In this document: positions 1-64,000 of the stretch, piece by piece
How positions within the stretch are numbered: the first letter of the stretch is position 1
How the letters are laid out: each line of letters begins with the position of its first letter
NCBI GenBank assembly: GCA_944387545.1
Contig: CALXFE010000003.1
Coordinates: forward strand, 12,309 to 76,308
Direction of reading: 5' to 3'
Origin: an uncultured Clostridia bacterium
GTDB lineage: Bacteria; Bacillota; Clostridia; TANB77; CAG-508
Length of the DNA stretch: 64,000 bases
Notes under the pieces: model-generated
Seen by the model: the letters and a program-made list of their open reading frames with translations, nothing else
What the model was told of the DNA's origin: nothing
The model's database searches: none
Translations under genes and position numbers: made by a program

Positions 1-81
1 TTTTTAAAGAGTGAAAATCGAAAGTTGTAATTAAAAAGAAAAATGTAAAATGAGAATATTTTTACATTTTTCTTTTTATTA

Positions 82-801
82 CTAAATCAATTTTTCTGCC
101 AAAGCTAATTGCTCTTGATTTAAATTAAAATCTTGTCCGTTATTTTTAATCAAATTATGTAGATTTTCTATAACTCTTGCTTGATTAATTATTTTTTCTA
201 ATGGCGCTAAATTATTTAATGCTTGTTCTATTTTATTATACTCTTTTTCCATTGCTCCAAAATCTTTATTATTAAAATTCTGTTTCCAATTATTCATATA
301 TTTTTCCATATTTTCTAATCCAATATTTTGTTCTCTAAATTTTTCTTCTATATTATTTTCTACACTATTTAATATAATATCTTTCCCTTGTTTAATTATA
401 TTCGTAATATTATAGTCTAATAATCCTTTTTGATTCACTTTATCAACAACAGTATCCAATAATGAGGAAATTCCATCAATTAAGCCTCCCGTCTCAATTG
501 CACTTTGCATTTGTGAAACATTTTCAAAATTGCCTGTAAATATTCCTATTGCACTTTTTCCTACATCTATTGCATCATCTATTGTTTTTGTAATTCCATC
601 TTTTAATCCATAATTTAATAAATTATCTTTTATATTAATAATTTGTTCATCTATAAAATCTGGTAATAAAGCTCTTATTCCAATATCTATAGCTGTATTT
701 ATTGTTTTTCCCAATGTAGTTTCTAAAAAGCTTTTTTGCTCTTCGTTCCTATTTATTTCATTATTTAAATTTATTTCATTTTCTATTTTATTTATATCCA
801 T
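82..801 (-). CDS. Hypothetical soluble protein, 239 aa, Asn/Ile/Glu-rich
   Basis: Intact ORF with an AAGGTGG ribosome-binding site about 5 nt upstream of the ATG at 801. I recognise no family. It has visibly more G+C than the tract upstream of it. Confidence 0.55.
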   Translation of the reverse strand: MDINKIENEINLNNEINRNEEQKSFLETTLGKTINTAIDIGIRALLPDFIDEQIINIKDNLLNYGLKDGITKTIDDAIDVGKSAIGIFTGNFENVSQMQSAIETGGLIDGISSLLDTVVDKVNQKGLLDYNITNIIKQGKDIILNSVENNIEEKFREQNIGLENMEKYMNNWKQNFNNKDFGAMEKEYNKIEQALNNLAPLEKIINQARVIENLHNLIKNNGQDFNLNQEQLALAEKLI

Positions 802-1210
802 ATACCACCTTGTACAATATAATTATTTTTAAAATTTATTATATTATATTTTCCTTTCTTCATTGATTATTTTATTTTTTATAATTTCGATTTTTTATAA
901 AAATTATTTGTTTTATTTTTTACTAAAAAAATTAATTTATTTATTATTTATTTTTAGTCTTTATTTTTTATTTATTTTTCAAATTCTAAATAATTTTTTA
1001 ATTAATTTTTTTATTAAATTTATTATATTATTTATATATATTTTTTGTTTATTTCTTTATAACTCATGAAATATTTTTTATTGATTTGAAATTTTTTAAT
1101 TTCTTTATGTCTTTTTTAATTCGTATTTATCTGACAAATTTTTGTTGTTAATAAAATCACTCTCCTTTATTCTTAATCTTGTATTTTTATTTTTGTTAAA
1201 TATCTTTTAA

Positions 1211-4200
1211 ATTTTATTTTTGATTTATGTATACTTTATTTTTGTCTCAAACTAATTTTTACTTTTTTATTCATTTTCCTTTTTTTCTTATTTACGTAGT
1301 CTTTATTTCCACTTTTTGTACAAATTTTTTTATTTGTTTTTGAACTTTTTTTCATTTCTTTTTATAAAATTTATTATATTGGTAAACCTCTTTTGGGGTA
1401 ATTTTTAATCATTTATAATTTACAAATTTAGGTTTTATTTTTGAATTTTCTCTTTTTAATTTATGTTTACTTTTGTTTTTTGTATTCTTTTTTATGAATT
1501 TTTTATTGTTATGTATTTACATTTTTTACCATATTTTTATGTGTTTGTTTTTAACTTTTAAATTATTTTTATATTATTTTTATTTTCTTTTTATTATAAT
1601 TCAATTTATTATTTTTTTAATTTATTATCTTTTAATTTATTATTTTTTAATTTATTATTTATTTTATTATTTAAATAATTATTATATTTATAAAATCTAT
1701 TTATTTTATTATAATTTTTAATGAGTATATATAATTTTTTTATTATTTTTTATAAATTATATATTAATTATTTTTATTTTTAAGGCTATTTAATAGATTT
1801 TAGATATTTTTTATTTAATTAAATATTTTTTCTATTTTTTTAATATCAAAAAGTACTTATTATTTTTTATACTTTTTATTTTTTTATTATTATTTTTATA
1901 ATTTTTTTTATTTTTATTTTTAATTATAAATTTTATTTTTTTATTAAGCTTAAAATTAATAAATTAATTTCTCATTTATTTTATATAATTTTTAGTTTAA
2001 CTTATTTTATCAAAAACAATTTTTCTTTTATTTTTATATTCATCTTTTTCATATTTCAAATTCTTCTTTTTGCCTTTGTCTTTTCTTCCTTTAATTTATA
2101 TTACGTTTTTTATATCTACCTTCTTTTTAAAAAGATTTTTAAACTTATTTTCTTTCTAACTTTTATCAGATTTCCTTTCAATTTTATTTTTGCTTTATGT
2201 TTACTATGCTTTTTTAGTTGTCTTTGTCATCCATTTTTTATTCATTTTGACTTTTTTCTTATTTGCCTAGTTTTCAATCCACTTTTTTTAGCAATCTTTT
2301 TGTATTTTAAAATTACTTTTTGTATTTATTTCTTATAAAATGTATTATATTGGTAAACCTCCTATTTATAATTTTAATTGATCACTTTTTATCAATTTTA
2401 GATTTTTCTTTCAAATTATTCTTTTTGAATTTATGTTTACTTTTGGTTTTTATTTCTTTTTTACTAATTTTTTCTTTTTATACTTTTTAGTTTATTTTAT
2501 ATATTTTTTTATCTTTCTTTTTATTTTTTTGTCTTTAATTTTTTATTAATTTATCTTTTTTTTTCAATTTTTATTACTTAATTTTTTTATACATCATTTA
2601 TTTATTTTTATATTTTTTATTTTTTATTTATTTTTAATAAAAAAAAATATTTTAGTTGTTTTTTTTGTTTTTATTAATAAATTATCTTTAATAAATTTTT
2701 ATATCATTTATTATATATCTGATCATTCATCGTTTAATATTTTATTAATAATATTTATTTATTAATTTATTATTCAATTAATTCTTTTATTTATAGAATC
2801 TAATTATTTCATTATATTTTTTTATTAATTATTTATTTAATTATGTATTATATATTTTTATTATAATTTTTTAGAAAAAAATTTTTATTATTTATTAATA
2901 ATCTTTATTTTATTTAATTAATTATTATATTAATAATTTTTTAATATAAAATTAATTTTTTTATATTAAATAAATAAAAATAATTACTTTATTTTTTTTA
3001 TTTCTTTTAATATTTGGGGAAATTGATTTATTTTATAGAAATGATAATTTCTAATTATATATATATCTATTTTACATTTTATTTATATCCTTCTTTCTTT
3101 TTACTTTTTTCCATTTTATACATTTGTTTTTTTGTATTATTAATTTTATTTCTTAAAAGTATCTATGTCATTACTATCTTTTTTCTTTAAATTTCTTTCA
3201 ATTTTATTTTATATTTTATGTTTACTGTGCTTTTTTTCTATCTTTACTATCTCTTTTATATTCATTTTGACTTTTTTCTTATTTGCCTAGTCTTTAATCA
3301 ATCTTTTTTTATCAATTTTTTGTATTTTAAATTTACTTTTTGTATTTATCGGTTATAAAATTTTTTATATTGGTAAACTGCCTTTTTGTAATTATAATTG
3401 ATTAATTTTTCTCAAATTTAGATTTTTACTTTCAAATTATCTCTTAAAAATTTATGTTTACTTTTGTTTTCTAAATTCTTTCGGTATCTTTTTTCTTTGT
3501 TATGTTTTTACATTTTTTACCATATTTTATATTTCTTTCTATTTTTTTGTCTTTAATTCTATATTAGTTTATCCTTTTTATTTTTATGTTTTAATTTACT
3601 AATTTTATTCATTTATTAATTATTATTTTTTAATTTTATATTTTTATTTTTTTAAATTTAAAAAAATTCTTTAATTAATTCTCATTTATTTATTTTTATT
3701 AATAAATTTTATTTATTATTATAAATTATTAATATCAATTTTTATAATTTTTTTATTTTTATTTATATATCTAATTATTTATTTATAATATTTTATTAAT
3801 AATCTTTTTTTATTTATATTTATTAATTTATTTGGTGTAATCCACTTATTTTTTTATTAAATCCATTTATTTTATTCTAATTTATTCTTAATCATTTAAT
3901 TATTTTTTTATATTTTATAATTATTTATTATTTTTTTATTTTAACTATATTTATATTATTATTTTTTTATTTTAACTATATTTATATTATTATTTTTTTA
4001 TTCAAAAATATTTTTATTTAATTAAATATTTTTTTTTATTCTTTTAATTTTTTAGTATTTTTTAATAAAAAAATATTTTAGTTAAATTTTTTATTTTTTA
4101 TAATAAATTTTATTTTCTAATTTATTATTTATTTATAATTTTTTTCTTCTCAATTTTTTATTTTAGTTTTTATTACTAAATTATTTTTTTATATATTAAT

Positions 4201-4625
4201 ATTATCTATTATTTGTTAATTTATTTTTTACTTTTATTTCACTTCTTCTTTCTTTTTTGTTCTTTCTTTTTATACTTTTGTCTTTATATTATTACTTTTT
4301 ATTCTCAATATAATTTTTTACTTTTTGTTTTTATTAGCTTATTCTTCAATTTTTATTTTAATTTTATGTTTACTATATTTTTTTCTTATTTTTTTCTATC
4401 TTTTTTTATTCATTTTTACTTTTTCTTTATTTGCGTAGTTTTATTTCTACTTTTTATATTACTTTTTTTGTATTTTATTTTTATATTTTGTTTTTATTTG
4501 ATATAAAATTTATTATATTGGTAAACTTCCACTTTATAATTTTAATTGATAAATATTTTCTAAGTTTAGATTTTCTTTTGTTGTTTATACCTCTTTTATT
4601 TATGTTTACTTTTGTTTTTTGAATT
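1211..4625. repeat. Four ~1-kb direct repeats in an ORF-free, ultra-AT-rich tract
   Basis: Conserved ~275-bp cores lie at about 1211-1485, 2181-2455, 3201-3475 and 4349-4625. Each contains TATATTGGTAAAC (1376, 2346, 3366, 4514) and two copies of TTATGT(T/A)TAC. The anchor spacing is about 970, 1020 and 1148 bp. Confidence 0.85.
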
Positions 4626-4820
4626 GTTTTTGATAAAATTTTTTCATTTATTCTTTTAGATTGTTATATTATTTATATGTACTTTCTATTATCTTTTTTA
4701 TTACAAATTTTATTTTCATATTATTTACTAATTAATTTTTTATTTAAAATTTTTATTATTTAATTTTTTTATTATTTGCTTTTTTATTTATTTTTAATTA
4801 AATTTAAAATCTTTTATTTT

Positions 4821-5861
4821 TTAATTTAAATTAATTATTTTTATTTTTTTAAATTTATTTTTTAATAATCTTTTATAAAAATATTTTGATAAATTATTTT
4901 TTATGTAATTATTTAATATTAAATATGTATTTATATTTTCTTTTTTTAATTTATTTAATTTTAATATATTTTTTTTATTATTTTCTAAAGTTATTATATT
5001 TATATATTTGGCCTGTATTGGTATTTTATTTATATTTTTATAAAATCCTTGAATATTAAATATTATATAATCATTATTTTTATTATATTTTCTAATTAAT
5101 TTCTTTAATATTCTTTTTTTTATTAAATTATTTTTATTCTTTAATACATTGTTTATATTTTCTATTTCTTTTATTTTATTATTTATTCTTTTTTCTTTTA
5201 TTTTAATTTTTAAATTTAATTTGTATATTTTTTCTGTTTTATTTATTTTTATTATTTTTCTATTTATTGTTTTATTATTTTTTTCTTTTTTTATATTTAT
5301 TTTTAAATTAATTATAATTATATTTTTATTTTTTATAATTAATTTTTTTAGTATAATTAATTTTATTATATCTTTATCAATTTTATTTTCTCCAAATAGA
5401 AATATCATGTTGTTTTTATTTTTTATTAAATTTTTATTTTTATAATTTATCATATTTTTTAATTTGATTATATTTATCTTTTTTTTTCTATTGATATTTT
5501 GATTATTAATAAAATATTTTTTTTCTTTTAAATTTTTAATTAATTTATAAATACTAAATATATTATTATAATAAATATCTATCATTTTTAATTTTATTAA
5601 ATCTTTTTCTATTTTTTTATTTTCTAATATGATAATTATTTTTATTTTTTTGTTTGTCTTCTTTATATTTTCTATTAATTTAATTAAATTTATTTCTCCA
5701 GGAATTTTTTCACTAATAATAATTACATCTATATTTTTATATTTTTTTAATATATCAATAATTGCTTCTTTATATAAAATATTTTTATTTTCTGTTATTG
5801 TATTTTTTATTATTTTTTTTAATATTTTTTCATTATTTATAGCAGTTATTATATTAGGCAT
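4821..5861 (-). CDS. Lys/Ile/Asn-rich hypothetical protein, 346 aa, possibly a receiver-like N-terminus plus a degenerate ParA/MinD-like half
   Basis: A 346-codon open frame in DNA almost devoid of G/C, which is unlikely by chance. It overlaps the end of the upstream VirB4-like gene by 8 nt, suggesting translational coupling. The expected Walker A position reads FGENKIDKD, so no intact P-loop is present. Confidence 0.5.
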   Translation of the reverse strand: MPNIITAINNEKILKKIIKNTITENKNILYKEAIIDILKKYKNIDVIIISEKIPGEINLIKLIENIKKTNKKIKIIIILENKKIEKDLIKLKMIDIYYNNIFSIYKLIKNLKEKKYFINNQNINRKKKINIIKLKNMINYKNKNLIKNKNNMIFLFGENKIDKDIIKLIILKKLIIKNKNIIIINLKINIKKEKNNKTINRKIIKINKTEKIYKLNLKIKIKEKRINNKIKEIENINNVLKNKNNLIKKRILKKLIRKYNKNNDYIIFNIQGFYKNINKIPIQAKYINIITLENNKKNILKLNKLKKENINTYLILNNYIKNNLSKYFYKRLLKNKFKKIKIINLN

Positions 5862-7695
5862 CCTTTTTTTCTCCCTTTATTATTTCGTATTCATCATCAG
5901 AACATTCTATTTTTGTTAATATATGATCTTCTCCTACAAACATCAAACATTCTCCTCTTTTTAATGATTTTATTTCTATCTTTTCTTTTTCTGATAAATT
6001 TGCATATTCTGATAATACTTTTATATTTTCTTCTTCTAATGCAAAAAAGGTTTTTATACTAGAATTATTTAATATACTTTTTCCATAGATTCCTTCTTCT
6101 AAGCTAAACAAATCGGATATATCTTGTGTTATTGCAACACTACTGCCACCATATTTTCTTATTGTTTTAAATATTTTATAGATAAAACTTGCTACATTTT
6201 TATTTGAAGTTACACCTATTAATCTCCATATTTCATCAAGATATATTGCCTTTTTTTCTTTTCTATTTTCTTTTATTTTATCCCAAAAAATATCTGTAAA
6301 TAAATACATGCCATATTTTAGATTTTCTTCTCCTAATTCATATATATCTGCAATAATTAATTCATTTTTTAATTCTATATTTGTATAATTATTAAAAAAT
6401 TTCATTGATCCTTTTACAAATGGAATTAATTTTATTGAGAATTTTTCTGTTCTTTTATCTTTTCGTAAAATATTATATAAATCTTCTAATATAGGCATAT
6501 CTTTTTTATTTTTAAATATATTTTTTTTATTTTCTTTTTTATATAAAGATTTATCATCAAAATTAATCTTTTTTTCATTATATGTTTCAATTAATTTTTC
6601 TTCTATTAATGCTTTATCTTCTTCATTTAATTCTCCAAAAATTAAATGAAAAAAACCTATTAATTTTCCTATTTTTGTTGCTAAATATCCATTTTCTCCA
6701 TCTTCAATGCTTTCTTTTCTGATTTCCAATATATTTATATATGTATTTGAATTTGGACCTATAATAATTCTAGTACCTTTTAATTTTTCACTTAAACTAA
6801 CATATTCACGTTCCGGATCAATAATATATTGCTTTATTCCCATCAATCTGTATCGTAATATCAATAATTTTGTGTAAAAAGATTTTCCTGCACCGCTTGT
6901 CCCAAATATACATATATTAGCATTTTTATATTTTTCTGTATCATACCTATCTATAAAAACGATAGAATTGTTATAAATATTTGTTCCTATAAATATACCT
7001 TCATTATCAAATATTGATGATGAAACAAATGGATAGGTAGCCACTAGACTAGATGTAAGTATATTTCTTTTAGCTACATTTTTTATTAATTTATGATTTT
7101 CCATTAAGGGTAAGCAAGCTTTAAATGTTTCTTCTTCTCTAAAATTTGCTCTTCTTGTTTGCAATCCTTTGCTTTGCGAAATACCCTCTATTTTATTTAA
7201 TAAATATTCTAATTCTTTTATGTTCTCTGCATATACTAATAAATATATATACACGTAATACATTTCTTCATTATTTACTTGCATTTCTTTTCTAATATAT
7301 TTTGCATCTCCATATATGGATGTTGCTATATCTATATCTTGTCTATTTTCATTATTACTTTTTACTTCTAATCCCACATTTCCTATATGATAAGTTAATT
7401 CTTTTATAACTCTATAGGAATCTTGTTTTTCATAGAAAATAGATATATTTACATTGATATTACTTTCTATAATATTTTTTAATATTATATCTGTTTGTTC
7501 TCTATAATAATCTACTATTATAATCCCTGCATAATATAAATTGTCAATTTCTATATATTTAGGATTTTGCATATTTATATATGAAGGTGAAATTTTATCT
7601 TTTTCAAAAATTGTACCTTCATACAATTTTAAATTTTCTTCTTTATTTTTATTGATTATTTCTTTTATAATATTTCTACTCCTCCTTTTGATCAT
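5854..7695 (-). CDS. VirB4/TrsE-family T4SS ATPase, second copy, 613 aa
   Basis: Walker A GTSGAGKSF and Walker B AIYLDEIWRL are present. The layout parallels the VirB4-like protein at 31018-32964. Confidence 0.8.
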   Translation of the reverse strand: MIKRRSRNIIKEIINKNKEENLKLYEGTIFEKDKISPSYINMQNPKYIEIDNLYYAGIIIVDYYREQTDIILKNIIESNINVNISIFYEKQDSYRVIKELTYHIGNVGLEVKSNNENRQDIDIATSIYGDAKYIRKEMQVNNEEMYYVYIYLLVYAENIKELEYLLNKIEGISQSKGLQTRRANFREEETFKACLPLMENHKLIKNVAKRNILTSSLVATYPFVSSSIFDNEGIFIGTNIYNNSIVFIDRYDTEKYKNANICIFGTSGAGKSFYTKLLILRYRLMGIKQYIIDPEREYVSLSEKLKGTRIIIGPNSNTYINILEIRKESIEDGENGYLATKIGKLIGFFHLIFGELNEEDKALIEEKLIETYNEKKINFDDKSLYKKENKKNIFKNKKDMPILEDLYNILRKDKRTEKFSIKLIPFVKGSMKFFNNYTNIELKNELIIADIYELGEENLKYGMYLFTDIFWDKIKENRKEKKAIYLDEIWRLIGVTSNKNVASFIYKIFKTIRKYGGSSVAITQDISDLFSLEEGIYGKSILNNSSIKTFFALEEENIKVLSEYANLSEKEKIEIKSLKRGECLMFVGEDHILTKIECSDDEYEIIKGEKKDA

Positions 7696-8260
7696 AATTT
7701 TTATTTAAATATTTTTTTGTATTCAAAAATGAAAAAAAGATTTTTAATATTTCTTTTTTTTCATCAATAACAATTACTTTATTTCCACATCTTGATAAAC
7801 ATTCTTTTATTTTTAAATATTTTTCATTTAATTCTTGCTTTATAAATTCATAATTTTTTTCTTTTTTGTTGATTGGATTATTTTTTATTATGATATAAAA
7901 TTTTTTAGATGCTGATTTTTTATTAATATTTAGATTAGAAATATAATTAATATATTTTTCAGCTAATTTTTTTAAATGTTTATTTTCTTTTTTTAATAAA
8001 TTATTTTTTATTTTTGAAATATGATGACTTAAATCTTCTTTATTACTTTGAATTAAAATTTGAATATTAAAATTACAAGTTTTAAAAAAAATTTTATATG
8101 AATTTAAAATTGCTTCTTTTTCTAAATCAGATTTTAAATTATAATTTATTGGTATTATTTCTAAAATTTTTATAAGACTACTATTCTTTAATTCTATAAT
8201 ACCATCTTTAAAAATTTGTTTTATTGGTATCCATTCTTGTACACTTTTTTTATTTATTTT
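7676..8260 (-). CDS. Unlisted ORF of ~190 codons, paralogous to the soluble N-terminal region of the 29845-31005 protein, with no canonical start codon
   Basis: My own translation of the minus strand is open from the TAA at 8263-8261 to the TAG at 7678-7676. It reads ...WIPIKQIFKDGIIELKNSSLIKILEIIPINYNLKSDLEKEAILNSYKIFFKTCNFNIQILIQSNKEDL.... This aligns with FDKIEDNMIIRKKGRQYIMAIECQGINYDLMSGLEKNSVEQGFLQFLNTLRYPIQLYIQTRTVNL. The ORF overlaps the VirB4-like start by 20 nt. The only candidate start near the RBS is ATA at 8257. Confidence 0.6.
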   Translation of the reverse strand, partial: KINKKSVQEWIPIKQIFKDGIIELKNSSLIKILEIIPINYNLKSDLEKEAILNSYKIFFKTCNFNIQILIQSNKEDLSHHISKIKNNLLKKENKHLKKLAEKYINYISNLNINKKSASKKFYIIIKNNPINKKEKNYEFIKQELNEKYLKIKECLSRCGNKVIVIDEKKEILKIFFSFLNTKKYLNKNYDQKEE

Positions 8261-8282
8261 TTATCACACTCCTTTGAAAGCA

Positions 8283-8311
8283 ATTTTACATTATTTTACA
8301 TTACTTGTCAA
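8283..8311 (-). promoter_or_regulatory. Sigma-70/SigA-type promoter for the small-ORF/VirB4-2 operon
   Basis: On the minus strand: TTGACA (8311-8306), a 17-nt spacer, then TAAAAT (8288-8283). An AAAGGAG RBS follows at about 8275-8269. Confidence 0.55.
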
Positions 8312-8892
8312 GAAAAACATTTTGACAAATTTCGACTTTCTTTTTCCTTATTTCAGGTTTACCATTTTTTTCTTTTGTTTCTTTTTCCAAAATATTATAT
8401 CTTCTTTCTGTTATTTTTTCATTTTTCATTTCTTTTTTTCTGCTTTTTTCTTTACTTTTATGTATACTATTTTTTTTATTTATTATCTCTTTCTTAATAT
8501 TTTTTGTTTTTCCTTTATTGTATATATGCGTAATTATTTTTTTAATTACTTTTTTTACAAAACTGTCTAATTTTGTTTTCTAACAAATTACTTTTTATAA
8601 TTTTATTTCTTGTATTTTTTATAATATATTTGATCTTTTATTTTTTCCTTTTCTCTTTTCTTTAATATTTTTTCTTCTGCTTTTGCTTAACATAATTTAA
8701 AAATAATATTACATTTGATAAATTATAATTCTGTCATAACTTTATTGCTTTTTACAATATTTGTGATTTTTCTTTTTTCTATCTCACTTATTTTATTTGT
8801 TTTTTTATTTTTATTTTTTACTATTTTAATATTAGTTTTTATCTATCACTATTTTTATTCATTAATTTTATTTATTCTTGTTTTTTATTTTT

Positions 8893-8970
8893 ATATTATT
8901 ATTTATTTATATTATTATTTATTTATATTATTATTTATTTATATTATTATTTATTTATATTTATTATTTA
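8893..8970. repeat. 16-bp tandem repeat ATATTATTATTTATTT, about 4.8 copies
   Basis: Four perfect consecutive units read directly from the sequence, followed by a partial copy. Confidence 0.8.
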
Positions 8971-9290
8971 TTGCTTTATTATTTTTTATTTTTTTGAATA
9001 TTTTATTTTTTTTTGTACATAATAATATTATAAAGTTAATAATAGTTAAGAAAAATAATAATATTTTTTAATTAATTTATTATTATTTGTGTGCGATATA
9101 TTATTTTATTTTTTATTATAATTTATCGCTTATAAAAATATATTATTCTTTGTAGTTTTTTATTTATTTTTTATTATATTTATTTGTTTGTGGCAAAGTT
9201 ATATATAATATATTTTATTTTTTATTTTTCATATAAAATATGATAATTAAAAATTGTATATTAATTTAATTATTATTAGCTTTATTGATT

Positions 9291-9323
9291 AATGGCAGAT
9301 AATAATAAATATTATCTGCCATT
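9291..9323. terminator. 13-bp-stem hairpin downstream of gyrB
   Basis: AATGGCAGATAAT (9291-9303) pairs with ATTATCTGCCATT (9311-9323) around a 7-nt loop. The hairpin sits 29 nt past the gyrB stop. Confidence 0.6.
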
Positions 9324-9351
9324 AAATTTGTAAAAATAAATTTATATATTT

Positions 9352-50439: not shown

Positions 50440-51009
50440 TTGAAAGAAAGGAATGAAAACAACATGAATAAAAAAATCGTTATTATTTTTACTGTTTTAT
50501 TAATTATAATATTAGTAGGAGGATATTGTATTATCAATTATTTTAAAGGTCAAGAGGAAACAACGATAGAAGAATATACACCAGAAGAGGAAATTACAGA
50601 AGAACAAAATCGACAAACCATTGTCAGTTTATATTTCTTAGAAAAAGATACAAAAGAATTAGCACCTGAAGCAAGATTAGTGGATATTAAGGAAATTATA
50701 AATCAACCATATGATAAATTGGTAAACATGTTAATCGAAGGCCCTAAAAATGAAAAGTATGAAAAGTTAATTCCAGACAATACAAAATTAAATCAAACAT
50801 ATAAAGAGAACGATACGGTTTATTTAGATTTTTCAAGTGAGTTTTTAAACTATAACAAAGAAGATATTCAGGTAAAAGAAAATATGATTAATAGCTTGGT
50901 TAAGACTTTAACACAACTTACAGAAATAAATTCAATTAAAATCTTAATTGATGGGCAAGAAAATGAAGCATTTGCTGAAGTGTATCGTTTGGAGCAAAAA
51001 GAATCATAA
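50440..51009 (+). CDS. GerMN-domain (GerM-like) sporulation/germination lipoprotein-like protein
   Basis: TM or signal segment, then VSLYFLEKDTKELAPEARLV...LIEGPKN...VYLDFSSEF...IKILIDGQ. Confidence 0.7.
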   Translation: MKERNENNMNKKIVIIFTVLLIIILVGGYCIINYFKGQEETTIEEYTPEEEITEEQNRQTIVSLYFLEKDTKELAPEARLVDIKEIINQPYDKLVNMLIEGPKNEKYEKLIPDNTKLNQTYKENDTVYLDFSSEFLNYNKEDIQVKENMINSLVKTLTQLTEINSIKILIDGQENEAFAEVYRLEQKES

Positions 51010-51140
51010 AAAATGAAATTATAAAGTGGGTTCATTATTAAAATTAAAAATCGTAAAATTATACAATTATAAAATTGTATAATTTTAAAATTGTAAAACT
51101 GTGAAATCATACAACTTAAAAATTGTAAATAAAATATTGA

Positions 51141-51323
51141 TTATTTTAAAATTTTGTACAATTTAATATATTTAATAAATCTGTTAAAATGATTTAAAAA
51201 ATATTCAACATCATGTAAAGATTTTAAGGTATTATCTTTACAGCATTTAAAGTTAAATTTCTTTTTTGGAGGTGGACATTTTCCGCCTCTGTTTTCGATG
51301 GGTCTAATGATTTTTTTCTCCAT
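51141..51323 (-). CDS. Small basic hypothetical protein, 60 aa
   Basis: A GAGGTG RBS lies 5 nt upstream of the ATG. I recognise no family. Confidence 0.4.
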   Translation of the reverse strand: MEKKIIRPIENRGGKCPPPKKKFNFKCCKDNTLKSLHDVEYFLNHFNRFIKYIKLYKILK

Positions 51324-51519
51324 AAAATCACCTCGATAAAATAATGGTTATATGATATAGTATATGTAAAAAATCGGTATATGTTAAAAATTTGCAAACA
51401 TTATGTAAATATGTTACAATAGGACAAATAGAAGAAAAAATCAGTTATATAAATGTATGTATGTTTATAGGATTGGCAATATATTATAGAAAAATAGGGA
51501 GATTAAAAAAGAATAAAAA

Positions 51520-52269
51520 ATGAAAGAAAATGTAGAAATAAAAGAAAATGAAAGAATTGATGACTTAGAATATAAAGGCTTAAAGATTATTCAAAATAAA
51601 GAAGGATTTTGCTTTGGAATCGATAGCATATTACTTTCAGACTTTGCAAAAAATATAAAGAAAGGAGCAAGGGTACTAGATTTAGGAACAGGGACAGGCA
51701 TTATTGCGACTTTATTATGTGGAAAAACAGAGCTATCTGAAATGATCGGCATTGAAATTCAAAAAGAAGTATACGATATGGCAAAAAGAAGTATTAGATT
51801 AAATCATTTAGAAAATAAATTTAAAATAATACAAGATAATATTATAAATTTAAATAACTATTTTAAGAAAAATACATTTGATGTAATTGTTACAAATCCA
51901 CCATATAAAAAGAAGGAAACCGGCGTGCAAAATGAAGATACACGAAAATTGATTTCTAGGCATGAGATAGAAGCAAATTTGGAGGATTTTATAAAGATTT
52001 CTAAAGATATGTTAAAAGATAGGGGAGAACTATATATTGTGCATAGGCCGGAAAGACTAGTAGACATATTATCAATCATGCGAAAATATAAAATAGAGCC
52101 TAAAAAAATGAGATTTGTTTATGCAAATATAAAAGCTATGCCAAAATTAGTTTTAATACAAGGAATCAAAAATGCAAAACCATTTCTAAAAGTAGAGAGC
52201 AATTTATATATTTATAATGAAAATGGGGCGTATACAGACGAAATTTTAAAAATCTATCATAAAAAATAA
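51520..52269 (+). CDS. SAM-dependent N6-adenine methyltransferase of the tRNA1(Val)/YfiC-TrmN6 type
   Basis: SAM-binding site VLDLGTGTGI and catalytic NPPY (VTNPPYKK). Confidence 0.75.
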   Translation: MKENVEIKENERIDDLEYKGLKIIQNKEGFCFGIDSILLSDFAKNIKKGARVLDLGTGTGIIATLLCGKTELSEMIGIEIQKEVYDMAKRSIRLNHLENKFKIIQDNIINLNNYFKKNTFDVIVTNPPYKKKETGVQNEDTRKLISRHEIEANLEDFIKISKDMLKDRGELYIVHRPERLVDILSIMRKYKIEPKKMRFVYANIKAMPKLVLIQGIKNAKPFLKVESNLYIYNENGAYTDEILKIYHKK

Positions 52270-52381
52270 TATACACAATGGAAGATAATGGTATGTTACA
52301 TATTATAGAGATTTCAAAGTAATGAATCGATATTAATAAATGAATGGATTCATTTTAAACGAAAAAGGGAAGGATAAATAG

Positions 52382-53227
52382 ATGAAAGAAATAAATTCAA
52401 AAGAAACAGGAACATTATATATTGTTGCAACACCAATAGGAAATTTAGAAGATATGACACTAAGAGCGATAAAGATATTAAAGGATATAGATGTAATTGC
52501 AGCAGAAGATACAAGACACACCTTAAAGTTATTAAATCATTTTGACATATCAAAACCATTAATGAGTTATCACAGACATAATGAAGATGTCAAAACAGAT
52601 ATTTTAATCAAAGAATTAAAGGCAGGGAAAAATATAGCACTTGTTTCTGATGCAGGAACTCCTGGAATTTGTGACCCAGGAGAAGAGGTTATTAGAAAAT
52701 GTATAGAAGAGAAGATAACCATTGTGCCAATTCCAGGAGCTTGTGCAATGATTAATGCGTTAATCTGTTCAGGGTTAGATACAAAAGAATTTGTGTTTAT
52801 GGGATTTTTACCATTAAATAAAAAAAATAGAAAAGAAAAGTTAACAGAAATAGAAAATATAACGAAAACAGTAATTTTATATGAGGCGCCACACAAACTT
52901 GAAACAACCTTAAAAGATTTAAAAGAAATACTGGGAAATCGAAAAATTGTATTAGCAAGAGAATTAACTAAAATTCATGAGGAATACATGAGAGAAGATA
53001 TAGATACATTAATAGAAAAAGCAAAAGAGATAAAAGGGGAAATGGTTTTAATATTAGAAGGTGCACAAAAGAAAGAAGAAAACCATTTAATGACTTTATC
53101 ACTAGAAGAACATTACCAATATTATCAAGATCAAGGTTTAGGGAAAAAAGAAATTATTAAACAGATTGCAAAAGACAGAAATGTTAATAAAAATGAAATT
53201 TATCAACAATTTATAAATAAAAAATAG
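52382..53227 (+). CDS. rsmI: 16S rRNA C1402 2'-O-methyltransferase RsmI
   Basis: GTLYIVATPIGNLEDMTLRAIKILKDIDVIAAEDTRHT. Confidence 0.9.
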   Translation: MKEINSKETGTLYIVATPIGNLEDMTLRAIKILKDIDVIAAEDTRHTLKLLNHFDISKPLMSYHRHNEDVKTDILIKELKAGKNIALVSDAGTPGICDPGEEVIRKCIEEKITIVPIPGACAMINALICSGLDTKEFVFMGFLPLNKKNRKEKLTEIENITKTVILYEAPHKLETTLKDLKEILGNRKIVLARELTKIHEEYMREDIDTLIEKAKEIKGEMVLILEGAQKKEENHLMTLSLEEHYQYYQDQGLGKKEIIKQIAKDRNVNKNEIYQQFINKK

Positions 53228-53252
53228 AACCAAATAGGTAAGAGAAATACTC

Positions 53253-53507
53253 TTACTTATTTGGTTTTAATTTTCCTATATTTTTTGAACATTCTTCACA
53301 AATTAATTTATCATTATAACTAATTAAATTTTCAGTATTTCCACAAAAAATACAATTTGGTTCATATTTTTTTAATACAATTGATGAGCCATCAACATAT
53401 ATTTCAATAGGATCTTTTTCAGCAATGTTAAATTGATTTCTGATTTCTATAGGAATAACAACTCTTCCTAATTCATCTACTTTTCTGACAATTCCTGTTG
53501 ATTTCAT
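53253..53507 (-). CDS. abrB: AbrB/SpoVT-family transition-state regulator
   Basis: MKSTGIVRKVDELGRVVIPIEIR is a swapped-hairpin SpoVT-AbrB domain. The protein has a Cys-rich tail. Confidence 0.85.
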   Translation of the reverse strand: MKSTGIVRKVDELGRVVIPIEIRNQFNIAEKDPIEIYVDGSSIVLKKYEPNCIFCGNTENLISYNDKLICEECSKNIGKLKPNK

Positions 53508-53627
53508 AGATTATCCCCCCTTAAAAAGTTAAATTACAATCCTATATACATTGTTACTATATCACAAATGCAAGGTTAGGTCAATTAAAAAGTAATAAAA
53601 AATTGATAATAGAATAAAATTATTTAG

Positions 53628-54230
53628 GTGATGGATTTGTTAAACTTAGTTTGGCCAATTTTTATAATAATATCATTTGCTTATGCAATTTTTTCGGGAA
53701 ATCTAGAAAATTTAAATACCAGTATATTTGAAAGTGTTGAAAATGCTGTAAATTTAAGCATAACCATGTTAGGAACCATGTGTTTATGGAGTGGCATTAT
53801 TCATATTGCTAACAATACAAGAATCATTCAGGCAATTCATAAATTATTAAAACCAGTTATTCATTTTCTTTTTCCAGAAATAAAAGAAAATAAAAAAGCA
53901 CAAAATGAAATTTCTATGAACATGGTGGCCAATATTTTAGGATTAGGAAATGCTGCAACACCATTGGGATTAAAAGCGATGGAGACACTACAGAAAGACA
54001 ATAAAAATAAAAAAGAGTTAAGTAATTCTATGATAATGTTAATTGTATTAAATACAGCTTCCATTCAGATAATTCCTACAACGATTATAGCTATAAGAAG
54101 TTCTTTAGGCTCAGAAAATCCTACTTCTATTATTTTTCCTGTATGGATTGCAACGATTTGCGCAGGAGTAGCAGGAATCACCATAACAAAATTATTCATT
54201 AAGTATTCTAACAAAAGGGAGAAAACATGA
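53628..54230 (+). CDS. spmA: Spore maturation protein A
   Basis: Nucleoside-recognition-type membrane protein paired with spmB. Confidence 0.8.
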   Translation: MMDLLNLVWPIFIIISFAYAIFSGNLENLNTSIFESVENAVNLSITMLGTMCLWSGIIHIANNTRIIQAIHKLLKPVIHFLFPEIKENKKAQNEISMNMVANILGLGNAATPLGLKAMETLQKDNKNKKELSNSMIMLIVLNTASIQIIPTTIIAIRSSLGSENPTSIIFPVWIATICAGVAGITITKLFIKYSNKREKT

Positions 54231-54757
54231 TAGAATTCATTAATTTTATATCCAATTTGGCAATGCCATTGATTATATTAATCATTGTAATATATGGTTT
54301 TATTGAAAAAAAAGAAGTTTTTGATAAATTCATAGAAGGTGCAAAAGATGGGATAAAAATTGTAATTAATATATTTCCAACTTTAATAGGTTTGTTTTTA
54401 GCTGTAGGAGCATTAAGAAGTTCTGGTATCATTGATATAGCAATAAAACTAATTGATCCCATATTACATTTAGTAAACTTTCCAAGTGAAATTATGCCAC
54501 TTGCCATTCTACGACCAATTTCAGGAAGCAGTTCAATTGCAATTGCAACAGATATCATGAAAACCTTTGGCGTAGATAGCCAAATAGGAATCATGGCATC
54601 TGTTATCATGGGGGCAACAGAAACAACTTTATATACAATAGCAGTCTATTCATCAAGTGTAAAAATAAAGAAGACAAGATTTGTATTAATTGCCGCATTA
54701 ACCGCAGATATTGTTGGAATAATAACAAGTATAGTGGTTTGTCGTTTTTTGTCGTAA
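54227..54757 (+). CDS. spmB: Spore maturation protein B
   Basis: Overlaps spmA by 4 nt and has the typical membrane profile. Confidence 0.8.
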   Translation: MIEFINFISNLAMPLIILIIVIYGFIEKKEVFDKFIEGAKDGIKIVINIFPTLIGLFLAVGALRSSGIIDIAIKLIDPILHLVNFPSEIMPLAILRPISGSSSIAIATDIMKTFGVDSQIGIMASVIMGATETTLYTIAVYSSSVKIKKTRFVLIAALTADIVGIITSIVVCRFLS

Positions 54758-54764
54758 AGTTTTT

Positions 54765-54794
54765 CTTGACAATATTTAACATATACTGTATAAT
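54765..54794 (+). promoter_or_regulatory. Near-consensus promoter in the spmB-rlmH spacer
   Basis: TTGACA (54765-54770), an 18-nt spacer, then TG-TATAAT (54787-54794). Confidence 0.55.
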
Positions 54795-54826
54795 AATGGA
54801 AATTGATTCAGTAAGGACATTTATAT

Positions 54827-54961
54827 ATGTTATTAAAAATCTTAATATTTATTTCAATATTTTTTATGATAAGAAGCATAATGATTAAAGTTTTATTAAA
54901 CAGACTGTTAAATTCTAAAACAAATTCAATAAAACAAAAAACAAATAAAAAAGTAAAGTAA
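54827..54961 (+). CDS. Candidate 44-aa small membrane peptide MLLKILIFISIFFMIRSIMIKVLLNRLLNSKTNSIKQKTNKKVK
   Basis: An AAGGA RBS lies 9 nt upstream and the promoter lies 33 nt upstream. One hydrophobic helix is followed by a basic tail. Confidence 0.35.
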   Translation: MLLKILIFISIFFMIRSIMIKVLLNRLLNSKTNSIKQKTNKKVK

Positions 54962-55264
54962 ATAAAAACATAAAATATACATATGTGAAAGAAGAAAAGT
55001 ATATATTGACTATATAATTATATTTGAATCAACTAACTCAGTTTTTAAATTTGTAGAGGAAATAACAATTCCCCCATAATTAGTATTTAAAAAAATTTTT
55101 GCCCCTATATTATATTTTAAATATTTTTTTTCTAGTTATTTTCTCTACAATAAAATATAAAATAATAAATAATAAATAATAAATATTAAATCTAATATTA
55201 ATATAAAATAATAAAAATAAAATAATGAATTTATATAAAATGATAAATTCGTTTAAAATACGGT

Positions 55265-55744
55265 TTATCTATGATAAGTTTCACCATGAGATATTTTAAA
55301 GCCTCTAAAGATTTGTTCTAACAAAAATACACGAATTAATTGATGGGGAAAAGTCATTTTTGAAAAACAAATTTTTTGATGAGCTTTTTTTAATATATCA
55401 GAAGAAAGACCTAAAGAGCCCCCAATGACAAAAGTAACAGAACTTGTTTCTAATGATAAATTTTCAATATTTTTAGAAAATTGTTCAGAAGAAAGCTCTT
55501 TACCAGTTAAGTCTAAACAAATGATATAGGAATCTTTCTTTATGTGATTTAAAATATTATCAGATTCTTTCTTTTTTATTTCATTCGCAATGTTTTCATT
55601 TAATTTATCTGGTATTTTTTCATCAGGCAATTCTAAAATTGTTAGTTTACAGTATTTACTTAATCGTTTGGCATATTCTTTTATGGCATCTTTCAAATAG
55701 TTCTCTTTAATTTTTCCAATACATACAATATGAATATTTAACAT
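55265..55744 (-). CDS. rlmH: 23S rRNA m3-pseudouridine1915 methyltransferase RlmH
   Basis: 159-aa SPOUT-family protein with C-terminus ...LEQIFRGFKISHGETYH. Confidence 0.9.
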   Translation of the reverse strand: MLNIHIVCIGKIKENYLKDAIKEYAKRLSKYCKLTILELPDEKIPDKLNENIANEIKKKESDNILNHIKKDSYIICLDLTGKELSSEQFSKNIENLSLETSSVTFVIGGSLGLSSDILKKAHQKICFSKMTFPHQLIRVFLLEQIFRGFKISHGETYHR

Positions 55745-55807
55745 TTTAGACTCCTCTTTATATAAAAAATGATGAACTTTAAGATACGCTCAAAGTCCAT
55801 CTAAAGG

Positions 55808-56597
55808 TTAAATCGTTACGAATTTACTATGGGTATCTCTACCTGCAACAGATAAGGATAAAGCATTTTCATTATAATTATTGGCGATTAATTCTTCAAC
55901 TACAGTTTTATAAGCAAGTTCAGGAAAATTACTTTCTTTACTTAAATGGCCAAGCATTGCTTTTTTTAAACCTGACTTTAATAAGAAAGAAATTGTCTTT
56001 CCAGCTAGTTCATTTGACAAATGTCCGAGATGGTCCAGCAATTCTAGACTTTAGAGAAAATGGATAAGATGAATATTTTAATACCTCAGGATCATAATTT
56101 GATTCTAGCATAACAAATAAACTTTCTTCTAAATTTTTTAAAATGTCATTTGTCATATGTCCAATGTCTGTTGCAATACTAATTTTCTTATTATCATTCA
56201 ATATGGTAAATCCACAAGGATTCGCCGCGTCATGAGGGATTGAAAATGGATTGATATCTAAATCCCCTATAGAAAATTTTTCTGAAACTTTAAATTTTTT
56301 AATATTTTTATCTGCAATTTTATCTCTTTGTTTTGGCATAGCATCTAATGTTTCTTGATTAACAAATACAGGTAAGTCAAATTTTTTAGAAAAGGTTCCT
56401 AATCCTTGTACATGGTCAGAATGTTCATGCGTAATTAAGATACCATCTAAAGAATTAGGATCAACATGAATATCATTTAAAGCCTTTTCAATTTTTTTAC
56501 TACTGACACCTGCATCTACTAATAGCTTTGTATGGTCTGTTTCAACAAATAAGCTATTTCCACTACTTCCACTATATAAACTACAAAAATTTAGCAT
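55808..56597 (-). CDS. YycJ/WalJ-like MBL-fold hydrolase, which needs a +1 frame change at CGG (56027-56025)
   Basis: ORF 56010-56597 carries HEHSDH. Frame 0 reads ...RIAGPS-CGG-TFVK-stop. Skipping C56027 gives ...SRIAGPSGHLSNELAGK..., continuous with ORF 55808-56041. GHLSNE is the conserved family motif. Confidence 0.85.
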
Positions 56598-56621
56598 AAT
56601 TTATCGATCTCTTTCCTTTGT

Positions 56622-57881
56622 TTATTCATTTACTCTTTGGATATTGGCACCTATTTTTCTGAATTTTTCTTCAATATTTTCATATCCTCTATCAATATGA
56701 TCTAAGTTATAGATTTCTGTTATACCTTCAGCAGCAGTACCAGCAATAACTAAGGCTGCGCCTGCTCTTAAATCAGAAGAATATACAGGTGCACCATATA
56801 ATTTTTTCACACCTTCAAAGAAGGCAGTTTTTCCTTGAGCCGTAATTTTTGCGCCCATTTTATTTAATTCTTCTGTATATTGGAATCTAGAATCCCATAT
56901 ACTTTCATTGATTGTACTTGTCCCATTAGCAAGTGATAAAACAACACCCATCTGTGGTTGTAAATCTGTAGGAAAACCAGGATATGGCAATGTTTTTATT
57001 GTTGCTCTATTTGGTCTTTTATTACACCAAACACGGATGCTATCACCATTATCTTCAATATTACCACCAATTTCAATAATTTTCGCAGTAACAGATTCTA
57101 AATGCTTTGTAATACAATTTTTTATTAATAAATCACCCTTTGTTGCAACAGCTGCAAGCATAAAAGTACCTGCTTCAATTTGGTCAGGAACAACAGAATA
57201 AGTGGCATTTCCATGTAGTTTTTCAACACCATTAATTTTTATAACATCTGTACCAGCACCTCTAATATCAGCACCCATTGTGTTTAAAAAGTTTGCAACA
57301 TCTACAATATGTGGTTCTTTAGCAGCATTATCAATGATGGTTGTTCCGTTAGCTAGTACAGCAGAAAGCATAACATTTATAGTGGCGCCTACTGATACAA
57401 CGTCCATATAAATAGGACAACCTTTTAATTTTTTAGCTTTTGCATAAATTTTACCTTTTTCTACAGTAACATTTGCGCCTAATAATTCAAAACCTTTTAT
57501 ATGTTGGTCAATTGGTCTAGCACCTAATTTACAACCACCAGGCATACCGACTTCAATTTCACCTTTTCTGCTAAGCATAGCACCAATTATGTAATAAGAA
57601 GCTCTAAATTTACTTGTTAAATCTAAAGGTGCTTTCGTTGTGGTTATATTTGATGTATCAACTGTTATACTATGTTCGTCATTCCAAGTGATTTTGGCAC
57701 CTAATTTTTCTAATATTGTACAAGATATTTTTATATCACTTATATTTGGTAGATTTTCTATAGTACATACACCATCAATTAAAAGTGTGGCTGGTAAAAT
57801 AGCTACAGCAGCATTTTTTGCTCCACTTATTGTCACCTCGCCTTTTAAAGGTGTAGGTCCTTTTACAACTAATTTTTCCAA
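56622..57881 (-). CDS. murA: UDP-N-acetylglucosamine 1-carboxyvinyltransferase
   Basis: 419 aa with the active-site loop PGGCKLGARPID. Confidence 0.95.
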   Translation of the reverse strand: MEKLVVKGPTPLKGEVTISGAKNAAVAILPATLLIDGVCTIENLPNISDIKISCTILEKLGAKITWNDEHSITVDTSNITTTKAPLDLTSKFRASYYIIGAMLSRKGEIEVGMPGGCKLGARPIDQHIKGFELLGANVTVEKGKIYAKAKKLKGCPIYMDVVSVGATINVMLSAVLANGTTIIDNAAKEPHIVDVANFLNTMGADIRGAGTDVIKINGVEKLHGNATYSVVPDQIEAGTFMLAAVATKGDLLIKNCITKHLESVTAKIIEIGGNIEDNGDSIRVWCNKRPNRATIKTLPYPGFPTDLQPQMGVVLSLANGTSTINESIWDSRFQYTEELNKMGAKITAQGKTAFFEGVKKLYGAPVYSSDLRAGAALVIAGTAAEGITEIYNLDHIDRGYENIEEKFRKIGANIQRVNE

Positions 57882-57990
57882 TTTATATTACCCCCAATAT
57901 ATGAATTTGATTAATACAAAAATAAAATAGAGTGTATAGCATAACACTCTATTACATTATAAATATATCATAAAGTGGAACGTATTGCAA

Positions 57991-58656
57991 CTATTTTTTA
58001 GCAGTTATTAGACCAGTATTATTAAGAAATTCTAATATTTTAAATTTGAGCTTAATATTTAAACTATCATTATCAGAGACAATGGCAAATTCTTCATCAT
58101 TTAAGGAGTTTTCTAAATCTTCCTTAGATTCTTCAGGAACAACGCCAGAAGATACATCTGTAAAACATAGTGGAGGGAACATGACACACCACCAATTTTG
58201 TCCTTTGGCTTCACCTATTTCTACCCTTAAAGCATCATAGTACCCAGCAGGAAGTGAAATATCACCATAATGTTTTGTAGGAAATTCAAAATTACCAATG
58301 CGCACATTAACAGAATAATCAAATCCCTCATTTTTAATTGTATCTAAAGCAATTTTTTTAAAAGTTTCAATATTTTGTTGTGCAATAAGAATGGCTTCTT
58401 CTTTGGTAGAGCAATCTGCACATAATGTATTCATATATTCTAGTAAGTTATCTCTAACAATATACTTTAAATTTTGATCAATCTCCGTATCACTGTTAGC
58501 AATAACATGGAGTCTAAAAACAGAATTCGAAATATCGGTAGATATATAATTAGCATAAGAAACGGCACAGATGCTTGTATATACAAAAAGTAGAAAAGCT
58601 AAAATAATTACCATTTTTACCTTGGAATTTTTAAATAGATTTAAAATTTTTTTCAT
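57991..58656 (-). CDS. spoIIR: Stage II sporulation protein R
   Basis: FRLHVIANSD...QNWWCVMFPPLCF. Confidence 0.85.
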   Translation of the reverse strand: MKKILNLFKNSKVKMVIILAFLLFVYTSICAVSYANYISTDISNSVFRLHVIANSDTEIDQNLKYIVRDNLLEYMNTLCADCSTKEEAILIAQQNIETFKKIALDTIKNEGFDYSVNVRIGNFEFPTKHYGDISLPAGYYDALRVEIGEAKGQNWWCVMFPPLCFTDVSSGVVPEESKEDLENSLNDEEFAIVSDNDSLNIKLKFKILEFLNNTGLITAKK

Positions 58657-58867
58657 AAGTTACCTCCAATAAACTTTTTTTCTAAAATATTCTTTAAGAT
58701 AAGTATTAACAAAATAAGAAAAAATATACATTGTCGAAAAAAAACGATGGATTTTCATTGAAATATGATTGACATATTTGTAACAAAATGGTAAAATTTA
58801 CCAGTAAACAAAATTAAGAAATGCAGAATTCCGTATAATTATATAAGTTTGAAAGGAATGTGTTATA

Positions 58868-59332
58868 ATGGAAAATTTAACAAAAGAAAAAATTTGTGCA
58901 TTTTATGCAAGTGATTATCATTTTGAAATGATAAGTTTACCTTATATTAGTAAAAGTATAGATGAAAATAAAAAGATTATTATTTTAACAGAAAACAATT
59001 TAGAAGATACTGTACATACATTAATAGAAAGAATGAATTTAAAACAAGTGAAAAGAAATCAAATATTAAAATTAAATTGGAAAAATGATGATCTAGAAAA
59101 ATTTAAAGAAATCAGCAAAAATAGCAAAGAAAATAAAAACATGGTTATATTTATTAAAGGAAAAGAAAATTATATAGACAATATCAATAAAAATATAGAA
59201 AAATGGGTGGAAGATAAACAGAATATAAAGATAATCAATTGTTATGAATTTTATGAAATAGAAAATAAAATAGAACGTATAGCAGAACAATATGATAAAA
59301 TTTTAGGAACATCTGGTAAAATAGAGATATAA
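58868..59332 (+). CDS. Hypothetical protein, 154 aa
   Basis: The ORF alone. I recognise no family. Confidence 0.4.
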   Translation: MENLTKEKICAFYASDYHFEMISLPYISKSIDENKKIIILTENNLEDTVHTLIERMNLKQVKRNQILKLNWKNDDLEKFKEISKNSKENKNMVIFIKGKENYIDNINKNIEKWVEDKQNIKIINCYEFYEIENKIERIAEQYDKILGTSGKIEI

Positions 59333-59435
59333 TAAGAAAAAAGGACATAAAATGACAGGTAAAAATATTATCTGTCAATAATTGACTTAGAGTAAATTAT
59401 GGTGTAATATAGGTATGATGAAAAAATAGGAAAGG

Positions 59436-60695
59436 ATGAAATTTATGGATATAAGATTAGATGAAGTAGAGGCTATACTAAAAAAATATGGTCAAGAACA
59501 TTTATTAAATCATTATGATAAACTAGATGAAAGAAAAAAAGAAGAATTATTAGAACAAATTGCCAATATTGATTTTGAACTTGTAAACAATTTATATAAT
59601 AGTACCAAACAACAAAAAACAAATAATCATGACAAAATAACGCCAATAGATTATTTAGATAAATTTAAATTAAATGACAAATATAAATATTATGAAGCAA
59701 TAGGAAAAAAAGCAATTAAGGAAGGAAAATTAGCAGCGGTTACAATGGCAGGTGGACAAGGTACTAGATTAGGGCATACAGGGCCAAAAGGAACTTATGA
59801 CATTGGATTAGATTCACACAAATCTTTATTTGAATTATTATGTGATAATTTAAAAGAAGAGGGAAAAAAATACGGTGTTATCATACCTTGGTTTATTATG
59901 ACAAGTAAAGAAAACAACAAACAAACAGTTGAATTTTTTGAAAAACATAAATATTTTGGATATCAAAAAAATAAAAATATATTTTTCTTTGAACAAGGCG
60001 AACTACCAATGATGGACACAGAAGGTAAGATATTAATTGGTGAAGATGGATTAATAAAACTAGCGGCTGATGGACATGGGGGAATCTATGAATCATTAGT
60101 AAAAACACATATGACCAAGAAAATGAGAGAACTAGGTGTTGAATGGGTATTTATTGGTGGAGTAGATAACTGTTTAGTAAAAATGGTAGATCCTGTTCTT
60201 ATGGGAATTGCCATTGATAAAAAAGTAACGGTCGCTTGTAAATCAGTAGTAAAAGCAAATCCTCATGAAAAAGTAGGGGTATTTTGTAGAAGAAATGGTA
60301 GACCAAATGTAATAGAATATTCAGAAATAACAGATGAAATGGCAGAAGCAACAGATGAAAATGGAGAATTATTATATGGTGAATCACATATTTTATGCAA
60401 CTTATTTAGTATTGATGCTATAGAAAGAATGGGATCAGAACCATTACCATACCATGTTGCATTCAAAAAAGCAAAATATATTGATAAAGATGGAAACTTA
60501 GTCGTACCAGATTCTCCAAATGCCTATAAGTTTGAAGCATTTCTATTTGATGCTTTTGGAGAAGTAGATGATATGGCAGTTTTAAGAGTAAAAAGAGAAG
60601 AAGAATTTGCACCAGTAAAAAATGCTGATTCAGCAGGTGTGGATTGCCCTAAGACTGCAAGAGAATTATATAAGAAATTTTATCATTTAGACTAA
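59436..60695 (+). CDS. UDPGP-family UDP-sugar/UDP-GlcNAc pyrophosphorylase
   Basis: MAGGQGTRLGHTGPKGTY nucleotide-binding loop, 419 aa. Confidence 0.8.
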   Translation: MKFMDIRLDEVEAILKKYGQEHLLNHYDKLDERKKEELLEQIANIDFELVNNLYNSTKQQKTNNHDKITPIDYLDKFKLNDKYKYYEAIGKKAIKEGKLAAVTMAGGQGTRLGHTGPKGTYDIGLDSHKSLFELLCDNLKEEGKKYGVIIPWFIMTSKENNKQTVEFFEKHKYFGYQKNKNIFFFEQGELPMMDTEGKILIGEDGLIKLAADGHGGIYESLVKTHMTKKMRELGVEWVFIGGVDNCLVKMVDPVLMGIAIDKKVTVACKSVVKANPHEKVGVFCRRNGRPNVIEYSEITDEMAEATDENGELLYGESHILCNLFSIDAIERMGSEPLPYHVAFKKAKYIDKDGNLVVPDSPNAYKFEAFLFDAFGEVDDMAVLRVKREEEFAPVKNADSAGVDCPKTARELYKKFYHLD

Positions 60696-60918
60696 AATAA
60701 TGAGTTTGAAAAGAGGATCCCATTCGGGGTCCTCTTACGACATAGATGGAAGATACGCATTGGATTGTGCTTTGCTTTTGTTGATTTGTAATCTATAACA
60801 AGAAAATAACAAAGTATATATTAAAATTTTCACAAATCGCTTTCTTTATTATATATTTTGTGATACGATAACATAGAATGAATAAGAAAAATTCAACAAA
60901 GAAAAAGGAGGTTATTAT

Positions 60919-64000: not shown

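Follow-up and report, generated by a model that had tools for sequence, protein, structure and literature searches.

The window, a 64,000-nt stretch from the genome of an uncultured gut bacterium of the Clostridia (TANB77-type), carries an extremely AT-rich region downstream of gyrB. The start of gyrA lies ~12.3 kb downstream of gyrB on the source contig, past position 1 of the window, confirming the claim of the first-pass annotation that the gyrB-gyrA neighbourhood is interrupted. Among TANB77-type gut Clostridia, ~60 genomes at species level share the order gyrB-[virB4N, VirB4 ATPase, ParA-like p346, p239]-gyrA. In the window, the following features were identified:

9289-9325, minus strand: hairpin 3' of gyrB, with a 16-bp stem and no U-tract, delimiting the AT-rich stretch at its upper end
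8338-9288, no strand: ultra-AT-rich non-coding spacer from gyrB to the operon promoter, including a 32-nt tandem repeat
8321-8337, minus strand: tandem direct heptads AGTCGAA-ATT-TGTCAAA, with two mismatches to the clade consensus
8283-8311, minus strand: sigma-70-type promoter TTGACA-17-TAAAAT, with 11/12 matches the best site in 1-9500
8269-8275, minus strand: Shine-Dalgarno sequence AAAGGAG of virB4N, reading GGAGGTGA in most species
7676-8257, minus strand: virB4N, a TrsD-like VirB4 N-terminal domain of 193 aa, with an inferred ATA start at 8257-8255 and a TAG stop at 7678-7676
7681-7688, minus strand: Shine-Dalgarno sequence AAAGGAGG of the VirB4 ATPase gene, inside the end of virB4N
5854-7695, minus strand: VirB4 ATPase, corresponding to the C-terminal two thirds of a complete VirB4; 613 or 605 aa depending on the start
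4821-5861, minus strand: p346, a MinD/ParA-family protein with a conserved N-terminal domain of ~105 aa; GC 8.3%
802-4820, minus strand: array of four ~1-kb tandem units, non-coding; GC 11.2%
4344-4646, 3197-3501, 2176-2476 and 1207-1509, minus strand: higher-GC cores within the four units
82-801, minus strand: p239, a conserved all-helical protein, encoded by the final conserved gene of the module, ahead of gyrA

The GC content of 863-9290 is 13.6%, compared with 27.8% for the remainder of the window, and falls to sliding-window minima of 5.8-6.8%, in agreement with the extreme AT-richness first described beside gyrB. Non-coding DNA at 8261-9351 has 13.5% GC, and one further equally AT-rich spacer (12.1%) separates recF and dnaN at 12387-13089. 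The plus strand is indeed T-rich (AT skew -0.3 to -0.49), but this is not specific to the stretch, since the skew extends through the flanks to ~15 kb and thus reflects replichore and gene orientation rather than the AT-rich stretch alone. Across 1,000 Markov-simulated 8.4-kb sequences with the composition of the array, the longest stop-free run was at most 101 codons (mean 56), and with the composition of p346 the maximum was 94. The 613- and 346-codon minus-strand frames (5854-7695 and 4821-5861), which overlap by 8 nt, are therefore far above chance length. These lengths and a dN/dS of 0.06-0.07 for the ATPase (recF, 0.07-0.10) substantiate the purifying selection proposed for the long frames. 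Three such frames had been described, of which these two stand, whereas the third (7676-8260), although open for 194 codons, has no usable ATG, GTG or TTG and is for that reason missing from the ORF listing; a GTG in frame upstream is followed by TGA TAA.

The first-pass annotation had named this third frame a partner ORF, correctly as regards its openness, but had missed both its identity as a VirB4 N-terminal domain and its absent canonical start. virB4N matches positions 1-179 of NF045971 (VirB4, CD1110 family), the TrsD profile NF041427 (E=1.8e-8) and positions 4-143 of TIGR00929, and it aligns with residues 129-294 of a full-length plasmid VirB4. The ATPase fills positions 186-730 of NF045971 (296 bits) and matches Pfam P-loop_TraG (66.5 bits), AAA_10 (55.6 bits) and DUF87 as well as the VirB4 structure PDB 4ag5 (E=1.7e-41). 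As previously noted, both Walker motifs of the 613-aa protein are intact (GTSGAGKS, residue 265; IYLDE, residue 484). The operon pair is colinear with one 942-aa plasmid VirB4, and shares fold and motifs with the MPF_FATA VirB4 of the CD1110 family (Tn916/CTn-type, PrgJ/TraE/TcpF-like; 296 + 36 bits), although each ORF by itself stays below the curated NCBIfam cutoff of 325 bits. An N-domain on its own gene is also seen in TrsD/TraD of pSK41/pGO1/pIP501-type systems, as in TrsD/TrsE. No species has the two ORFs joined; their relative frames vary, and in some species they lie >900 nt apart. ATPase identity is 71-95% in 80 species loci, and virB4N has a dN/dS of 0.17-0.32.

In most species, both genes appear to start at AUA or AUU behind strong Shine-Dalgarno sites, which, like the 36% identity to the nearest mobile relative, distinguishes them from MPF_FATA VirB4 genes. 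In a comparison across species, the virB4N start codon is ATA in 42/67 cases, ATT in 12/67 and ATG in 10/67. The ATPase could start at ATG 7695 (613 aa), which lacks a Shine-Dalgarno sequence, or at ATT 7671-7669 (605 aa), 9 nt after one; in most of the 80 loci an in-frame Ile codon follows AAAGGAGG by 7-9 nt. The location of this site within the end of virB4N suggests translational coupling. The AUU start of E. coli infC is an example of a conserved near-cognate start codon, and the operon's AUU/AUA codons are likewise kept in many species, each preceded by a good Shine-Dalgarno site. However, they belong here to two consecutive secretion-ATPase genes, with AUA as common as AUU, and we know of no link to IF3 autoregulation.

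The 346-aa overlapping protein had been described as rich in Lys, Ile and Asn, and these residues do make up 66% of p346. The window's protein has no Pfam or NCBIfam match. Its orthologues match CbiA/ParA (39 bits, cutoff 25.4) and AAA_31, with a weak Response_reg match below cutoff, and the family profile matches MinD 4v03 (E=2.5e-7), CapB and Soj. In the family alignment, other species carry GNYKSGKST where the window and relatives L059, L003, L008 and L006 carry GE[ND]KI[DN]K (GENKIDKD in the window); L004, outside that alignment, has this form too. On these profile matches and alignments, p346 is a member of the MinD/ParA family that has lost its Walker A in this subclade. Its ORF is intact in six close relatives (dN/dS 0.27-0.50). 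The N-terminal ~105 aa, with S, Y or N at the would-be phospho-acceptor Asp position, may be a pseudo-receiver, judging from sub-threshold Pfam matches and our reading of the alignment. TadZ/CpaE proteins of Tad/Flp pilus systems join an atypical receiver domain to a MinD/ParA-like domain and act as polar localisation hubs. p346 resembles them in its C-terminal MinD/ParA-family domain, its weakly Response_reg-like N-terminus and its position beside a secretion ATPase gene, but there are no tad genes nearby and no direct sequence match to TadZ, and Walker A has been lost in several p346 sublineages, including that of the window. The resemblance is one of architecture rather than of demonstrated homology.

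The fourth gene, p239, was overlooked in the first-pass annotation, and it is part of the operon module: it lies downstream of VirB4 in 53 loci (identity 45-84%, dN/dS 0.11-0.19). It has no match to curated NCBIfam, PHROGs or PADLOC families and a sub-threshold one to Pfam BAR_3 (20.6 bits, cutoff 24.9). Homologues form 402 representative clusters in 1.84 billion proteins, with none on 72,556 plasmids. The AlphaFold2 model (pLDDT 89.6, pTM 0.82) has no Foldseek neighbours in PDB or BFVD (best E=0.33-0.38).

Expression of the operon had been attributed to a near-consensus promoter at 8283-8311. The total of promoter-like sites in 1-9500 is no higher than in shuffles (107 versus 111.6), and this site is credible because it is conserved across species, with the consensus TTTTTCTTGACAA-17-TAAAAT in 68 loci, in keeping with a promoter at this place. 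The heptads upstream of it had been missed. Their clade consensus, TGTCGAA-N3-TGTCGAA, equals the core consensus of the Spo0A 0A-box. Heptads with at most three mismatches occur in 57/68 species, in 51 at a fixed spot 26 nt upstream of the -35 start, while 4/1,399 random 45-nt windows attain an equal score. A scan of 1.35 Mb of loci gave 57 matches, 47 of them directly upstream of a TTGAC -35. In Spo0A-controlled sigma-A promoters, the 0A-box core TGTCGAA is contacted at G2, C4 and G5 (PMC3485338), the best conserved positions of the operon heptads, which also match those promoters in forming a direct repeat, spaced by 3 nt, immediately ahead of the -35. The operon promoter differs in having consensus -35 and -10 hexamers at 17-nt spacing, so that it does not look activator-dependent, and we regard the heptads as a candidate Spo0A site. 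They also resemble, with equal repeat geometry, the CtsR operator RGTCAAA-NAN-RGTCAAA (PMC1409795). Sporulation genes of the organism include spoIIR (177.6 bits, cutoff 151.9), a Germane domain and an SpmA/B-like pair; the gene for Spo0A is not on the DNA covered by the analysis. Two further promoters in the window carry similar modules, and the genes downstream of them are not classical Spo0A targets.

The non-coding DNA on either side of the operon was also characterized. The hairpin behind gyrB has a predicted RNA folding energy of -21.3 kcal/mol (z = -6.0, 200 shuffles). Between it and the heptads, the spacer contains 3.1 copies of the 32-nt repeat (8890-8991, 92% matches) and no minus-strand ORF of at least 25 aa apart from a 42-aa frame at 8301-8429. 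Compared with the corresponding contig from another sample (L086), it has 91.7% identity and 12% gap columns, and therefore evolves like spacer. The decaying tandem array on the other side is a feature that the first-pass annotation missed. Its repeat families recur at spacings of 971, 1020 and 1148 nt with 60-72% identity, and its longest minus-strand open run (60 codons) equals the null. Recognisable copies are kept in the closest relative (L059) only. Compared with L086, the array is 96-100% identical save for unit 2 (1720-2620), at 60-80%, and the divergence at third codon positions is 4.7%; the units seem to evolve roughly neutrally. In L068, the units occupying the position of the array clearly copy parts of the ParA-like gene, and the relic motif was counted 47 times in sense and once in antisense orientation across 66 kb of arrays. 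tblastn, hmmsearch and nhmmer did not show descent of the window's own four units from p346. The array units are probably decayed duplicates of this gene, and the ~4 kb between p346 and p239 (11% GC) would then be a roughly neutral graveyard of ParA-like tandem duplicates.

Profile searches over 1-9350 detected no pilin, VirB6 or hydrolase, as had been claimed; the operon encodes no membrane protein. In contrast to MPF_FATA conjugation systems, it lacks a relaxase, coupling protein, VirB6, VirB3 and hydrolase, and is not on a mobile element but fixed between gyrB and gyrA across the whole clade. A T4SS-like main locus at 27.6-42 kb of the window contains a pilin array, membrane proteins, a cell-wall hydrolase and its own VirB4, likewise split (386 aa + 648 aa; homologues 88-100% identical), with no relaxase or coupling protein seen. 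Beside soj-spo0J, this locus keeps the same synteny in L082, L084 and L085, the three related contigs that were looked at, and it shares a contig with the gyrB-linked operon in two genomes (the window and L037/L082). The VirB4 pair most likely supplies the main locus with a second, separately regulated ATPase module, a proposal made from sequence and gene order that agrees with one of the readings offered in the first-pass annotation. We favour, with moderate confidence, the overall explanation that an inherited gyrB-gyrA operon under Spo0A-type control encodes a split VirB4 serving the main T4SS-like locus.

Alternatively, the operon could encode a stand-alone machine, unrelated to the main locus, that resides in the cytoplasm or at the septum and handles DNA or chromosomes as sporulation begins, in which a split VirB4 (a HerA/FtsK-superfamily motor), a MinD/ParA protein and p239 would be domesticated conjugative-element parts in the dnaA-gyrA core. 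This possibility, which we consider unlikely, is consistent with the position inside a block of replication and topology genes, the lack of membrane, pilin and hydrolase genes, the ParA-family partner and the absence of a plasmid counterpart of p239. Moreover, the main-locus promoter lacks tandem heptads, so that the two loci do not obviously form a single regulon, and the operon VirB4 is closer to plasmid VirB4 (36%) than to its main-locus paralogue (27%), indicating a separate origin. However, to our knowledge the TrsD-like N-domain and the VirB4 fold, matched here through NF041427 and NF045971, occur solely within membrane T4SS assemblies; soj/spo0J already adjoins oriC in this genome; repeated loss of Walker A argues against an ATP-driven segregation role; and the main locus accompanies the operon with the linkage and synteny described above. 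A module for defence against phages, centred on a DUF87/VirB4-like ATPase akin to mad8 of the MADS system, is very improbable: PADLOC gives a mad8 match (E=1.8e-21, 75 bits, residues 234-599) and a weak DndH match, but the former spans the shared P-loop domain only, while the CD1110 match includes the VirB4-specific middle region and the N-domain gene matches TrsD and VirB4. In addition, the neighbouring genes include no methyltransferase, nuclease or other MADS component, and defence islands are variable whereas the gyrB-gyrA locus is fixed and syntenic.

The region had been called an island, possibly a remnant of a different element. A recent insertion or decaying remnant could account for the very low GC, the split VirB4 without canonical start codons, the degenerate Walker A of p346, the 4 kb of dead repeats and the lack of any further T4SS gene in the stretch. 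This reading is already contradicted, and we give it hardly any credence. In the relatives the operon is present and syntenic in ~60 species, within a wider order dnaA-dnaN-recF-gyrB-virB4N-VirB4-p346-p239-gyrA (~60 loci), and VirB4 identity follows gyrB identity (Pearson 0.78, Spearman 0.61, p=4e-7). The dN/dS values given above for the ATPase, virB4N and p239, a host-like GC3 (VirB4 0.11, gyrB 0.09), a closest plasmid VirB4 at only 36% identity, and a promoter, Shine-Dalgarno sites and even unusual start codons common across species likewise oppose it, and no integrase, att repeats or tRNA were found at the borders. The operon is thus an old, vertically inherited chromosomal unit, which became fixed between gyrB and gyrA before this clade radiated. 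The extreme AT content is due to low-complexity coding sequence and ~5 kb of non-coding DNA, not foreign origin, and would result from host mutational bias on unconstrained or low-complexity sequence. A chimeric contig with breaks at ~860 and ~9290, conceivable for a short-read metagenome SPAdes contig with ~10x coverage crossing low-complexity DNA, is excluded because ~60 independently assembled genomes from various studies and hosts show the same junctions and gene order and L086 aligns colinearly end to end (21.8 kb, 92.9% identity).

The closest parallel is in Patescibacteria, which carry a chromosomal, oriC-proximal MPF_FATA-type T4SS with VirB4, TrsD and VirB2-like pilin arrays but no relaxase, near dnaA, dnaN, rpmH and rnpA, for which co-option to a function other than conjugation has been suggested (PMC12102498). 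The window and its relatives share this relaxase-less, chromosomal, oriC-proximal pattern. In contrast, the present host belongs to a spore-forming-type Clostridia lineage rather than the CPR, and two VirB4/TrsD pairs flank oriC, the second between gyrB and gyrA with a ParA-like gene and p239; gyrB or gyrase is not mentioned in the Patescibacteria study (PMC12102498).

Returning to the favoured explanation, in which the operon serves the main locus, its conserved sigma-A promoter would be controlled by a factor bound at the two tandem TGTCGAA heptads (~-61 to -45), most likely phosphorylated Spo0A, in which case expression would be tied to stationary phase or the onset of sporulation. This promoter step is grounded, like the accounts of the array and of the AT content, in sequence evidence, and the steps that follow are inferred. 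The transcript would encode a VirB4 motor in two pieces, a TrsD-like N-domain protein and a P-loop ATPase, with AUA/AUU starts that should hold output low or regulatable and with the second gene coupled to termination of the first. p346, of TadZ/CpaE-like architecture and a pseudo-ATPase in this subclade, may position or scaffold the complex, with p239 as a lineage-specific partner. By analogy with the roles of VirB4 and TrsD in MPF_FATA systems, the two parts would assemble into a VirB4-type ATPase. This would dock on the relaxase-less T4SS-like apparatus, whose genes lie across oriC at a distance of ~20 kb, and would serve there as a second module under separate regulation, either energising the apparatus or handling substrates.

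The window belongs to a metagenome contig of 137 kb, assembled with SPAdes (ENA ERZ24773349, BRZ_GL NODE_108), and covers the replication origin region. The nearest genomes are MAGs of uncultured gut Clostridia, recovered from human, rabbit, chicken, mouse and sheep hosts, among them Clostridium sp. CAG:343, CAG:575 and UMGS1663. The genus UMGS1663 has been placed in the GTDB order TANB77, and the TANB77-type clade has been linked to immunotherapy response (PMC11680825). Through this relationship, the window itself is probably of TANB77 type. Related loci and contigs from such genomes are designated by L numbers. The main features are as follows.

14533-15894, minus strand: dnaA
Minus strand, with dnaA, recF and gyrB: dnaN
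11292-12386, minus strand: recF
9352-11280, minus strand: gyrB
8283-8311, minus strand: promoter of the gyrB-linked operon
7676-8257, minus strand: virB4N, a TrsD-like frame
5854-7695, minus strand: VirB4 ATPase, 613 aa
4821-5861, minus strand: p346
802-4820: non-coding tandem array
82-801, minus strand: p239
Plus strand: rpmH-rnpA-yidD-yidC-jag-mnmE-mnmG-rsmG-soj-spo0J
27684-42019: main T4SS-like locus, after soj-spo0J-DUF4446 and tRNA-Ser genes

Positions 863-9290 had been described in the first-pass annotation as an ultra-AT-rich island beside gyrB. The composition was readily confirmed, at 13.6% GC vs 27.8% in the rest of the window, with local minima of ~6%. GC3 is alike in all genes tested (0.06-0.12; gyrB 0.09, VirB4 0.11), so the low GC is no foreign signature but a bias of the genome itself, expressed where sequence is non-coding or rich in Lys, Ile and Asn. 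Strand skew reaches far outside this stretch. The recF-dnaN spacer (12387-13089) is equally AT-rich at 12.1% GC, and in some species (L020, L031, L017) it has grown to 1.4-3 kb at ~9% GC; ultra-AT-rich spacer expansion thus recurs in the clade. Between gyrB and the operon promoter lies a 32-nt tandem repeat, TTTATATTATTATTTATTTATATTATTATTTA (8890-8991; 3.1 copies, 92% matches). Rfam at the gathering threshold returned two tRNA-Ser genes for the whole window and nothing within the AT-rich stretch, where a tRNA scan also gave no match. Mis-assembly was excluded because L086, an independent contig, is colinear with the source contig across 21.8 kb. The minus-strand frames of 613 and 346 codons, which the first pass had taken as genuine, are at least three times the longest stop-free run (101 codons) seen in 1,000 composition-matched simulations.

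Presence in related genomes was assessed by a scan of one genome per species, which gave 312 loci with a relative of the 613-aa protein. Among the best 80 of the 312, VirB4 identity is 71-95%, and the order dnaA-dnaN-recF-gyrB-virB4N-VirB4-(p346)-p239-(variable genes)-gyrA is found in nearly all loci of sufficient length. This synteny, with the operon between gyrB and gyrA, is fixed in about 60 species. Few gene orders in Firmicutes are as stable as the gyrB-gyrA pair of the dnaA region; here, as had been suspected, gyrA is displaced, lying 12.3 kb beyond gyrB in the source contig. Median identities to the window are 91% for gyrB, 86% for dnaN, 84% for dnaA, 77% for VirB4, 75% for recF, 65% for p239, 62% for virB4N and 48% for p346, and VirB4 identity is correlated with that of gyrB (r=0.78). 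Purifying selection had been proposed for the long frames. Measured against five close relatives, dN/dS is 0.06-0.07 for VirB4, in full support of this, 0.07-0.10 for recF, 0.11-0.19 for p239 and 0.17-0.32 for virB4N; for p346 (0.27-0.50) the claim stands in weaker form, its constraint being relaxed but real. In some species a 548-aa gene lies between p239 and gyrA, outside the window (L001 18413-20059); its nucleotide identity between two strains is 85.5%, vs ~98% for neighbouring genes.

These results do not support an island. The synteny shared by about 60 species, the tracking of gyrB by VirB4 and the host-like GC3 all argue against one. A conjugative element (ICE or plasmid) was likewise rejected: neither 1-9350 nor the main locus matched a relaxase, T4CP or integrase, the AT-rich stretch is bordered by neither direct repeats nor tRNA and lacks att borders, and the distribution is fixed rather than patchy. 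Among 72,556 plasmids, the closest VirB4 is 36% identical and a p239 homologue is absent. Native to the genome and ancient, the operon in the AT-rich stretch has a conserved, predicted regulated promoter and is followed by a repeat graveyard. An extreme-composition "island" can prove to be native DNA.

The ATPase gene was examined for the Walker motifs reported earlier, and both are indeed intact (Walker A GTSGAGKS at residue 265, Walker B IYLDE at residue 484). The protein aligns to the VirB4 C-terminal domain structure 4ag5 (E=1.7e-41) and passes the Pfam models P-loop_TraG (66.5 vs a cutoff of 25.8) and AAA_10 (55.6 vs 27.5). The two frames divide one family model between them: virB4N (194 codons) matches positions 1-179 of NF045971 (CD1110-family VirB4) and the 613-aa protein positions 186-730, with scores of 36 and 296 bits that are each below the cutoff of 325 alone and above it as a simple sum. 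TIGR00929 scored 57 vs a cutoff of 643, virB4N matching its positions 4-143. virB4N further aligns to residues 129-294 of full-length plasmid VirB4, and jointly with the ATPase it is colinear with a 942-aa PrgI-VirB4 fusion on a Vescimonas plasmid. Like a TrsD/TraD gene, virB4N lies directly upstream of the VirB4 gene and colinear with it, with a match to the TrsD model NF041427 (E=1.8e-8, 34 bits) under the cutoff of 200. The two ORFs are separate in all species, in varying relative frames (+1, -1, 0) and with a gap that ranges from -10 to >1,000 nt, reaching 0.9-1.5 kb in some species and 7.8 kb in one. These comparisons indicate that the gyrB-linked VirB4 is split, not broken. A programmed frameshift from virB4N into VirB4 was rejected because frame and gap vary and a strong Shine-Dalgarno (SD) site precedes the ATPase gene.

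The gyrB-linked ATPase is 27% identical to that of the main locus; it is nearer to plasmid VirB4 (36%), to which the main-locus ATPase is 23% identical. The two copies therefore belong to different lineages rather than to a recent duplication. Assignment to the MADS defence system (mad8) was also rejected, since the PADLOC match is at P-loop level only (75 bits) and partner mad genes are lacking. A literature search for orphan VirB4 in Clostridia returned nothing relevant. In L057 (958-1623; 6418 onward) there is a second copy of the heptad-bearing promoter and virB4N upstream of recF, and the ATPase gene lies 7.8 kb from this duplicated copy.

Both genes of the split VirB4 have unusual predicted starts. 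The virB4N frame is without a usable ATG, GTG or TTG; its sole in-frame GTG sits inside the SD site, and TGA TAA comes next. Of 67 species, 42 have ATA as the in-frame codon 7-11 nt downstream of GGAGG, 12 have ATT and 10 have ATG. For the ATPase gene, the codon 7-9 nt after AAAGGAGG is ATA in 31, ATT in 30, ATC in 4 and ATG in 10 (80 species), and no canonical start is found upstream of the conserved N-terminal segment in 50/80. The neighbours dnaN, recF and gyrB start with ATG in 168/170 cases. Two candidate starts are present in the window's ATPase frame: an ATG at 7695 that lacks an SD, and an ATT (7671-7669) 9 nt beyond AAAGGAGG, this SD and the ATT being separated by the virB4N stop codon. 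From this pattern we infer AUA/AUU initiation together with translational coupling. Conserved predicted initiation of this kind in two consecutive genes is an unusual, testable feature.

The near-consensus promoter noted in the first pass was recovered as the best sigma-70-type match in the region (TTGACA-17-TAAAAT, 8311-8283). Alignment of 68 loci on the -35 hexamer gave the consensus ATGTCGAAtTtTGTCGA..AAtTTTTCTTGACAA-17-TAAAAT. Just upstream of the -35, a tandem TGTCGAA-N3-TGTCGAA with three or fewer mismatches is present in 57/68 loci, at one fixed position in 51. The heptad score was reached by 4/1,399 random windows, and when 1.35 Mb of fetched loci were searched, 47 of the 57 best matches were the operon promoter site. 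TGTCGAA is the core of the Spo0A 0A box, in which the protein contacts G2, C4 and G5 (PMC3485338), and these are the best conserved heptad positions across loci. As expected of a Spo0A-regulon promoter, the 68 species yield a TGTCGAA-N3-TGTCGA consensus at a fixed position, a candidate pair of 0A boxes. The CtsR operator, RGTCAAA-NAN-RGTCAAA (PMC1409795), shares this arrangement but not two of the positions in each heptad. Three sporulation-type loci lie in the window.

57991-58656, minus strand: spoIIR (TIGR02837, 177.6 bits vs a cutoff of 151.9)
50440-51009, plus strand: Germane/GerM-like protein, sporulation-type
53628-54757, plus strand: SpmA/SpmB-like pair of Gate-domain proteins, sporulation-type

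Given spoIIR, the Germane-domain protein and the SpmA/B-like pair, it is plausible that the factor binding the heptads is a sporulation regulator. The spo0A gene itself lies outside the sequences analysed. A promoter with textbook tandem Spo0A-type boxes is itself an unusual and testable feature. Two further promoters with a module of tandem TGTCG heptads plus TTTTTCTTGACAA were observed on the plus strand: one at 54740-54800, preceding a 44-aa hydrophobic ORF (54827-54961), and a weaker one at 58732-58790, between spoIIR and a 154-aa MEDS-like gene. Rfam at an E-value threshold gave no match on 54700-55300. No conserved promoter motif was found upstream of p239.

The window p346 has no family match in Pfam or NCBIfam. 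Orthologues from less biased genomes pass the CbiA/ParA (39 vs 25.4) and AAA_31 models, and the family profile matches the MinD (4v03, E=2.5e-7), CapB and Soj structures. The deviant Walker A of MinD/ParA proteins, xKGGxxK[ST], is replaced in the window protein by GENKIDKD. The form GNYKSGK[ST]T is present in 9/20 aligned p346 sequences, and loss of the motif is seen in the subclade of the window and in two or more further lineages. Because of these orthologue and profile matches and the window's GENKIDKD, the family is read as MinD/ParA-derived and the window member as a predicted pseudo-ATPase. Conservation is highest over the N-terminal ~105 residues; their Response_reg matches are weak and below cutoff (E=0.007-0.017), and the phospho-acceptor Asp position is taken by S, Y or N in the p346 alignment. 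TadZ/CpaE proteins combine an atypical receiver domain with a MinD-like domain and are encoded in a tad/flp pilus locus. The suggested receiver-like and MinD-like layout of p346 recalls them in architecture only, tad genes being absent near p346 and direct sequence matches lacking. On sequence grounds, p346 is most simply a scaffold. The gene is intact at 8.3% GC and 66% Lys+Ile+Asn, its GC being below that of the surrounding non-coding DNA, and in six close relatives it is open at 339-360 codons and ~8% GC. A 346-codon gene kept open at such composition is a further unusual, testable feature.

Downstream of p346, all three minus-strand frames of 802-4820 are full of stops, the longest open run (60 codons) equalling the null. 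The array has four tandem units, spaced by 971, 1020 and 1148 nt, with ~300-nt cores of higher GC that are 60-72% identical. Short MNKK... frames in the units (5 to 18 codons) were rejected as coding because their lengths are not conserved. Recognisable copies of the units occur only in the closest species, L059; many other species have their own tandem arrays in the same interval, with periods of 516-1335 nt. Compared with L086, a near-identical strain, array identity is 96-100% everywhere but in one unit at 1720-2620 (60-80%), with many indels and a third-codon-position divergence of 4.7%, a pattern that indicates roughly neutral evolution with unit turnover. No constraint on the cores was detected in this comparison, spacer identity being as high as that of the cores and near third-position divergence. 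The deviant unit at 1720-2620 suggests unit replacement or gene conversion.

The origin of these units was sought in p346. Searches with 14 p346 orthologues (tblastn vs 863-4820, real or reversed) and with a protein HMM of six close p346 sequences (three-frame translations) gave no match, a DNA HMM built on the ParA C-terminal region produced a noise match in the reversed control only, and blastn of p346 vs the array was swamped by low-complexity matches and uninformative. In L068, the units are plain partial copies of the ParA-like gene. A relic motif for the ParA-like LG(I/V)K segment occurs 47 times in sense vs once in antisense in 66 kb of arrays, and the window units retain CTAGGCAAATAAG. 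Descent of the window units from p346 is thus suggested by L068 and the relic motif, and is considered probable, since no direct similarity was found. In the window (802-870), L059 and L075, the distance between a conserved GAAAGGAG and the p239 ATG is widened by additional AT-rich DNA that includes a short inverted repeat.

The last gene, p239, is conserved in 53 loci under purifying selection, and its family forms 402 representative clusters among 1.84 billion proteins. A first AlphaFold run on a shallow alignment gave pLDDT 48; a second, with diverse representatives, gave a confident all-helical model with pLDDT 89.6. Foldseek found no neighbour in PDB or BFVD, PDB profile and sequence searches with p239 and one p346 orthologue were empty, and PHROGs had no match for p346, virB4N or p239. 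The model thus predicts a new helical protein. As a whole, the operon is predicted to encode a split VirB4, a ParA-derived scaffold and this new helical protein; the absence of other T4SS parts remarked on in the first pass held, with no VirB3, VirB6, VirB8, hydrolase or pilin gene.

Such parts are present in the main locus, which encodes an array of VirB2-like pilins, large membrane proteins, an M23/lysozyme/M15 hydrolase and a VirB4 that is likewise split, into a 386-aa N-domain protein and a 648-aa ATPase. Homologues of the 386-aa protein in related contigs carry Pfam TraC-like (PF26593). A relaxase and coupling protein were not detected there. The synteny is the same in the three related contigs examined (L082, L084, L085), and the VirB4 homologues are 88-100% identical among the 120 best matches. 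In the window and at least one other species (L037/L082), the main locus and the operon are on one contig, ~20 kb and ~17 genes apart across oriC. A relaxase-less, dnaA-proximal MPF_FATA-type T4SS is essential for the epibiotic lifestyle of Patescibacteria (PMC12102498). The main locus is similarly relaxase-less and oriC-proximal, a parallel that hints at a shared non-conjugative T4SS use in reduced-genome bacteria.

We lean, by a little, towards the operon acting as an accessory module, under its own regulation, of the chromosomal T4SS in this clade, with which it shares a contig and the split form of VirB4. The main rival, a T4SS-independent role, is doubtful but merits attention: no tandem heptads precede the main locus in the window, L082 or L084, and the two ATPases differ in lineage. 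Three features were least expected: the fixed position between gyrB and gyrA, the Spo0A-type boxes and the predicted AUA/AUU starts. A more ambitious reading of the accessory module, which we regard as improbable, joins them: TANB77-type bacteria would have an order-wide, non-mobile, relaxase-less T4SS flanking oriC, with the gyrB-gyrA operon as its developmental switch. A second VirB4/TrsD motor, gated by Spo0A and with its translation throttled through AUA/AUU starts, would be joined by a TadZ-like positioning protein and the new-fold partner p239, and these would redirect or activate the apparatus as sporulation begins, for instance to move DNA or protein from cell to cell or between mother cell and forespore. 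To our knowledge, no link to a sporulation programme has been described for any known T4SS; if the joint reading is true, a T4SS would be wired into that programme.

For the biology of the clade, uncultured TANB77-type gut bacteria gain a relaxase-less T4SS near oriC that parallels that of Patescibacteria. A secretion-motor operon fixed within gyrB-gyrA across a whole order-level clade represents conjugation machinery domesticated into the core genome.

Follow-up and report, generated by a model that had tools for sequence, protein, structure and literature searches.

We analysed a 64-kb stretch of DNA from an uncultured Clostridia bacterium (the window), in which an array free of open reading frames (ORFs; 802..4820, minus strand) lies between two genes about 10 kb from oriC. 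Downstream of the array is a conserved gene of 239 codons (239-aa gene; 82..801, minus strand), whose protein has ~5000 homologues and which in array-free relatives directly adjoins the gene found here on the other side of the array (4821..5861, minus strand; 346 aa, ~11% GC), a homologue of ParA/MinD-type ATPases with a receiver-like N-terminal domain, hereafter the parent gene. Further upstream, in the same block and on the same strand, follow the C-terminal portion of a VirB4-like ATPase of the CD1110 family (5854..7695) and a TraC/TrsD-like N-terminal VirB4 module (7690..8247), for which the window contains no start codon (ATG, GTG or TTG). Pfam and NCBIfam matches of the parent gene were below their cut-offs, among them the Pfam CbiA match. 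A profile built from 16 orthologues matched PF-32 (2e-7), MinD (3e-7), Soj (2e-4) and ParA (to 2e-3), and 15 orthologues carry a deviant Walker A motif, GNYKSGKS/T (in the form GNYKSGKST); judged from these profiles and motifs, the family is one of ParA/MinD (SIMIBI) ATPases. In the resident gene of the window Walker A, LGIK and SLHII are degenerate, and in the clade to which the window belongs the resident gene is without all three motifs in 8/8 species.

The array comprises four direct repeats (units) with start-to-start distances of 971, 1020 and 1148 bp and a conserved core of ~300 bp each. An nhmmer profile of the core found exactly four copies in the 64 kb, all on the minus strand (E 1e-49 to 1e-62), bearing out the four ~1-kb repeats with a conserved core of the preliminary description. 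Counted from the 239-aa gene, the cores, with the order c1-a-b-Met-c2, lie at 1191..1499 (unit 1; E 1e-51 and alignment), 2161..2469 (unit 2; E 1e-62 and alignment), 3181..3490 (unit 3; E 1e-61 and alignment) and, closest to the parent gene, 4329..4638 (unit 4; E 6e-49, identical in three Logan contigs), all on the minus strand. They are separated by indel-prone, low-complexity AT DNA with short tandem repeats, at 1500..2160 between units 2 and 1, 2470..3180 between units 3 and 2, and 3491..4328 between units 4 and 3, where short-read contigs break at a 31-bp tandem repeat (3899-4002). The GC content of the array is ~10-12%, its minus strand is A-rich (sense strand ~62% A), and coding capacity has been lost: stops occur throughout, the longest minus-strand ORF in 802-4820 has 39 aa, agreeing with the earlier statement that none reaches 60 aa, and those on the plus strand are F/L/I-rich.

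Within the cores, all on the minus strand, block a (GGTTTACCAATATAATA in unit 1) lies at 1372..1388, 2343..2359, 3363..3379 and 4511..4527 in units 1 to 4, and block b at 1287..1299 (CTACGTAAATAAG), 2258..2270 and 3278..3290 (both CTAGGCAAATAAG) and 4426..4438 (CTACGCAAATAAA). A conserved ATGAAT follows at 1269..1274, 2240..2245, 3260..3265 and 4408..4413, and then block c2 (AGTATACATAAA in unit 1) at 1224..1235, 2194..2205, 3215..3226 and 4363..4374. A second copy of c together with ~50 nt, termed c1, is located 83 nt upstream of a in unit 1 (1460..1471) and at 2430..2441, 3451..3462 and 4599..4610 in the other units. Motif scans confirmed the blocks of the preliminary description: GGTTTACCAATATAAWA has four matches with at most one mismatch, confined to the units; AGTAWACATAAA has nine exact matches, eight of them in the units (two per unit, exactly 236 bp apart) and the ninth at 8457-8468; and CAAATAAGAAAAAAGTCAAAATGAAT matches three units at up to three mismatches, with a chance expectation of 0. 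A partial fifth copy had also been proposed at ~8330-8400, where the core profile was not significant; the box at 8457-8468, by contrast, ends a real fifth b-c module (TTACGCA...65 nt...AGTATACATAAA; 8457..8533, minus strand) upstream of the TraC-like/VirB4 operon.

The array is real DNA. Positions 3973-6031 of the window are covered by three independent Logan contigs at 100% identity, the same four units are present in strain L011, which is 98% related, and in a sister species all unit positions agree between four independently made assemblies (L005-L008), which excludes the concern that the repeats collapse as an assembly artefact. An exact scan of GTDB genomes with the 25-nt form of block a returned no matches, the species representative being without the exact string. 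Since the array breaks short-read assemblies, its copy number in metagenome-assembled genomes is probably under-reported.

Origin of the array units

Each conserved block has a counterpart among the codons of intact parent genes in related loci. From this correspondence, block a is read as the relic of the Walker B codons (V-D-I-G-N-N), block b as that of L-G-I-K, the ATG as that of an internal Met and block c as that of S-L-H-I-I (AGTAAACATAAA maps onto these codons), and the block after c as that of N-K-Y-Y-F-N. The blocks have the same order and spacing in the units as in intact genes, in every one of which LGIK and SLHII are 22 codons apart, equal to the b-to-c spacing of 64-66 nt. In the anchored sequences GTTGACATTGGAAATAAT turns into GTTTACCAATATAATA, with like changes at further sites. 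In unit 3 the frame of the ATGAAT reads M-(12 codons)-S-K-H-K-I, comparable to MFKTDFKNRDKKKSLHII in the intact gene of locus L035, and unit 4 retains the same 13-codon distance to S-K-H-K-I. The ATGAAT is read as this internal Met rather than as a start codon, and the peptides read from it are variable in length, as first described, with 12, 13, 18 and 5 codons in units 1 to 4; the view that conservation acts on DNA or RNA rather than on peptides was correct.

In less decayed relatives the units can be aligned with the 3′ half of their own parent gene. We used composition-corrected nhmmer for these comparisons in place of blastn, which, because of the A-rich composition, reported ~60% identity everywhere with meaningless E-values. 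The four units of locus L041, in which ~100 codons are still open, matched at E 1e-54 to 1e-66, those of L069 at E 1e-45 and the four of L035 at E 1e-6 to 1e-12, and five units of L053 were aligned as well. A profile of intact genes only produced 37 extra-genic matches in 14 loci, and in tblastn searches against the corresponding gaps of 36 relatives the ParA-like protein was the only match. Decayed paralogues of the 239-aa protein or of other local proteins were considered too, and searching the array by tblastn with 16 local proteins gave no match.

For the window itself, gene-derived nhmmer profiles run for up to six iterations gave no significant direct alignment of the units with intact genes, nhmmer detected no similarity between the units and the resident gene, and matrices trained outside the clade (226-column and informative-column) ranked the true position of unit 2 first, not significantly. 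Iterative nhmmer joined the window units to those of loci L013, L015, L017 and L018, and a matrix trained outside the clade scored the L015 units (3-25 of 500 null arrays). A composite scan of the 64 kb found the series a..b..c four times and b..c five times, every match lying in this locus on the minus strand; no more than 3e-4 are expected per array. All units are arranged head-to-tail on the minus strand directly downstream of the gene at 4821-5861, and the same holds in every array-bearing related locus. The copy origin of the window's units is argued from the order of the blocks, from spacing and position, and through the intermediates that form a chain to them.

We consider it probable, on this combined evidence, that the array consists of four non-coding copies, arranged in tandem, of part of the adjacent ParA/MinD-type gene, namely its 3′ half, with blocks that now probably act as DNA signals. 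A segment from about Walker B to the gene end, together with the downstream junction, would have been duplicated repeatedly in tandem in the space separating the ATPase gene from the 239-aa gene, likely by slippage or unequal recombination, the DNA there being very AT-rich. The frames of the copies would then have been disrupted by extreme AT mutation pressure, and the 3′ parts would have become indel-prone low-complexity spacers. This duplication history is seen in the relatives, and we infer it for the window. Among the possibilities raised at the outset, decayed promoter-plus-gene cassettes came closest: decayed gene copies they appear to be, although of the 3′ half of a gene rather than of a promoter with its gene.

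RNA, promoter and mobile-element readings

Tandem small-RNA arrays occur in other Firmicutes, such as Listeria LhrC1-4, and each unit could accordingly be read as a small non-coding RNA gene of a tandem family, with the blocks as promoter and seed sequences. The shared orientation of the conserved cores and, in the spacers of locus L009, AT-only hairpins followed by T-runs would be in keeping with such genes. The cores, however, matched nothing in Rfam, whether at the gathering threshold or at E<=1, and their folding z-scores (-0.84 and -1.10 for the two strands) were no better than those of shuffled sequences. RNAalifold on the four-core alignment gave -2.1 kcal/mol with essentially no covariation, which does not favour structure, so the proposed RNA family is left without support from database, folding or alignment. 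The sense strand is moreover mostly A, promoter-like hexamers occur at chance (102 found vs 100.8 expected in the region), and every conserved block is accounted for as a codon relic in gene order, making an RNA family highly improbable.

Other functional assignments fared similarly. The same count of promoter-like sites speaks against a sigma-70 promoter, which has its -35 and -10 hexamers 16-18 bp apart. Block c taken as a -35 element showed no enrichment of -10 partners in the window clade, good ones occurring in 17% of units and 15% of controls there, and in 25% vs 14% outside the clade. A MITE or IS remnant was rejected, the inverted repeats being matches between low-complexity spacers, none of which frames the cores. 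Nor do c1 and c2 resemble target-site duplications: the similarity of these 12-nt repeats extends to ~50 nt and they are identical between units. A literature search for similar arrays found nothing relevant.

Constraint on the blocks and its possible cause

Across 45 related loci of uncultured gut Clostridia that span the region, between 0 and ~8 units occupy the same site; in every spanning locus the same gene pair flanks the gap, whose length is -7 to 4839 bp. The organism of the window is present in samples such as the ERR4096412-56 series and the BRZ_GL sample ERZ24773349. Arrays are widespread in uncultured gut Clostridia of chicken, rabbit, mouse, human and wild animals; several lineages are wholly without one, and the array is thus dispensable. 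The repeat period is 971-1148 bp in the window vs 415-1370 bp in relatives, only the spacings within units being fixed, and copy number would drift via recombination between units.

This variability would suit an array of neutral pseudogene debris, produced by slippage and duplication and functionless, whose blocks persist through youth or through re-seeding or conversion from a functional template. In L041 and L069 the units are indeed young, 74-81% identical to the gene, the spacers consist of slippage-type microrepeats, and, when close strains are compared, the cores taken whole have accumulated substitutions as fast as the spacers (2.8% vs 2.7%). A conserved donor copy elsewhere in these genomes, outside the 64 kb, may also maintain the blocks by gene conversion. 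However, there is no local template in the window clade, since the resident gene is degenerate in all eight species. Relative to L011, mismatches numbered 2/236 in the blocks, as against 30/912 in core sequence outside them (p = 0.025), a rate ~4 times slower in the blocks, and gap columns amounted to 0 in the cores vs 10% in the spacers. The positions kept are G/C, those that AT pressure should remove first. Among 19 units from five species, conservation of non-A columns is restricted to blocks a, b and c and the block that follows c. Block sequence and exact spacing, including a c1-to-c2 distance of exactly 236 bp in eight units of two species, also survive a divergence at which four-fold degenerate sites of the window species and the clade are 41-62% identical, near saturation. 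Finally, the intact genes show a fixed synonymous choice: for the Gly of LGIK, 11/12 of them use GGC, a codon whose usage elsewhere is 4-8%. Given this, we judge purely neutral debris unlikely.

Because blocks and spacing outlast saturated synonymous divergence and GGC is fixed, the constraint appears to act on the DNA, most likely through putative protein binding. Purifying selection would then maintain the relic blocks and the distances between them as DNA. The codon relics have by far outlasted what decay alone would permit, and hence probably serve as DNA signals now; the blocks were probably already dual-use cis sites within the 3′ end of the parent gene. Their most likely role would be as putative sites for a locus-specific DNA-binding protein acting on the transcription units of the VirB4/ParA-like/239-aa block; both units have modules before them on the gene strand. 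Outside the arrays we found 13 b-c modules, which either precede the VirB4 operon or follow the 239-aa gene; 12/13 are on the gene strand. The spacing between b and c falls into two classes, of 55 and 66 nt (~47-49 and 57-59 intervening nt), with almost nothing between; the difference amounts to one helical turn, and both classes could stem from one ancient 11-bp deletion. As a binding partner we considered the neighbouring Xre regulator (15832-16170 in L001), containing GQIERGER, which is present in all window-clade loci, but it also occurs in some array-free loci, and the exact pattern is absent from several array-bearing ones.

A more specific reading, tentative and less likely than not, is that the relic blocks are exapted DNA sites: Walker B, LGIK and SLHII codons of a ParA-like gene that would have doubled as binding sites while the gene was alive and, once its 3′ half had been amplified and had decayed, would have survived as a dynamic, origin-proximal array of protein-binding modules. 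Such an exapted array may be centromere-like, bound by a recombinase, or a regulatory platform for the conserved VirB4/ParA-like block in this family of uncultured gut Clostridia. If so, a cis-element array would have been built from pseudogene fragments of the gene of its own trans-acting partner.

The first two of these roles can also be taken as an explanation in their own right, the array then being a set of centromere-like or recombinase-binding sites for a ParA partner or an Xer-type enzyme that organise or rearrange origin-proximal DNA. Its position directly downstream of a ParA/MinD-family gene, the highly dynamic copy number and the helical-turn difference between the b-c spacing classes are consistent with this, as is the identity of c (AGTTTACATAA) with the reverse complement of the XerD arm of dif. 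The Gram-positive dif sequence is ACTTCCTATAATATATATTATGTAAACT (PMC11040001). A dif/Xer core site has two inverted 11-bp arms around a 6-8-bp centre, but no conserved inverted arm follows c at that distance, so there is no complete recombinase core site; dif and XerD-only sites, moreover, belong at the terminus, far from the position of this locus near oriC, and the ParA-like protein of the window clade has lost Walker A. The units, at 0.4-1.4 kb, are not short regular iterons either: iterons and sopC- or parC-like repeats measure roughly 10-50 bp and are helically phased, unlike the ~1-kb repeat period of the window. We therefore find a centromere or recombinase array very unlikely, and the resemblance of c to the XerD arm may be coincidence, the motif being explained by its S-L-H-I-I codons. 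The short relic blocks do behave like conserved DNA sites, and the iteron-like or nucleoid-organising array mentioned in the preliminary description may still apply.

The array, read as decayed gene copies, has an ordinary origin and a conserved afterlife. What appeared to be a conserved non-coding family near the replication origin would be eroded partial copies of the adjoining gene. Given so simple an origin, similar AT-rich, ORF-free repeats should first be compared with the genes that flank them in less decayed relatives, and only then should new families of RNAs or binding sites be put forward. The persistence of the blocks, together with the rare GGC codon fixed in living genes, suggests a coding sequence that doubles as a DNA signal, a second role that would be retained after the gene copy dies.

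Comparison with known systems

Arrays of silent partial-gene cassettes serve gene conversion in Neisseria (pilS), Borrelia (vls) and Anaplasma (msp2 pseudogenes). Like these, the array is made up of promoterless, 5′-less tandem partial copies beside an expressed gene and in the same orientation, and in L041 alone, with its ~100 open codons, the frames are partly open as in such cassettes. In contrast, the copies in the window are ridden with stops, their DNA is not detectably similar to that of the resident gene, the parent encodes a cytoplasmic ATPase rather than a surface antigen, and conservation is confined to blocks of 7-15 nt instead of recombination-competent stretches.

Centromere repeats beside ParA genes are known from the F plasmid, with sopC of 12 x 43 bp, and parS lies inside spo0J of B. 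subtilis. The array resembles sopC in comprising direct repeats immediately downstream of a ParA-family gene, and b and c, as putative sites in intact parent genes, recall parS as cis sites within the coding sequence of a partition gene. Unlike those of sopC, the units are 10-30 times longer and irregular, and their source appears to be the ATPase gene itself; in the window clade this ATPase is degenerate, and a ParB-like partner is only putative. With dif and XerD-only sites the array shares block c, which matches the XerD arm at 10-11/11 positions in most lineages and at 9/11 in the window, but c is without a second arm or central region and its location is origin-proximal.

Erosion of pseudogenes in AT-biased reduced genomes is familiar from Buchnera and Mycobacterium leprae. 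The array has in common with it the loss of reading frames, the drift to ~10% GC and low-complexity tracts grown by slippage; it differs in being a tandem array that recurs at one site in many of the sampled related genomes, and in short relics whose sequence and spacing outlast saturated synonymous divergence. TadZ/CpaE-type proteins, finally, combine a receiver-like domain with a MinD/ParA ATPase. No TadZ structure was among the profile matches of the parent family, whereas the parent gene has the same domain order, with a receiver-like N-terminus followed by a deviant Walker A ATPase, and likewise lies within a secretion- or pilus-like block with a VirB4-like ATPase.

Genomic setting and reproducibility of the array

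The window spans the replication-origin region of a very AT-rich genome (~25% GC, standard genetic code), with dnaA (14533–15894), dnaN, recF and gyrB (9352–11280) on the minus strand, rnpA, yidC, jag, mnmE, mnmG, rsmG, parA and parB on the plus strand from 16.5 kb, and a sign change of GC skew and AT skew near 16 kb. In a public copy of the contig (ENA ERZ24773349, BRZ_GL NODE_108), gyrA lies just past window position 1. Between gyrB and gyrA is a conserved gene block that comprises, in minus-strand order, a TraC/TrsD-like N-terminal VirB4 module (~8247–7690), the 613-aa C-part of a VirB4-like ATPase of the CD1110 family (7695–5854), a 346-aa gene (5861–4821), a 4-kb ORF-free tract and a 239-aa gene (801–82), and ends with a convergent Xre-type regulator, a 548-aa pilin-like protein and a 101-aa protein. 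In this block the VirB4-like ATPase is divided over two reading frames, and no ATG, GTG or TTG start is present within the window for its N-terminal module, which relatives encode as a separate ORF of 170–225 aa. Directly upstream of this module is the region's best sigma-70-like promoter, TTGACA-17-TAAAAT (8311–8283); the gap towards gyrB (8248–9351, minus strand) is a second AT-rich, ORF-free stretch, with a 32-bp tandem repeat at 8890–8991. A paralogous VirB4-like cluster (27684–42019, plus strand) is immediately preceded by two tRNA-Ser genes (anticodons TGA and GCT; 27244–27477, plus strand) and contains four tandem signal-peptide paralogues of ~130 aa (27684–29271), a VirB4-like ATPase (31018–32964) with 28% identity to the first, a 386-aa TraC-like protein and a 1234-aa M23-peptidase protein. 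The window showed neither a relaxase nor a coupling protein.

Within the ORF-free tract (802–4820), the four direct repeat units of the preliminary description were recovered, with cores at 1191–1499, 2161–2469, 3181–3490 and 4329–4638 and start-to-start distances of 971, 1020 and 1148 bp; a profile of the aligned cores found exactly four copies in the 64 kb, all on the minus strand (E 1e-49 to 1e-62). The motifs named there lie where reported, at a frequency far above chance; in 4/4 units the AGTAWACATAAA box has two copies at a distance of exactly 236 bp. It was also right that the array lacks a real minus-strand ORF (none >39 aa) and that the peptides starting at ATGAAT vary in length (12, 13, 18 and 5 codons). 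Other assemblies reproduce the array: three independent Logan contigs match the window exactly across 3973–6031, a strain 98% related to the window carries the same four units, and four assemblies of a sister species mutually agree on the array. Short-read contigs often end within or beside the array (all three from Logan break off at a 31-bp tandem repeat, window position 3973), and many GTDB MAG contigs begin just upstream of the 239-aa gene; because short-read contigs break here, MAG data likely under-sample array length and copy number.

The units and the 3′ half of the ATPase gene

The 239-aa protein has ~5000 homologues, and we compared 80 GTDB loci and several metagenome contigs fetched around it, the relatives being uncultured Clostridia MAGs from the guts of chicken, rabbit, mouse, human and Brazilian animals. 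The order gyrB, TraC-like, VirB4-like, 346-aa-type and 239-aa gene is conserved, and the gap between the last two ranges from −7 bp (genes overlap) to 4839 bp, holding 0 to ~8 units of 415–1370 bp each. Copy number differs among close relatives (6 versus 4, 3 versus 1, 4 versus 0), and several lineages wholly lack the array. Three short blocks recur across units, always in the same sequence: a (AGTTTAC), b ((C/T)TA(G/C)G(C/T)A, 79–90 nt past a) and c (GTWWACATA, 54–56 or 64–66 nt past b). In units of the window and of a relative (L013), a second block c with ~50 nt of its following sequence lies 83 nt upstream of a, and thus direct repeats at an exact 236-bp distance flank the a–b segment (window 1460–1471 to 1224–1235 and equivalents). 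Three relatives carry inserted Rpn/PD-(D/E)XK-like ORFs, of the recombination-promoting nuclease or transposase-like kind, at differing points of the locus (L085 8715–9761, L087 8978–9976, L082 10683–11651); in L085 and L087 the insertion falls exactly at the expected array site.

In the product of the 346-aa-type gene, a ParA/MinD-type ATPase follows a receiver-like domain; intact orthologues have 439–591 aa and a deviant Walker A (GNYKSGKS/T), and a 16-orthologue profile matches a ParA-like PF-32 protein (2e-7), MinD (3e-7), Soj (2e-4) and ParA. Searching the gap of one relative (L041) by tblastn with an intact orthologue gave four matches spaced at the unit period, with ~100 open codons (...YILVDSGNTENYKIK...NTLGIKDIEENIEIEKADKQNNNSSLHIIYNKYYFN). 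Composition-corrected nhmmer searches of each locus's gene against its own array matched the gene's 3′ half to four units in L041 (E 1e-54 to 1e-66), one in L069 (1e-45), four in L035 (1e-6 to 1e-12) and five in L053 (2e-4 to 4e-13), and a profile derived solely from 3′ coding DNA in intact genes had 37 extra-genic matches in 14 loci. For the array family as a whole, a gene-copy origin is effectively shown.

From these unit-to-gene alignments it follows that the blocks are codons. Block b is TTA GGC AT(T/A) AAA (L-G-I-K) and block c AGT TTA CAT ATA AT(A/T) (S-L-H-I-I), at a distance of 22 codons (66 nt) in all intact genes, while block a comes from the Walker-B strand, GTT GAC ATT GGA AAT AAT (V-D-I-G-N-N), decaying through GTTGACAAATATAATAG in an L053 unit to GTTTACCAATATAATA in the window. 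The conserved ATG of the units is the Met within ...QLMFK..., and AAATAAAAT after c is a remnant of AAT AAA TAT TAT TTT AAT (N-K-Y-Y-F-N).

Neither nhmmer profiles nor position matrices trained outside the clade gave a significant direct alignment between window units and intact genes. The window units are nevertheless probably decayed copies of the gene's 3′ half, and five features point there: the array shares position and orientation with those of relatives; the a..b..c composite has four matches and b..c five in 64 kb, with gene-like spacing, at this locus and on the minus strand only (≤3e-4 composite matches expected per simulated array); units 3 and 4 read in frame M-12 codons-S-K-H-K-I, compared with MFKTDFKNRDKKKSLHII in L035; an iterative nhmmer chain links the units to those of L013, L015, L017 and L018 within the clade; and L015 units score at their true positions with the out-of-clade matrix (3–25 of 500 null arrays). 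Across the relatives, the comparison shows tandem partial duplication of the 3′ half of the ATPase gene and then decay, in which the copies lost frame and eroded towards AT and slippage enlarged the spacers; the short relics probably act as DNA sites.

Probable constraint on the relics and possible roles

The resident gene (4821–5861, minus strand) is ~11% GC, yet its 346 codons are open; it reads GENKIDKD where GNYKSGKST is expected, and Walker A, LGIK and SLHII are lost in all eight window-clade species. Given this common loss and the open frame, its product may be a pseudo-ATPase selected for something else.

Several results argue against the relics being mere debris. Four-fold degenerate sites are 41–62% identical between the window species and other clade members, which is near saturation, and across 19 units of five species conservation of non-A columns is confined to a, b, c and the block that follows c. 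The two c copies are 236 bp apart in 8/8 units of two species whose spacers differ by hundreds of bp, and the intervening b–c distance is two-valued, 47–49 nt (n = 23) or 57–59 nt (n = 66), with three exceptions. Compared with a close strain (L011), gap columns make up 0 of the cores and 10% of the spacers, and mismatches number 2/236 in blocks versus 30/912 at the remaining core positions (Fisher p = 0.025; a weak short-timescale test). The LGIK Gly codon is GGC in 11/12 intact genes, against a GGC share of Gly codons of 4% in 239-aa genes and ~8% elsewhere in ParA-like genes, and this retention suggests that block b is constrained as DNA even within the living gene. Non-functional debris kept alive by gene conversion would fit the lineages without an array, the equal pace of change of whole cores and spacers between close strains, the weakness of the short-timescale test and a possible donor copy elsewhere in the genome; however, blocks and spacing are kept across near-saturated four-fold sites, and the motif loss from the resident gene leaves the window clade no local coding template, making this explanation unlikely.

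Of the partial fifth copy in the preliminary description, the box at 8457–8468 stands, as the c of a complete b–c module (TTACGCA...AGTATACATAAA, 8533–8457, minus strand) upstream of the TraC-like/VirB4 operon, whereas the 8330–8400 segment is not significant, its resemblance being limited to the tail of b and GTCGAAA. In relatives, the gap between gyrB and the TraC-like gene holds one or two b–c modules, those upstream of the operon in L050 being nearly identical to those of its own main array, and 12/13 b–c modules outside arrays lie on the gene strand. We tentatively propose, as the likeliest single role, that the short relics form a locus-specific regulatory protein-binding module in front of the block's transcription units; presence of the Xre regulator does not track arrays cleanly.

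The family of non-coding RNA genes suggested earlier did not hold up: Rfam gave no match at the gathering threshold or at E ≤ 1, folding of both strands was no better than that of shuffles (z −0.84 and −1.10), and no structure common to the four cores was found (−2.1 kcal/mol). We consider unstructured sRNA genes the most improbable reading of the units. Hexamer pairs of a promoter array were at chance level (102 found versus 100.8 expected), block c was not supported as a −35 element, and inverted repeats framing the cores, as in a mobile element, were not found. Block c matches the XerD arm of Gram-positive dif (PMC11040001), but it lacks a partner arm, and a centromere-like or recombinase-bound array is very unlikely. 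The repeat finding is real and now largely explained; while the breadth and dynamics of the array and the long survival of its codon relics are unusual, it is ordinary in kind, consisting of pseudogene fragments of a neighbouring gene.
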